Position numbers and translations under genes: made by a program. A model generated the notes under the pieces. It was not told the DNA's origin, searched no databases, and saw only the letters and a program-made list of their open reading frames with translations. This document shows positions 1 through 64,000 of a DNA stretch of 64,000 bases, piece after piece. The DNA lies in contig JAVZJD010000001.1 of the NCBI GenBank assembly GCA_038870975.1, positions 928,001-992,000 of the forward strand. Reading direction: 5' to 3'. The stretch is from Candidatus Bathyarchaeia archaeon (GTDB lineage: Archaea; Thermoproteota; CALKCG01; B24). The first letter of the stretch is position 1. Each line of letters opens with the position of its first letter.

Positions 1-2162
1 AGCGATATAGCATACTGTGTTAAATCAGGTGTATAGGTTATTGTTACAATTCCACTTCCACTTGGTAAGAACACTTCTATGAATGGTACTTTAACTCCAA
101 GCATTTTCATGAGGTTCGAAGGATAGTATGGAACTACTGTAGTAGGCCTCCCATTTACTTTTACTTCAAGCTCAGGATAGTAGACCATTCTAATCTTAAG
201 TTTATCGTCAGGTTTAGCCCCTTTAAACTCTAAAACTATGGTATCTACCGTATAATTTAGAATACGGATTGCTGCGGTTGAATTTTCAATAGAGGCTATT
301 GGATTGAAGCTCTTCATCCTAAAGACTTCGAATAGGCTGTTGGAGAAAACTTTCACGTAGCCGCTCTGTTTAAGAGTGCTTCTAAGTGAAGGGTTTATCA
401 CGGCTATATACGTCACGCCTAATTCCTTAGCCAGTATTTCCAACTTTTCCAAGTCGTTAGCCAATGCATCTGCTTCGATCGATAGGATGCGGTTACCCTC
501 AGTATTAGCTATGGAGTTTGTTATGTATCTGGTTCCATAGATTCCACCTATCGTAGGAGTATTCGACATTAGAGACGCTAAGTAAACATAATGGCTGGGC
601 GGGTTAACTACACCCAAAGTATCCTGAATTAAAATGTACGTGTTTGATTTGTCTGAGCTTTGAATCCACCCTATTAACTCTTCTACTCTAGAGGGTAGAG
701 AGTAGTCGTAGCTCAAGGGGAACACTATACGGCGGTTTAGCGGATGGGCGATATCCGTAGTCTCCAATTGAGCGCTTAGAGACATGCATATGAGAATTAA
801 AGCTAAAACCGAGCAAAGCTTATTGTTCACAGACGCGTTAGACTTCCTTCTTAGAAGACTCTTCAGGGCGTATATGGCTCTTGAAAAGCCTACACCTGCT
901 AAAGCTATTAGCATATATCTCGCGGAAGCCACACATTTACCGAAGGCAAGCTCACTATGGAAAGGTATTATTCTGGTCAAGTCAACCCATCCTATTCTAA
1001 AACTTTCATATCCTGCTCCTATCCATAAGAGCAGTATGGATGAAATCAGCGGATGGTAGCAGTCGTCTTTATAAACAATGTAGCCCACAATTAGGAACGG
1101 TACGGCTAGAATGAGGACTGATGGGTTAACAGTAGTCAGTGATATTGAAAATACGATGTAACCGAGTGTAAGGGAGACAACCCCCAGTTTCTCCTTCAAC
1201 CCTATTCTCGCAGTTCTAGTGAAAATCCATATTCTGAGAGGTATGACTAGTAAAGCTAAAGATATTATAAGCCAAGTATAGGGCTTGAATGTCTCCAAAA
1301 TATCTATGAGAGCCCACTTCCCAATTTCCCACTTAATGTTCCAGATGAGGTTGTGATATATCTTATTGTATTTCATCATTGGAATAAGCCAGAATGACGA
1401 GAAGAGTATGGTAAAGCAAGCTATTAAACCATAGTCTAGAAAAGCTCTCCATAGGATTCTAGCGTTTAAGCTTAAAATCCTCATGACCATTAATACGGCT
1501 ATGGATATGGCTAGGGAGTAGAAAACCATTGGATGAGTCACCATGGTTGAAGCTGAGAAGAACGCTGCCCAAATACAGATAACAAGCCACTTGAATCCTA
1601 AGTCTAAATCTAAAGTGTGTATTATCAAAGCTAAAGCTACGAATGAGAGGACTATTCCCATACTCTGCCCCCACATTCCGACTTCATAGATCTGTTTAAT
1701 CCCAGCGTCAAGCCAAGCACTTTCACCTGGGAAGACTGTTACTGCGATTAGCGCTGCTGCTACAGCTCCAACTCTATCCGCTGTTAAAGCTCTAACGTAA
1801 ATGTAGACCGCAGGAGCGTAGGCTACGTAGACTATATTTAATGCTAGCTTGTAAACCGTGTAGAAGTCTACGAATTTTAGAAGACCATAGGCTAGGATTG
1901 CTACATAACTGTGGGGTCCGCAGTAGTAGAACTGGTTGAGAGGCCAGCCGTACTGGTTTAAAGGGTCCCAGCCTAAGAGTCTGCCCTTAGGTAGGAGGTA
2001 TTTTAGAGTGAGCCATGCCTGGTTTATATAGTTCGGATGGTCCCATCCTATTAATATGCCGGGTCTGTAGAAGGTTTTAATTGATAGAGTTGCGTAGAAG
2101 GCTATGATCGTTAGGGATAGATAGTCCCAGTTTTTCTTTAGAAGGTTGTTGAAACGGCTCAT
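1..2162 (-). CDS. Large polytopic membrane protein, GT-C-type glycosyltransferase (PTPS-related/YfhO-like); runs off window edge
   Basis: Not in ORF track (no stop in window). Manual translation from ATG 2162: MSRFNNLLKKNWDYLSL...GWDHPNYINQAW...LGWDPFNQYGWPLNQFYY... then many TM segments and a soluble C-terminal domain. 'GWDHP' first loop and 'W.P....G.P..QFY' are typical of GT-C/PTPS-related proteins. Confidence 0.75.
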   Translation of the reverse strand, partial: MSRFNNLLKKNWDYLSLTIIAFYATLSIKTFYRPGILIGWDHPNYINQAWLTLKYLLPKGRLLGWDPLNQYGWPLNQFYYCGPHSYVAILAYGLLKFVDFYTVYKLALNIVYVAYAPAVYIYVRALTADRVGAVAAALIAVTVFPGESAWLDAGIKQIYEVGMWGQSMGIVLSFVALALIIHTLDLDLGFKWLVICIWAAFFSASTMVTHPMVFYSLAISIAVLMVMRILSLNARILWRAFLDYGLIACFTILFSSFWLIPMMKYNKIYHNLIWNIKWEIGKWALIDILETFKPYTWLIISLALLVIPLRIWIFTRTARIGLKEKLGVVSLTLGYIVFSISLTTVNPSVLILAVPFLIVGYIVYKDDCYHPLISSILLLWIGAGYESFRIGWVDLTRIIPFHSELAFGKCVASARYMLIALAGVGFSRAIYALKSLLRRKSNASVNNKLCSVLALILICMSLSAQLETTDIAHPLNRRIVFPLSYDYSLPSRVEELIGWIQSSDKSNTYILIQDTLGVVNPPSHYVYLASLMSNTPTIGGIYGTRYITNSIANTEGNRILSIEADALANDLEKLEILAKELGVTYIAVINPSLRSTLKQSGYVKVFSNSLFEVFRMKSFNPIASIENSTAAIRILNYTVDTIVLEFKGAKPDDKLKIRMVYYPELEVKVNGRPTTVVPYYPSNLMKMLGVKVPFIEVFLPSGSGIVTITYTPDLTQYAIS

Positions 2163-2197
2163 TCTAGTTTTTCTCAAGGTGGAGGGTCTTATTAAAA

Positions 2198-3076
2198 CTA
2201 CAACAAGTAGAGGAGAGTAAACACTGAGATGAGCCATATGACAAATACTGAGGTGAACTTCCACTGTTTGAATAATTCGCTTGGGTTGTTTGCTACGGCC
2301 GTGTTTCTCCAAACAGTATTGGTGTAAAACGCTACTAAGTATGTGATGAGTGGTATGGTTAGAGCAAACCCGATCCCATGGACGTTTATACTATAAATTG
2401 TGTAGACTACGATTACCAGGAATGATACTATGAAAAGTCCGCGTCTGATTTGAATCTTCTTGTAGTATTTGAGGGCCTTTCTATGGGTTTCTGCGTTATC
2501 GCCAAGTTCGAGAATCTCTCCGACACGTTTTCCAAAAGACAGCAGTAGGGCTAGTGAAAATATGCCTACTATAAGCCAAGGCGATATTGGTACTGAGATT
2601 GCGTAGGCTCCGGCTATGGCTCTTATAACGTAGTTTAAAGACACATCGGCTACGTCTAAAAGTGCATAATCTTTCAAGGTGAAACTGTAGATTTGTGTGT
2701 TTAGAAATAGCATAATCATACATATCAACACGTTTAGGTTAACGCAGTAGGCTATAGTGAAGCCGGTGGACGCCGTTAAAATACTCAATATTGCCGCTGT
2801 TCTTATGGAGATTAGATTCGATGGTAAAGGGCGTAGTCTTTTAATCGGATGTTTCTTGTCTCTCTCCAAATCTCGTATATCGTTAAGTATGTAATTGGCT
2901 CCTGATGTTAAGCATGCTGATGCAAAGGATGCTATTAGGCTTGGCCATAGGTCTAGTTTAAACATCGATTGTGAGAAGACGGCGGGTACGATTATGAGTA
3001 GGTTTTTATACCACTGGTTTGGCCGGGTCAATGTAATGAACGCTCTAAAGGCTTTTAATCGCCTATTCTTGCTCAT
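2198..3076 (-). CDS. UbiA-family prenyltransferase, decaprenyl-phosphate phosphoribosyltransferase-like
   Basis: RPNQWYKN, YILNDIRDLERDKKHPIKRLRPL, YSFTLK, GKRVGE motifs match the DPPR-synthase subfamily. Start 3076 chosen from GAGGTG RBS (ORF track gives 3103). Confidence 0.85.
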   Translation of the reverse strand: MSKNRRLKAFRAFITLTRPNQWYKNLLIIVPAVFSQSMFKLDLWPSLIASFASACLTSGANYILNDIRDLERDKKHPIKRLRPLPSNLISIRTAAILSILTASTGFTIAYCVNLNVLICMIMLFLNTQIYSFTLKDYALLDVADVSLNYVIRAIAGAYAISVPISPWLIVGIFSLALLLSFGKRVGEILELGDNAETHRKALKYYKKIQIRRGLFIVSFLVIVVYTIYSINVHGIGFALTIPLITYLVAFYTNTVWRNTAVANNPSELFKQWKFTSVFVIWLISVFTLLYLL

Positions 3077-3087
3077 AGTCACCACCT

Positions 3088-4203
3088 CTAGTATGGATTC
3101 CATTCATTGAGTTTGGTATCTTCTGGGTATTTCCCATATGGATATTTAAGCCAAAGCCTTCCCCAGTTGGTTTTAAAGAACCTTCTCATACGTATGCGTC
3201 CGATTGTAGGATACCATATGTAATCGTGGTATACGTTTGACGCTAAAACTGCCAGTTTAAACATTGGACTGTTGAACAATACTCTATCCACCACGGGTTT
3301 TCCTCTTAAAAGCTGGTCGAAGAATATTGCGGGGCTCCGTTTAACTTTAAACTTGAAGTCTATCTTCGCTGGGTCTAAGTCGCCTACTACATCTATTTGG
3401 CTGATGTCTGCACACCCCAAGCCCTTCTCGTGGGCGATGCGTAGGTATTCTATATCCATAGGGTTAAACCCCATGATTCTAGCAGCCACTGAGTCGACAG
3501 CCACTTGGTCTGCCCCTGCTATTAGAATATTTCCTTCTCTAGGTGTCATTGTTCTAGGTCCAGCTCCATCTCCCATCACAGTCCCGTCGACTACTGCGAA
3601 TACTCCTGGGTGTATTTCACGTTGTATTTGGAGAAGGTCGACTAGAACTTCGTGGATGTTTTTATGGGCGTGGTGTCGATATTTTGGGATGAGTCCTCCA
3701 AAGGAGTTTTTAATAGCGCATGTGATCTTTGTATGTCCGTGGGTTTTTAAAGTGGCTAAGTGTAGGATTCCTCTACCTATGAATAGGGTTGGAACTAGGA
3801 TTTTCGTTTTAAATAGTTTATCTAAAGCTAACAGTTGAGACTTAGGCTTGTATTCTATCCATTCGACATTGGGAAGTGGGATGAATTTAACTCCATATTT
3901 TTCGAATATTGGTAGCCATTTATTCAGGTAGGCCCCCTTCCATGGATGGGTTACCACGGTTTGATTTTCGACTGGAAACACTTTAAATCCATCATTAGTT
4001 AAAACCCTTAAAACACCCTCGAGTTGCCATACTGGTGTTGAACAGGCTGGGAAGAAGAGAGACCATGAGAGGTTAAGCTTCAAAACGATTTCTCCTACGC
4101 TTGGGAAATGCCTCCTGTAATCTGCTATTCTCATTAATCGCTCATAGTCTTCAATAACTGTCTCTGGTGAGGTGCGGATAACGGTGACTCTGGGGTTTTT
4201 CAA
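3088..4203 (-). CDS. DUF362 domain protein
   Basis: LKLNLSW..., LKTHGHTKITCAIKNSFGGL, VVDG..GDGAGP, DQVAVDSVAARIMGF motifs; no ferredoxin appendage. Confidence 0.8.
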   Translation of the reverse strand: MKNPRVTVIRTSPETVIEDYERLMRIADYRRHFPSVGEIVLKLNLSWSLFFPACSTPVWQLEGVLRVLTNDGFKVFPVENQTVVTHPWKGAYLNKWLPIFEKYGVKFIPLPNVEWIEYKPKSQLLALDKLFKTKILVPTLFIGRGILHLATLKTHGHTKITCAIKNSFGGLIPKYRHHAHKNIHEVLVDLLQIQREIHPGVFAVVDGTVMGDGAGPRTMTPREGNILIAGADQVAVDSVAARIMGFNPMDIEYLRIAHEKGLGCADISQIDVVGDLDPAKIDFKFKVKRSPAIFFDQLLRGKPVVDRVLFNSPMFKLAVLASNVYHDYIWYPTIGRIRMRRFFKTNWGRLWLKYPYGKYPEDTKLNEWNPY

Positions 4204-4358
4204 TTCGAGGATAATTTTTGAAAATCCTGCGGATAATCGTTTCTCAGGTTTATCGTAGGAAAATCCATCCGTCGATTTACATCCTCGTTTTCTATCTTCG
4301 GCTTAGTGTTTAGCAATTTATAAGTAGTTCTTACTCCGTATTTGTTCGTGGTGTCTCT

Positions 4359-5354
4359 TTGGCTGAAGTCTTCTACGATAAAGATGTAGAATTGTCTATT
4401 TTAAACGGTTTAACTGTGGGCGTGCTCGGATATGGCAATCAGGGGCGGGCTTGGGCTTTAAATATGCGGGACAGTGGAGTTAAAGTCTTAGTTGGCAATA
4501 TACGGGATGAATATTGGACTAGAGCCGAAGAAGACGGTTTCAAAGTCCTATCCCTCGACCAAGCATCTGCAAATTCAGACATCTTATGCCTCCTTCTTCC
4601 AGATGAGCTTCAGCCGGTCGTATACAGGGATTACATAGAGGCCAATTTGTCTGAAGGTAAGATGCTTGTTTTCGCTCATGGTTTTTCAATAAGATATGGG
4701 CTTATAAAGCCTCCTGCTTTTGTAGACGTAGGTTTGGCGGCGCCGAGAATGATAGGGTCTGGTGTTAGAAGGCTTTACACACTAGGCTCTGGTGCTCCAG
4801 CGCTACTGGCTGTTAAACAAGATTACAGTGGCGTAGCTTGGGGGAGGCTACTGGCTTTAGCTAAAGCCTTGGGTTTTACTCGTGTAGGAGCGGTTAAGTC
4901 TAGTTTTGAAGAAGAGACAGAGCTCGACCTTTTCACAGAGCAGGCTGTAATGCCTATAATACTTTCAGCCTTTATGAAGGCCTATGAAATACTCTCTGAA
5001 GCTGGCTATAGTTCAGAGGCGATAATACTTGAGCTTTTAGCGTCTGGTGAACTTATAGAGGTTTTCAGACAGGTGTGTAAACTCGGGCTTATAGGTCAGT
5101 TGCCTCTGCATTCTAGGACAAGTCAGTACGGTCAGCTTTCCAGGGTGCAGAGGTTTATAGACATTGTTGAAAAGCCTATGAGGCTTAGCCTTGAAGAGAT
5201 AAGGTCTGGGCTTTTCTCGACGGAGCTTATACTTGAACAGAGGAGTGGATACGTTAAGTTTCGCAAGCTTATGGAGGAGGCTGCATCCCATCCACTATGC
5301 CGTGCTGAAAACGCCATTAAAAGCAAGGTTAAAATACCCTACGACGTCTTATAG
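4359..5354 (+). CDS. ilvC: Ketol-acid reductoisomerase (divergent class I, IlvC-like)
   Basis: GYGNQG Rossmann motif, LLPDE, FAHGF, ETELDLFTEQ. Confidence 0.85.
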   Translation: MAEVFYDKDVELSILNGLTVGVLGYGNQGRAWALNMRDSGVKVLVGNIRDEYWTRAEEDGFKVLSLDQASANSDILCLLLPDELQPVVYRDYIEANLSEGKMLVFAHGFSIRYGLIKPPAFVDVGLAAPRMIGSGVRRLYTLGSGAPALLAVKQDYSGVAWGRLLALAKALGFTRVGAVKSSFEEETELDLFTEQAVMPIILSAFMKAYEILSEAGYSSEAIILELLASGELIEVFRQVCKLGLIGQLPLHSRTSQYGQLSRVQRFIDIVEKPMRLSLEEIRSGLFSTELILEQRSGYVKFRKLMEEAASHPLCRAENAIKSKVKIPYDVL

Positions 5355-5426
5355 GGTTGAAATCCATTAATCTGTTTGCCTACTGTGGTTTTGATTTTTA
5401 CATTTTCGTAGGCCCTCTATTGGATT

Positions 5427-5882
5427 TCAGCGCAGTTTGATGAGTATTAGTATGCTGATTATGATTAGGATTATAGACGTTATAACAGTCATTATTTGGC
5501 TTAGCCTTAGGAGTCTAACTAGGTATATTGGAATTGTATTGATGTTTATTACGTTGTTTACAAGCACCATATAGGTTATAGTTAGAGTAAGCCCCATAAA
5601 ACCTGCGACTAACGCTAGTATGCCGAGTATGACTGCTATGCTTTTAGAGCCGTTTGTAGAAGCGGGGGTTGGACTGGCTGTTGTAGGCTCCTCGGGTATT
5701 ATTAAAGCCGCTATTATGTACAGTATTATTCCAAAACCCCATACTAGGGAGATTGCAACCCATATGAGTCTCACTACTACGGGGTCTATGTTTAAGTATT
5801 CACCCAACCCCCCGCAGACACCTGCTAAAATACGGTTTTTCCTAGACCTATATAGTCTTTTAACTGGTGTAGTTTGCTCCAT
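5427..5882 (-). CDS. PspC domain membrane protein
   Basis: KRLYRSRKNRILAGVCGGLGEYLNIDPVVVRL PspC signature plus extra TM helices. Confidence 0.9.
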   Translation of the reverse strand: MEQTTPVKRLYRSRKNRILAGVCGGLGEYLNIDPVVVRLIWVAISLVWGFGIILYIIAALIIPEEPTTASPTPASTNGSKSIAVILGILALVAGFMGLTLTITYMVLVNNVININTIPIYLVRLLRLSQIMTVITSIILIIISILILIKLR

Positions 5883-5961
5883 ACTTTATTTATATTAAAA
5901 AAGTGGATTTAAAACTATTTATATACAGTGTGTTTTTAGTAAGGCCATCGACATTAGGTGG

Positions 5962-7539
5962 TTGCCGTTGAAGGAAGTGCATAAATGGGGTGTTTTTGAA
6001 GCCGATTTTAAAAGTAGTAGTAGCTATGGTGATCCTTTTCGAGATGTGTCTCTCAGCTGTATCTTCAGATCTCCAACTGGTAGAGAGTTTGTTGTCGATG
6101 GTTTTTGGAACGGCGGCTCCACTTGGTGTGTTAGATTCATGCCAGATGAATTAGGCGTCTGGAGTTATAGGACTTTATGCTCCAATAGCGGTGATGAAGG
6201 GCTTCATAATCAGACAGGCTTCTTCGAATCCGTACCATATGAGGGTGAGAACCCCATCTATATCCATGGTGCTTTAAAGCTTTCAGATAATCGGAGGTAT
6301 CTGGTTCATGCCGATGGTGTTCCATACTTTTGGCTTGCCGATACCGCGTGGAATGGTGTTTTGAGGTCGACAGTCGCAGAGTGGTCTAAATACTTAAAGA
6401 TCAGGAGGGAGCAGGGTTTTACGGCTGTTCAGTTTGTAGTGACGCATTGGCGTGGAGGGCCGTGTGATGTTGAACGTGAGACTGCCTACGAGGGTAGAGA
6501 GAGAATAATCAGGTTGAATGTTGAATTTTTCAAACGTATTGACGTTAAATTCTCCATGGTAAATGAATACGGTTTAGTAGCTGCTCCAGTGCTCTTATGG
6601 GCTATTAGAGATGATATTAGCCCCGGCTCAAACCTTACAGATGGAGATGCGCTTTTACTAGCACGCTATTTAGTGGCTAGATATGGAGCATACATCTTGG
6701 TTTGGATATTGGCTGGAGATGGAGACTATAGGGGTGGTAAAGCTGAACGTTGGAAGTTTATTGGAAGAGCCGTCTTCCAAGGTAGATCTAGACATCCAGT
6801 AACCATGCATCCCGCTGGAAGACATTGGCTTCTACCTGAATTTCTACATGAAGAATGGCTGGATATAGTAGGCTATCAAAGTGGACATGGAGTCTCTGAA
6901 GACGACTTGAAATGGCTCTGCTTCGGTCCGCCGAGTAGAGACTGGCTTTTAGAACCGGCAAGACCGTTTATAAACCTTGAGCCGAATTACGAGGGTCATC
7001 TAGCGTATAGGGTATTTAAGCCTATAACTGCGCATATGGTTCGTAGAGCTGCGTACTGGAGTCTTCTAGTGGCGCCACCCGCGGGTGTATCGTATGGAAC
7101 CAATGGAGTCTGGTATTGGAGTAGAAAACCCGAGGTTCCGATTAACCATCCTCATATTGGTGTTGCTAAACCTTGGAGAGAAGCCGTTAATCTTCCAGGT
7201 GCTTGGAGTATGGGTCGGCTTAGAAGGATATTTTCGAAGATACCTTGGTGGGTTCTTCGCCCAGACCATGAACTACTCGTGGAGCAGCCGGGTTTTAAAC
7301 ATGTGGAGCTATTCGTAGCCGCATGTCGAAGTGAAAAAGGTGAAATCGCCTTAATCTATACGCCGGAAATGCAGAGTCTAAATTTAAACCTCAGCCATAT
7401 GAAGAAGCCTTTTGAAGCGGTATGGATAAATCCACGTAGAGAGGAAGAAGTGAGAATAGGTGTATTCTCATGCGACCGTTTAAACCTTACGCCTCCAGGA
7501 CCGGGTGATTGGCTACTAATACTGAAAGCTTTAAGCTAA
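5962..7539 (+). CDS. DUF5060/DUF4038 glycoside hydrolase (apiosidase GH140-like)
   Basis: VRFMPDELGVWSY, PYFWLADTAW, YQSGH, NLEPNYEG, YGTNGVW motifs. Confidence 0.8.
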   Translation: MPLKEVHKWGVFEADFKSSSSYGDPFRDVSLSCIFRSPTGREFVVDGFWNGGSTWCVRFMPDELGVWSYRTLCSNSGDEGLHNQTGFFESVPYEGENPIYIHGALKLSDNRRYLVHADGVPYFWLADTAWNGVLRSTVAEWSKYLKIRREQGFTAVQFVVTHWRGGPCDVERETAYEGRERIIRLNVEFFKRIDVKFSMVNEYGLVAAPVLLWAIRDDISPGSNLTDGDALLLARYLVARYGAYILVWILAGDGDYRGGKAERWKFIGRAVFQGRSRHPVTMHPAGRHWLLPEFLHEEWLDIVGYQSGHGVSEDDLKWLCFGPPSRDWLLEPARPFINLEPNYEGHLAYRVFKPITAHMVRRAAYWSLLVAPPAGVSYGTNGVWYWSRKPEVPINHPHIGVAKPWREAVNLPGAWSMGRLRRIFSKIPWWVLRPDHELLVEQPGFKHVELFVAACRSEKGEIALIYTPEMQSLNLNLSHMKKPFEAVWINPRREEEVRIGVFSCDRLNLTPPGPGDWLLILKALS

Positions 7540-7638
7540 ACGTCCTTTAAACCAAGCGGAATTTAGGTTTTTCACCTAGTTGTAGAAAGTAAACTTTATT
7601 AAACGAAAACAGTAAAGCTATTTGTGCCTATACGAGGC

Positions 7639-7713
7639 AGCGGGGTGGGGTAGCTAGGTTAACCCGCCGGGCTCATAACCCGGAGATCGGTCGTTCAAAT
7701 CGACCCCCCGCTA
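7639..7713 (+). tRNA. tRNA-Met(CAT), initiator
   Basis: AGCGGGG/CCCCGCT acceptor with A1:U72; anticodon arm CCGGG-CTCATAA-CCCGG with three G:C pairs; GTTCAAATC T-loop; CCA not encoded. Confidence 0.95.
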
Positions 7714-7841
7714 CTATTCATCAACTTCTAGGTTTAAGTTATTTTTATCGTTGAGTGGAAGATTTTTTTAACTGATATATTGTCTTTTTTCCACGATTTT
7801 TTCAAGGAAATGTTTTTATTCTTAAAAATTTACGTTTAATC

Positions 7842-8534
7842 ATGGATTTGAGTCAAATTAAGGTTGGTATTGAGAATTTGGATGCTCTCCTGCAGGGGGG
7901 TTTTATAAGAGGTTCTACCGTTGTTCTTTGCGGTCCTGTTGGTACTTTGAAATCCCATATTGGTTTTCACTTTATTTATAGTGGTTTAGTGAATGGTGAG
8001 AAGTGCTTCTGTTTTAGTACGAATCAAGACTTGGATGTTTTAGCTCTTCAACTTAAGATCAACTACGGCTGGGATTTAAAACGGTATGTCGATACTGGGA
8101 TGTTGGACTTTCTCTACTATTCGCCGGCTAGTGTTCAGATTTCACGTTTAGCGTATGAGCTTAGTGGTACGGAGATTGTTAGAGAGATTGTCCATAGGGT
8201 GGGTGATGATGTCAGTAGGATAGTTGTTAATACGTTGTCTCAGCTGTTCACGGTGATAGGTGACGAAGGGCTCGTGTTGAGTTTAATCTATAGGTTGAAG
8301 GCGAAAGTTGGGAAGAGTGGGGCGGTGGCGCTCTTTATAATGGATAGTAAGATTCAGAGGGAGAGTATTGAGGAGAATGTGAAATCTATAGCCGACTATG
8401 TCTTAGAAACTAGAGTACATGAAGATGTGATGCATGAGGAGGTTGTAGAAATAAGGCTTGTTAAGTCTTTGACGAGGCATGACTTAAAATGGCATAGGGT
8501 CTACTTGGCTGAAAACGGTGTACACGTCGAATAG
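7842..8534 (+). CDS. KaiC/RAD55-like RecA-superfamily ATPase
   Basis: GIENLDALLQGGFIRGS, Walker A-like GPVGTLKS, IADYVLE. Confidence 0.8.
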   Translation: MDLSQIKVGIENLDALLQGGFIRGSTVVLCGPVGTLKSHIGFHFIYSGLVNGEKCFCFSTNQDLDVLALQLKINYGWDLKRYVDTGMLDFLYYSPASVQISRLAYELSGTEIVREIVHRVGDDVSRIVVNTLSQLFTVIGDEGLVLSLIYRLKAKVGKSGAVALFIMDSKIQRESIEENVKSIADYVLETRVHEDVMHEEVVEIRLVKSLTRHDLKWHRVYLAENGVHVE

Positions 8535-9087
8535 TAGTCTAACGTCTACATCAGACTTCTCCTAATCATCTCTAACAGCGGTTTTATCTGGTTAGTATTT
8601 TCAACTTCTACTTTTCATCGTTTAACTGTTGTAATGGCTTCTTCTTACAACTTTTTAAGGTTTTTATGGACTTTTATGGAGCGGTTTATGGTTGTTTTTT
8701 ATGGATGCTTAGACCCCCTAGTCGGGTTCGATTGAAGCCCTCGGTTGGGCTACTGGGGTTTTCGAGTTCTAACGGTATAATCGATTCTTCGAAGGCTCTA
8801 CTCTTACGCGCAGTATTAGAGTTTAAACTCCTACTTTAGCCTACTCATCTTCAACGTTGCTTAAGCTGGCTCATTAGGTTTTAGAAAGCGTAATCTATGG
8901 GCTTTTCGTACACTCGACGAGCTGTGGCTCAGACGCTTTATACTCTTCATACCATTCTAACTCTTCCACATCAGAAGAAGAACTTAATCAACTCCTACAC
9001 AAAGTCATCAGTCTCCATAGAGGATTCCTATAGTTGACTACATCAGAAGGCTTAAATGATTTTTATCAACATCTTGATGTGATCCAC

Positions 9088-10077
9088 ATGGTGAGCCTAG
9101 AGAGAAGTACTCTACGTGTTCAAACGCCTGATGGTGGCTTTGTTGAAATACCCTACTTTAAGATTAAAGGTAGGTCTTACAGCCCTGTTGTTTATATTCA
9201 AGCGGCTCAGCATGGAGTTGAACTTACAGGCGTGTACACGATTAAACTTTTACTAGACAGTATTGCGAGCATGGATGTTAACGGGACAATTATACTCGTT
9301 CCTGTGGCAAACCCTTTGGCTGTAAAGTGGAGGAGGCACTTTTACAAGATGGAGTTGGGAGAACCATACTCTAGCTACCATCCCCACCAGATGAATAGGC
9401 TTTGGCCTGGGAAAGCCGATGGAAATGAAACTGAGAGAATGGTCTACAGTCTTTATAGAAACTTGGTTGAGCAGGCAGACTACGTTATAGACCTTCACTG
9501 TTATGAGCAGTGGATTGCGCCAGCTGCACTAGCTAATGGGTGGGATGAGGTATCCGTAAAACTTGCTGAGTACTCGCTACTACCATTTATAGAGATTTAC
9601 GATAAACCAAACGTTCATAGAGGTATGTTGAGTTATGTGGCCACCGAAGCTGGTAAACACGCGCTCACAATTGAGCATAGTGGTCAAAGGTGGGTTTCTC
9701 CAGAGCAAGCTAAGCTTGTGTATAAGGGGCTTATGAACATCCTCCGCTACTTGGCCATAATTTCAGGTGAAATTATCAAGCCGAAGCTTCAGTTTACGCT
9801 TGGAAGAGATCAACACGTAGATGTTTATGCCCCTGAAGGAGAGTGGATAATAGTTGTCTTAAAATCGGCTGGTGAATGGGTAGAAGAAGGGGAAGAAATA
9901 GCTAAACTTCTCAATATGAACAGTCTAGAGGAGGAGACTGTTAAAAGTCCAGTTAAAGGCATGATCTACTGGATAGGCTCTACGAGAAGCAACATAGACA
10001 CTAGACCATCAGAAGAAGTCCAAGTGGTCTTGAAGGGTGAGAAGTATCGAATAGCCACAATCTACGTCGTAAAATAA
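9088..10077 (+). CDS. Succinylglutamate desuccinylase/aspartoacylase (M14-like) family protein
   Basis: AAQHGVE, MNRLWPG, IDLH, TIEH; C-terminal biotinyl-like KSPVKG. ATG 9088 preferred over TTG 9034. Confidence 0.85.
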   Translation: MVSLERSTLRVQTPDGGFVEIPYFKIKGRSYSPVVYIQAAQHGVELTGVYTIKLLLDSIASMDVNGTIILVPVANPLAVKWRRHFYKMELGEPYSSYHPHQMNRLWPGKADGNETERMVYSLYRNLVEQADYVIDLHCYEQWIAPAALANGWDEVSVKLAEYSLLPFIEIYDKPNVHRGMLSYVATEAGKHALTIEHSGQRWVSPEQAKLVYKGLMNILRYLAIISGEIIKPKLQFTLGRDQHVDVYAPEGEWIIVVLKSAGEWVEEGEEIAKLLNMNSLEEETVKSPVKGMIYWIGSTRSNIDTRPSEEVQVVLKGEKYRIATIYVVK

Positions 10078-10266
10078 AGACTTCCTTTATACATCTCGGA
10101 GAAGTTCCCAAGTAAACCTCGAAAACGTATTCATATTAACGGCTGTAGCTATGACGTCTATATCGTAGTGAAGAGCCTTTAACGAATCCAATAGATGCCT
10201 AGGTTGACGATAAGCTTTCATAGTTTAGGTTTATTTGAGCCTTTAACCTTTCACCTGTCTCTTTAG

Positions 10267-10590
10267 CAACAAGCGCTATGGCATTGGGGTTTACTTTTCG
10301 GTACTGTTCTCTATTATCTCTTCAATTTAGATATTGGTTTTATTCTTTTAACTGGTTTTGCGGCTTTTATACCGGATATTGATTGGATGATGGAGTTTTC
10401 ATGGGGCTTTGGAAATGTCCATAGGAAGCTCCTACATAACGTTTGGTTTCTAGGCATACTGATGCTCTTAGTGCTCTTCTTATTTAGGAGTTTGATTCTG
10501 GTGCTCACTGTAATGGTTGGCTTCATAAGCCATCTTATGATCGATTCTTTCACTGTCACGGGGGTATATTGGCTTTATAGCATAATATAG
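10267..10590 (+). pseudogene. Truncated YdjM-like membrane metal-dependent hydrolase
   Basis: Frame open from 10267: ...FIPDIDW...HRKLLHN...GFISHLMIDSFTVTGVYWL*; no upstream start, stops early. Confidence 0.6.
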
Positions 10591-10839
10591 GGTGTCATGT
10601 ACGTAGCTGCAGAATGCAGAGTAGACTCTAAGCCCAACGATAAACGAGACGAAGAACAGTATAAGCACTTCAGCCTTCCTACGCGGAGGCCAATCAGACC
10701 ATGGAAAACGCATACCAAGCATCAAATTACAATTCTTACCAAGCAAATAATAAGTGTTAGGTTTCATCTGGAGGCTTATGGTGAAATTCAATTACCTCTT
10801 TAGACGTAACAACATGCCTATCCACGGTTTACTAGGCTT

Positions 10840-11559
10840 TCACACGAGAGTTTTCATCGTTACTGTCATTTTGAAGCTCAGCCTGACGTAGTATTTTACT
10901 GGTTCTTCTTCAGTGTTAGGTTGGAATATTGCAAGCCATGTATCTACATCCACCGTCCACGTGTCTCTACTTACCCTCATCAGTGTTACATGCCCTTCAT
11001 CGTATAAGGCTTGGTGTGGCTCTGGGGCTGTCACGTTAACAAAGAATGTATAATTCCCGAATGAAAAACCGCTTAATCCCGGTTCTGGCAGTGTGGGCGT
11101 GGTCCTCAATGCGTACCCTGCTAATTCGCCCGTATCCGCATCTATGAAGCCTATGGTTACTACGGCGCTCGGAATTTCCAAAACCTCACCCACATCCATC
11201 ATGTCGATTTCAACATTTGAAAAGCCTATAGTTAAAATGATACGGTAGTTTTTAGAGAGTAGCCTAGAAGGTATACTCCTCAAATGTTCATCCCTCCAAT
11301 AAGCCTCCTGAAACTTCACAAACGCAGACCTAGGGCTTTCAATTAAGGACAGAGCAAATGAGAAACCAGCACCGCGCACAGCCGTCCGTGCAAACACACC
11401 TTGAACACCATCCTCATACGGCTCGCCAGTATCGCTTACTATCAACCCGTCTTCGGAAAACTCTACCTTAGGAGGGCCTCTATAGAAGACGATGTAGATG
11501 GCGGCGAATAAAACCAAAATTATAATCGGAACGAGGATAATCTTCTTCAGAAGAGCCAA
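10840..11559 (-). CDS. Hypothetical membrane-anchored exported protein
   Basis: N-terminal KK plus hydrophobic helix, then 239 aa beta-rich domain. Confidence 0.6.
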   Translation of the reverse strand: MALLKKIILVPIIILVLFAAIYIVFYRGPPKVEFSEDGLIVSDTGEPYEDGVQGVFARTAVRGAGFSFALSLIESPRSAFVKFQEAYWRDEHLRSIPSRLLSKNYRIILTIGFSNVEIDMMDVGEVLEIPSAVVTIGFIDADTGELAGYALRTTPTLPEPGLSGFSFGNYTFFVNVTAPEPHQALYDEGHVTLMRVSRDTWTVDVDTWLAIFQPNTEEEPVKYYVRLSFKMTVTMKTLV

Positions 11560-11679
11560 GCTATCTTGTAGATAATACCCATTGAAACGTTAAATAAATT
11601 TTGCCTGTTTGAGTTACAAAAGATAGAAGTACAGAAAAGTTTTTACGTACAATATTGTTTAAATATACACAGATGTAGA

Positions 11680-12729
11680 ATGTGTACGGCGGATATTTTT
11701 AGGCAGGCGGCTCGTCAGTATTTTGAAGCGGTTAAGTCTGTTGAGAAGGCTAGAGAGGAGTTGAAGAAGATTATCATTAAGTATATAATAGCCGATGCTG
11801 ATTTGAGTAAGCATACAGAGCTTGCCATATCTGAGAATTTAGGTTTGCCGAGGAGTACTATAAGAAGTATTCTAGTCGAGCTTCTAGATGAGAAGGTTCT
11901 TAGAGTTGAAGAAATCGGCAATGTTAAACCCTATATAATTAATGATGAAATGGGTATTGGGATCGCCATAGACTGGCTTAACCTAAGCTTTACAAGAGAA
12001 GAGATAAATGAGCTTTTAGCAGCTAAAGAAGCTAAAGATTTCCACGGTATGATGTGGATAGCATGGGGGGCATCTGGTAGAGACACTACTAGATATCGAG
12101 GGTATGATGCAGATAAATGCCTTAAAACGCTTATTGCGAGATTTTTATGCTATATGGATGAAATAGAGGGAAAGCTTAGAGAAGCCTTCGGTGAACAAAC
12201 CTTAGAGGAGTTGACTTCTTTATTTCCTGAAATAGGTTCTTTTGTAAAGCTTATAGAAGCCCCTTTACCTGCTGCCGTCAAATGGGCGGCTAGAGATCTT
12301 CAAGAGATGGATGAGCAGTCTTCTGTCAATGATATTAAAAGAGTTGTGGTTGAAGCTTATGAGAATAGTCTTAAAAGTGTTGTTAGAAAGTTTAAGAAGG
12401 TTGCATATATCTTAGAAGAGAAGGGTTATGAAGGATTACACGAATTCTTCAAAGGAAAGAAGCCAGTCTACTTTGCTTATCAAGTAAAGAACGGAAAGAA
12501 GCCGGAGTATAGGTTTCGCGACGAGTACCTTTGGGCTGCGACGCTGGCCCTTAGAGAAAGCTGCAAGATAGGTGAAAAGATAGGTGCAGACCCCAGTCTT
12601 CTTAAAGAGGCTAGAATGCTGGCAGACGCATTAGACTTGGCTTTAGAGAAGAAGTATAGAGGACTCAATGCTGAGGGATTAAGCTTAACTGACTGGGCGA
12701 TTAGAGAGCTACATAAGCTTCAAAAATAA
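11680..12729 (+). CDS. Hypothetical protein with N-terminal winged HTH
   Basis: TELAISENLGLPRSTIRSILVELLDEKVLRVEEIGNVKPY wHTH pattern; helical C-terminal part not recognised. Confidence 0.65.
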   Translation: MCTADIFRQAARQYFEAVKSVEKAREELKKIIIKYIIADADLSKHTELAISENLGLPRSTIRSILVELLDEKVLRVEEIGNVKPYIINDEMGIGIAIDWLNLSFTREEINELLAAKEAKDFHGMMWIAWGASGRDTTRYRGYDADKCLKTLIARFLCYMDEIEGKLREAFGEQTLEELTSLFPEIGSFVKLIEAPLPAAVKWAARDLQEMDEQSSVNDIKRVVVEAYENSLKSVVRKFKKVAYILEEKGYEGLHEFFKGKKPVYFAYQVKNGKKPEYRFRDEYLWAATLALRESCKIGEKIGADPSLLKEARMLADALDLALEKKYRGLNAEGLSLTDWAIRELHKLQK

Positions 12730-12869
12730 CTATGAAAAGTATGGTGGAAAATCTTGAAGAAGAGGAAATATGGCTGGGATGCAAAAGCCTGTTGCGTAGA
12801 GACGGCAAAATAGATTAACCTTACAGATAATTATTTAAGTAAGAAAGTAAGAATATATTTGGTGATCTC

Positions 12870-13160
12870 ATGGCTAGGTATGAGAAGCCCGACATCACAG
12901 TAGTTAGCAGTAAGGGACAAGTGGTGATACCTCAAGGCATAAGGGAGAAGCTGGGCATAGGACCTAAGACGAAGCTACTTGTTTACAGCTATCAAGATGT
13001 GGTGATATTGAAGAAGCTGGAGATGCCAGATGTAGCAAAGGAGTTGGAGGAGATCTATAAAAAGGTTGATGCAAGAATAGCCAAGTACGGCGAGCTGACT
13101 TGCGAGGAGGTAGACGAGGTAATCCAAGAGTACAGAAGGAAGAAGAGAAGTCCCCGATGA
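12870..13160 (+). CDS. AbrB/MazE-family antitoxin
   Basis: VSSKGQVVIPQGIREKLGI. Confidence 0.9.
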   Translation: MARYEKPDITVVSSKGQVVIPQGIREKLGIGPKTKLLVYSYQDVVILKKLEMPDVAKELEEIYKKVDARIAKYGELTCEEVDEVIQEYRRKKRSPR

Positions 13161-13170
13161 AGGTCGTGGA

Positions 13171-13587
13171 ATGAAGGTTGTCTTCGACACAAACGTCTTA
13201 GTATCTGCTCTGATCAAGGCTGGAAAGCCGAGGGAACTTATCTTAAAGATAGCTGAGGGAAAAGCTCAGCTAGTTTTGTCCAGAGGTATTCTAGAGGAGC
13301 TTCTCGAAGTCACAGAGCATCCGAAGATAAGAAGGTACGTTGATGAGGATGACGTAATCGCCTTTCTCAGGGTTTTGGGAGCCATCGGTAAAATGGTTAG
13401 GGTAAGGTCTAAGTTCAAGGTCATAAAGGAAGATCCCGACGATGACGTAATACTGAGGACTGCCAAGGATGGTAGAGCCGACTACATAGTGTCAGAGGAT
13501 AAGCACCTGTTATCATTAGGTGAATTCAAAGGGATAAAGATACTGAGTGTAGATGAGATTCTAAAATTATTAAAGGAGTTGAATTAA
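13171..13587 (+). CDS. PIN-domain toxin (VapC-like)
   Basis: VVFDTNVLVSA, DPDDD, IVSEDKHLL; directly downstream of AbrB gene. Confidence 0.9.
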   Translation: MKVVFDTNVLVSALIKAGKPRELILKIAEGKAQLVLSRGILEELLEVTEHPKIRRYVDEDDVIAFLRVLGAIGKMVRVRSKFKVIKEDPDDDVILRTAKDGRADYIVSEDKHLLSLGEFKGIKILSVDEILKLLKELN

Positions 13588-13699
13588 TCACGTTTCCCAT
13601 AAAATTGTTGAAAGAGTGATAGATGAGATTTTGGTTAAATCTGGATTAGAGCCTGTAACGATGATATGGAATTCATTAAAAAGCTGAGGAAATTGCTTT

Positions 13700-14010
13700 G
13701 AGTTGCGGATATAATAAACGTGGGCATTGATGGAAAGCACTCATACCAGGAGCCGTTTGCATCTGTAAAAGAGGCTAAGGAGAAATACGGAGATAGGATA
13801 GTTATCCTAGGCGGTGTAGACGTGGATAAGCTCACCCGCCTTCGTATAGATGAGTTAAAAAGCTACGTCCTAGAGATCATACGGAGCTGTGCACCCGGCG
13901 GCGGGTATGCATTAGGCTCTGGAAACTCCGTGACCAATTACATGAACTTAGAAAACTACAGGGAGATGATACGTATGTGTGAGAAGTACGGTAAGTATCC
14001 CTATAAGTAA
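13700..14010 (+). pseudogene. C-terminal fragment of URO-D/MtaA-CmuA family protein
   Basis: GIDGKHS...KEKYGDRIVILGGVDV...APGGGYALGSGNSV; N-terminal ~250 aa missing. Confidence 0.75.
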
Positions 14011-14023
14011 GGAGCCGATTCGT

Positions 14024-15159
14024 ATGAAACCGATAGAGAGGGTGTTTAGAGCCTTCAGCCTAGAGGAGCCTGATAGAGTCCCCTTATGGGAGGGCTGGAT
14101 AACAAACGACGGCGTCTATGAGGCTGTTATAGGCTATAGCTTAGACAGATACCTAGATGAATTTCTAACCAAGGCAACAGTGTCTGAGAGGGAGGATAGA
14201 ATTAGAAGGGCTAGAATTCTTGCTGAGGCTCAGATAAAATGCTATAGAAGACTTGGGCTGGATATGTCGCCTATATGGGGATCAGCACCTCCATATGACT
14301 GGAAGCCTGTTAGAATAGATGATGAAACCTTTGTAACGGAAACTGGGGCGATCCACCGCTATTCTCCAAAGAGCCATCAGACATGGGTAGTAGACTACCC
14401 TGTTAAAACCCTGAAGATGCTAAAAGTTACATGTATCCAGATCCTCATGCCCCCGGTAGGCTTGACCACGTAGAGGCTTTAGTTGCCGAGGCGCACAAGT
14501 ACGACATGCCTGCCGTAATCGAGGTTGGAGGGGGGCTAGAGTACACGATAGAGGAGGTAATATCGCTTCCAAACCTAGTAGTGCTTATGTTCCGTTATCC
14601 AAGCTTGGCTAGAAGACTGATAAACATGGTTGTTGACTTTAGTATTGAGATAGGTAAAGCCGCCATAGACATGGGGGTAGACGTCATTGAGATAAGCAAC
14701 GACAGTGGCTGCGTTTCCGGACCTATGTTATCGCCTAAGCTATTCCACGAATTCATAACGCCGACGCTTGAAAGACAGGTTAAAACCTTCAAGAGTAAAG
14801 GAGCTATAGTCTTCGTCCACTGCGATGGAAACGTATACCCTATACTTGAAGATATGGTTAAAAGTGGGATAGATGGATGGCATGCAATAGAGCCTCAAGC
14901 AGGTATGGACATAGGATATGTAAAGAAAAAATATGGAGACAGGATATGCCTCATAGGAAATATAGACGTGTCCCACACGTTACCTTTTGGAAGTGAGGAA
15001 GACGTCATAAAGGAAGTTAAGGAGAGAATAAACATAGCTGCACCGGGAGGTGGCTATATTCTAGCGTCATCAAACTCCATCCATAGGGGCGTTAAACCTT
15101 CTAACGCCATAGCCATGTATAAAGCTGGCAGAAAGTATGGTGTATATACAGAACGATAA
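14024..15159 (+). pseudogene. URO-D/MtaA-CmuA family methyltransferase, frameshifted near 14410
   Basis: N-part EEPDRVP (ORF 13979..14473) joins C-part FVHCDGN...APGGGYILASSNSIH (ORF 14431..15159) if one C is added at AAAACCCTGAAG (KTPEDAKSY). Confidence 0.8.
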
Positions 15160-15232
15160 TATGCCTCCCGGCGCATATTATCGGCAAAAGGCAATGTTTA
15201 TTATGCTGGAACGACCATAATTTGGAAGGCGA

Positions 15233-16000
15233 ATGAAAATGAATAGAAAAATGACAGTTGCGTTTCTAGTTGTTTTCATTATGCTATTCGTAGGCTGCCC
15301 GTTGACTTCAACCTTCGCAAACAAGGATGGGGCTGGACCACCAGACCTTCAGCGGGTAGTCTTCATACACTATGCAAAGGCTAATGCAAAACCACCGGCA
15401 AAAGAAACTGGTTATTATAAGCTTATAGGTGCTAAATGGAAGAGCTTTCCAGTTTCTCTAGAAGTGAACCCCTCTGAACTGGATGCTGAGTTTGTGAAAA
15501 AGGCTATAGGTTTAGCTGCTGAGGAGTGGGATAGCGGTGCCTACAGTCGATCAGAGGGTATTGATTGGTATGGAGTAGACCCGGATCTATTCAATGACAC
15601 TATCAGTACTACAGATAAAGGCTATGAGGACCTTGCGTGGACGAGCGATAAACTTGATGGTAAGAATACGCTTCTCTTCGGGAATTATTCTACCCCGGGT
15701 GTTATTGCTGTCACGATCCTCTGGTATGATAGGGCGACGAAGACTATTGTAGAATTCGACATAGTGTTCGATACAGACTACACGTGGGGCAACGCTACCG
15801 GAGACCCGAATGTAATGGATCTTCAGAATATCGCGACACATGAGCTTGGACACGGGGTTGGATTAGGCGACGTCTATCAGAGCACAGCATACCAAGAGAC
15901 AATGTACGGCTATAGCGACTACGGGGAAACCAGCAAGAGAGACCTCTACATAGGCGACAAAACAGGTATCACAAAACTATACGGTGCGGCTTCGGCTTAG
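15233..16000 (+). CDS. Secreted matrixin-like metzincin metalloprotease
   Basis: Signal peptide; ATHELGHGVGLGD; Met-turn ETMYGY. Confidence 0.85.
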   Translation: MKMNRKMTVAFLVVFIMLFVGCPLTSTFANKDGAGPPDLQRVVFIHYAKANAKPPAKETGYYKLIGAKWKSFPVSLEVNPSELDAEFVKKAIGLAAEEWDSGAYSRSEGIDWYGVDPDLFNDTISTTDKGYEDLAWTSDKLDGKNTLLFGNYSTPGVIAVTILWYDRATKTIVEFDIVFDTDYTWGNATGDPNVMDLQNIATHELGHGVGLGDVYQSTAYQETMYGYSDYGETSKRDLYIGDKTGITKLYGAASA

Positions 16001-16140
16001 CCGAACCCCCTACTTTTTCCAATAAATCTTCCCAGCAGTAAAACCATCGCACTTCTCAGAATCGAAGATAAACTATAATGATTTAAATAAGCTATTTTTA
16101 AAAGAAGAAAGCCACTGGAATGGAGGAACTATGGTGGGAG

Positions 16141-16215
16141 GGCCGCCGCCGGGATTTGAACCCGGCCTCCAGGCTCCACAGGCCTGTACGCTAACCAGGC
16201 TACGTTACGGCGGCC
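16141..16215 (-). tRNA. tRNA-His(GTG) with genome-encoded G-1
   Basis: Reverse complement GGCCGCCGTAACGTAGCCTGGTTAGCGTA-CAGGC-CTGTGGA-GCCTG...GGTTCAAATCCCGGCGGCGGCC; G-1:C73. Confidence 0.95.
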
Positions 16216-16822
16216 ATATATCCTCACAGTATTATCCCTGCATGGGCTTACCTTAAGATTACCGAGGAGAGATTATTCTAGTCCTCCTAGTAAATTTTAC
16301 TCTCTTTTAGGCTTTGAAGGGTATAGAAAGTGGATTGACTACCATTCTCTAAGAGATAGAGAATTGCAGAGATTGCGTTGGAACCTATGGAAAACTTCGA
16401 ATGGGCTTGTCTCTCTTCAAGCAGTTCTTCAAATGCGCATATTATGTCTTTTGACGTCTATTCTTTGAAAAGGACTTTTAAGCCGCTCTTCAACCCATTT
16501 CTCGTCGATGATTAAACCATATTGATCATGGCGCATCACAGTTTCAATATGCATCTCTCGCCTTTTGATAATACTTTGAAGCTTCATCATGTCTCCCAAG
16601 AAGAATTTTGTAGATTATCATGTCCACTCTGTGAAAATGCTTTCTCAAAAAACTCCTGATACGAATCCAGTTTTTACGTAAAGCCTTATCGCAGGTTTTA
16701 GGTCTATCTAAGTCTATAGGGAAACCTTATGATAGAACTTTTCTAGAAGAATTTCGCCTCCATAATTTCCAAAGATTCATAGTAAAATTTTTAATTATAA
16801 AAATTAAATTAAAAAATATTTT

Positions 16823-17017
16823 GTGTCTAAAGGATCTATAGATGGGTTAAAGAGAAGGTTTTGGCATTCGATAACAGGCGGGGTCTTCCTCATAGGTCTC
16901 GCAATCCTATTCTACATAGGATTTTGGCCTTGGATACTTGCTTTACTAGGTCTGATGGCTATAATCGAAGGCATCGGCGAATACTACTATAGAAGAAACG
17001 AGGAAAAACCGACTTAA
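16823..17017 (+). CDS. Small two-TM membrane protein
   Basis: GGVFLIGLAILFYIGFWPWILALLGL; AT-rich promoter region upstream. Confidence 0.6.
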   Translation: MSKGSIDGLKRRFWHSITGGVFLIGLAILFYIGFWPWILALLGLMAIIEGIGEYYYRRNEEKPT

Positions 17018-17242
17018 GAGAATAGACTTAGAGATATTCGACTATCGAACGATGTTTGAGTACTTATCTATGTAATAAGTATGATAGAAAATTTTCCAAA
17101 ATAATGAAAGAAGCAAAAGAACTAGGTTTAAACACCTCAAAAAGGCTCTAAAAGAGGCAATAAGAAGATTAAAATTGAAAGGTAAAGTCAGCAAAAACAC
17201 TTCAACTCTCAACTGTCAGATGGCTATGCATATTATCTATAC

Positions 17243-17938
17243 TTAACGGTTCATTGGCTTTTTCATTGTATATCTACAGTCTGCTCTTATGGGGCATAGG
17301 TTGCATTTAGGCTTATCGGTGCAGAATTTTAAGCCGAATTCTGTGAGCAGTGCATGGAACGTTTTATAAGTTTCCACGTCTCTCGGTATGCTCTCTTGAA
17401 TGTAGGTCTGCCATTCCAAGTAGTTTTTGAGGTGGATGTCGCAGAACCTCTCTAGGATTCTTTTCGCATACTTTGAAACTGGGATAACGGGTCTGTTGAA
17501 GGCGTACAGCAGGATTGTGTCTGAGGTTTCAGGTCCAATACCGTCGACACTGAGCAGTCTTCTCCTTAAAGAAGGATCATCTAATGAGTCCAACCTTAGG
17601 CTAATCATCAGTTTTGAAACCTCGTATAGAGTTTCGAGCTTCCTATACGTAAAACCAGCTGGTTTTATAGCCTCCTTCAGTAATGTAGGAGGTGTCTCAA
17701 CGATTTTAGACGGCTCTAGAATCCCCATTTTCTTCAAATTCTCCACAGCTTTACTGGCATTGTTACGCCAGTTTGCGTTTTGAACCAATATTGCACCAAC
17801 GATCCTCTCAAATGTAGCGTTCTCAGGCGCTGGCCAGTCTAAGCCTTTTCCAGTACGTCTCCACTCATTTGGTGGAACTTCATCCAAGAATTCATCTACA
17901 AGAAGCCTGTAGAGCATGGAAGGACATGAAGTCTCCAT
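17243..17938 (-). CDS. HhH-GPD endonuclease III-related DNA glycosylase with 4Fe-4S motif
   Basis: GAILVQN, VDGIGPETSD, CTDKPKCNLCPIRADC. Confidence 0.9.
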   Translation of the reverse strand: METSCPSMLYRLLVDEFLDEVPPNEWRRTGKGLDWPAPENATFERIVGAILVQNANWRNNASKAVENLKKMGILEPSKIVETPPTLLKEAIKPAGFTYRKLETLYEVSKLMISLRLDSLDDPSLRRRLLSVDGIGPETSDTILLYAFNRPVIPVSKYAKRILERFCDIHLKNYLEWQTYIQESIPRDVETYKTFHALLTEFGLKFCTDKPKCNLCPIRADCRYTMKKPMNR

Positions 17939-17965
17939 TGAAGCTTCCTCCGTTAGAGCAGAGTT

Positions 17966-18337
17966 TTAAGGTAGCTGTATTGTAACATCATCTCCATCTT
18001 TCAAGTTGAGTCTAAACCTTAAATTTTCAGCGGCTACTAGCTCGATTAGATCTTCCGGGTAGTTTGCCACTTTAGGTATTACTGCAATGGCTTTTACACA
18101 TCCTTCGATGAAGACTTCAGCCGCTAATCCTCTGCAGAATCCTTCAGCTGGCTTTATCTCTACGTCGGCCTTCTCTTCAATAAGTCTTCTAGCGTCTTTA
18201 TCAACCTTGAGGTTTAATGTTCCAGGGTAGGGTGTGAATCCAAATTTCTCTTGTATCTGTGTAATAACCCATGGCAGTGTAACGTAAAACCTCCCCAAGC
18301 CTAAACCGCTTACAACCTTCCCCTTTAAAGCCAGCAT
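17966..18337 (-). CDS. ribK: CTP-dependent riboflavin kinase
   Basis: GKVVSGLGLG, PYPGTLN, LRFRLNLKDGD. Confidence 0.9.
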   Translation of the reverse strand: MLALKGKVVSGLGLGRFYVTLPWVITQIQEKFGFTPYPGTLNLKVDKDARRLIEEKADVEIKPAEGFCRGLAAEVFIEGCVKAIAVIPKVANYPEDLIELVAAENLRFRLNLKDGDDVTIQLP

Positions 18338-18375
18338 AGCTAAATTTATCTCTACTACGGAGGTTTTTAAACTAG

Positions 18376-19386
18376 ATGGTAAAGCCTATAGTTGAAATTA
18401 CGGCTGACAGTAACATACCCTTGATAGGCTCAGTGGGATTTGGACTTATCGATAGAGGTACAAACGTTATACAGGTTAGACCTACAAGTATATGTCCACT
18501 TTCATGCATATTCTGCTCCACCGATGCAGGACCTAAATCGCTTAGAAGAGCCGTTGAATACATAGTTGAACTAGACTATCTAGTGGAAGAATTCAGAGGG
18601 CTTGTGAAGTTTAAAAACTGTAAGCATGTTGAAGCACATATAGACACCGTAGGAGACCCTTTAACTTATCCAAGGCTTCCGGAGCTCTGCCAAGCTTTAA
18701 GGGAAACACCAAACGTTGAAGTAGTGTCTCTCCAAACGCATGGATTCCTCCTCACGGAGAAGCTGATTGACGAGCTTGAAGCAGCCGGATTGACCAGGAT
18801 AAACCTTTCAATAGATAGTTTAAACCCGGATAAGGCTAAGATGCTCTCTGGAACTGAAAATTATCATGTGGATAAAGTTGTAGAGATGGCTAAATACATA
18901 GCTCAATCGAAGATAGACTTGTTAATAGCACCTGTATGGGTTCCGGGGATAAACGACAACGATATTGAGGAGATCATCCAGTTGGCTCTTGAGATCAAAG
19001 CTGGGAAAAGCGCTCCACCATTGGGGATTCAGAAGATGCTTACTCATAAACACGGTAGAAAGCCTAAGGGAGTTAAACCCATGAGTTGGAAAACCTTCTA
19101 CGATAGGCTTAGAAGCCTTGAGAACACATACAGGGTTAAGCTCATACTCAGCCCAGAAGACTTCGGAATACATAAATGTAGAGAACTGCCCTTACCCTTC
19201 CAGAAGTTTGAAAAGGTTTGGGTTGAAGTCGTCGGCTTAGGCTTATTCAAAGGGGAAAAGCTTGGAGTAGCTAGAGGTAGAGTGTTGACCGTTGTAGATG
19301 CTGATGAAGCACCCGTAGGTTCTAAGATCAGGGTTAGAGTTTTACGTGTTAAGAACAACATATACATGGCTAGGTTTGAACCGTAA
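18376..19386 (+). CDS. Archaeal radical SAM protein with C-terminal TRAM-like domain
   Basis: GLIDRGTNVIQVRP, CPLSCIFC (CxxxCxxC). Confidence 0.85.
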   Translation: MVKPIVEITADSNIPLIGSVGFGLIDRGTNVIQVRPTSICPLSCIFCSTDAGPKSLRRAVEYIVELDYLVEEFRGLVKFKNCKHVEAHIDTVGDPLTYPRLPELCQALRETPNVEVVSLQTHGFLLTEKLIDELEAAGLTRINLSIDSLNPDKAKMLSGTENYHVDKVVEMAKYIAQSKIDLLIAPVWVPGINDNDIEEIIQLALEIKAGKSAPPLGIQKMLTHKHGRKPKGVKPMSWKTFYDRLRSLENTYRVKLILSPEDFGIHKCRELPLPFQKFEKVWVEVVGLGLFKGEKLGVARGRVLTVVDADEAPVGSKIRVRVLRVKNNIYMARFEP

Positions 19387-19585
19387 ATAGAGGTTGCATC
19401 ACCATCGGCAAGAAAGCATAGAGTTTCAACGGTGGGATTAACTATCGGTAAGCTTAAACATCTTTTCAACGTCAATGTTTCAAACGGGTACCGCTCAGAT
19501 GTAGCTTGAACGTCCAAAAAGCTGGAATAAGACTCCGAGCCGAAATGGCGTTGGATTGGTGAAAAGCTGAGCTTAGAAAAACCGA

Positions 19586-19618
19586 GAATCTCCCGACTTT
19601 AGTCGTAGGGAGCGTCAA
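19586..19618 (+). mobile_element. IS200/IS605-family right end (relic)
   Basis: GAAT-CTCCCGACTTTAGTCGTAGGGAG-CG-TCAA: guide GAAT, subterminal hairpin, cleavage tetranucleotide TCAA, as in IS608/ISDra2 right ends. Confidence 0.75.
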
Positions 19619-20964
19619 CTGCCGGAGAGTTGAACCCGCTCAAATTTTACGTGTGGACTGTAGGAGTTTCCCCTACCATGCAGGTCTTTTGAAAGACCTA
19701 CAACCTTATCCTTCATAATCTGGTAGAAGTCTCCGCCTATAACGGCTCCTTTAACCCTCCCCTCAATAGATCCGTTGACTATCAAATATCCATGTGTCAC
19801 AGTTGCGTTTAAATAGCCGCTTACAGGGTTGGAAAGCCACTCCCCTATGGTTTTGAGGATGTAAACCCCCTTCGAAGTTTCCCCGACCATCTCATCAAGC
19901 TCGTAGTCTCCAGGCTTAAGTATGAGGTTGTTCGGTAACGGTCTTGACGACGTTGCCGAGGCTTTATGTGAGTTCCCAGTGCTTTCACGCTTCTCCCTAT
20001 TAGCGGTATACGTATCATATAGGTATGTCTTTAAAACTCCGCTCTCTATCACGCAGTTCCTCCTCACAGGTATACCTTCGTCGTCGCACGTTCTACTTCC
20101 CATAAAGCCTGGAACAGTCCCATCGTCGATAAACGTGACCTTTGGAGACATAATTTCACTCCCAATCTTATTAACAAGTGGAGACCTATTCGTTTGAACA
20201 GAGTCCGCCGAGATCGCCATAGACAATAGACTACTGAAGATCGACGCCGCTACACGTCCATCTAAGATCAAATCGTACAGCCCAGTATCCAAGGCTTTAG
20301 CGCCGATAAACTCGTAGGCTTTTAACCCAATCTCTCGCCCAAGTTCATACGGTTTAACCTCATCCATAAAACGCGCCTGTTGAAAATCTGAAAAAGTTGC
20401 AGACTCACTCCCTTCTCCAGCCTTGGCAGTCGCATAAATCACTATGAACGTGTCTCTTCTAGAGACCTCTTCACCATGAAGATTCGCTATCGTTCTCTCC
20501 GATATTTCGACGTTTAAAGCTCCATAAACCGATTTAACTCCATACTTAGAGGAGTTTATTCCCTCTATAGTTGATTCAGCTATTTCTACAGCTTCTTCAG
20601 GCGTTAATTTCGCCAAACGTTCATCGTACACTCTATCTACACTCGTTACACCTAAACCCTTAGGGGCGGAAACCCAATATGGGTCTTCAGGGCTGGCTCT
20701 AGCTATCTTAACAACTTTGTCAACGGCTTCTTCTAACCCCTGTGGAGTGACATCATTGGATAGATATAGTCCTATACGCTTACCTACTGCCACTCTAAAA
20801 CCCACTACGCATCCGTTTGTGTATCTGCAAGCCTCTACCTTATCTGTGAAATCTACGGTTAGTCTTTCTCTTCGAATAACGGTTAAATCTCCATCCTCAG
20901 CTCCAATACTCGTAAGCTTATCTAGAATCCTTCTAAGGTTAAACACGCTAACCACCTCCAACAA
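19615..20964 (-). CDS. pmbA: TldE/PmbA family protein
   Basis: SRTCDDEGIP, LKTYLYD, STGN; lacks HExxxH; downstream of tldD. Confidence 0.9.
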   Translation of the reverse strand: MLEVVSVFNLRRILDKLTSIGAEDGDLTVIRRERLTVDFTDKVEACRYTNGCVVGFRVAVGKRIGLYLSNDVTPQGLEEAVDKVVKIARASPEDPYWVSAPKGLGVTSVDRVYDERLAKLTPEEAVEIAESTIEGINSSKYGVKSVYGALNVEISERTIANLHGEEVSRRDTFIVIYATAKAGEGSESATFSDFQQARFMDEVKPYELGREIGLKAYEFIGAKALDTGLYDLILDGRVAASIFSSLLSMAISADSVQTNRSPLVNKIGSEIMSPKVTFIDDGTVPGFMGSRTCDDEGIPVRRNCVIESGVLKTYLYDTYTANREKRESTGNSHKASATSSRPLPNNLILKPGDYELDEMVGETSKGVYILKTIGEWLSNPVSGYLNATVTHGYLIVNGSIEGRVKGAVIGGDFYQIMKDKVVGLSKDLHGRGNSYSPHVKFERVQLSGS

Positions 20965-22333
20965 TCATCCGTTTAACTCTAATATGAGGACCTCCATCTC
21001 CAACTTTAACCGTCTGAGCGCTTTTCCCACATCCGCCGAATACGGAGGTACTTATGTGTAGGTCTGAGGAAACGCAGTCAACATCCCTTAAAACGTCCAA
21101 TATGAAACCTGAGATTACAACTCCTCTAACCATTTCACCGACCTCACCCTTCCTAATCATGTGAGACGGTCCTACGCTGAAAGTAAAAGTCCCCATACCT
21201 GGGTCAACCTCCCCGCCGGTTGAACCCTTACCTTTAATGTAAATGCCGTAGTCAACCCCCTCCAAAAGCTCTTCAAATTTCGCATCGCCGGGAAGCATGT
21301 AGAAGTTTGTCTGTCTAACTATCGGTATATTCTCAAAGTCTTGGCATCTACCGTTGCCAGTAGTCGTCGTCGACAATTCAGCGGCGGCTCTCCGTGACGT
21401 TAAAAACCTCTTTAAAACCCCATTCTCCACCACTAATGTCCTCCTCTTGGGAACACCCTCGTCATCATACGGTATGAAATACCCGCCTTCAACAACCCCC
21501 TCGTCAACTATCGTCACGTAGTCTGATGCAACCTTCGTGCCGAGCCTATTTCTGAGGATAGACCCACCCGAGTATACTAGGTCTCCCTCTGAAGCATGTC
21601 CGAAAGCTTCATGTAGCAGAAGTCCTACGACTTCAGGGTCTACAACAACGGTATAGCTTCCAGGAGGAGGTGTTTTACAGTATAGTGCTTTACAAACTAG
21701 GTTTGAAAGATCCGATGTGAATTCGGTCCAGTCGTTTCTCTCGATGAATTCCCAGCCGGAAACCATAGACTTCTGATGGGCTACTCTCTCCATAACACCC
21801 GACTCGTAGGCTACACTAACGTGGGAAACACCTGTTGTAAAACTCTTAACTTCAACGTCTACACCAGTGGTGGATTTTATGACTCTCCTGTCGTACATTA
21901 CACCCAGCCTTGTAAAAGCGGATTTTACCCTCGGGTCGTTAAACGCAGCCCTATTGGCCTCTAAAACCACTCTTACCTTCTCCTCAAAGTCGACCTCTAA
22001 CGGGTTTTCCTCAAACTTTGAATGGGCTTTATCTTTCACCGTTTCAACTTCAGCCAATTTAGCCTTAGATTGAGGTTGAACGGCTCTAGCTATGGCTAAA
22101 GCTCTCTCTAAACACTTGTATATACTATCTCTATCTAGTATGTTGGTCGCTGAGAATCCAAATCCACCCTTATATACCAATCTGATGCCTAGCCCCTTCA
22201 CTCCACTTCTGAAAGCCTCCCGTATATTCCGATTATCTACGCTGAATATTTCAAAGGCGCTCTCATGGTATATTAGGCTTAAATCATCTAAACCCAGCTT
22301 TTCTCCTTCGCTTAGAATCCAATCCAACTCCAT
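20948..22333 (-). CDS. tldD: TldD metalloprotease
   Basis: HEAFGHASEGD, YDDEG, GCGK..Q, GGPH. Confidence 0.92.
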   Translation of the reverse strand: MELDWILSEGEKLGLDDLSLIYHESAFEIFSVDNRNIREAFRSGVKGLGIRLVYKGGFGFSATNILDRDSIYKCLERALAIARAVQPQSKAKLAEVETVKDKAHSKFEENPLEVDFEEKVRVVLEANRAAFNDPRVKSAFTRLGVMYDRRVIKSTTGVDVEVKSFTTGVSHVSVAYESGVMERVAHQKSMVSGWEFIERNDWTEFTSDLSNLVCKALYCKTPPPGSYTVVVDPEVVGLLLHEAFGHASEGDLVYSGGSILRNRLGTKVASDYVTIVDEGVVEGGYFIPYDDEGVPKRRTLVVENGVLKRFLTSRRAAAELSTTTTGNGRCQDFENIPIVRQTNFYMLPGDAKFEELLEGVDYGIYIKGKGSTGGEVDPGMGTFTFSVGPSHMIRKGEVGEMVRGVVISGFILDVLRDVDCVSSDLHISTSVFGGCGKSAQTVKVGDGGPHIRVKRMIVGGG

Positions 22334-22354
22334 ACAGTTATAGATAAATCAAAA

Positions 22355-22446
22355 GTCAAGTTAAATCTTCCCTCTAAATCGGCCATACTTAAATACATAC
22401 TCCCCTTGAAAGCTGTTATTTACGTAGAGGTTGCTTAAAACGTCGT
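22355..22446 (+). repeat. Direct repeat copy A of the divergent promoter plus first codons of the MBL gene (copy B at ~23592-23685)
   Basis: CCCTTGAAAGCTGTTATTTACGT(A/G)GAGGTTGCTTAAAACGTCGT shared with 1 mismatch; upstream ~45 bp diverged but alignable. Confidence 0.85.
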
Positions 22447-22461
22447 CACACGGACAACGGG

Positions 22462-22610
22462 GTTGCAAACTAATCTCCTTCACCAGTCTTAGCAGTTGCA
22501 TAAGCCACTATGAAAGACACCTTTATAGAGGCCTATTCAGCATGAATGCTTCCTATCATTCAATAACCTTGAAACTGTTGATAGCTTCTTTAAGGGCTTC
22601 TACAGAATCA
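22462..22610 (-). pseudogene. Degenerate internal fragment of a second tldE/pmbA copy
   Basis: Translates SIHAE*ASIKVSFIVAYATAKTGEGD*FAT vs TldE NLHGEEVSRRDTFIVIYATAKAGEGSESAT; ~75% nt identity to 20396-20480 by eye. Confidence 0.75.
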
Positions 22611-22622
22611 GCTCCTTTAAAC

Positions 22623-22973
22623 TCAAATGAGTAGCATCCGCATGGGCTGTAGTGTACGCTTGAAGGGGTTGAATACTAAGCCTAATATCTCCAACGTTAC
22701 AACGCCGAGGAGGGCTTGGTCGTCAGCTTCACCGAGGATGACAGGCGTATGGCACTCGCCCTGCGGGAGGGATATGTAGCACTCTGAAACCTTCCGCTTA
22801 ACCGTGCTTCCATCAGCGAGGATAAACTCATGCTCACGCATGGGGGTGAGCCCTATCCTCTTCCACACCTCTTCGGGGAGAAGTGAGTATACTACACCGC
22901 TGTCGACTAAGAATCTAACATCGGCTTCACCAGTAGGACCTCTAACCCTACCTTCAACGTAAGTTATACCCAA
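22623..22973 (-). CDS. Clan AA (retropepsin-like) aspartic protease
   Basis: FLVDSG catalytic motif, LLGVVTLEILGL; TTG 22973 after GGAGG RBS. Confidence 0.85.
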   Translation of the reverse strand: MGITYVEGRVRGPTGEADVRFLVDSGVVYSLLPEEVWKRIGLTPMREHEFILADGSTVKRKVSECYISLPQGECHTPVILGEADDQALLGVVTLEILGLVFNPFKRTLQPMRMLLI

Positions 22974-23168
22974 AAATCCCCCTCCATTCAACAGTCTTCA
23001 AAGGAAGACCGCAACGGCTGGAATCATACATAAACCTCAACTTTCCCTATTAGCCTTCAATCATTTATAAACCTTATAGTGTTTAGGAAAAAACTATTTT
23101 ACTATCCGAGTTCACACATCCGGTAAGGCTTTGTACGGCAGACCTCTACTTCACATCGGCTGTCTCAA

Positions 23169-23463
23169 CTAAAATTCTCTTCCTCTAGAAATCAAGTGAG
23201 CTGCTGAATCGCGCGTTAAACTGGCTCTAACAACTCCCCTTGCAAAGCCTACAACCTTTCCCTCTTCTTTGGCAAGAAGCGCGATGGCATTGGGATCCTT
23301 TAAAAACCTCATAGTGACTTCCCTCGTCTCGCCAGACTTGTATAGTCTTAGTTCTTCCTCTAAAAACTCGTCTGGCAAGATCCCTAAAGCTTTCCCATAC
23401 CGACTTCTCACAATCCAATAGTTGCTCCAAGTCCTCTATACCAGCGCTCACTATTTCTGCCAT
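23169..23463 (-). pseudogene. GNAT acetyltransferase, frameshifted (~23383) and truncated
   Basis: MAEIVSAGIEDLEQLLDCEKSVWESFR / GILPDEFL...LLAKEEGKVVGFARG split across two frames. Confidence 0.65.
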
Positions 23464-23591
23464 TGTTATGTGATGTTTCAAGGCCAACCTATATTCTTTA
23501 AGATTTGTGGAAATAGGGTGTGACCACTCACTGATACTCGTCCACCGTTTCCACATCTCTCCACTTCACATTCGACTCTACAAGTCGAATG

Positions 23592-23685
23592 GTTAAGTTA
23601 AAATCTTTCCTATTAAACCAGCTACACTTAAACATATATTTCCCTTGAAAGCTGTTATTTACGTGGAGGTTGCTTAAAACGTCGT
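23592..23685 (+). repeat. Direct repeat copy B (promoter/RBS/5' end of the MBL gene)
   Basis: Matches copy A at 22355-22446. Confidence 0.85.
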
Positions 23686-24653
23686 TGAAAATAAGGTTCA
23701 ACGAGGGCATAGAGGTCTCTTACGGGTCGACTAGGATAATACTCGACCCTTTCAAGTTCAATTCGAAGTGTAAACTCGCTCTTCTCACGCATGCACACGG
23801 CGACCACTCTAAAGCCTATACGGAGTATGAACGTGGTCTTGCGACAGATCAAACTCTAGACCTGCTGGCGCTCTATACTGGGAAACGTAAAACCATGAAT
23901 AGTGAGACCGTTAGAATAGGTGAGAAGCTGAAAGTCGATGATTTAGAGATATCTGTCCACGATGCTGGACACATACTAGGCTCCGTCATGTTCCACATAG
24001 CTACACCTGAGCATTCAATCCTATACACGGGTGATTTAAACTGCGTAGAAACCCTAATATCTAAACCGGCTGAGGAAGTCTCATGTGAAACCCTAATAAT
24101 AGACTCTACATTCGGATACCCCTACTTTAAGTTTCCAAGTAGGGATAGACTCTACAGCGATATCGTAAACTGGGTTGTTGACGCAATTCAACGTGGCTAT
24201 ATTCCAGTTTTACACGCAGACTCCATAGGTAACTCTCAAGAGCTCATAGCTCTATTCAATAGGTTTACTAGGATTCCAGTCGTCTCCCATGTGAAGGTCT
24301 CAAAGGTGAATGAGATATACAAGCGGTATGGGTTTAAACTCGAATATTTAAGCCACGGCTCTGAAGACGCCTCTGAATCTATCAAATCGGGCTTCTGCGT
24401 TTACATAGCTCCTAAAAATGCGCGTGTTTCACTCGGTAAACCCATTGTAGAGGCCCTGGTTTCAGGATGGGCTTTAACACTCGGCGGCTTCCCATTAAGT
24501 GACCACGCCGACTACCCCAGTCTAATAAACTACGTAGCTACTGTAAGACCCAAAAGGGTTTACACGTATCCAGATGGATACTCAAGCCGGGTTTTAGCGA
24601 GTAGGATAGAGAAGGTTTTAAATATACCAGCCCGCTCGATAAGCGATTTTTAA
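23670..24653 (+). CDS. Metallo-beta-lactamase/beta-CASP nuclease (RNA-processing type)
   Basis: THAHGDH, AGHILGS, YTGD, LSDHAD. Confidence 0.85.
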   Translation: MLKTSLKIRFNEGIEVSYGSTRIILDPFKFNSKCKLALLTHAHGDHSKAYTEYERGLATDQTLDLLALYTGKRKTMNSETVRIGEKLKVDDLEISVHDAGHILGSVMFHIATPEHSILYTGDLNCVETLISKPAEEVSCETLIIDSTFGYPYFKFPSRDRLYSDIVNWVVDAIQRGYIPVLHADSIGNSQELIALFNRFTRIPVVSHVKVSKVNEIYKRYGFKLEYLSHGSEDASESIKSGFCVYIAPKNARVSLGKPIVEALVSGWALTLGGFPLSDHADYPSLINYVATVRPKRVYTYPDGYSSRVLASRIEKVLNIPARSISDF

Positions 24654-25702
24654 CCCAACTCTATGATCTTCTTAGCTACTGCTTCAGCCATCTCACTCGT
24701 CGATGCGCTTCCTCCGAAGTCGTAGGTCTTCACCTTCCCCTCTTTTAAGACTTCGAAGACTCCGGCTTCAATCTTCTTAGCCGCCTCTGTACATACAGGG
24801 TCGCTGTGTTTAGAGCCGAGCCACTCAAGCATCATCTTCGACGCCATTATGGTGGCGATGGGGTTAACTTTATTCAAGCCTTTATACTTCGGTGCGGAAC
24901 CATGTACTGGTTCAAACATTCCGTAGTTGTCGCCTATGTTTGCTCCAGCTACAAACCCCAACCCACCGACTAATTGCGCAGCTTCATCGCTTAAAATGTC
25001 TCCAAACATGTTCGTAGTGACTACTACGTCGAAGTCTTCAGGCCTCTTTACAAGTTGCATGGCCGCTGCATCTATCCTCAATTCCCAGAGCTCGACATCC
25101 GGGAACTCTTGAGCAACCTTCAAAACCGCGTTCTTAAATATTCCATCCGTAATCTTCAGTATATTCCCCTTATGCACATAAGCCAGCTTCTTCCTACGGT
25201 TCATAGCTAGTTTAAACGCAAACCTCGCTATACGTTCGCATGCCTTCCAAGTTATAACCCTCATGGCGACTGCTACTCCTGAAGCCAACTCAAACTCTAT
25301 GCCCGAATACAAGTCCTCAGTATTCTCTCTAACTATTACAAGGTCTATATTGGGTTTGAGACTTGGAACATTCGGCAGAGACCTGCAAGGTCTAACATTA
25401 GCGTATAAATCAAACATTACTCTAATCGTTACTGCTACGCTTCTAGGAGAGCCGGGTTCTTCCGGCGTTGTAACGGGTCCTTTAAGGCAGGCATCGCTCT
25501 CCTTTAAAAGCTTGATACTATGCTCAGGCAGATTTGTCCCATACTTCGGTATACATTCCAAACCAGCCTCCACGTCTAAAGGCTTTAACTCCAAACCTTT
25601 AGAAGTATCTTGCACGGCTTCTAAAACACGCATAGCAGCATCTACAACCTCTGGGCCAATACCATCCCCCTTGATCACGGCGATTCTATACACACCCATC
25701 AA
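24650..25702 (-). CDS. leuB: 3-isopropylmalate / isocitrate-family dehydrogenase
   Basis: GDGIGPEV, RENTE, NMFGDILSD, EPVHGSAP. Confidence 0.8.
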   Translation of the reverse strand: MMGVYRIAVIKGDGIGPEVVDAAMRVLEAVQDTSKGLELKPLDVEAGLECIPKYGTNLPEHSIKLLKESDACLKGPVTTPEEPGSPRSVAVTIRVMFDLYANVRPCRSLPNVPSLKPNIDLVIVRENTEDLYSGIEFELASGVAVAMRVITWKACERIARFAFKLAMNRRKKLAYVHKGNILKITDGIFKNAVLKVAQEFPDVELWELRIDAAAMQLVKRPEDFDVVVTTNMFGDILSDEAAQLVGGLGFVAGANIGDNYGMFEPVHGSAPKYKGLNKVNPIATIMASKMMLEWLGSKHSDPVCTEAAKKIEAGVFEVLKEGKVKTYDFGGSASTSEMAEAVAKKIIELG

Positions 25703-25994
25703 TTAACACCTCTAAAACCTCAACATTAGAAGGAGAGTTGCAACGCCTATTTTATATACTTTATTACTTTACATATAAACGCTCGGCAAGAAAGCTTAGA
25801 ACTTAAGGTCTACAAATGAATTGCCGACAAACCAATTAACAAATTCCACTATTCACTAAACTGTATATGCTGTATAAAGAGGCTGGGGGATGAATAAATA
25901 AAACCCTCAGCCCGCAGGAGCCGGGCGCAGCTTCTTTACAAGGGAGGAGTTGAGAAGAAGGGGCTTGTGAAGCACCTCTTTGTCTTCAGAAAAA

Positions 25995-26111
25995 TGTCAT
26001 TTTTGTCATTTTTGTCAGCCATGGAAAAAGGTATGGAAAGTGAAGTGAAGCCGGCTCAGAGTCAGCAGTCTGACCTATGGAAAATTTCCATAGCTGACAA
26101 AACTGACAAAA
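25995..26111. repeat. Iteron-like inverted repeat array (putative mobile-element origin)
   Basis: 27-bp IR (26001-26027 / 26085-26111, 2 mismatches) built of 9-bp TGTCA/TGACA units (3 left, 2 right); internal palindrome CTATGGAAA-A-TTTCCATAG 26075-26093. Confidence 0.7.
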
Positions 26112-26122
26112 TTTTAGAAGTG

Positions 26123-26530
26123 TTAGGTGTCTGTGTTTTTCGGGTTTAAGCGTCTTCCGGCTGGCTCTGTTTGAAGAGGGCTTTTCGCCCGCCTGCACGC
26201 GGGGCAGTAGCCCATCTTTTCAACAAATTTGTTGTGCCTCTCTATCTGCGTCTTTATCGTTGCGCTACTACGTCCTAGCTTCTGGGATATGGTCTTCATG
26301 CCAAGACCGTCTTCAACGTACATTTGGATGATTTGAGCGTGCTCCCTGTCGCCGACTGTTTTAAACGTCCCCCTGTACTCGCCTTTTTCAAGCTCTTCTT
26401 CAAAGGATATTTTTAGACCGAGCTTGTACGCTATGCCCTCGCCCTCTTTAACATGCCACTCTGGAAGCGGGAAGACGCCTACCCCGATATCCCCTTCTTT
26501 AGTTAATAGTGCGAACTGGTTCGGCTTTCT
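26123..26530 (-). pseudogene. 5'-truncated C-terminal fragment with HTH and CxxC motif (likely mobile-element gene)
   Basis: Frame open from 26530 with no start at its 5' end: ...PEWHVKEGE...HAQIIQMYVEDGLGMKTISQKLGRSSATIKTQI...CPACRR; GC-richer than flanks. Confidence 0.55.
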
Positions 26531-26593
26531 TCAAGCCTATGGTGGAATAACGTAGCTGGGTCGCCGTCAAGCACTATACGTCCCTGATTCATA

Positions 26594-26630
26594 ACTTCTA
26601 GTCTAGAAGCATATCTTCTAGACTAGAAGT
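26594..26630. promoter_or_regulatory. Perfect 16-bp inverted repeat made of two CTTCTAGWCTAGAAG palindromes (putative operator)
   Basis: ACTTCTAGTCTAGAAG-CATAT-CTTCTAGACTAGAAGT, ~85 bp upstream of ATG 26716. Confidence 0.55.
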
Positions 26631-26715
26631 CTTTCTTTTCAACCTCCAGATTAACATCTAGCTACACGTCGTACTTAAAACATATATATAACTTCGAAAA
26701 TTCCTCTGATGGAAA

Positions 26716-27606
26716 ATGGGCAAAGAGGTGGTAGAAGAAAGGATAAACTGGCCTCTGTGGATCATAACGATATTTGTCATAACGATTCTGACTTTTCTAG
26801 GTCAAGCTGCTATCAGTACGACGTGTATGCCATTCGCATGCTCCTTCAATTTAGCTGCATATGATTGGCCATTTGTAATACCCCTACCACTGCTACTAGT
26901 ACTAATGCGTACATACATATCTACGCTTATGGGTAGAAAAATCAGCATAACAAGTCTAATTTACTTATTTGTAGTAATCGGTGTGGCTCTGCTACTGGTT
27001 TACATAGGAATGCAGGCGGCTCCTGAGGAATCTAAGGAAGTTTCAACGGGCTCCTCAAGCAGCGGGGCTATTTTACCTGTTAGCTCGACTGCTGTTTCAT
27101 CGATAGAAGAAGCTGCTAGGCTTCTGAACGCATCCGCCCCTGTCAGGCTTCCGACAACTATACCCAGTAGCATGGTCTATATCAGAATAATCTTTTCAAG
27201 CGACACCAGCTCAATTTACGTTTTCTACGCTGATGAACCTATAGTCGAGGAGAATAACCCATTCGTTCTCATGCATCTGTTTGAAGGGTGGACGTTCGAA
27301 GATGTGGAGGGCGGGGCACCAGATATGATGCTGATAATACACAGGCTTGACTCGGAGTCCACGGTTATGGTCAGTGATATAAACACTGAGGAGGCTGCTA
27401 GAAAATATGCTGAAGAGTTCAATCTAACCTATCGAATGGTTGACGGGATAGCCGTATTCGGCTACAATCCTGTGGAGTCTAAGATCTGGGCTGAGCCCAT
27501 AGGTGTTGTGCACTTCTACATAGGCAACATAGTTTACCAGATTAGAACCCATCTATCCTTTGAGGAGATGGTGGAGATTGCCAGGTCTATTATCGAGCAG
27601 TTCTAA
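26716..27606 (+). CDS. Chimeric membrane protein: OPT/DUF6785-like N-terminus plus DUF4367-like extracellular domain
   Basis: N-term ...YDWPFV...RKISITSLIYLFV resembles MGWPFV...RRYLTTTNIVYLYIV of ORF 32053..34083; C-term PVRLPT...YQIRTHLSFEEMVEIARSI. Confidence 0.6.
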   Translation: MGKEVVEERINWPLWIITIFVITILTFLGQAAISTTCMPFACSFNLAAYDWPFVIPLPLLLVLMRTYISTLMGRKISITSLIYLFVVIGVALLLVYIGMQAAPEESKEVSTGSSSSGAILPVSSTAVSSIEEAARLLNASAPVRLPTTIPSSMVYIRIIFSSDTSSIYVFYADEPIVEENNPFVLMHLFEGWTFEDVEGGAPDMMLIIHRLDSESTVMVSDINTEEAARKYAEEFNLTYRMVDGIAVFGYNPVESKIWAEPIGVVHFYIGNIVYQIRTHLSFEEMVEIARSIIEQF

Positions 27607-27613
27607 AGTAATC

Positions 27614-28340
27614 ATGATGATAGTTGTGGTTGCCGTCCTGCTAGTGGGAGTAGCCACACCTGTCCGAGGCAAGGGGCATACGTCCGAGTGCAATTGGCAT
27701 TACTACGCTATCGGATTTTGGTATGACCCTATTAATCTTAACAACCAGACGCTAGGAGTATCTGGAAAAATTACAGTCTATGGATAACAAGATAAAGGGT
27801 ACTGGACGTTGGATTGTAGAGTTTGTACAAATATTGTTTTATGACGGCTCATGGTTGCAAATAGGATACGAGAAGAACAGGGAGGGTACTGGAGAGCTAA
27901 AGTACTACTGGGAATACTGTATCTATGTATTGTCACCCCCCTCTAACGAAAGTCTTTTTGAAAAAGCAACGGCCGGCTCAGTTCCAGAGTTTAAAATATA
28001 CCGATCAGGCTCTTCAAACAGTGGATGGATGTGGAAGCTTCTTAAAGACGGTGTTCTAAAGAAGCAGCTGTCTCTTCCATCAGCCTATTCCACTGGAAGA
28101 GCTGAGGCTGCTTTCGAATCCATAGATAGTAGTGAAGAGATTACCTATAACCAGGGGACAGGCTTGTTCACCACTTTAAAATACTACTACAGTGGATCAT
28201 GGTTAAACTGGAATGCTATAAAGTTTACAAACGGAAGAGGGAAAGCAGGTGCGGAGTACCCGCCAGACCCACCATACCACGCTAAAGCACTGAATACGAA
28301 TGCGTTTAAGACCTGGGGAGACTACGATGCAGACCCCTAA
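27614..28340 (+). pseudogene. Secreted beta-rich protein (neprosin/glutamic-peptidase-like?), +1 frameshift at ~27782
   Basis: Signal peptide ORF ...GVSGKITVY joins DNKIK...GSWLQIGY... if one G is removed from GTCTATGGATAAC. Confidence 0.55.
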
Positions 28341-28719
28341 CAGGTAACAGGGAGCCATCCATTTCCTCCTCATGGAGTTTGATGATGTTGTAGGTTCTTA
28401 TGAAACTCCGCTGATTTCTACGCTACTTCTCCCCCGCTTCTCTATTCCAGAAACCCCACCTTAGACCATCACCAGATCGATCCGTGAATCATCCAGAATC
28501 TTTCAACTCTCTCTGGTTGCAACAAAAAATACCTAGGGGGAAGGGTAAGTTCGGAATGACCGAGAAAAGACAAATATATTAGGATAAAAATTGTCTTTTT
28601 ATTACCTTTTCTAAACCGTTTAAAACTCGCTAAAAACTGAAGAAGTAGAGATTTCTAAACCAAGTTTCAAACCCTTATAGCTACCCTCTAAACTATTAGA
28701 GCCAAATTATCTAGAAGCT

Positions 28720-29370
28720 AAGTGCATAACGGAAATTAGAGGGACGAGGGGAGGAGGCAGATTTGCAAACGAAACGGAGTCTGCTAAGGTCAGAGCCAAC
28801 GAGAGAAGGTACTTTTACGGGTGGTATGATCTGGGAGGTGTGGAGCAGGCCACGATATTCGCAGTACGTCAAGCACGGTATAAATCAAGGTTTACGCTAT
28901 GCGAATTTCCAGTAGCTATGTATGACGCGTTGATAGTCCTCATACCTAAACCCGGGCTATATTTGGATAAGAACAGACTTGAAGCATTATTAGCATATCT
29001 AAATTCCTCGTTCTGTCAGTATTACATAGAGATTCATGGTAGATACATAGCTAAAGGGCCTATAGCACTTGAAGTCAACATAGCTAGGGATATGCCCATT
29101 TTAGACGTTAGAAAGCTCAGCGGTATGCAGATTCATGAGTTAGCCTATTTGTTCGATAAGCTTGAGTCTGAGGCTAGGCGTATAGGCGGTGCTTCTGAAA
29201 AAGAGATAGGTATCATAGGCGTAGAAGTTAATGGTGTAAAGACGCATACGATAGTAGTCTTCGGCGATGAAAATGTGTATCTTTTAGGAGTTGTAACTCT
29301 TGAAGAACTGGGTTTAGAAGTCGACCCGATAAAAGGTGAACTAAAACCACTGGAGCTGCTGCTAATGTGA
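28720..29370 (+). pseudogene. Fusion of a type IIG/Eco57I-like R-M C-terminal fragment with the C-terminal half of a clan AA aspartic protease
   Basis: GWYDLGG...ALLAYLNSSF..YYIE..GR...IALE...MPILDVRKL (TaqI-C-like) then VFGDENVYLLGVVTLEELGLEVDP (cf. 22623 protease); no MTase motifs, no DSG. Confidence 0.7.
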
Positions 29371-29455
29371 CTATATGGCTCTAAACAATCGAAGTAGGTT
29401 TATCTATATCCTACTGGTCAACTGAAACTGTCTAAAAGCTCGAGAAGGAAGGTGA

Positions 29456-30637
29456 ACGGGTTTAAGCTCCAGCAGGGAACGCATATTCATAGTTGCATAC
29501 ATAACTTACGCACTGCTATATCTAGCTAGGCTCAATTTCTCCATTGCTCTCCCTCTGTTAAACGAGGAACTTGGTTATTCGAAGTTTACACTGGGTTTAA
29601 TCGCGGGGGCATTCTCAATCTCCTACGCAATAGGACAGTTTATACATGGGCGATTGGTTGACCGCTATGGGCCTAAGAAGATAATACTCATAGGTTTAAT
29701 CGTCTCTGGGATTATGAATATATTATTCAGCCGCATTAACACATTAATCCTACTGATAGTTGTATGGGCTGTTAACGGATACGCTCAGTCGACCGGATGG
29801 CCGGCTGTAGTTAAACTTGTAAGTAGCAGGTTTAAGTCTGAACTTGGAAAAATAGGCGGATTATTCGGCTCATGTTTCCTCGTTGGGAATATGGTGGCTT
29901 GGCCTATTCTCGGCTACTTGGTGTCAAACTATGGGTGGCGTATGGTTTTTACAATACCGTCGATCATACTGATAGTGCTTGCAGTTCTATTCTACCTGAC
30001 GATTGAAGAGGTTGAGAAAACAGAAGCGTACAATTCAAAGCAAATCGTAAACTTCAAGAAGCTCATCTTTTCAAAGGGTTTAACCATAATAACTTCAGCA
30101 TACATACTGCTTCAATTTGTACGAAGCGTTTTCACGCTATGGGCTCCATCATATCTCTTTGAAAAATACAGGCTTCCTTTAGACGTGGCGGGTTACACCG
30201 CCGCCGTTATACCTCTCGGAGGTATTGTGGGATCACTAGTCTCAGGTTGGCTTTCAGACTATTTGGAGAAACCCGGGAGGAAACTGACAATATGCGTTTT
30301 AACAATATCCCTCGGCTTTGCAATAGCTGCTTTCCACTATGCTTCTAATCTAGGTCTTGAATTAGGAATATTTTCACTATTTATCGTAGGATTTACTCTC
30401 TACGGTCCACATGTGATAATATCTACCGTCATACCTATGGAGCTTGATGAAAGCTACGGTGGAGCTAGTGTAGCGGGATTCATAGATGGAATGGGATACT
30501 TCGGCTCGATGCTTGCAGAGTCTTCCACCGGCTGGCTTATCGAGGTACATGGTTGGAGTGGTGCTGTAACCTTCTGCCTCACCAGCACACTGTTAGCAAC
30601 GATACTAGTAGCCTTCCTCTATGAGGAGAAAAAGTAG
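29456..30637 (+). CDS. MFS transporter (OPA/GlpT-like); frame opens at 29456 without canonical start
   Basis: YALLYLARLNFSIA (TM1) upstream of track start; GRLVDRYGPK, AQSTGWP, GWLSD, GFIDGMGYFG. Confidence 0.85.
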   Translation, partial: TGLSSSRERIFIVAYITYALLYLARLNFSIALPLLNEELGYSKFTLGLIAGAFSISYAIGQFIHGRLVDRYGPKKIILIGLIVSGIMNILFSRINTLILLIVVWAVNGYAQSTGWPAVVKLVSSRFKSELGKIGGLFGSCFLVGNMVAWPILGYLVSNYGWRMVFTIPSIILIVLAVLFYLTIEEVEKTEAYNSKQIVNFKKLIFSKGLTIITSAYILLQFVRSVFTLWAPSYLFEKYRLPLDVAGYTAAVIPLGGIVGSLVSGWLSDYLEKPGRKLTICVLTISLGFAIAAFHYASNLGLELGIFSLFIVGFTLYGPHVIISTVIPMELDESYGGASVAGFIDGMGYFGSMLAESSTGWLIEVHGWSGAVTFCLTSTLLATILVAFLYEEKK

Positions 30638-30672
30638 GGTTAAAGCCAGCTTTTCTCAATTTAAACTGACCA

Positions 30673-31869
30673 TTAGAGGCCGAAGTACTCATTGATCGGC
30701 TTCTGATAGGCTTCAACTCTACCCTCTAAAACATCCGTATATTTTACAGGCTGGCCTAAGTAGGCAGATTCATATATCGATTCACATATGGCCTTAGCCT
30801 TAAGCCCTTCCTCACCGTCGACTTCAGGCTTCCTCTTATTCTCAACGGCATCTAGGAAATCGTAGCATTCTATGAATACTCCATTCATGATGCCGTATGG
30901 GAAGAGCCTCCTCTTCCCTTCACTGTCTAGAGAGCTTAAATATTCTCTTTCAAGCTCTCTCATAGAGTATGTAATCTTCTTAGGCCCGTCTTGGATTATG
31001 ATTTCAGCGTTGTCAAATGGACCGTGAAAAACGTCGCCGTGGTCCAGTAAGCATCCTCTACTACCGTAGTGTACAACGTTGGTGTAGCTGTACCCTGGGG
31101 CTGCTATAGTCCAGCTCCAAGTACATATTAAGCCGTTTTTGAAGGTTATCATAGCTATCCAAGTGTCTTCCCGCTCATCGTAAACTATCCTGTCGCCTTT
31201 CTTATGAGGCCACTTTTCAAACTGTGTTACTCTAGCGTATACTGTCTCAGGGTCTCCATATAGGTATCTCAAGGTATCGGCGAAGTGTGCCCCACTATCC
31301 ATAACCATTCCTCCACCACCAAGCATTTTCTCAATTCTCCAATGCCAAACCCTCTCCTCGGATGGGTTTTCCCAGCCAGCGTGTTGAGCGAAGAATAGCC
31401 TAGGCTCTCCCAGCATTTTCCTCTCGTTTATAATCCAGTATGCCGTCCTCTGGCTTAAACCCCTTCTAACGTTCTCGGCTACTGCGACAATCTTATTATA
31501 CCTCTTGGCTGTCTCTATTACAGCCTTACTAGCCTTCACGGTTATTCCAAAAGGCTTCTCAACCATTACGTTTGCACCAGCTTTTAAGCAGGCTATAGCG
31601 GCTTTATGATGCTCTGAGTGGGGTGTACAAATATCCACGGCATCAAGCGACTCCTTGGAAAGCATATCCTCTACACTACTGTAGACTCTTGGCTTAAAGT
31701 TTTGACTTTGAGCAGCAATATTAGCAAACTTTTCAGCCGAAGCCAACACGGGGTCGCACATAGCCGTAAACTCAAACTTCTCAGGCTCCCTCTGTTTAAT
31801 AGCCACGTAGGCTCTTAAATGGGCTTCAGCCATTCCTCCACATCCAACGATAGCGAGCCTCAAAACCAT
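30673..31869 (-). CDS. Gfo/Idh/MocA family oxidoreductase
   Basis: IVGCGGMA, VEKP, GGGMVMDSGAHFAD. Confidence 0.9.
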   Translation of the reverse strand: MVLRLAIVGCGGMAEAHLRAYVAIKQREPEKFEFTAMCDPVLASAEKFANIAAQSQNFKPRVYSSVEDMLSKESLDAVDICTPHSEHHKAAIACLKAGANVMVEKPFGITVKASKAVIETAKRYNKIVAVAENVRRGLSQRTAYWIINERKMLGEPRLFFAQHAGWENPSEERVWHWRIEKMLGGGGMVMDSGAHFADTLRYLYGDPETVYARVTQFEKWPHKKGDRIVYDEREDTWIAMITFKNGLICTWSWTIAAPGYSYTNVVHYGSRGCLLDHGDVFHGPFDNAEIIIQDGPKKITYSMRELEREYLSSLDSEGKRRLFPYGIMNGVFIECYDFLDAVENKRKPEVDGEEGLKAKAICESIYESAYLGQPVKYTDVLEGRVEAYQKPINEYFGL

Positions 31870-32052
31870 AATGACACATCAAACTCTTCATAGTTTTTGA
31901 TTTAATATAGCTTTCTATGAGGCCATATTTCAAAACACGGAAAAATAGTATCTACCTCTTGGTGGAAATAATCTATCCGTAGAAGATAGTCTTAAGTATT
32001 CAAATTGAAGGTGGGTATGTAGGAAAAAATAGGGTAGTGGAGTTTAATTGGG

Positions 32053-34083
32053 TCATGCTACTTGTGGGAAGAATATGAAGAACGATATCGCTGCCACTAG
32101 AACTTCCAATGCTGTTCCAAGTATGAAGCCTCCTACAAAGGGCACTACTTTCTCCTCGTATAATTTGCTTCCACCGATTTTCAGTATTGTGTACTTCACT
32201 ATTCCATCTACCAGTGCCACAAACCATACGCCGTGGAGTGACCCCTCCCAATCCCAAGCAACTATCGTTACAAGCGGATCTGGTAGCCATAGGATTCTCG
32301 TAGACAAATACCTCATAATCACCATGAATATGAAGCCTACAGCAATGTAGATACCAGCCTCACTCATAGGCGCATCGACAGGTCTATTCCAGAGAGACCA
32401 GTACCACCAACTGTCTTCATCGAGGTCGGCAGTAAGTACGAGACTTCCAAGGCGGAGGTTCCCACCATAAACCCCAGGTATGACTACCTGCATTATATGT
32501 GCAAAAAACATAGATGTGAACAGCGACACTGCAAGGACTTTAATTACGTTTTTAACGCTCGCTCCTGTTAAGCTTGCCAAGTGGTAACTACCTACCGTAG
32601 TGTAGAATGAGCTTCCATATCCCGAGAGAGCTCGGTGAGCAATCCAATGTCTATTCAAAGCTGGGGTTAACGCTAAGTCCGTTGTGGTTATCGGTGGACC
32701 GTAACCAGTCGGCCAGACAAGCATTCTAATGAACCCAGGTGTAAAACTATAACACGGTGAATTCGAAATGCTTAGCCTACCCCAAACTTGAGTCATAGAA
32801 ACCCATGTTATGATCGCTGTAAGTGTAACCGCGAACGATGTCCAAAGGCTCATGCCGGTATATGCAAAGAATAATATCATCAGTATGAAGCATACCGTGA
32901 AGATCATCCAGGCATGTCTATACCGCATCGGTTCCACCCGGTCTTCTGCGTTCTTACCAAATGCTGCTTTCAAAGTATTGGTTAAATATTGTCTTTCAAG
33001 GAATATCGTCATGATAAATATTCCGAGAATACTACCTGTAAGTATACCGTGGAAAGCCAACGGTGGGCTGTCATATGGATCTGGAGGACACCAGTTTCTT
33101 CCGCAGAAGCCCACATTAGTTATACCTGTGTAGTAGCCAGAATAATATGCGATGTACAAGGCTACTTCAAACACTAGGGTGTAAAACACCATGCTAAACA
33201 AATAGTGAACAGGTACTAGAAGCATTAATGCATACAGTGGGGGATGTTTAGCAAATCCTAAATTCCAAGGCTGATCAAGTGGTGCAACTTGATGGCATCC
33301 AGGTCCACATGTATTCGTACGCCAGCCATATATATCTGGAAACCATGGGAATAGTGTAATGCCGCTAAGCGGTATAGCTGTTAACAGTCCTATTAAAAAC
33401 CCTAAAATAAATGTCATCCTACCAGGCCATTCGCGTTTTTTAACATTCTCCAAACCTAGAATCGAGCTGTACGCTACAGTAACCCACGGGAATGGTAATC
33501 GTTCAACGTCTATCCACTCTCTACGAAAGATGCTGACAAGGCATATGCTTATACCTCCGAAAATCGCAACTATTAGCGTATACCATACTACAGCTGGAAA
33601 TAGTACACTCCAAGGTAGAGCACTAATGCTTCCAGCACCGTAAAGGAGTACTTCAGCTGAAGTTTTCGGAATCGCTACAAATTCTGGGACGTATCTCAAC
33701 ACGGACTCTGACGTTTGTGCTGAGGCTAAAAGCATACCAATATCCCACCACCATGGATTGTCAAAAGATGAAAAGTACGATGCACACAAAGTAACTATGT
33801 AAAGATATACTATATTCGTCGTAGTCAAATATCTCCGCATATAGGGCAATTTCATAAGCATAGCGGTTAGTAGGAGCATTACAAAAGGCCACCCCATGAG
33901 ATCTAATCCCGGTGTCGATATTAGAACACTGACGCTTTGAGTACAGTATGCACTAGGCGGTAGCCAGAAGATGAACATGTTGAAGAGGCATGTTAGCACA
34001 GCGCTTAAAGCGAAGACCGTTAATAGCGTACCAGATTTTACCTCTTCGTTGCTAGACTTACTTTCAAACCGCTGTCTTTCCAC
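32053..34083 (-). CDS. OPT-like polytopic membrane protein (DUF6785/DUF6784 type)
   Basis: REWIDVERLPFP, C-terminal LKIGGSKLYEEKVVPFVGGFILG; many TM helices. Confidence 0.75.
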   Translation of the reverse strand: MERQRFESKSSNEEVKSGTLLTVFALSAVLTCLFNMFIFWLPPSAYCTQSVSVLISTPGLDLMGWPFVMLLLTAMLMKLPYMRRYLTTTNIVYLYIVTLCASYFSSFDNPWWWDIGMLLASAQTSESVLRYVPEFVAIPKTSAEVLLYGAGSISALPWSVLFPAVVWYTLIVAIFGGISICLVSIFRREWIDVERLPFPWVTVAYSSILGLENVKKREWPGRMTFILGFLIGLLTAIPLSGITLFPWFPDIYGWRTNTCGPGCHQVAPLDQPWNLGFAKHPPLYALMLLVPVHYLFSMVFYTLVFEVALYIAYYSGYYTGITNVGFCGRNWCPPDPYDSPPLAFHGILTGSILGIFIMTIFLERQYLTNTLKAAFGKNAEDRVEPMRYRHAWMIFTVCFILMILFFAYTGMSLWTSFAVTLTAIITWVSMTQVWGRLSISNSPCYSFTPGFIRMLVWPTGYGPPITTTDLALTPALNRHWIAHRALSGYGSSFYTTVGSYHLASLTGASVKNVIKVLAVSLFTSMFFAHIMQVVIPGVYGGNLRLGSLVLTADLDEDSWWYWSLWNRPVDAPMSEAGIYIAVGFIFMVIMRYLSTRILWLPDPLVTIVAWDWEGSLHGVWFVALVDGIVKYTILKIGGSKLYEEKVVPFVGGFILGTALEVLVAAISFFIFFPQVA

Positions 34084-34166
34084 TTAAGACCACCGAAGTT
34101 GAATAGATTCTCCCTCATAGTATTTATGGTTTTTCGTAATCAAATAAAAAATGAGGTTGAGTGGTT

Positions 34167-36137
34167 TTAGAATGGTATGAAGAATCTTATGGCGCTTATT
34201 ACTCCACCAGCCAGTATCGCTAACGCATATCCGAGTAGGAATCCAGTAGCCACAGGCACTCCATGCTCTTCGTAGGCTTTACTACCTCCGATTTTAAGCG
34301 TAAGAAGCTTAAGAACCCACGCAGCGGTAACCATAACCCATATTCCTTCGCTTATGCATCTTGAGCCGAATGTTAGTAGGAAGCCATATGGGTCTAGTGG
34401 GAATGCTACGAATCTAGCGTGTAGCCAGCTTAAAACCCAGATTACTACCATACCTGCTACGAAGTTTGGTATCCACGGTCCCCCACTCATAACTTCTGGC
34501 GCTATTCCACTCCACGGATTATCCGGGTTTGCGGCGTAGGATATGTCCCCTACGAATGTAGTCGATTGGTAGAAGGGTAGATAAGCCAATCCTACTGAAT
34601 ATCCTAGCGGAAGTATTGTAAGCCACCAGACTAGGGGTATTAGAAACACTATGATAAGCATGATGTAATATAGGCTTCTAGTATCTGTCTTCGTGAGGTT
34701 GGCGAATTTATAACCTGCGAATGAAGCTGCCAATGCTCCTCCCCAGCCCAAGCTTAAACCATCCGAGCCAGATTGACGCATCAATATGCATGTAAGTGCA
34801 TAGTTTGCATCAGCTCTCTCAGGGAGTTCAGGCCATATTGCTCTAAGCCAGTAGAGTCCATATGCGCCTAGTCCAATGGCATTATATCCGGTCCTACCGT
34901 AAACAAACATGGCTGCAAAGAAGAATAGCCAAACCATTATCGGCATCAATATAGCGTTTAGAATGCTTATACCTATTGAAGATAGTAGCCCTACTAGGAC
35001 TAGGTACGATAGTATGAGTGTCGCTCCAACAGCCTTATAATGCTTCTCCTCAGGCTTCAGTATTGCCTTAAAACTTTCAGCTAAATACCTCCTCCTCATA
35101 AAGACATACATCAATACAAGCCCAAGCCCTCCACCCATGTTTGCCACGATCGTCCACTTGAACGGTGCACCCCATTCTAGTGAACTTGGTCCACATTCAG
35201 CGCGGCCGCATCCAGGCATAGTCATCAGTCCAGTGTAGTATCCAGCGTAGTAGGCGACCTGCGTACCTATAAATAGGAACAAGTTGCATATCACGGACGT
35301 AAACAGTGTACTTAAGGGAGCCATATAGAATAGAGCTGCGAGAGACGGATTCTTGCTGTATATAGCTAATGCCACAATGCTATATAGTGGATGATTGGTT
35401 GGTATGCAACCTGCGCCATAGCACTCGGTAGCGCACCTCCAACTGAATACGTCTGGAAACCATGGGAATGTTATCGTTAGGAAAACTATGAATTGAAATG
35501 CAAATCCAAGCACTACACCAATGATATACGGTTTAACGGTCTTTTTCTCAGATTGTTTTACAATTTCGTAAACTGCCAGGGTCTGAGGGAAAGGTACTTG
35601 TTCTACTTCAATCCACTCCTTCTGCCATATGGTGGCTATGGAGAGCATGTAAACTCCGAAGAAGCTGTAGAGGAACCACCAATAAAGCATCACTGGCATC
35701 CAGTAGTTCCACGGTATTGTCGTTCCACCATATATGATTTGTTCGGCGATCTCACGTGGTGGCGCTATAAACTCAGGTATTAGTGGCGATATGGTTTCAG
35801 GGTTAAGCCACCTCTGTGCTATTATACCTGGTGGGACTCTGAATGCTCCGTAGCCGACAGCCATGTAAGAGCTGAATATTGAAGCTATGTATAGGCATGT
35901 TAGGGTTTTAACATCTACTTTGCCTTTGAGAAGTTTAAAAGGTATTATACCCAGAAGAATCACAAGATACGGTAGAGGTGTAAACTCCTCAGAGCAGTTT
36001 ACTGAGCCTGGGTTGTAGAATATCCATATACGTGAGCTCAGCAGGGTATTCCATAGAACTCCAATAGAAACCATGAGTATGGTGGCGATCACTACTATGA
36101 GTGCGGTACGACCTCCTATTCTGTATTCCTCACCCAT
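34167..36137 (-). CDS. OPT-like polytopic membrane protein (DUF6785/DUF6784 type), paralog
   Basis: KEWIEVEQVPFP, FPWFPD, LKIGGSKAYEEHGVPVATGFLLG. Confidence 0.75.
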   Translation of the reverse strand: MGEEYRIGGRTALIVVIATILMVSIGVLWNTLLSSRIWIFYNPGSVNCSEEFTPLPYLVILLGIIPFKLLKGKVDVKTLTCLYIASIFSSYMAVGYGAFRVPPGIIAQRWLNPETISPLIPEFIAPPREIAEQIIYGGTTIPWNYWMPVMLYWWFLYSFFGVYMLSIATIWQKEWIEVEQVPFPQTLAVYEIVKQSEKKTVKPYIIGVVLGFAFQFIVFLTITFPWFPDVFSWRCATECYGAGCIPTNHPLYSIVALAIYSKNPSLAALFYMAPLSTLFTSVICNLFLFIGTQVAYYAGYYTGLMTMPGCGRAECGPSSLEWGAPFKWTIVANMGGGLGLVLMYVFMRRRYLAESFKAILKPEEKHYKAVGATLILSYLVLVGLLSSIGISILNAILMPIMVWLFFFAAMFVYGRTGYNAIGLGAYGLYWLRAIWPELPERADANYALTCILMRQSGSDGLSLGWGGALAASFAGYKFANLTKTDTRSLYYIMLIIVFLIPLVWWLTILPLGYSVGLAYLPFYQSTTFVGDISYAANPDNPWSGIAPEVMSGGPWIPNFVAGMVVIWVLSWLHARFVAFPLDPYGFLLTFGSRCISEGIWVMVTAAWVLKLLTLKIGGSKAYEEHGVPVATGFLLGYALAILAGGVISAIRFFIPF

Positions 36138-36298
36138 TTTCCCTCAGAGTATTCGTATACGAAATTCTGCTTAAAAGCTTATTCACATTAACTCTATGCT
36201 TCTCATTGGAAATGTATCCACTCAATGGATATTTATGTGATGGATGCTTTAAAGTACTAGACAATGCTTAAGTCCTAATTCAGACATTTTACTCTTTA

Positions 36299-38854
36299 AT
36301 GTCTGACGAAATATACCTTGTGGCTAATTCACATATAGACCTTTCATGGCTTTGGACGAGGGAAGAGACGATAGGTAAAATATGCCCTGAAACATTTCTA
36401 AACGTTTTAAACCTAATGGATAAGTATCCGCTTCTATGCTATGCACAGAGCTCTGCTCAAATATATGAGTGGCTGGAGATTCACCATCCGGAAATTTTCA
36501 GTAGAATACGTGAGAAAGTTAAGGAGGGAAAATGGGAGATAGTGGGCGGTTCATGGGTGGAGCATAATGCAAACCTCCTGTGCGGCGAATCCCTCGTACG
36601 GCAGTATCTTTTTGGAAAGAGGTATTTCATGGAGAAATTTAACGTAGACGTTAAAGTTGCTTGGCTACCGGACAGCTTTGGCTTCTGCTGGACGCTTCCC
36701 CAAGTGCTTAAGAAATGTGGATTGGACTATTTTCTAACGCATAAGTTGAAGTGGCAAGTAGAACGTATGAAACCTCCAATACCTTTTCCACACTACGTCT
36801 TCTGGTGGGAATCGCCAGATGGGTCGCGGGTTTTAACCTACCATACAGTGGGAAGCTACTCTGAAGACGTTAACGCAATGAGGATGCTTGAACAACTGGC
36901 TTTATTGAAAAGGCGTCATGGTTTAACGAAGCTTCTAGTACTATTCGGTAGAGGAGACCATGGAGGTGGACCGACCGAGGGAATGGTTAAGGAAGCTTTA
37001 AGACTTATGGAAATACGTGATCCTGCAGTCTACCCCAGGGTGACCCTATCGACATCTCAACGCTGGTTTCAAGAGGTTGAAACAGTTTCGGAGAATCTAC
37101 AGCTTCCGGTGGTTAAAGATGAACTATATGTTAAGACACATAGGGGGACGTACACTACAGAGTCTAAAGTAAAACTCCACAATAGGAGATGCGAATGTCT
37201 CCTGCTGACCGCTGAAAGATTTGCATCTATAGCTATGCTTCTAGGTATGGCTTATCCTTATGAGGATTTAAAACACGCTTGGAAGCTACTCCTCCTAAAT
37301 CAAGTCCACGACAACATAGATGGGACTTCCATAGAGGAGGTCTACGTTCAAGCTGAGAAAGACTATGGAGAAGTCTACAAGATTGGTGGTAGAGTTTTAG
37401 AGGAGGCTTTAAACACAATCGCATCCAACGTTGACACTGGAGGCTGTGAAGGAATACCTATACTTGTCTTCAACCCACTTTCATGGCGCAGGAGAGACGT
37501 AGTAGAACTCTCCCTTGAAAGGCTCTTTGAAAACGTGAAAGCGTTTAAAATACTAGACTACTCTGGGAGGGAGGCTCCAGTACAAGTCTTAGAAGATGGA
37601 CGTAGCGTTATATTCATAGCTGAAGACATTCCATCTTTCGGCTATAAGCTGTACAGTCTAACTCCTTCATCAGAAGGCTCTGTAGATTCAAACCTCAAAG
37701 TAGGCGAATTCTACCTAGAAAACGAGTTTCTACGCGTAGAAATAGATAGAAGAACAGGCTGTGTCTCTAGAATCTACGATAAAGTTAATGGAAGAGACGT
37801 TTTATCAGACTCCGGGAGAGGAAACATTCTCCAAGTATATGAGGATAAGCCTCCCAACGCTCCCGGTGGAGAACCAGCCTGGAACATGTACCTAGGAGCT
37901 TTAACAGAGCTAGATAAAGCAGAAGAAGTGCGTATAGTTGAGAAGGGACCTGTTAGAGCCACAATTAAAGTAGTTAAGAGATATGGCGGCTCTACTTTTG
38001 AACAATACATCTCACTCTACGATAAGATTCCAAGGGTGGACTTTACGCTTAAAGCCGATTGGCATGAAAAGTATAAAACCTTAAAGGTGGCCTTTCCATT
38101 GAGGTTTAAAAACCACTGGGCTACATACGACACACCCTTCGGCGTAATACAGCGTTACCAGTACATTTACGAGAAAGCCCCAGACAGACAGATGAATATG
38201 CCTAAGAGGCCGTGGGAGCCTGCGGATAAAGCCAAATTTGAAGTACCCGCGCTCTACTGGGTAAACATAGATACTGAAAATGGAGATTACGGTGTAGCTC
38301 TACTCAACGACTGTAAATACGGTTTCGACGTAGTTGAAAATACGATTAGAATGACTCTTCTCAGGGGTCCTAGACGCGGATATCCATCTACACCTGAACA
38401 GTGGGCTGATCAATCAGACGATCCACGTGTAGGAGTACACATCGTCAAATACGCATTATACCCCCATAAAGAGGATTGGGCGAAGTCGATGGTGTTTAGA
38501 AGAGGCTACGAATTCAACTATCCTCTGATAGCGTGGAGATCCCCAGGAAACCCGGGGCCTCTGCCGAAGGCTCTATCACTGATAGATGTTAAACCAGGTA
38601 ATGTCGTTCTCTCTGCTTTGAAAAAAGCTGAGGATTCAAACGAGCTTGTGTTGAGGGTTTACGAAACCTGTGGTTTAAAGTCAGACGTAGAATTGAAAAC
38701 GTCTTTTAAGCCTCTAAAAGCAGTTGAAACAGACTTAGTTGAATGGGATATGTATATAGAGGGAAGAGAATTTAAAGTATCAGAGGACGTGGTGAGCTTC
38801 TACATAAAAGGTAATGAAATAGTCACAGTTAAACTCACACCTCGGAAGCCATAA
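36299..38854 (+). CDS. Alpha-mannosidase, GH38
   Basis: SHIDLSWLW, WLPDSFG, GDHGGG, HRGTYT, NQVHD. Confidence 0.92.
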   Translation: MSDEIYLVANSHIDLSWLWTREETIGKICPETFLNVLNLMDKYPLLCYAQSSAQIYEWLEIHHPEIFSRIREKVKEGKWEIVGGSWVEHNANLLCGESLVRQYLFGKRYFMEKFNVDVKVAWLPDSFGFCWTLPQVLKKCGLDYFLTHKLKWQVERMKPPIPFPHYVFWWESPDGSRVLTYHTVGSYSEDVNAMRMLEQLALLKRRHGLTKLLVLFGRGDHGGGPTEGMVKEALRLMEIRDPAVYPRVTLSTSQRWFQEVETVSENLQLPVVKDELYVKTHRGTYTTESKVKLHNRRCECLLLTAERFASIAMLLGMAYPYEDLKHAWKLLLLNQVHDNIDGTSIEEVYVQAEKDYGEVYKIGGRVLEEALNTIASNVDTGGCEGIPILVFNPLSWRRRDVVELSLERLFENVKAFKILDYSGREAPVQVLEDGRSVIFIAEDIPSFGYKLYSLTPSSEGSVDSNLKVGEFYLENEFLRVEIDRRTGCVSRIYDKVNGRDVLSDSGRGNILQVYEDKPPNAPGGEPAWNMYLGALTELDKAEEVRIVEKGPVRATIKVVKRYGGSTFEQYISLYDKIPRVDFTLKADWHEKYKTLKVAFPLRFKNHWATYDTPFGVIQRYQYIYEKAPDRQMNMPKRPWEPADKAKFEVPALYWVNIDTENGDYGVALLNDCKYGFDVVENTIRMTLLRGPRRGYPSTPEQWADQSDDPRVGVHIVKYALYPHKEDWAKSMVFRRGYEFNYPLIAWRSPGNPGPLPKALSLIDVKPGNVVLSALKKAEDSNELVLRVYETCGLKSDVELKTSFKPLKAVETDLVEWDMYIEGREFKVSEDVVSFYIKGNEIVTVKLTPRKP

Positions 38855-38885
38855 ATTTATTTAACGCGCATGCGCTAATAAGGGA

Positions 38886-39716
38886 GTGAAAACGATGAAA
38901 TACGAGATTAAGTATAGCCCAAGCTACTCTATGCTGGAAGTTAGTCTAGAGCCTAAGGAGATTATTGTAGCGGAAGCAGGCGCCATGATATACATGTCTC
39001 CTCAAATAACTGTTAAAACGAGGAAAAGAGAAAGCGACAGCCTATGGAGAAGCATCAAAACGACGGTTTTAGGCGGTGAATCCTTCTTCGTAAACGAGTA
39101 TATTGCAGAGAGAGGCCCGGGTAAAGTTGGCTTTGCTCCAGCTCCCGTAGGTGATATAAACGTTCTTAAAGTGGAAGCCGGGAGGGGGCTTATCCTTCAA
39201 AAGTCAGCCTATTTAGCATCAACAGAGGGCATAACCTTGGATACAGAATAGCAGGGGTTTAAAAGAGGGCTCTTTGGCCAAAGTCTATTCATGCTTAAAG
39301 TTTCCGGAGAGGGTCTATTGTTTGTAAACGCCTTCGGCGCAATAGACAGACACAGTCTAAAAAGTGGTGAGTCTCTAATAATAGACAATTACCATCTGGT
39401 AGCCTTTGACGACACATGCAGGTATGATGTTAAGAAGTTTGGCGGGTTAAAATCCACAATATTGGGAGGGGAAGGCTTAGTAACCGAAGTCTATGGACCT
39501 GGAGAAGTATACATTCAGACTAAGAATATACGCGAGTTTGTCGATTGGCTTTGGGAGCTACTTCATGCAAGGGTGGAAACTACGGCGAGAACTACGGCTA
39601 TGGAAAAAGGAGAGAGAAGGTATCGGCTTCAGCTTAGGCAGACCGAAATAATGGCAAATCTAGTCTCCAGCTATTTTTCAAACTGTGTTAAATACTGCTT
39701 ATGTGCCTCAAGGTAA
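38886..39716 (+). pseudogene. TIGR00266/AIM24 family protein interrupted by in-frame TAG (39249-39251)
   Basis: AEAGAM...GGESFF...LDTE*QGFKRGLFGQSLFMLKV...GGEGLV...GPGEVYIQT in one frame. Confidence 0.85.
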
Positions 39717-41011
39717 TCATTGAAAAGCTTTTTAGCTATTTCAAGTGTTGGAACCATAGGGTCTAAAGCAAGGGCTTGAACCGCGAGCTGTCTATCCCCC
39801 GTTAATGCAGCTTCAACTGTTAGCTCTTGCTGGGCTATTCTCTGCTGTAGGATTGCCTCTACACCTTTAGGTAGTCTGCCGACGTTTACGCCTTTAAATC
39901 CAAGTGGGCTCACTACTACTGGTATTTCTACGACTGCGTCGTCTGGAAGCCCCTCTATGCATCCATTGTTAGGTATGTTCGCGCCCTCGAATAGTCTAAC
40001 TTGGTTTTTAACGATAATCTCCATAAGTTCATATGCAAACGAATGTTCAGCTATGCCTTTACGCTGTTCAACCAGCTCTTTAATAGGCCTTCTCCCGTCA
40101 GCCCAACCCGAGACCATCTCCCATACTTGGTTTCTCCACTCTTCACGGTATATGGTATCGCCTGGGAATAGCTTAAGCCCGTACTTAGCGCCATAGTTTG
40201 CCTCTTGACATAGGAAGTATGGGAAGAATTCAGCCACATGTGAATCTCCCTGTACAGGGTATAATCCGAATATTTCCATAAGCTCTACGGAAACATATGC
40301 ATGGAATGGCTTGCCCGTTTTAACGGCCTCATCCCTCATAGCTACGATTTTACGTTTAAACTCAGGGTATACGTCTCTACCGTTTGCATAGGCTTCTAAA
40401 ACCCACGTTAGATGGTTTACACCAGCCGCTGTAAAAACTAAATCCTCAGGTTTACAGCCTACAGCTCTAGATATGAAGTACCTAGGTGCTTTAACACCAG
40501 TACATAAACCTATGACATTCGCCTTAGTCGTTTTTCTAGCGGCTCTACACATAGTGGTCAGTGGGTTTGCCTCGTTGAAGACTACAGCATTTGGACAGAG
40601 CTTCTCCACGTCACGGCAGATCTCCACCATTGGAATTACATGCCTTAGGGCTCTTGAGAAACCAGCCGGACCTACCGTATCAGCAACCGTATGGTATATG
40701 CCGTACTTCTCCGCCACTTTAACGTCTGCCTCTATTCCTCTTATACCGCCTACTGCTATAGTTATTATGACGAAATCTGCATTCTTAAGAAGATCCCTTC
40801 TATCAGTGCTGGCTTCTACTTTAAGCCCAGCTTTAGTTTCCTCTAATATCCTTGAAGCAACCTTTTCCATTATTTTAAGCTTCTCTTCATCGATGTCTAC
40901 AAGTCCTATCTCTATGTCTCTGAATACGTCTGAGGTCGCCATTTCAGCTAAGAGCCCCGGCGTAAAGGCTAAACTTCCAGCTCCTATTACAACAAGCTTC
41001 AAATCCGTCAC
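39671..41011 (-). CDS. NAD-dependent glycoside hydrolase family 4 (alpha-galactosidase/glucosidase)
   Basis: IGAGS, DTVGPAG, ANP, GLC, GVNHLTW. Confidence 0.92.
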   Translation of the reverse strand: MTDLKLVVIGAGSLAFTPGLLAEMATSDVFRDIEIGLVDIDEEKLKIMEKVASRILEETKAGLKVEASTDRRDLLKNADFVIITIAVGGIRGIEADVKVAEKYGIYHTVADTVGPAGFSRALRHVIPMVEICRDVEKLCPNAVVFNEANPLTTMCRAARKTTKANVIGLCTGVKAPRYFISRAVGCKPEDLVFTAAGVNHLTWVLEAYANGRDVYPEFKRKIVAMRDEAVKTGKPFHAYVSVELMEIFGLYPVQGDSHVAEFFPYFLCQEANYGAKYGLKLFPGDTIYREEWRNQVWEMVSGWADGRRPIKELVEQRKGIAEHSFAYELMEIIVKNQVRLFEGANIPNNGCIEGLPDDAVVEIPVVVSPLGFKGVNVGRLPKGVEAILQQRIAQQELTVEAALTGDRQLAVQALALDPMVPTLEIAKKLFNDYLEAHKQYLTQFEK

Positions 41012-41064
41012 AGCTTTCTCTATAGTTCGTATAGTATTTAAGTCTAGTGTAGAACATTATCACG

Positions 41065-41664
41065 CTAAGTACTATGGGGAGTTTCATTCAAAATTCCAGG
41101 TAGGATTTTTCCAAGCCTCACCCAGTCTTCTTCTAAAAGCTTCTTCATCGACGGGTTGTAGAGGGCTGAAGCGGGATGATACATGACTACTATATGCGCG
41201 TTATACGTCGACACTTCAACTCTGAATACTTTACCGTGAAGCCTATTCATAGAGCTGTATGGTAGCCCGTATTTAGTCAAAAGATAGTTTGCCGCTACAG
41301 AACCTAAAGCCACCAACACTGTGGGCTTCAGAATATCTATCTGTCTATCTAAATACTGGCTGCACATTTTCACCTGCTCATCAGTAGCCTTATTATCTGG
41401 AAGATAGCACTTGACTACATTGGTTATGTACAGCTTCCCTCTTTCAAGCCCAGCTAAAGCTAAGAGACTGTTGAGAAATTTCCCAGCGGCGCCTACAAAA
41501 GGCCTCCCTTCAAGATTCTCATAATAGCCGGGCCCTAACCCAACCAGCATAATTCTACTATTTAGAGGCCCTTCTCCTACGACCTTATGTCTACTCCCCC
41601 TCCATAAACTGCATTTTCTGCAGTTTTCAACTTCTAATTTAAGGTGCTCATAGGAGTCTTCCAT
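41065..41664 (-). CDS. udg: Uracil-DNA glycosylase family 4
   Basis: CRKCSL, GPG..E..EGRPFVGAAG, TNVVKC, YHPASALY. Confidence 0.9.
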   Translation of the reverse strand: MEDSYEHLKLEVENCRKCSLWRGSRHKVVGEGPLNSRIMLVGLGPGYYENLEGRPFVGAAGKFLNSLLALAGLERGKLYITNVVKCYLPDNKATDEQVKMCSQYLDRQIDILKPTVLVALGSVAANYLLTKYGLPYSSMNRLHGKVFRVEVSTYNAHIVVMYHPASALYNPSMKKLLEEDWVRLGKILPGILNETPHST

Positions 41665-41812
41665 CGTAGCTCTACATTGAAAAATATCATTGAAAACGAT
41701 TAATTAAATTAAACGTCGCAGATTTCTATGGCCTTCCAAGGAAACACGAACGGCTTAATATTCAAACTGGATAGTCCTCCGAAGACTTAATATTTGATAT
41801 TCCCTATAAGGA

Positions 41813-42679
41813 GTGGAGGCTATGTACGCAGTAGTAGACAATGCATTCAACGGTGCTGTTAAGAAGTTTAGAGCAAACTACCACGTCCACACGCGTATGA
41901 GTGACGGCTCTTCAGAACCACTAGATTACTTTGAAAAAGCAGCTGAAGCGGGACTCGTAGAGATAGGGTTTACAGACCACCTCGTAATACTAGATGATGC
42001 CAGTATAGGTTTAGGCTCTCTAAATGTAGATGAATTAGACTCTTACATTGAAGCGATAGATGCACTTAAGGAGTCCTCTAAAAAAGTGGCTGTTAAGTGT
42101 GGTTTGGAGGTAGACTATACGCCGGGAGGGATTAAACGAGTTGAAGAAATCCTAGAATCCTACGGGAGCCGTTTAGACTACACGTTGATGGGCGTTCATA
42201 TAATCGATGACTTCCACTTCGACACTCCAGAGTCGATTACAACATGGATGAATTTAAGCCAAGAAAAAATCGACAAACTATATGAAAGATACTATGAACT
42301 CGTTCGAGAAGGCGTTGAAACTGGAATTTTCACAGTAGTCGCCCATTTAGATATTGTGAAGAAATTCGGGTTTAAATCATCAAGAGAGTATTTGAAGCAG
42401 GTGGAATCCATACTGGAATCGGTTAAAACACTAGACATGGCAGTTGAAGTAAGTTCAGCGGGGTTACGACACCCAGTTCGAGAACTATACCCTTCAGGTA
42501 GAATAGTAGATATTTTGGCCTTCTTCCAGGTGCCTGTAACAATGGCTACAGATGCTCATAAGCCTGAAGACGTTTCAGCCGGGCTGGAATTCGTCGCTGA
42601 GCTTATAAAGGCGAAGAACCTCCCCCTAGCCATACCTGGTAATGGACTTACAATACTGAATCCACTTGAAATCCTCTAG
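41813..42679 (+). CDS. PHP-family histidinol-phosphatase-like protein
   Basis: YHVHT, FTDH, GLEVD, AHLD, TDAH. Confidence 0.85.
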   Translation: MEAMYAVVDNAFNGAVKKFRANYHVHTRMSDGSSEPLDYFEKAAEAGLVEIGFTDHLVILDDASIGLGSLNVDELDSYIEAIDALKESSKKVAVKCGLEVDYTPGGIKRVEEILESYGSRLDYTLMGVHIIDDFHFDTPESITTWMNLSQEKIDKLYERYYELVREGVETGIFTVVAHLDIVKKFGFKSSREYLKQVESILESVKTLDMAVEVSSAGLRHPVRELYPSGRIVDILAFFQVPVTMATDAHKPEDVSAGLEFVAELIKAKNLPLAIPGNGLTILNPLEIL

Positions 42680-42708
42680 CGGAGAACCTTCCCAGCTTAA
42701 ACCGAAAA

Positions 42709-43491
42709 CTACTTCAGAAAAACCTGGGATATTTCTGAAGGATTCTTCGGATTAATCGTTAGAGCAAATGGCCTACCACGATAAGCACTCGTCGAACTAA
42801 CCGTAATCACTCTACCATTATGTTCAGAGTAATACCCTTTTAAGGCTTTCATCGGCTCATGGCTTCTAACAATCCTCTTAACACCCAATCTTCGACAGAC
42901 TTCCTCTGTGACATCTATTCCAAATTCAACGCCAACCCCCCTTCTATTCGGGTATTCCCCATATCCTTCAAAGGGGTCCGACCAGAGAACATCTATTTCG
43001 ACAATTTTTAACGGTCTTCTTAAGTCTTCCAAGCTTGTGATTTTACGCGATACCCCTCCATGAACTAAAAGCACTTCATTGGGTATTACCGCAGCCAAGT
43101 ACAATTGTTCAATAAATGGTTTAAGCTCGCTACGGAAATAATTGACCCAATCTCCCTTTTTCCTAATCGCCTCCCTTACTAGATCACACGGATAAAACTT
43201 TGGAGCTCCATCTTCAGTATAGTCTTCATGGTTACCCTTCAACGCTACAACCCTCCCATGGTATTTTCTCAGCAGTGTAGCCACGGTTTCAATGACTTCT
43301 ACTCCATGTCTCCCTCTATCAGCATAGTCTCCGAGAAAGACGAGGAAATTCCCCTCTTTCTCAGCTATTTTAACAATAGGATCTAGCACACTATAATCGC
43401 CGTGGATATCGCCAAACACTATAATCCGATCGATAATGCTAAGTACTTTCCATGTAAATTCGAATAAACAGGTTCTTGCGGAAGCCAACAA
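42709..43491 (-). CDS. PPP-family Ser/Thr protein phosphatase
   Basis: GDIHG, GDYADRG, GNHE, HGG, LWSDP, RSHE. Confidence 0.9.
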   Translation of the reverse strand: MLASARTCLFEFTWKVLSIIDRIIVFGDIHGDYSVLDPIVKIAEKEGNFLVFLGDYADRGRHGVEVIETVATLLRKYHGRVVALKGNHEDYTEDGAPKFYPCDLVREAIRKKGDWVNYFRSELKPFIEQLYLAAVIPNEVLLVHGGVSRKITSLEDLRRPLKIVEIDVLWSDPFEGYGEYPNRRGVGVEFGIDVTEEVCRRLGVKRIVRSHEPMKALKGYYSEHNGRVITVSSTSAYRGRPFALTINPKNPSEISQVFLK

Positions 43492-43530
43492 TTTAAAATG
43501 GTTACGGTACTCTCCTTAAACTTTACCACG

Positions 43531-44298
43531 TTAGATGAGCATCATAGTCTTCAGAATCCTCTCAACATCTTCCAGTGCCACTGTAGTCTTCAGTCTCTCA
43601 CCCAATAAAATAGATTCATATAGATCGTCGTCAAACCTCACAACTCCATCGATTTTGACTTTAAGCTTTTCAGCTTCTCTTTTGATTATAGCCCAAACTC
43701 TAGGAGTGATCTTATTGGCTATGATCCAATAGCTTTTACCGAGCTTGCTGGCTACGTTTCTGAGAAGCACAGCCGACTGTAGAGATTCAGCCGTAGGATC
43801 TACAACTATAACTATGCAGTCCACAGCTTCCTCTACTCTTCTGCCTACATGCTCTATGCCGGCATCTGTATCTACTAGGACTATTTCATTGTCTTCCAAA
43901 ACCAAGTTCTTCAAAACTATTCTAGTTAAAATGTTGAATGGGCATGCACACCCTTCACCATACTCTCTTACTTTACCTATTGTAACCAGCCCAATCTCCT
44001 CCTCAGAGTATGATATGTACTTATCAGGTAGAAGCTTCAGCTTCACACCCGAGCCAGTTCTAGCTAAAATTCTAGCTACATCAAGCTCCCTCTTCTCAAG
44101 CTCACTTTCATCCATCTTACCGCCAATATACTCGATTAAAGGCGTAGGTGGGTTTACACCAAGAAGCTTAGGGAGGAGAATATTAGATTCATCTGAATCT
44201 ACGATGTAAACCCTATACTTTCCCGTTAAAACCCTCGACATGAGAACTGTTAACGCAGTCTTACCAGACCCACCCTTACCGCAAACCATAATCTTCAT
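43531..44298 (-). CDS. cooC: CooC-type nickel-insertion ATPase
   Basis: GKGGSGKT, GCACP, DTDAGIEH. Confidence 0.85.
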   Translation of the reverse strand: MKIMVCGKGGSGKTALTVLMSRVLTGKYRVYIVDSDESNILLPKLLGVNPPTPLIEYIGGKMDESELEKRELDVARILARTGSGVKLKLLPDKYISYSEEEIGLVTIGKVREYGEGCACPFNILTRIVLKNLVLEDNEIVLVDTDAGIEHVGRRVEEAVDCIVIVVDPTAESLQSAVLLRNVASKLGKSYWIIANKITPRVWAIIKREAEKLKVKIDGVVRFDDDLYESILLGERLKTTVALEDVERILKTMMLI

Positions 44299-44441
44299 AT
44301 TTTTCTCAACTGTCTAATTGATTGGGAAACCGTTTAAACTTTATGAAAACCTCTAAAAACCACCTTCATCGAGTTGCGAGGGATTAAACTTAGCCGTTGA
44401 TTAAGGTGTTAATCTTAAGAGCTCCCACAGCTACTTCATAA

Positions 44442-45434
44442 GTGTCTCTTATGAAGGCTAAACGTGTGGTTTTTCAAAGCAAAGGTGTTGTTAAAGTTGA
44501 AGATTTTGAAATCGGTAAACCTCAACCCGGCTATCTACTCATCAAAACGATCTGCAGTCTTATAAGCCCTGGTACTGAAACGGCATTTCTAATGGCTCTT
44601 CCGAATACACCGGGGGTCTTCCCACAGTATCCGGGCTACTCAAACATAGGCATAGTTGAAGAAGTTGGTGAAAACGTTAAAGATTTTAAACCCGGCGACC
44701 TTGTAGCATCAGCGGCGGGGCACAGTAGTTACGTATTGGTTTCTAAAGATGAAGCTTTGAAAGTTCCAGAGGGTTTACCAGTCGAAGAGGCGTCTTTTTT
44801 CAACCTTGCAGCCATAGCCTTACAGGGCGTTAGAAAGGGTTTCATAGAGTTGGGGAGTTCAGTCGTAGTCGTAGGTCAAGGTCTTGTAGGACTATTAGCT
44901 ATGCAGTTTGCGGCATTGAGCGGCGCTTATCCTCTTATAACAGTAGACACAATCACCAGTCGTCTTAAGCTTTCAGCCAAACTTGGAGCGGACTACACGG
45001 TAAATCCAGCAGAAGTAGATGCTGTTGAGGAGGTTATGCGTTTAACCGATGGACGTGGAGCAGACGTCGTTATAGAGGCTACTGGAAACCCCGATGCGAT
45101 TCCTACGGCTTTAAACATGGCTGGTAGACTTGGTAGAGTGGTGATCTTAGGAAGTCCTAGGGGGTTGTCAACCGTCAACTTTTACATGCCAATCCATAGA
45201 AAAGGGTTGATAGTAGTAGGTGCGCATTCCAATGTTAGACCGATGTTTGAATCATTGCCACACTTCTGGACCCAGAAGGATGATATGGGCCTCGCTTTAA
45301 AACTTATGGCTAAAGGTAGGCTTAAAGTGAGAGAACTCATAAGTGTAAAACTGCCTGTTGAAAAAGCCCCTGAGGCGTATAGGCTCATAATGGAGAAGAA
45401 GGAGGAAACCCTAGGAGTACTACTATATTATTAA
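44442..45434 (+). CDS. MDR/zinc-binding dehydrogenase family
   Basis: ISPGTE, YPGYSN, GQGLVG. Confidence 0.85.
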   Translation: MSLMKAKRVVFQSKGVVKVEDFEIGKPQPGYLLIKTICSLISPGTETAFLMALPNTPGVFPQYPGYSNIGIVEEVGENVKDFKPGDLVASAAGHSSYVLVSKDEALKVPEGLPVEEASFFNLAAIALQGVRKGFIELGSSVVVVGQGLVGLLAMQFAALSGAYPLITVDTITSRLKLSAKLGADYTVNPAEVDAVEEVMRLTDGRGADVVIEATGNPDAIPTALNMAGRLGRVVILGSPRGLSTVNFYMPIHRKGLIVVGAHSNVRPMFESLPHFWTQKDDMGLALKLMAKGRLKVRELISVKLPVEKAPEAYRLIMEKKEETLGVLLYY

Positions 45435-45577
45435 TTCATTTTCATTATAATTTATCTACATCTCTAGTCTACAGACTCATTGTAGGATGACTAGACCAGT
45501 AATCGACTAAGGAAGCCTGAGTATTAAATAAAACTTGGAAAATGGAGAGAGTTTACAATATTGCTGACCGTACTCTA

Positions 45578-46528
45578 TCAAACCTCTAGCGACTTCTTTA
45601 GAAGCTCTAAGTCGATTACACCTGCACTGTATACCTTCCCATCTCTGATATTGTTGACCGTTAAATGGGCTGGACTGAATATGGCTGGATCTATCTTGTA
45701 GAAGTCGTAGCCAGCCTCCTTGAAAATTTCGAAGAAGGGTTTACCGTAGATTTTTGAAGCCGAAGAAGGAGCTTTCTTAACATAGTCTTCTAGATCCGTC
45801 CCCTCGTAGTCCACCGTTAAGAAGACTTGACCTGAAGCTATTATCACGTCGTTCGTCCTACCCATGGCTCTTGCAAACTTAGGATGTATAGGTGCTATTG
45901 GAGCAATTCCAGCACCATAGACTATTTTCTTAGGGTCGAATCCGAGCTCAGTGAGCTTATGGATACCTGTTTCAACGATCCGCCCAGATATCTGTGTACA
46001 TCCAGCTATGCTGGATGTTGGTGTTATCACAGAATAAACCTTGCTGGGATCTACGTGGCATTTATCTGCTATATACTTAAAGACTTCCGCAGAAGGATAC
46101 TTGTCTGTTTCAAATACTATAACCGCTACGTCGGATTCATCCTTATACTGGATTTTACGGTAGAGCTCTTTAGGCTCTTGAGATATGGCTCTCGCCGGAC
46201 CAGAGCCTAACGCGAAAAAGTCTCCAACTTTAATCCTCCATCCCGCGAACTGCGAACCCAGTGTAGCTATACACGGTTCATCTGTATATACCACTACCGC
46301 TGGTAGTACGAGATCGCCATACTTTTGAACCGTTAAACAGGCTCTACCCAGTCCACCCATGCAGATCTCAGTTATCTTTAAACCAGTCTCATATCCTCCT
46401 CTGGCTTTAACGCCAGCATCCACAATAACTCCACCGTTTTCAACCTTCTCCACTTTAACACCGTAGTATTCTGGGTTTGAAATAACTTCTTCAAGTATTT
46501 TTAAAGCCCCTCGGTTTACGCTAAACAT
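45578..46528 (-). CDS. mch: Methenyltetrahydromethanopterin cyclohydrolase
   Basis: EICMGGLG, LGSQFAGW, GSGPARA, QISGRIVETGIHK, MGRTND, FYKIDP. Confidence 0.95.
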   Translation of the reverse strand: MFSVNRGALKILEEVISNPEYYGVKVEKVENGGVIVDAGVKARGGYETGLKITEICMGGLGRACLTVQKYGDLVLPAVVVYTDEPCIATLGSQFAGWRIKVGDFFALGSGPARAISQEPKELYRKIQYKDESDVAVIVFETDKYPSAEVFKYIADKCHVDPSKVYSVITPTSSIAGCTQISGRIVETGIHKLTELGFDPKKIVYGAGIAPIAPIHPKFARAMGRTNDVIIASGQVFLTVDYEGTDLEDYVKKAPSSASKIYGKPFFEIFKEAGYDFYKIDPAIFSPAHLTVNNIRDGKVYSAGVIDLELLKKSLEV

Positions 46529-46645
46529 ACCCTAAGACACCTCGTGGATTATTTCTACGGTGGTCGTATAATAGTTTTTACTTTCAACACTGATAACACA
46601 CTTTATTACAGTAACATACTATCTTATTTCCGGGAGGTTGCAGGT

Positions 46646-47725
46646 TTGAACTCTAGAGAACGTTGCATTAGAAGTATACGCCATGAAGAACTCGATAGGA
46701 TCCCTCTTGTATTTAGAAGTAGGCCTGAACCCTTTAAAGCACTTATGGAGAGGTTTAGCCTCTCAAACGCGGAAGACCTATACAAGATTCTACACATAGA
46801 TATTAGAGGAACAGGTATAGGTATTAAGGGCGGCTATCTTCCTAAGAATGTCGAGGTTAAAGAGGGACCTTACGGGCCGGCTTACACGGTCGGCGAATAC
46901 ATGGGGTTTGAAGTTAGAAGAGACCTATGGGGTGTTGAGAGCATTTGGGCACCGAATAGAACATACACGTATACATACTACAAGCATCCGTTGCAGCATA
47001 TTCCGCTTGAAGAGTACAAGTGGCCTGAAGTATCCGTGGAAGATTTCGATGCGGTGGTTAAAGCACGTAGAATATATGAAGACTACTGTCTCTGTGGGGG
47101 TGTTGAACACATGTGGGAGATCGCTTGGCAACTTGTCGGCTTCAAAGAGATTATAAAGCTCATGTTTACTAAGCCAAGCTACGTTAACTCCGTGCTAGAT
47201 GGTCTTCATAAGATTCGAATGCAGCAGGCTAAGCTCCAATGTGAAGCTGGTGTAGACGTAATATACGATGGTGATGACGTCGGTATGCAGAAGGGTATGA
47301 TGATGTCTCCAGAGATGTGGAGACGCTTCCTAAAGCCTAAGTATAAGGAACTTATCGACCTCTGCCATAGATATGGTGTATTCTTCCACTTCCATAGCGA
47401 TGGATGGATCGAACCGATAATTCCAGACCTTATCGAGATAGGCGTAGATATATTGAACCCTGTTCAACCAGAATGCATGGATCCTGTTAAACTTAAGAGA
47501 CTTTATGGGGATAAGCTCTGCTTCGAGGGGACGATAGGTGTTCAAAGCACACTACCATTTGGAACGCCTGAAGACGTAGCTAGAGAAGTTAAATGGAGAA
47601 TAGAAGAGTTGGGACCTACGGGTTTAATTCTAGGGCCAACGCATGCAATACAGCCGGATACTCCCATAGACAATATAATAGCACTATATGAAGCGGCTTT
47701 GAAATACGGCACTTTTAAACGTTAA
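46646..47725 (+). CDS. URO-D/MtaA-CmuA family methyltransferase
   Basis: LDRIP, GDDVGMQ, FHSDG, LNPVQPECMD, PTHAIQ; TTG 46646 after GGAGG (track start 46544). Confidence 0.85.
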   Translation: MNSRERCIRSIRHEELDRIPLVFRSRPEPFKALMERFSLSNAEDLYKILHIDIRGTGIGIKGGYLPKNVEVKEGPYGPAYTVGEYMGFEVRRDLWGVESIWAPNRTYTYTYYKHPLQHIPLEEYKWPEVSVEDFDAVVKARRIYEDYCLCGGVEHMWEIAWQLVGFKEIIKLMFTKPSYVNSVLDGLHKIRMQQAKLQCEAGVDVIYDGDDVGMQKGMMMSPEMWRRFLKPKYKELIDLCHRYGVFFHFHSDGWIEPIIPDLIEIGVDILNPVQPECMDPVKLKRLYGDKLCFEGTIGVQSTLPFGTPEDVAREVKWRIEELGPTGLILGPTHAIQPDTPIDNIIALYEAALKYGTFKR

Positions 47726-49460
47726 CCTCTTTAATCAGAGGAATAAGCTCACCCTTGTCTACGTCGAACAATCCTCTATCTGTAATTCTGACATGGGGTA
47801 TCACTGGTAATGTTAGTAGACTTATTAAAGGTATGGGTGCCTCCTCCTCTAAACCCAGCTTTCTTTCAGCTCTTCTAAATTCTCTGAATTGTTCAGCGAC
47901 TTTTTCAACAGGCTCCTCGCTCATTAATCCTGCGACTGGGAGCTCTAAAATAGATAAGACCTCTCCGTTTAAAACGGCAACGTAGCCTCCCTGCGCCCTT
48001 CTAAGGGCTTCCCACGCTTTCAACATGTCAAACGGCGATTTACCTAAGATAACCATATTGTGGGAGTCGTGTGCAACTGTCGACGCTATGGCTCCTCCCT
48101 TAATATTCAACCCGTCTATCAATGCTTTAGCCATACCGCCGGTTTTTCCATGCCTTTCGACGACGACGGCTAAAGCATAATTCAGAAGCTGGATGAAGCC
48201 ATTTTCAACTGGAAGCCTATCCTCTCTAAGCCTTGTTTCAAACCCTCTAACCTCTATAATATTCACACGTGCTGAACCACGCTGAACAGGGGCTTTAACC
48301 ATAAAATCTTCAACTTTCAAATCGGCTGTTTTAACCGTCCTCCTAGCCCATTCTGGGAAGAATTTCGGAGCCATTTGAACTATGAGTTTTCCATTTCTAA
48401 CGATCAATTTACCGTTTGAGTAAACATCTACTATTTCGAATTTTTCAAGGTTTTTCAGTAGAATTAAATCTGCGAGTTTACCCGGAGCTATACCTCCTCT
48501 ATCGTAAAGCCTCAAATGTTGAGCTGGTCTAATAGTTGCCGCCTGAATTGCTTCTACGGGGTCTAATCCATTCTCAATGGCGCTCCTCACAATACCATCT
48601 AAGTGTCCTCTTTCAACCAGTAGATCCGGCGACGTATCATCCGTAGCCAGTATAAGTCTAGACGCGGCTCCACTACTTTTAACGGCCATTATGAAATCCT
48701 TAGACTCCGCAAGGTGTCTGCGAATTTTAACCCAAATTCCAAGCCTAGCTTTTTCAACAACCTCCTCCACCGTGAAATTCTCATGGTCTGCTTCAACTCC
48801 AGTCGTTAAATAGGCATTTAAAACCCTCCCCTTAAGCATGGGTGCATGACCATCTATAGGAACTTTAAAAGATAAACCAACCCTCACAATATTCATTATT
48901 CTATTTGAAAGATTCACTACCCCACTGTAATCCATGACCTCGCCAAGCCCAAGAACCCCATCTATTTTAAGCATTTCAACAACATCTTCAGCAGTTATTT
49001 CAGCACCCGATTGCTCAAAGCCAGGTAGGGAGGGTACGCATGTCGGAGCCCAAAAATAGAGCTTAAGGTTTAACCCTCTAGAGTTTTCAATCATGGTTTT
49101 AACTCCTTCAACGCCTAATACATTAGCTATTTCATGTGGATCTGCGACTGCAGTAGTCACGCCGTGAGGTAATACGGCTTCAGCAAACCTCCAAGGGGTT
49201 ACCATACTGCTTTCAATATGAAGGTGTGAGTCTATTAAGCCAGGTATTAGAAACATGTCTTTTCCATCAACTACCTCAGAGGCTTCGAAGCCGTTATCTT
49301 CCCCTACGTAGCATATTCTGTCGTCTAGAATACCTACATTGGATTTATAAACTTCGCAGGTATACACGTTTACTAGGCTTACGTTTTTGAAGAAGATGCT
49401 AAGCCTCCTCTTACCTAATGCGGCTTCAATCAACTCCTTAAACTCAACCATACATTTCAA
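47715..49460 (-). CDS. ade: Adenine deaminase
   Basis: PGLIDSHLHIESS, DPHEIANV, DGHAP, DHE, TDD, AHDSHN. Confidence 0.92.
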   Translation of the reverse strand: MKCMVEFKELIEAALGKRRLSIFFKNVSLVNVYTCEVYKSNVGILDDRICYVGEDNGFEASEVVDGKDMFLIPGLIDSHLHIESSMVTPWRFAEAVLPHGVTTAVADPHEIANVLGVEGVKTMIENSRGLNLKLYFWAPTCVPSLPGFEQSGAEITAEDVVEMLKIDGVLGLGEVMDYSGVVNLSNRIMNIVRVGLSFKVPIDGHAPMLKGRVLNAYLTTGVEADHENFTVEEVVEKARLGIWVKIRRHLAESKDFIMAVKSSGAASRLILATDDTSPDLLVERGHLDGIVRSAIENGLDPVEAIQAATIRPAQHLRLYDRGGIAPGKLADLILLKNLEKFEIVDVYSNGKLIVRNGKLIVQMAPKFFPEWARRTVKTADLKVEDFMVKAPVQRGSARVNIIEVRGFETRLREDRLPVENGFIQLLNYALAVVVERHGKTGGMAKALIDGLNIKGGAIASTVAHDSHNMVILGKSPFDMLKAWEALRRAQGGYVAVLNGEVLSILELPVAGLMSEEPVEKVAEQFREFRRAERKLGLEEEAPIPLISLLTLPVIPHVRITDRGLFDVDKGELIPLIKEVNV

Positions 49461-49642
49461 GTATTCTCAACTACGAATTTAAAACTCTTTTTAGAGGTTT
49501 GCCGTACTTGTAGGGCTAGCATTTGTTTAACGCAGTGACGGAGACGTTTTAAATTTAACATTATGTAAAACCCCATACGAGCATCATAAAAACAAAGGAG
49601 TAGTTGGGTTCTGGCTCAGCTAGAATAGTGGAATCGCGTAGC

Positions 49643-50374
49643 CTACCTAATCGGCTCTAGTAAATCTAAAACTTCTCTCAGATTTTTTATAATGAAGTCT
49701 GGTTTAACGTTTGAATCTTCTAGTTTCTCCCCCTCTTTAAACTTCCATATCGCATACATGCCAACAGCCTTAGCTCCTCCTACATCCCTCTTTAAAGAAT
49801 CTCCAATATGTACTGCCTCATACGGTTCAACATCTAATTGATTTAAAGCGTAGTAGAAGATTTCCCTCCTAGGTTTACGCCACGTCGTCAGAGCAGAAGC
49901 TGCTATTGCGTCGAATAAATCGAAAACTTGAAATTTCTTCAAAATATCTTTAAGACCCTCATAGTCCGTAGTATTTGAGATTAAACCTAGTAGAAAACCG
50001 CGCTGTTTAAGTTCTTCTAAAACTTGCGTAGCACTTTCGTAGATAAATGTATCCTCTAGAGATGCCCGTCTGTAGGCTTCGTAAAGAGCTTCTATAAGAT
50101 CGTGGTGTTTCCTCTTAATGCCAAGGTTTAGAAGGATTAAGCTTATCCAATACTTACGGCAGAATTCAACATCCTCATCTAACATTTCAAAATATTCAGC
50201 CACCTTCCTAATGGAGTTTAAAACATCCGCTTCATTCAGAGAATATCCCAACTCTTTAAATCTGACTGTAAGTGCTCCAGCTCTAACTGGGAACCCTCCC
50301 TTAGAGTAGAAAAGCGTATCTCCAGCGTCGAAAAACACAGCTTTAACCTTCAAAGCCACCCTCCTAATAATCAC
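49643..50374 (-). CDS. HAD-superfamily hydrolase
   Basis: FDAGDTL, ISN, KP, HIGDSLKRDV. Confidence 0.9.
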   Translation of the reverse strand: MIIRRVALKVKAVFFDAGDTLFYSKGGFPVRAGALTVRFKELGYSLNEADVLNSIRKVAEYFEMLDEDVEFCRKYWISLILLNLGIKRKHHDLIEALYEAYRRASLEDTFIYESATQVLEELKQRGFLLGLISNTTDYEGLKDILKKFQVFDLFDAIAASALTTWRKPRREIFYYALNQLDVEPYEAVHIGDSLKRDVGGAKAVGMYAIWKFKEGEKLEDSNVKPDFIIKNLREVLDLLEPIR

Positions 50375-51423
50375 GCATAACTTATAGCTAGCTTAACTGT
50401 TTCCTCCGGTTTTTCATCAATAAGTCTGTACGCTTCAATAGCGTTGTCAAATGGAACAATAGGCTTAAGCATACCTTCGACTTTAAGCATTCTACGTTTA
50501 AAAAGCTCAATAACAGTCGTGTAAACCCTACTTCTCGTCCACCTAGGGTGATCACGATAGGGTTCACTCTCCACTCTAGCACCTGAAACCATAATCTGTC
50601 TATTAAAATGCCACTCTTCACCTAAATCCAATCCCACAGCGTCACCATGATACCATGAAACAGGGACTATATTCCCACCGTAGGCAGTTGACCTTATGGC
50701 TTGATGCAATGCCCTATAAGACCCACTCGTCTCTATAGAAACGTCCACTCCCAATCCTCCCGTAAGCTTTTTAATCTCCGACGCGACGTCGCAAATGCTT
50801 GGATCTAAAACGTGATTTGCACCGTATTTCTCAGATAACCTCCTCCTTAATTCTATAGGTTCAACCGCTATGACCTCTATAGCCCCGGCTATCTTAGCCA
50901 TTTGAACAGTCATGAGACCTATCGCTCCAAGCCCGAATACGGCAACTCTATCCCCCACTCGAACACACCCCTCTCTCACAGCCATGAGTGCCACCGTCGC
51001 CGGGTCGACGCATACAAGCTCTTCATTCTTCAACTCAGGCGGAGCCTTCCAGACGAAGGGGGAATCCTCATCAATGGTATGCGTCTCTCTAGCAGGCAGA
51101 TAGCCGTAAACCCTATCGCCAACTTTAAACTTTGAAGTCTCTCCGCCAGTCTCTACGACAACGCCTACGGTCATATTCCCCACGTGGCACGGGTAAACTG
51201 CGCGTTTTCTCTCCTCTTCTTCTAACGGTATGAAGAGTTTTAAACGGTCATCGTAACGTTTCACGTGAAACGGAGACTTCCCCCTGTAAATCGCTAAACT
51301 CGTACCGTGCTTTTCGGCTGTTAGAATACTTTTAACTCTAATCTGCTTGGCTTTGAGTACTGGCTCTTCATACTCTCTAAACGTAAGGGTTCTAGGAGCA
51401 GTTAACACTAACTCCCTAGGCAT
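50371..51423 (-). CDS. MDR/zinc-binding dehydrogenase family
   Basis: KHGT, GLGAIG, IETSG. Confidence 0.85.
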   Translation of the reverse strand: MPRELVLTAPRTLTFREYEEPVLKAKQIRVKSILTAEKHGTSLAIYRGKSPFHVKRYDDRLKLFIPLEEEERKRAVYPCHVGNMTVGVVVETGGETSKFKVGDRVYGYLPARETHTIDEDSPFVWKAPPELKNEELVCVDPATVALMAVREGCVRVGDRVAVFGLGAIGLMTVQMAKIAGAIEVIAVEPIELRRRLSEKYGANHVLDPSICDVASEIKKLTGGLGVDVSIETSGSYRALHQAIRSTAYGGNIVPVSWYHGDAVGLDLGEEWHFNRQIMVSGARVESEPYRDHPRWTRSRVYTTVIELFKRRMLKVEGMLKPIVPFDNAIEAYRLIDEKPEETVKLAISYA

Positions 51424-51599
51424 AACTATCGAAGGTTAATATTGAATTCAACAATATAAGTCTACAAGTCTCCCAACATTCTACAGAGTTTTCCCCAAAG
51501 GGTTGAATTTTTCCAATCGTAGAAAGTTTAAACGCTTCTAAAGTAGGATGATGTCTTTATTTCGTTCTCTGCTTATGTAAAGATAGGGTAAATCTGTCT

Positions 51600-52007
51600 T
51601 CACTTAGTCGAAGATAACGGTATTCTTTTGAGGTTTGGTACTTTATCAAAGGCTTCATCGTCTGAAACCACCTGTCGATCCAACGCTAGTGCTGAAGCGG
51701 CTATAAGGCTGTCAAAGTAGCTTAATCCATATCTATCCTCAAGCTCACTCTGAAGCGCCAGTAAGCTTAAGCTCAAGGTTTTCACCTCTTTCACACCGCT
51801 CCGTGTTAGAGCCTCATGCAGGGCTAATAGTGCCATCTTCACCTGAGATGGATTTCTACCACGAGCCCTAAGAACTGCTTGAAACTCAAGTACAGCAGTG
51901 TCGGGCACCATAAGGCCACTAAGCTCTTTAAGTAACCTCATCGCTTGCTTGTGCCTATAATCTCTAGGGCTTAAAGCAAAAAGAAGCTCTGTATCAGCGA
52001 CCGGCAC
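51600..52007 (-). CDS. PIN-domain toxin (VapC)
   Basis: ADTE, YFDSLIAA, VSDD. Confidence 0.88.
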   Translation of the reverse strand: MPVADTELLFALSPRDYRHKQAMRLLKELSGLMVPDTAVLEFQAVLRARGRNPSQVKMALLALHEALTRSGVKEVKTLSLSLLALQSELEDRYGLSYFDSLIAASALALDRQVVSDDEAFDKVPNLKRIPLSSTK

Positions 52008-52233
52008 GACTCCTCAGCCACTCCTCAGCCTTGACCTCTTCCTCCTCCTCATAGGGCTCTCCTACAACCTCTTCCATCACCTTGTAGGGATCCCAAGGCA
52101 AGGGCTCAATGATTATTCTCTTTCCCTCAACACGGATCAAAACCCTTTGCCCCTGCTTTAGTGCCAATTCCTCCCTAATAGCCTTAGGTATCACTAATGT
52201 ATATCTTCTGCCTATGACCGATTCGTCAGACAT
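51994..52233 (-). CDS. AbrB-family antitoxin
   Basis: IGRRYTLVIPKAIREEL; overlaps PIN gene; GTACAT-AAA-ATGTAC palindrome just upstream. Confidence 0.88.
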   Translation of the reverse strand: MSDESVIGRRYTLVIPKAIREELALKQGQRVLIRVEGKRIIIEPLPWDPYKVMEEVVGEPYEEEEEVKAEEWLRSRAGR

Positions 52234-52481
52234 AAATACCCCTAGTACATAAAATGTACAATTTGTCAGATAAAAAACTTATCATCAGCCAATGTCATCG
52301 AAGCACCCATTCCTAAGCCATATAAGTCTGGATTCTCGCATCTCTTACAAACCATTTTAAGGTTGAAGTGCGAAAGTAAAGCCAGCCAGATGTTACCTAG
52401 AACGCAAATACGCCGTCGTTACTATTACAAGCAACCATGGAAATGAGTCATCAATAGGATGGGAAATAGCTTTTAGGTTTT

Positions 52482-53645
52482 CTAAGGTGGGGTTCTTAAG
52501 ACCCATCTAGCATGTGACATAAGCCTACTGATTGGTAGACTTTGAGGACACTTCTTTTCACACGTACCGCATCCAATACACACGTCGGCTCTATTCTCCT
52601 TTGGAATCGCCTCATTATATCTTTTTACGACTTCATTAATCTTCTGAGGGTCGTTAGATCTAAGAATCTCGTTTAAGAATGCTATGATGTCGAGTATACG
52701 GACGCCCTGAGGACACGGCATGCAGTATTGGCATCTTGTACACCCTATGAAGCCGTATTGAAGATATTTCTCTTTAACTCTTCCGATTATTTCAAGGTCT
52801 TTAGGTGTAAGGGTGTTCGGGTCTGAACGGTCTGCGAACTCGATATTTTCCACAACCTGCTCCATCCTACTCATACCACTTAATGCGACTGAAACCTCTG
52901 GGTGGTTCCAAACCCAGAGTAACGCCCACTCAACGGGAGAACGTTTAACTTCAGCCTCCTCCCATATTTCTTGAATTTCTTTTGGAGGTGTGATTGCGAG
53001 TAATCCGCCTTTTACCGGTTCCATTATCACGATTGCAAGACCTTTTGAGGAAGCATATTTAAGTCCAATTGTCCCAGGTGTTTGCCGACTACTTTCAGTA
53101 TCCATGTAATTGTACTGTATTTGACACAACGTCCATCCATTATAGCCGTCGATTATCTCTTTAAAAACTTCAAATTCGTCGTGAAAGCTAAACCCGAGAT
53201 ACTTAATCCTACCCTCAGCCATCTGCCGCTCAGCCCAGTCGAGAACATTTAAATCCAAAGCCCTCCTCCAAGTATCTCTATTAAGTGCGTGTAGAAGATA
53301 GAAATCGACATACTCGGTTTGCAGGCGATTTAATTGCTCATTGAAAATTTTATCCATTTCTTCACGTTTGTTAATCATATAGACTGGCATTTTCGTTGCA
53401 ACCCTAACCTTATCACGGTAGCCATCTTTCAACGCTTTTCCAACGACAACCTCGCTGTTTCCACCATGATAGCCGTAGGCTGTATCGATGTAATTCACAC
53501 CATGATCTATAGCATATCTGATCATTCTTATGGCTTCAGCTTCATCCACCTTGCGGAAATCGTTGTCGATTATAGGTAGTCTCATAGTACCGAAACCGAG
53601 TGCGGAAACCCTCCAATCCAGTCTACCGAACTTTCTATACTTCAA
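52482..53645 (-). CDS. Aldo/keto reductase with C-terminal Fe-S domain
   Basis: LGFGTMRLP, IDTAYGYH, GFSFH, CTRCQYCMPCP, CIGCGTCEKKCPQ. Confidence 0.92.
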   Translation of the reverse strand: MKYRKFGRLDWRVSALGFGTMRLPIIDNDFRKVDEAEAIRMIRYAIDHGVNYIDTAYGYHGGNSEVVVGKALKDGYRDKVRVATKMPVYMINKREEMDKIFNEQLNRLQTEYVDFYLLHALNRDTWRRALDLNVLDWAERQMAEGRIKYLGFSFHDEFEVFKEIIDGYNGWTLCQIQYNYMDTESSRQTPGTIGLKYASSKGLAIVIMEPVKGGLLAITPPKEIQEIWEEAEVKRSPVEWALLWVWNHPEVSVALSGMSRMEQVVENIEFADRSDPNTLTPKDLEIIGRVKEKYLQYGFIGCTRCQYCMPCPQGVRILDIIAFLNEILRSNDPQKINEVVKRYNEAIPKENRADVCIGCGTCEKKCPQSLPISRLMSHARWVLRTPP

Positions 53646-53747
53646 TAGAATTCACCGTGCTTGGAAATGATAAGCACTCACTTATATAGTTAACCCCGTT
53701 TGCATTATTCACGTAGGTAAAGGCTGTTGAATCTTAAACGTATAAAA

Positions 53748-54929
53748 CTACTGTCGTATCTCCATAATCGTTTCACACGCTCTATCTATAAGCTTATCCA
53801 TTTGAACCTCTTTCTCAAACTTTAAAACTTTCTCTAGATCTGCCTTAGTCGCTGGTTTAGATGGCTTAGCCCAGCATGCTGTTTCCTGTGAGCACTCTGG
53901 GTCGGGTCTAATGCTGACTTCGTATGTTCCTATTCTCCTAGCTAAGCTCACAATCTCCTCTTTATCAAAGCCTATTAGAGGTCTAAGCACCGGGATTTCG
54001 ATTGCACTATCTATAGCGTTTAAGTTGTCGAGTGTTTGAGAAGCAACCTGTCCAAGGTTTTCCCCAGTAACTATGGCTTTAGCTCCTTTTTCACGGGAGA
54101 GTCTTTCAGCCACTCTAAGCATAAGCCTCTTACATAGTATACACGTGTAGTTTGTAGCGTGTCTACTTATCTCAGCTAAGGCTTCTCCATGTTTATAAAC
54201 GTAGACTGGTATGTTTAAGCCTATATGCCAGCCTTTCAACACTTCAACTATGTCTAGGAGTTTACGGGTGCAAGCCTCCGGTTTACCGGGATTTACTTGA
54301 GCGTGCAGTACAACTATTGAGCATCCCCTCTTCATCATAAGCCACGTTGCCACTGGGCTATCTATACCAGTCGATATCAGCGCTACGACCCTTCCAGAGC
54401 TACCGAGCGGTAGCCCCCCGTAACACTCGACCCTATGAGTATAAATGTAACACTCACCATTATGAACTTCTACGTATATAGTTCTATCCGGTTTTTCCAA
54501 TGAAACTTTAACACTAGTCTTCTCTTTGAGAATAGCGCCAAGCCGCCTCTCAAAATCTAAACTCGTAAACTCATGTTTACCAGTCCTCCTAACCCTTACA
54601 GCGAAGCTATCAGCGCCTTCAAGTAGGTTTTTAGCCTCCCTAGCCATATAATCCTCAAGCTCATCGAGATTCACGTATGCGAAGGGTGCTATGTATGTTA
54701 GACCGAAAACGCGATTCAACACTTCAACGCTTTTTTCAACTTCCAACGTTTTAACGATAATCCTGGACCACTTATGGCTAACTTGAGCTTTTATACCAGC
54801 CTCAGCTAACCCAGTCGTTACATTTGAAATAAGCATTTTAACCCATCGTCTTCTAACGGGTTTAGATTTAAGAGCAAGTTCACCGTAGGCTGCTAGTACA
54901 CCCTCCCACTGTAAATCCATAATCCTCAA
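53748..54929 (-). CDS. thiI: tRNA 4-thiouridine synthase ThiI
   Basis: YGELALKS, THUMP domain, GGLP.G, STGIDSPVA, TGENLGQVASQT. Confidence 0.92.
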   Translation of the reverse strand: MRIMDLQWEGVLAAYGELALKSKPVRRRWVKMLISNVTTGLAEAGIKAQVSHKWSRIIVKTLEVEKSVEVLNRVFGLTYIAPFAYVNLDELEDYMAREAKNLLEGADSFAVRVRRTGKHEFTSLDFERRLGAILKEKTSVKVSLEKPDRTIYVEVHNGECYIYTHRVECYGGLPLGSSGRVVALISTGIDSPVATWLMMKRGCSIVVLHAQVNPGKPEACTRKLLDIVEVLKGWHIGLNIPVYVYKHGEALAEISRHATNYTCILCKRLMLRVAERLSREKGAKAIVTGENLGQVASQTLDNLNAIDSAIEIPVLRPLIGFDKEEIVSLARRIGTYEVSIRPDPECSQETACWAKPSKPATKADLEKVLKFEKEVQMDKLIDRACETIMEIRQ

Positions 54930-55040
54930 GTTAAAAACACTATATGCCTTAGATTAAGGGTTTCTGGATAGATGGAAATGGAATTTAAAATATACTTAGA
55001 ATTACCCCCAGTTTTAACGGTTTAAACGATTTTCGGCGAA

Positions 55041-56009
55041 ATGTTATTAAGATTGGGCTTGTCCTCTTCTACTATAAGAACGGGGCTTACCTTGCTTGTA
55101 GACAACTACGGTCGTGTCGTCGATAGTATTAGGATATCGCTAACTCAGAGTTGCAATTTCAATTGTTTTTTCTGTCATAGGGAAGGTGAAGTCAACCCGT
55201 ATGAAAGAGAAATGAGCGTAGATGAGATATCTAGAATCGCTAGAATAGCCTACGGTTTAGGTGTACGGAAGATTAAGCTGACGGGGGGAGAGCCTCTAGT
55301 TAGAAGCGATATTGTTGAAATTGTCTCCTCTATAGCTCGTATCGGTAGTCTAGAGGATTTAGCGGTTACAACAAACGGCTTTTTCCTAAGTGAACTTGCA
55401 CATCAGCTTAAGAAAGCCGGATTAATGAGGGTTAACATAAGCCTCCCTTCGCTTAAGCCTAACGTTTTCAAGTACGTAACGGGCTTCGACTCGCTAAGAG
55501 AAGTGCTTAACAGTGTAAAAGCGGCTCTAGAGGTAGGTTTAGTCCCCGTTAAACTAAACATGGTTCTTCTGAAGGGTATCAATGAGGATGAAGTCTGGGA
55601 CATGGTAGAATTCTCCGGCAGAATTGGGGCGATACTGCAGATAATAGAGCTTGAGCCTATAAACATGGATTTGAAGCTGTATGAAGGTCTCCATGTAGAC
55701 CCCTCGCCCATAGAGGAGGCTCTCAGGTGTAAGGCTATACGTACCTATGTTAGAAGCCTACATAATCGCCGAAGGTATGTAATGCCAAATGGAGCCGAAG
55801 TCGAAGTGGTTAAGCCTATGCACAATTCCCTGTTCTGTGCAAACTGTACACGTATACGGATAACATCTGACGGCTTTATTAAACCATGTCTTCTGAGAAG
55901 CAACAATCACATAGACATATTAACGCCCATGCGTAATAATGCATCAGATGATGAGCTCATAAAACTCTTCATAAGGGCTGTAAAGCTTCGAGAACCATTT
56001 TTCAAATGA
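55041..56009 (+). CDS. moaA: GTP 3',8-cyclase MoaA
   Basis: CNFNCFFCHREG, LTGGEP, FCANCTRIRITSDG.IKPCL. Confidence 0.93.
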   Translation: MLLRLGLSSSTIRTGLTLLVDNYGRVVDSIRISLTQSCNFNCFFCHREGEVNPYEREMSVDEISRIARIAYGLGVRKIKLTGGEPLVRSDIVEIVSSIARIGSLEDLAVTTNGFFLSELAHQLKKAGLMRVNISLPSLKPNVFKYVTGFDSLREVLNSVKAALEVGLVPVKLNMVLLKGINEDEVWDMVEFSGRIGAILQIIELEPINMDLKLYEGLHVDPSPIEEALRCKAIRTYVRSLHNRRRYVMPNGAEVEVVKPMHNSLFCANCTRIRITSDGFIKPCLLRSNNHIDILTPMRNNASDDELIKLFIRAVKLREPFFK

Positions 56010-56022
56010 CTGGTGTCTTATA

Positions 56023-57294
56023 GTGGATTCGAAGACATACTACATCGAGCCTCCGGAGCTGGATAAGAGGCTTGGCATGCTTGTATACGTAACCAAAAGT
56101 CCACCCGTAGCAGGTAGAATTAAAGAGAGCTTCGAAGACTTCTACGTTGAAGAAATCATAGATTTAAAAATCGTTAAAAGTAGGCTTGAGAGGGGTTACG
56201 CCGTATACATTATGGAGAAGCGAAACATGGATACATTTTCAGCTATTGCTAAAGCCGCAAAATTGCTGGACGTACCTTCAAACGCCATAGGTTATGCTGG
56301 CTTAAAAGACACAGTGGCAGTAACCCGTCAATACATCACAGTCCCAGTTGAAAAGCTGAAGACTATTATTGAAAACGTTGAAGATAAGAAGTTAAGCCTA
56401 AGGTTTGTAGGCTTCTCCAACAGGGGGCTTAAACCAGGCCGTCTCGTAGGTAACAAGTTTAAAATAGCCATTTCCCTCGAAAGTGGGGAAAGACTCGACA
56501 AACTCCTAAACGCGTTAAAAGAACTGTCGGAGGTATCCGGTATAGCTGGCTTCTACGGTTATCAGAGGTTTGGAGTTAGAAGGCCAAATACTCATATTGT
56601 TGGCAAGCTGATGGTTAAACGCCTGTGGGATGAAGCGGTTAGAGAGATTGCGGGGCATCCGTATCCTTGGGAGCCTCCGCAGTCTTATGAAGCTAGAGTT
56701 TTATTCGAAGAGGGGAATCTACAAGAGGCTTTTAAAAAGTTTCCAAAATCCCTCTTCTATGAGAGATTCATAGTTAAAAAGCTTCAAGAAGGATGGGATC
56801 CTGTAAAAATACTTAGAGCGCTCCCCTCGAATCTACGCCACTTATACGTTTCAGGCTATCAGTCCTATCTTTTCAATACGGCTTTAAGCCGACGGCTGAT
56901 GGAGACCGATTTAAACCCGACGAAAATACTGGAGGGCGATATTGTTAAAGGTGTGAAAGATGAGAGTATGATTAGAGCAGGTTTATCAATACTCTACATG
57001 GTGACGCCGGGAGTTGGCCGTCTCATCGAAAAATTGAAGGGCGATTGTATACGCATCATTAAGCAAGTCATGGAGGAAGAAGATGTTAAGCCTGAGGATT
57101 TTAAGATAGATGAGCTTAACGTAGTATGTAAAGCATCTCTAAGAGAGGTTTTCATGAAGTTTAGAGACCTCGCTTTAATAATTCAACCGTCTTCTAAACC
57201 ACTCCTCTCTTTCACACTTCCCCAAGGTGGATATGCCACTGTTCTACTGAGAGAGCTTCTCAAGCAGGATCCGTTGAAAGCCAACTTTAGATAG
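56023..57294 (+). CDS. truD: tRNA pseudouridine(13) synthase TruD
   Basis: EDFYVEE, AGLKD, GNKF, GYQRFG, YQSYLFN, GGYATVLLRE. Confidence 0.93.
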   Translation: MDSKTYYIEPPELDKRLGMLVYVTKSPPVAGRIKESFEDFYVEEIIDLKIVKSRLERGYAVYIMEKRNMDTFSAIAKAAKLLDVPSNAIGYAGLKDTVAVTRQYITVPVEKLKTIIENVEDKKLSLRFVGFSNRGLKPGRLVGNKFKIAISLESGERLDKLLNALKELSEVSGIAGFYGYQRFGVRRPNTHIVGKLMVKRLWDEAVREIAGHPYPWEPPQSYEARVLFEEGNLQEAFKKFPKSLFYERFIVKKLQEGWDPVKILRALPSNLRHLYVSGYQSYLFNTALSRRLMETDLNPTKILEGDIVKGVKDESMIRAGLSILYMVTPGVGRLIEKLKGDCIRIIKQVMEEEDVKPEDFKIDELNVVCKASLREVFMKFRDLALIIQPSSKPLLSFTLPQGGYATVLLRELLKQDPLKANFR

Positions 57295-58396
57295 GTTTAA
57301 GATATTTGTCGACTCCATCTGGGTCGAACTCATCTTCATCTAAAACGTTTAGTATGAAGTTTACGAGCATACGCCTCTGCTCTCTCTTCATATCTGGATA
57401 GTAGATGGGATGTACTACAACCATTCCTCTGAAAGCGTAAAAAGGCTGTACAACCCTTAGAATCTCTTCGTCGCCAGTCCTATTGAGGTATTCTTTGTAG
57501 AACAGCTTGAAGAGTCTTCTAAAGGCTTCCTCCAATGAGCCGTACTGCCATATGCTTATGAACAAGTAGTTTATCGTCAGAGCCGTCACATCGTCAGCAG
57601 GCTCGCCGTACATTTCTCTCGATAAATCGACTGCTACAATAGACCCGTCTGGTCTAAACCTTATGTTTCCAAACGGGTGGAAATCTCCATGAATTCTGGA
57701 GAGTCTATGAGTCATCCTCTTTAGACGGTTTCTCCATTTAACAGCTTCAACCTCTATTCGATACACCTCTTCGTCGGATATGAAGTCTAATCCACCTGGA
57801 TATGTATCTATAACTCCCATGAGCATCTCCCCGTGACCTATTAGGTCTCTGATGTGTCTCAAATATAGGTTCCTGTTGTTCGCCTTCTCTGAGTGCATCT
57901 TCGATAGATATGTAACGCAGTTGATACACATGTCTTCATCTCTACGCGTCAGATTCCTCCTTCTGCTAAGCTCAAGTAGATACTCTATATATGGCTTACC
58001 ATACTCTTCTGTTAAAGGCTCTACTAACTGGATAAACTCTACAGCTTCCCCTATCGATGCTAATGAACCGTTTTTCATAACGGCAACTACATCAATCGAA
58101 GGTATACACGTGTTCTTAGGAGCACTGTTGTAAAGCATGTGTTGAAGGAGTAGAACCGAAGCCCTATCGCTTAAGTAGTCATGTCCCCAACCCGTATCTC
58201 CCCTAACAATCCTCATAACTAGAGCCTTCAGCTTAGAATCTTGTTTAAACTTCAGTAGGAAGCCGGCATTATGGAACCCCTCCCCCAGCTTAACAACATC
58301 TAGAATCTTAACCTCCCCGCCGAGCTTAGACTCTAAGTACTTCCTTAAAGACTCTTCATCTATCATCACCGTATAGGAGCCCACTTTAAGGTCCAC
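57287..58396 (-). CDS. Aminoglycoside-phosphotransferase-like kinase
   Basis: LGEGF, RIHGDFHPFGNI, VDLSR..YGEPADD. Confidence 0.8.
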   Translation of the reverse strand: MDLKVGSYTVMIDEESLRKYLESKLGGEVKILDVVKLGEGFHNAGFLLKFKQDSKLKALVMRIVRGDTGWGHDYLSDRASVLLLQHMLYNSAPKNTCIPSIDVVAVMKNGSLASIGEAVEFIQLVEPLTEEYGKPYIEYLLELSRRRNLTRRDEDMCINCVTYLSKMHSEKANNRNLYLRHIRDLIGHGEMLMGVIDTYPGGLDFISDEEVYRIEVEAVKWRNRLKRMTHRLSRIHGDFHPFGNIRFRPDGSIVAVDLSREMYGEPADDVTALTINYLFISIWQYGSLEEAFRRLFKLFYKEYLNRTGDEEILRVVQPFYAFRGMVVVHPIYYPDMKREQRRMLVNFILNVLDEDEFDPDGVDKYLKPI

Positions 58397-58528
58397 ATAG
58401 ACACCACTATATATTGGGATTGCTGAGATTTACTGTTTACGTTTCTGCAACATCGGGTAAACATACCTTGTGGAGTTCTTTGAAGACGCTAAACCCTTAT
58501 ATTTACTTTCCCTCCTTCATATCTAGGA

Positions 58529-59842
58529 ATGAATCTTAAGAACTTCCTTAAACCGCACAGAGGTATGAAGGATTATCTTCCCAGAGACCTCTACGAGCGT
58601 AGAGTGGTTGAAGAAGCCATCCGAGAGCTATTCAAACTCTATGGTTATGAGGAGGTTGAAACCCCTACTGTTGAATACTACGAGCTTTTAGCCGCTAAAG
58701 TAGGTGAAGAAACAAGGAAAACCATGTATGTTTTTAAAGACTTAGCCGGTAGGACTCTGGCTTTAAGACCAGAAGGGACAGTACCAATAGTCAGACTTGT
58801 AGCGTCGAAGCTTAGGACAGCTCCAAAGCCGCTCAGACTAGGGTACATCTGGGATTTCTACAGGTATGATGAGCCTCAAAAAGGACGCTACCGTCGCTTC
58901 TACCAGGGTGGGTTTGAACTTCTCGGTTCATCTAAACTCCAAGCCGACATGGAAATACTGTCCATATCTATAGAGCTTATGAGGAAACTCAACCTTTCTA
59001 AATTTCAAGTCAAGCTTAGCGACGTAGGCGTACTCCGCGGTCTACTGAGTAGCTGGGGTGTTGATGAAAACGTGCAGAATAGAGTGTTAAGTCTAGCGGA
59101 TAAGAAGAACTACGTAGAAGCCATCAGAGTGCTTGAGGAGTCAAACCTAGACGAAACTTCGATTTCAAAAGTCGCTGAAATATTCAAGCTTAAAGGTTTA
59201 AACTATAAGAGCATTATAGTTGAAGCTAAGCGTATAATAGGAGGATGTGAACATTCTGAGAAATCTCTGGACAACTTAGAGACTATCCTCGATAACATAA
59301 GAGAAGTGTATCCAGAGCCTGAGTATTTTCTCGACCTTGGATTCGCAAGAGGATTAGAATACTATACGGGCTTCATATTTGAAATATTCGTAGAAAGCCT
59401 TGATATAGCATTGATAGGAGGAGGCAGATACGACAAGTTAGTAGAGCTTTATGGTGGTGAGCCTACCCCCGCAGTCGGTTGCGCTGCAGGTGTAGACAGA
59501 TTAGTCCTCGCTATGAAGATCAATAACGTGATCCCTCCCCCTCCACCGAATAGGAGAGTATATCTCTACGTACTAGACGACGCTATCCTATCCTACGGGT
59601 TTAAAGTTTCAGCCGAGCTTAGGTCCAACGGAATCCCTGTTGAGATAGAGGTTATGGATAGAAGCCTTTCCAAGGGCCTTTCAACGGCGGGTAAGAAAAA
59701 CTACCCGTATGCGTTAATAGTAGGCTCGAAAGAGGCTAAAGCTGGTCTAGTAACGTTGAAAGACATGTCTACTGGTCTACAGGAGACATTACCTCTTAAA
59801 GAGGTATTGAGTAAGATCAGGTCGAGCTTCAATGCGAATTAG
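58529..59842 (+). CDS. hisS: Histidyl-tRNA synthetase
   Basis: LRPEGT, YRYDEPQKGRYRRFYQ, ARGLEYYTG, GGGRYD. Confidence 0.95.
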   Translation: MNLKNFLKPHRGMKDYLPRDLYERRVVEEAIRELFKLYGYEEVETPTVEYYELLAAKVGEETRKTMYVFKDLAGRTLALRPEGTVPIVRLVASKLRTAPKPLRLGYIWDFYRYDEPQKGRYRRFYQGGFELLGSSKLQADMEILSISIELMRKLNLSKFQVKLSDVGVLRGLLSSWGVDENVQNRVLSLADKKNYVEAIRVLEESNLDETSISKVAEIFKLKGLNYKSIIVEAKRIIGGCEHSEKSLDNLETILDNIREVYPEPEYFLDLGFARGLEYYTGFIFEIFVESLDIALIGGGRYDKLVELYGGEPTPAVGCAAGVDRLVLAMKINNVIPPPPPNRRVYLYVLDDAILSYGFKVSAELRSNGIPVEIEVMDRSLSKGLSTAGKKNYPYALIVGSKEAKAGLVTLKDMSTGLQETLPLKEVLSKIRSSFNAN

Positions 59843-61377
59843 CCTGCTTTTTCAACCACAACGAGTCCTGAAAACCTCGTCGTAGAGGCTTCAAGCTCTC
59901 CTGAAGGCCCACTTCTAATGTATAGGTGTGTGAGTCTAACAACTGTTCCAGCTTCGAGTTTTTCGCATTCTTCTGCAAGCTCTCTCCAAACAGTCACTCT
60001 TATAGAGCCTGTATCGTCTCCGATGATGAAAGATGCGACTTTAACTTCCCCTTTGGCGGTGTCTACTTTCCTGGCTTCAGGAGTCGTTAAAATCATCCCC
60101 TCCAAAGTTACATATCTATCCCCATCTCTAAGCTCTCCAACTTTACGTGTGAGGTTTAAGACTTTAAAATTCGAAACATCGTGCCTCTTTTCAAGAACAC
60201 CATCTAAACCCACGTGAACCTCCATCCCCCTCAAACCCATACGTGTATACGCATTTTTAACCATGAAGACATCCCCCTCCTTAACCTCTTCAGCATCGTA
60301 TGACATCTTACCCCAGAAGTTTATTAAAATCAGACCAGTATCGTCACCAGCGAGTAGAGATGCAACTCTTCCTTCAACTCCACTAGGCGTCTTAAACACC
60401 CTCGTAAATGTTTTCGAGTATGCTCTTAGAAGTAGAGTAAGCCCCTTAGCATTCGGCTTCAAATCTACAACTTTAGAAACCAAATCCTCCAGACGTGCTT
60501 TAAACGGCATAATCTCAATCTTACCTGGGTCGTTTATATGTAGTTCCAATCCGCCTGTGGCTCTAAACCTGACTTTACCTCCTAGAATCCTCAGCTTACT
60601 TCCATCTTCAACGTTAACAACTCTATCAGCAGCATCATTCCACAATACTAAGGTAAGAAAGCCGCTTCCATCTTTAACGTTGACTCTAAGTACTCTACCC
60701 TCACGGTTATTCGCTTTAAAAGTCTTCAAATCGCTTTTAGATACGATGAAAACTTCTAAGATGAAGACTCTATCGTCAGCCGTTAAACTAGCAACCTTTT
60801 TAACAGGCAATTGAACGTTAGAGGTTTTCTCAAGCTTTATACTCCCTCTAGATCCAACATGTACTTCAACCCCTTCAGTCCCACTCTTCGTATACCCGTG
60901 GAGGATTTTAATCCTCCAACCAGCCGTGGGACCCGTAGATAGAAACTCATCGACTTTATCATCCCAGAGAACACAGTTCAGCTGTTTTGAGCCATCATCT
61001 AACACCAATCTTAAAACCTTCCCCTCACCCTGTCTACGTTTAAACCTCTTAACTTCTCCCACGTAAATTATGGGTGCCTCTATAGAGACGTCTTTAAGAC
61101 CAGAGACTAAATCCTTAAGTCTAAAACTTCTACCGCCAGTATAATCAACTGTAACACCTAGGTCTTGAGCAACTAAGTGAGCTGCCCCCTCATCTGTCAA
61201 TAGGCCATGATAACTCTTCTTCTTCTCCTCAATCATGGCTTTTACTTTCTCAGATGTTAAGCCCGGTTTAGAAGCTACTATACGGTTTATGATATCCCCT
61301 ATTTCACCCAAGACTTCCAAATCAAAGTTTAAAACAGTATCTATTAACCTTTTGCAACTTGATTTGTGTGATGCCAT
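59839..61377 (-). CDS. rpa: Replication protein A-like ssDNA-binding protein (about four OB folds)
   Basis: GLLTDEGAAHLVA N-domain; repeated D.TG/SG...LW OB motifs. Confidence 0.85.
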   Translation of the reverse strand: MASHKSSCKRLIDTVLNFDLEVLGEIGDIINRIVASKPGLTSEKVKAMIEEKKKSYHGLLTDEGAAHLVAQDLGVTVDYTGGRSFRLKDLVSGLKDVSIEAPIIYVGEVKRFKRRQGEGKVLRLVLDDGSKQLNCVLWDDKVDEFLSTGPTAGWRIKILHGYTKSGTEGVEVHVGSRGSIKLEKTSNVQLPVKKVASLTADDRVFILEVFIVSKSDLKTFKANNREGRVLRVNVKDGSGFLTLVLWNDAADRVVNVEDGSKLRILGGKVRFRATGGLELHINDPGKIEIMPFKARLEDLVSKVVDLKPNAKGLTLLLRAYSKTFTRVFKTPSGVEGRVASLLAGDDTGLILINFWGKMSYDAEEVKEGDVFMVKNAYTRMGLRGMEVHVGLDGVLEKRHDVSNFKVLNLTRKVGELRDGDRYVTLEGMILTTPEARKVDTAKGEVKVASFIIGDDTGSIRVTVWRELAEECEKLEAGTVVRLTHLYIRSGPSGELEASTTRFSGLVVVEKAG

Positions 61378-61609
61378 CGTACAGTGTCTATACGGCTTTA
61401 ACGTATTCCATACTTAACAACGGGGTATTTCAAGCCTCGCATCTAAACGATGCTAGTATAAACTCTGAGGCTGAAAATCTATTTAATAGCTCCCTAAAGA
61501 TCCCGTAAACCACCTCTCCTCGGTTTACAGTTCAGAATTCCCAGCTTCGATTGGAGATGCATCTGCCAAGGAAATTTTATAAGTAGTATTTACTTCATCT
61601 TGTTGCAAA

Positions 61610-63355
61610 GTGGCACTCATGGGATTAGACGTTGTAAAGTACTACAGGCGTCTATTTAAGATCCCAAGTCTAACAGTGATTCTAGCTGAGCATACGATTT
61701 TAGGCTTACTATTCGGCTTATATATGGGTGGCTTAAGTTTTGAATCCCCCTTGAAGGGTATTTTAACACTAACATTAACATCGGTTTTATCGGACCTACT
61801 CACGCGTCTAATATGTAGGTCTGAACCGCTCTTGAACTTTAGGAGGGTCTCCGGTTTAACCCTTTTCTCAAACCTCACGGTCGTAATATCGAGTCTACTT
61901 TTCACGCCTTTAAAATACCTCGGGGTCTCAGAAGGTAGAATTCTGCTGATAGGTTTTCCACTTTCAGCTGTTTTAAGATTCATGGTTTTTAGAGTCCTCG
62001 CGTTTAAAAAAACTTCCTACTTCTTTTTCATACTTCAACCTTTAACGTGCATACTATCGCTCGTGTACGTTTATAATCTAACTTTGCCCTTAAACCTCGT
62101 AATAGCATTGTCAACGGCGCTCCTAACAGCCATGGTATATTTGAATCTAATAGATGGAGAGGCTAAGCCTTTAACTGGTTTCAGCGGTTTAACGCTCTTC
62201 AGAGCCTTTTTAGCGAATTGGATGGAAGACTTAGACGGGCCGATTGAAAACATCTTAGAGGAATTGGGGGTTGAAAGTGAATGTTCAATAGACATCCTCC
62301 TCTTTAAAACATTAAACGGTAGAACGGCAATAGTGGTTCCATACATCCACCCCGGGCCTTTTAAAAACATCGGTAGTAGCTCCCTGCCGTGTAGTATTCA
62401 AGCGTTTATCGAGAAGGAGTTTAAATGTGAAGCAGTAGCCGTTCCACATGGTACTTCGACGCACGTCTACAATCTCACTTCGAAAAAATACATTTCCAGA
62501 GTTTTAAACGCATTAGGCTCCATAAAACCCGAGTTTAATATTTCTAAAGCATCTAAGCCCATTAGAGTTTACAATGGAGTAGCTCAAGCGGTCTGCCAAT
62601 CTTTCGATGGAATAGCTTTACTCGCACTAACACTAGCCCCCAAACCTATGGAAGACATTCCACCAGAGGTTAAAACTACGCTTGAAGAATACGGTAGGCG
62701 TTTAGGCTTTGAATCTGTTATCGTAGTAGATGCTCACAACAGCTTCTCATGGGATATATGCTCTATGACCGATGAAACTAGACAGATTTTAATCGAAGCT
62801 GGTAGAACAGCCCTCTATACAGCTCATAAAGCGGAGTTTAATAGGTTTAAAATAGGCTTCTCTAGAAAGTATGTACATGGATATGATGTTAAAGACGGTA
62901 TTGGGCCTTGTGGAGTAGTCGTACACGTATTCATGATAGAGGACTCCCTCTACGCATACGTAACGATCGACGGTAACAACATGATTTCTGGGCTTAGGGA
63001 GAAGATAGTTCAGAGCTTGAAGGAATTTGGTGTTTCAGATGCTGAGGTTTTCACGACGGATACACACATGGTTAATGCTGTAGTTCTAGATAAAGGCTAT
63101 CATCCAGTTGGCGAAACAATAGATGAAAAGTCCATTATACAGACGGTTTTAGACGCATTTAAAGAGGCTCGAAGTAGAATTGAATGGGCCTCTGCATACT
63201 ACGTGAAAACGAATATACCCGCTTTAAAAGTGCTCGGGGATGGTCTATCTAAGCTCACAAGCTCATTGGAAGCCTCAGTCAAAAAAGCAAAACGCTTGGC
63301 CCTCTGTCTCATGACACCACTTCTCATAGTTTCCATGCTTATAACAGTTTTATAG
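61610..63355 (+). CDS. DUF2070 family membrane protein
   Basis: HPGPFKNIGSS, PHG..H, DAHN, DGNN, TTDTH. Confidence 0.88.
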   Translation: MALMGLDVVKYYRRLFKIPSLTVILAEHTILGLLFGLYMGGLSFESPLKGILTLTLTSVLSDLLTRLICRSEPLLNFRRVSGLTLFSNLTVVISSLLFTPLKYLGVSEGRILLIGFPLSAVLRFMVFRVLAFKKTSYFFFILQPLTCILSLVYVYNLTLPLNLVIALSTALLTAMVYLNLIDGEAKPLTGFSGLTLFRAFLANWMEDLDGPIENILEELGVESECSIDILLFKTLNGRTAIVVPYIHPGPFKNIGSSSLPCSIQAFIEKEFKCEAVAVPHGTSTHVYNLTSKKYISRVLNALGSIKPEFNISKASKPIRVYNGVAQAVCQSFDGIALLALTLAPKPMEDIPPEVKTTLEEYGRRLGFESVIVVDAHNSFSWDICSMTDETRQILIEAGRTALYTAHKAEFNRFKIGFSRKYVHGYDVKDGIGPCGVVVHVFMIEDSLYAYVTIDGNNMISGLREKIVQSLKEFGVSDAEVFTTDTHMVNAVVLDKGYHPVGETIDEKSIIQTVLDAFKEARSRIEWASAYYVKTNIPALKVLGDGLSKLTSSLEASVKKAKRLALCLMTPLLIVSMLITVL

Positions 63356-63401
63356 GAGGCCAACTCGCACAAGTGAAGATAAGAGTATAACTCTTCTCAG
63401 C

Positions 63402-63575
63402 CTATAGGACTCTAAAACCTATGTGTGCGATTATAACAGAGATTATTAAAGCCGTGGCAATTATAAGTACTACCTCCGGCCTGAGTTTTAAACCCTCCCC
63501 TTCCTCATCAAAAAACCTTAATAATCCCGCTGTAGTAGCTGGCATGGGTGATTCTTTCTTACGCTTCTTACTCAT
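63402..63575 (-). CDS. secG: Preprotein translocase subunit Sec61beta
   Basis: Not in track (57 aa): MSKKRKKESPMPATTAGLLRFFDEEGEGLKLRPEVVLIIATALIISVIIAHIGFRVL. Confidence 0.9.
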   Translation of the reverse strand: MSKKRKKESPMPATTAGLLRFFDEEGEGLKLRPEVVLIIATALIISVIIAHIGFRVL

Positions 63576-63700
63576 GGAGTTTCTGCTATACTAGTGCAAA
63601 CAGGGTATAATAAGCTTTTTTATAGGTAAGTAACATACATTCGGGTCGAAAAATATATAGGAGGGTTTTTGCTTAGATATGGAGTTTTAGGTGTCACTCT

Positions 63701-64000
63701 ATGGGTGAAGCCGATGCATTCATAGCGAAACTTGATGGTCTTCAACGGCTGCTCGATGAATTTATAAAACGTGGTTACACAGTTTACGGACCTATTGTAA
63801 AAGGGAAAAGCTGGGTTTTCTCTGAAGTCCGCTCAATTCGAGATTTAGACTTAAACTATGTTAGAACAATTCTGCCGCCTAAGAAGCTACTTCACCCAGT
63901 TAGAAGCTTCATCTTCGACTTTAAGCTTAACGATGATTTTGAAGTCTTTGAATCCTGCGATGTGAAGAACACCGTTATATTCGGTGTTCATCCATGTGAT
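63701..64000 (+). CDS. Sulfhydrogenase (group 3b hydrogenase) beta / AsrA-like Fe-S subunit, partial
   Basis: MGEADAF...YTVYGP...RTILPPKKLLHP...IFGVHPCD, runs off window. Confidence 0.8.
   Translation, partial: MGEADAFIAKLDGLQRLLDEFIKRGYTVYGPIVKGKSWVFSEVRSIRDLDLNYVRTILPPKKLLHPVRSFIFDFKLNDDFEVFESCDVKNTVIFGVHPCD

Follow-up and report, generated by a model that had tools for sequence, protein, structure and literature searches.

A DUF362-UbiA-GT-C operon in an archaeal genome as a candidate variant of three-component pentofuranose glycosylation systems

The 64,000-nt stretch of a Candidatus Bathyarchaeia archaeon genome analyzed here (the window) contains a compact operon encoding a DUF362 protein, a UbiA-family enzyme, and a large membrane protein. 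Judged by homology, modeling, and gene neighborhoods, the operon represents a variant of a known pathway, three-component pentofuranose glycosylation, and DUF362 may be the pathway's missing sugar-converting enzyme. We consider it likely that the system combines a lipid-linked pentofuranose donor with a GT-C enzyme, and the best explanation taken as a whole, an operon for extracytoplasmic glycosylation with lipid-linked pentofuranose, appears probable on balance. For DUF362 we favor the role of an epimerase, as a tentative proposal, and that it does so with a nickel-pincer cofactor is more doubtful still. No publications on a DUF362-UbiA-GT-C module were found in the literature searched.

Operon layout and gene content

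The ORF listing and the junction sequences confirm the tight, co-oriented packing described in the sequence-only reading, with three genes on the minus strand spaced by 11 and 35 nt. The DUF362 gene (3088..4203, minus strand) encodes 371 aa from a TTG start, and the resulting N-terminus agrees with those of aligned homologues. It is followed by the gene for the UbiA-family polyprenyl-phosphate 5-phosphoribosyltransferase (PPPRS/DPPRS-like; 2198..3076, minus strand), which encodes 292 aa from an ATG at 3076. This start has GAGGTGGTGA just upstream and leaves the 11-nt gap to the DUF362 stop. If translation instead began at another ATG, at 3103, the protein would have 301 aa and its gene would overlap DUF362 by 16 nt. 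The gene for the GT-C-fold glycosyltransferase candidate (1..2162, minus strand; 751 aa) starts 35 nt after UbiA and continues beyond window position 1, ending 94 nt past it, so that its final 31 codons and stop lie outside the window (L003:14907-17162 in the genome). A convergent LysR-type gene lies downstream of the operon and a divergent ilvC gene (KARI) upstream. Read from sequence, the 155-bp intergenic region between DUF362 and ilvC (4204..4358) presumably holds the operon's promoter, and an AT-rich element, TTATAAAT, precedes the DUF362 start by approximately 110 nt.

None of the operon genes encodes a phosphatase, and the genome search returned only weak PHP homologues, located outside the operon. 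A protein of the LPG_synthase_TM type was not found in the genome, nor, in a flippase search by PF03706, was a flippase of that type found in the operon or genome. The operon also holds no DprE2-like gene. The reported lack of DprE1 near the operon extends to the whole genome, where PF04030 is absent, including the region beyond position 1.

The predicted phosphoribosyltransferase and the GT-C candidate

The second protein contains a UbiA domain (PF01040; E, 9e-22), and its top NCBIfam models are those of DPPR synthase (E, 3e-44), although its score stays under the equivalog cutoffs (152 bits versus 207 to 474). The closest solved structure is Rv3806c (8j8j; E, 9e-28), with DGGGP synthase reaching only 3e-6. 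Using the Rv3806c residues listed in PMC10994848, we observe that 11 of the 12 PRPP- and Mg-binding positions are kept (R22, K28, Y70, N73, D77, K87, R90, Y138, K143, Y157, and K208), the exception being the replaced Q135, which in Rv3806c contacts ribose O3. On this sequence evidence the enzyme is of the Rv3806c/PPPRS type, as previously proposed, and not a DGGGP synthase or quinone prenyltransferase; a grouping with either of the latter was looked for and not found. A conventional prenyltransferase of lipid, quinone, or pigment synthesis, with DUF362 making or modifying the prenyl acceptor and no pentose glycosylation taking place, would agree with the score under the curated cutoffs, the replaced Gln135, and the diverse functions of UbiA enzymes. 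We regard this as very improbable, however, since the enzyme keeps both the Lys/Arg cluster and the residues that bind phosphoribose, neither of which is conserved in UbiA enzymes that transfer prenyl groups (PMC10994848). Also against it, the models for DGGGP synthase, heme O synthase, and UbiA score at least 30 orders of magnitude worse, the genome holds a second, separate and distant UbiA paralogue, and the cluster neighbors are GT-C, GT2, sugar-nucleotide, and flippase-like genes.

Neither Pfam nor NCBIfam gave a match for the 751-aa membrane protein, so its earlier designation as GT-C had been based only on appearance. That designation is now supported at the level of a structural model. 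The AF2 model is confident (pLDDT, 90.0; pTM, 0.91), all 29 of its 29 Foldseek matches at an E value of ≤1e-3 are GT-C enzymes, and VIA-align gives Z scores of 24.7 for yeast STT3, 23.1 for AglB, 20.3 for ArnT, 19.7 for AftD, and 17.7 for AftA. In the modeled architecture, a multihelix membrane domain is combined with a beta-rich C-terminal domain on the extracytoplasmic side and a last transmembrane helix. Asp41 belongs to a GWDHP motif in the first external loop and is near-invariant (at least 90% of set A2). Distant relatives match PF10131 and DUF6541, and in seven metagenome loci relatives of about 30% identity have a PPPRS-like UbiA gene directly after them.

The DUF362 protein and its genomic neighborhood

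The first protein of the operon carries a confirmed DUF362 domain (PF04015; E, 6e-24), with homologues of 55 to 82% identity across phyla and 97 invariant columns. Comparison of its AF2 model (pLDDT, 82.9) with LarA-type racemases, as the sequence-only reading had suggested, returned LarA superfamily members as all five best structural matches (Z, 12.7 to 13.9, versus 5.3 for the next fold). As modeled, DUF362 is thus a very conserved, uncharacterized relative of nickel-dependent lactate racemase with a LarA fold. This superfamily is that of the nickel-pincer nucleotide enzymes (DUF2088/Lar_N; PDB 5HUQ, 9EIA, 7S91, and 9Q3J; Z, 13 to 14), and the DUF362 and LarA families, although distinct in Pfam, share clan CL0471 (PMC11770544).

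Within the invariant motif KTH155GH-x7-K165-x11-HHAH180, the residues His155, Lys165, and His180 align with LarA His174, Lys184, and His200 in an hhalign comparison of low probability (21%, global mode); in the same alignment the second catalytic histidine of LarA, His108, falls on Val83. Single-histidine LarA homologues offer a precedent for this loss. Seven histidines are invariant, and Asp, Glu, and Cys residues are conserved. In more than 100 clusters of DUF362 homologues, a homing-endonuclease intein is inserted exactly at the K153/T154 junction adjoining His155, and the KTH motif is therefore a core site. In place of the LarA C-terminal domain there is a clade-specific helical extension, about 85 aa long and rich in aromatic residues. 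The genomic setting of DUF362 also differs from that of LarA, being lipid-linked sugar synthesis and not 2-hydroxy-acid metabolism, and cofactor binding by DUF362 is putative; to our knowledge, all known substrates of the LarA family are 2-hydroxy acids and not glycosides. DUF362 paralogues often carry 4Fe-4S ferredoxin inserts, and two such paralogues occur in the host genome.

Of 80 loci with a DUF362 homologue, 66 have a UbiA homologue no more than 8 kb away; among the 50 loci whose flanks reach 4 kb or more on each side, 48 do. The arrangement is not due to chance. This conserved linkage bears out the earlier expectation, yet the system proved archaeal only in part: it is present in archaea but not specific to them, the pair spanning many archaeal and bacterial phyla, with bacterial carriers among Aminicenantes, Rokubacteria/Methylomirabilota, Eubacteriales, Chloroflexi, and Thermotogaceae. 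Recurrent partners in the 80 loci are PHP phosphoesterase (34 loci), LPG_synthase_TM (28 loci), and EamA (6 loci), together with PMT_2, STT3-like, and other large membrane proteins and various GT-C genes; their roles match those in the published three-component pentofuranose systems (PMC11127046). Operons bearing PHP typically run UbiA-(GT-C)-PHP-LPG_synthase_TM-DUF362. Thirteen loci contain FAD amine-oxidase-like genes, which often adjoin a second DUF362 paralogue, and genes for NAD epimerase or Gfo/Idh/MocA proteins are further recurrent neighbors. In GT-C-UbiA loci without DUF362, UbiA is usually followed by a mutarotase-like DUF4432 gene, sometimes with a Gfo/Idh/MocA oxidoreductase; by gene content, a sugar-modifying enzyme is what takes the DUF362 position there. 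In one such locus (L109), a PHP fusion follows UbiA.

A proposed pathway and the role of DUF362

Bacterial three-component pentofuranose glycosylation systems were described by Kelly et al. 2024 (PMC11127046), among them Citrobacter youngae O1/O2 with ORF15 (PPPRS-PRP), the MATE flippase ORF14, the epimerase ORF13, and the GT136 GT-C enzyme ORF12. As there, the genes for a UbiA-type polyprenyl-phosphate phosphoribosyltransferase and a GT-C transferase are neighbors, and one more soluble enzyme takes the auxiliary-epimerase position; in related clusters, these are joined by a phosphatase and a membrane protein resembling a flippase. Unlike Citrobacter, the host is an archaeon, the operon lacks a HAD phosphatase domain and a MATE flippase, the GT-C candidate falls outside the described families (no Pfam match and not GT136), and the auxiliary enzyme is a LarA-fold DUF362 protein rather than an SDR epimerase. 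Other lineages have a PHP-type phosphatase and, as the candidate for a flippase, LPG_synthase_TM or EamA. With the mycobacterial decaprenyl-phospho-arabinose pathway (Rv3806c, Rv3807c, DprE1/DprE2, and Emb/Aft), the operon shares a homologous first enzyme with kept PRPP-binding residues and a last enzyme in the fold class of AftD and AftA. It differs in carrying DUF362 instead of DprE1, a DprE2-like gene, and a PAP2 phosphatase, and in a lipid carrier that is presumably dolichyl phosphate.

We propose that UbiA, with its conserved substrate-binding residues, would transfer 5-phosphoribose from PRPP to polyprenyl (dolichyl) phosphate at the cytoplasmic face, giving polyprenyl-P-beta-D-ribofuranose-5-P as do Rv3806c and Citrobacter ORF15. 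The 5-phosphate would then be lost, a step for which many other lineages have a PHP phosphoesterase in the cluster. Soluble DUF362 might next mature the lipid-linked sugar through a redox-neutral epimerization by transient oxidation at C2 or C3, yielding arabinofuranose or xylofuranose, and would thereby serve as a single-protein counterpart in function to DprE1/DprE2 or to Citrobacter ORF13, possibly with nickel-pincer nucleotide as the cofactor. After outward flipping of the donor, for which clusters of other lineages hold LPG_synthase_TM or EamA genes, the modeled GT-C enzyme would pass the pentofuranose to some surface acceptor, which may be an S-layer glycan or a lipid.

The cofactor should be within reach of the host, whose genome encodes LarB, LarC, and LarE and can, by this gene content, make nickel-pincer nucleotide. 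LarA homologues are missing from 13 of the 25 LarC-positive genomes with this DUF362 type, which fits the published view that unknown nickel-pincer enzymes are still to be found (PMC13524815). However, the nickel-pincer epimerase is weakened by the lack of LarC in 25 of 50 genomes with this DUF362 type, mostly small DPANN genomes; no lar genes lie within 8 kb of DUF362 in any of the 80 loci.

DUF362 could instead be the missing 5-phosphate phosphatase, a metal-dependent hydrolase with a histidine cluster that converts polyprenyl-P-ribose-5-P to polyprenyl-P-ribofuranose without epimerization, the GT-C enzyme then adding ribofuranose. The known pathway requires a phosphatase (PMC11127046), and the window operon, like the minimal UbiA-DUF362 pairs of Aminicenantes, Rokubacteria, and Eubacteriales, encodes no further soluble enzyme; the invariant histidines with the conserved Asp, Glu, and Cys could bind metal, and L109 has its PHP fusion after UbiA. 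We nevertheless find this role improbable, because the 34 loci with PHP, typically in the same operon, would make a second phosphatase redundant there. In addition, the conserved His-x9-Lys-x14-His pattern mirrors the residues with which a hydride-transfer enzyme binds its cofactor and carries out catalysis, and we know of no hydrolase with the LarA-like fold of DUF362. Unlikely, though a little less so, is a role in the same pathway as neither nickel-pincer epimerase nor phosphatase: DUF362 could catalyze one step of a two-step oxidation/reduction and leave the other to a separate flavin or NAD oxidoreductase, act as an isomerase or ring-modifying enzyme with a directly bound metal, or be an obligatory noncatalytic partner of UbiA. 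Such roles would accommodate the genomes lacking LarC, the recurrent FAD amine-oxidase-like, NAD epimerase, and Gfo/Idh/MocA genes, the 4Fe-4S inserts of many paralogues, which suggest net redox chemistry in the wider DUF362 family, and the C-terminal extension, whose aromatic residues could dock on the membrane or UbiA. A partner oxidoreductase is not part of the window operon, however, and, against a scaffold, the invariant columns, with their polar residues and histidines, and the intein at KTH favor catalysis.

The operon and its two predicted membrane enzymes

The host genome is archaeal, comprising 1.85 Mb on two contigs, and its closest protein relatives are annotated as Candidatus Bathyarchaeota. 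Three genes are tightly packed here on the minus strand: a DUF362 gene (window 4203..3088 in the ORF listing, 371 aa), a UbiA gene (3076..2198) beginning 11 nt past the DUF362 stop, and a gene for a large membrane protein of 751 aa that starts at 2162, 35 nt past the UbiA stop (L003:14907-17162 in the locus that includes the DNA beyond position 1). The UbiA ATG at 3076 is preceded by the ribosome-binding-like sequence GAGGTGGTGA. These ORFs and junctions agree with the gene coordinates and gaps (~11 and ~35 bp) given by the sequence-only reading, which had also pointed to the genes past position 1. There, the gene for the membrane protein ends 94 nt beyond the window; next come a LysR-type regulator in convergent orientation and then two MoeA and two PurP genes. 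Since the regulator is convergent and ilvC, upstream of DUF362, is divergent, the unit consists of exactly three genes.

At 1.7 kb from the operon, window 5962-7539 (+) encodes a protein with DUF5060, apiosidase-like (PF13204, GH140-type), and collagen-binding-like domains. Apiose is a pentofuranose, and the closeness of this gene to the operon may or may not be meaningful. In the close relatives L005 and L006, genes beside the operon are candidate counterparts by size, order, and orientation.

The UbiA protein matches PF01040 (E 9e-22), and its motif NDIRDLERD, of the N-D-x-x-D-x-x-x-D type, aligns with N73-D81 of Rv3806c in a phmmer alignment. Among NCBIfam models, those for decaprenyl-phosphate phosphoribosyltransferase (E 3e-44) and the HAD-fused relative PRK08238 (E 2e-44) score best, followed by the other UbiA subfamilies at E 6e-15 or worse, of which the generic prenyltransferase PRK12884 ranks highest and the models for heme O synthase, GGGP-type transferase, and 4-hydroxybenzoate transferase rank lower. 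Comparison with solved structures gives E 9e-28 for Rv3806c (8j8j) versus E 3e-6 for DGGGP synthase. The protein falls below the NCBIfam equivalog cut-offs (151.6 bits versus 234 for NF008977, and 142 versus 207 for NF008978). Judged from its sequence, it is a divergent relative of decaprenyl-phosphate 5-phosphoribosyltransferase (DPPR synthase), still far above every other UbiA subfamily.

In Rv3806c, phosphoribosyl pyrophosphate (PRPP) is contacted by a Lys/Arg cluster (R22, K87, R90, K143, and K208), with K28, Y70, and Y157 forming the 5-phosphate site and N73 and Q135 contacting the ribose (PMC10994848). We mapped the substrate contacts described there onto the operon UbiA via the phmmer alignment to 8j8j and observe that 11 of 12 residues are kept (Arg22, Lys28, Tyr70, Asn73, Asp77, Lys87, Arg90, Tyr138, Lys143, Tyr157, and Lys208), the sole replaced contact being Gln135, which aligns with Thr136. 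As the phosphoribose-binding sites are not kept in prenyl-transferring UbiA enzymes (PMC10994848), their conservation here appears to be specific. The NCBIfam models, the structures, and the PRPP residues thus all argue for the DPPR-synthase type proposed from the sequence alone, and in none of them did we see clustering with DGGGP or quinone prenyltransferases.

Pfam and NCBIfam searches of the 751-aa membrane protein returned no match. It has 18 close relatives in a word-indexed database and 155 relatives in an exhaustive HMMER search, a few distant ones touching PF10131 and DUF6541 (PF20176). An AlphaFold model built from 24 sequences (pLDDT 90.0, pTM 0.91) displays a multi-helix membrane domain of the architecture seen in membrane glycosyltransferases of the GT-C fold class, together with an extracytoplasmic domain. 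All 29 Foldseek matches to this model at E<=1e-3 are GT-C glycosyltransferases, as are the top 50 rows of VIA-align, which include yeast STT3 (Z 24.7, 480 aligned residues), AglB (Z 23.1, 453 residues), ArnT (Z 20.3, 464 residues), and the arabinofuranosyltransferase AftD (Z 19.7, 567 residues). Asp41, in the motif GWDHP directly past helix 1, is kept in at least 90% of the 24 sequences at identities down to 18%, and the secondary structure of the model places it as the acidic residue of the first extracytoplasmic loop. The confident model and both fold searches therefore lend support to the third gene as a predicted GT-C enzyme, as first proposed. By Pfam and NCBIfam, a comparison outside which GT136 lies, its sequence appears to belong to no described family.

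Linkage and distribution of the three genes

We surveyed one genome per GTDB species by pattern scan for the highly conserved clade of DUF362 to which the operon protein belongs, and subjected the resulting 80 loci to ORF calling and neighbor clustering. A UbiA resembling polyprenyl-phosphate 5-phosphoribosyltransferase (PPPRS) is present in 66 of the 80 loci, and in 48 of the 50 that have flanks of at least 4 kb on each side; it directly adjoins DUF362 in 32. The linkage of DUF362 and UbiA suspected from this one operon is thus conserved across many distant phyla. Recurrent partners in these loci are a PHP phosphoesterase (34 loci), an LPG_synthase_TM membrane protein (28), an NAD epimerase (17), a GT2 enzyme (14), and a FAD amine-oxidase-like protein (13), with PMT_2, STT3-like, or unnamed 540-570-aa membrane proteins as further partners and an EamA transporter in Aminicenantes. 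The typical order of the euryarchaeal operon is UbiA-(GT-C)-PHP-LPG_synthase_TM-DUF362. Six DPANN loci (L008, L019, L021, L034, L049, and L052) contain a second, more distant DUF362 paralogue (E ~1e-25 to 1e-35), which adjoins a FAD amine-oxidase-like gene no more than a few kilobases from the DUF362-UbiA pair.

Homologues of the operon DUF362 that are 55-59% identical over their full length occur in Methanobacteria, Methanosarcinales, ANME, DPANN, Chloroflexi, Desulfofervidus, and others. Cultured carriers include Methanobacterium oryzae DSM 11106 (L039) and Methanobacterium sp. MBAC-LM (L051). Within the host phylum (301 sampled genomes from 49 families), this DUF362 type is found in the family of the window alone, in five of five genomes plus the window's own, and beyond it in many distant phyla. 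Such a patchy distribution suggests horizontal transfer.

The GT-C gene is also adjacent to UbiA in metagenome relatives of ~30% identity, seven of which have a PPPRS-like UbiA directly after it. The GT-C - UbiA loci of metagenome contigs (L108-L117) are without DUF362, and this link is conserved independently of DUF362. UbiA is followed by a mutarotase-like DUF4432 gene in L108, L111, L113, and L114; L111 and L114 add a gene for a Gfo/Idh/MocA oxidoreductase after it, and in L109 UbiA is followed by a PHP-nucleoside deoxyribosyltransferase-like fusion. The presence of these genes where DUF362 is missing hints at its non-orthologous replacement by other sugar-modifying enzymes. A divergent protein of ~1,800 aa is encoded upstream of GT-C - UbiA in L108, L109, L111, L113, and L114; the one from L109, the sole one scanned, contains GH2 and MacB/FtsX-like domains.

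Comparison with known pentofuranose pathways

Mycobacteria use lipid-linked pentofuranose donors for their cell-wall arabinan, in a pathway that is a drug target, and since 2024 such donors are also on record for Gram-negative O-antigens. The operon shows an archaeal case of this logic; cases from many uncultured anaerobic bacteria are given by the related loci. This type of pathway is already known: in three-component pentofuranose systems, PPPRS is accompanied by a phosphatase, a flippase, a GT-C, and optional epimerases (PMC11127046). The recurrent partners in the DUF362 loci map onto these roles, and as in those systems the PPPRS-like UbiA of the operon adjoins a GT-C on the same strand, across a 35-nt gap. 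In contrast to them, the operon is a reduced version, being without a phosphatase in a genome where PF03706 is absent; related clusters carry PHP. In our full-text literature search, no paper linked DUF362 to UbiA or to pentose pathways, none assigned a function to archaeal DPPR-synthase homologues, and the archaeal setting, this family of GT-C enzymes, and the near-universal pairing with DUF362 were all undescribed.

With respect to the steps missing from the operon, the absence of a phosphatase and of DprE1 noted in the sequence-only reading extends to the surroundings. No phosphoribose 5-phosphatase (HAD PRP domain, PAP2, or equivalent) was found within the operon or in 15 kb of flanking DNA, and the PHP homologues of the host genome are weak (31% identity) and lie away from the operon. 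The operon contains no flippase-like gene, and the genome-wide flippase search, which covered PF03706, was negative. A search of the host genome for the DprE1 type (PF04030) was negative as well. We considered a FAD-linked oxidase ~9 kb past position 1 as a DprE1 candidate; it is of the PF01565+PF02913 type, adjoins ETF genes, and is not DprE1-like. Together with the preceding ETF beta and alpha genes (L003:2681-5852, 9-12 kb past position 1), this oxidase resembles a lactate or glycolate dehydrogenase module of the electron-bifurcating kind.

The role of the DUF362 protein

PF04015 is the only Pfam match of the operon DUF362. An alignment of 25 sequences has 97 invariant columns, seven histidines among them. 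Pfam places DUF362 in the same clan, CL0471, as DUF2088, the N-terminal family of LarA (PMC11770544). Neither single-sequence nor profile searches of solved structures returned LarA, and a genome search with Lar_N (PF09861) found two other genes, the operon DUF362 not being among them. Fold comparison alone found LarA: for a model with pLDDT 82.9, the five best matches among 48,161 chains belong to the LarA superfamily (Z 12.7-13.9, 209-236 residues aligned), and the next fold follows at Z 5.3. The comparison with LarA-type racemases suggested in the sequence-only reading thus predicts a LarA-type fold.

Residues were mapped with hhalign by comparing a broad profile of DUF362 with one of LarA, the LarA numbering being taken from the alignment of a host-genome LarA homologue to 5HUQ/6C1W; comparison of a narrow DUF362 alignment with a single LarA homologue was uninformative. 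In this low-probability alignment, His155, Lys165, and His180, all invariant in the 25 sequences, would correspond to the catalytic His174, the tether Lys184, and the nickel ligand His200 of LarA. The His-x9-Lys spacing is common to all DUF362 paralogues of the host genome, of which there are eight, two with 4Fe-4S ferredoxin inserts. Inteins are usually found in core motifs, and one of ~500 aa with a LAGLIDADG homing endonuclease occurs in >100 homologue clusters of this DUF362 type (P0288-P0399; proteins of 650-940 aa), always at Lys153|Thr154 of the invariant KTHGH, beside His155. It is found, among others, in Woesearchaeota, Nanoarchaeota, Rokubacteria/Methylomirabilota, Binatia, and Asgard archaea, and is absent from the window copy. 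A Rosetta-stone search found longer DUF362 forms to be almost all intein-bearing, with zero fusions to UbiA, phosphatase, or transferase.

We consider it possible, if short of probable, that DUF362 is an epimerase. A LarA-like epimerase that may depend on the nickel-pincer cofactor is favored by the predicted fold, by the conserved His155, Lys165, and His180, by the intein site beside His155, and by the presence of LarB, LarC, and LarE in a genome where a DprE1-type gene is absent. The chemistry fits too: DprE1 and DprE2 together, as two enzymes, transiently oxidize and then reduce a secondary alcohol. Against a LarA-like epimerase, the known LarA substrates are, to our knowledge, 2-hydroxy acids; the C-terminal 85 residues of the model form a helical extension unlike the LarA C-terminal domain; and the second catalytic histidine of LarA, His108, aligns with Val83 in the low-probability mapping. 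The nearly invariant His86 lies three residues past Val83, and single-histidine LarA homologues are on record (PMC12611868). Another catalytic role of DUF362 in donor maturation is unlikely, and a phosphatase role more unlikely still, being weakened by how often a PHP gene shares the operon, PHP being present in 34 of 80 loci.

The cofactor genes larB, larC, and larE all score above cut-off in the host genome, with larB and larC adjacent and divergent (G000:C1:623426-625499) and larE separate (C1:305744-306514); two LarA homologues lie elsewhere (C1:119466-120059 and C2:334957-335538). Of 50 genomes with this DUF362 type, only 25 have LarC. Its absence from the other 25, mostly small DPANN, and from all 80 DUF362 loci, none of which has a lar gene nearby, counts against a nickel-pincer epimerase. 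Among the 25 LarC-positive carriers, 13 have no detectable LarA (Lar_N) homologue, which favors the epimerase reading and fits the expectation that nickel-pincer enzymes await discovery (PMC13524815).

If DUF362 is the sugar-converting step, this would be the first function for a large orphan family, would take lactate-racemase superfamily chemistry past 2-hydroxy acids, and would predict pentofuranose decorations on archaeal surfaces. More doubtful is the full proposal, in which DUF362 would be a new LarA-superfamily epimerase acting on a lipid-linked pentofuranose instead of a 2-hydroxy acid, with a nickel-pincer (or related) cofactor tethered at Lys165; it would replace the two enzymes DprE1/DprE2, so that many anaerobic archaea and bacteria would obtain from it the arabinofuranose or xylofuranose donors with which they glycosylate their surfaces. 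If true, one "missing" nickel-pincer client would be identified in genomes that have larBCE and lack larA. The 13 LarC-positive, LarA-negative carriers are G003, G010, G018, G020, G023, G024, G027, G028, G033, G041, G042, G044, and G047, four of them DPANN genomes of ~1 Mb.
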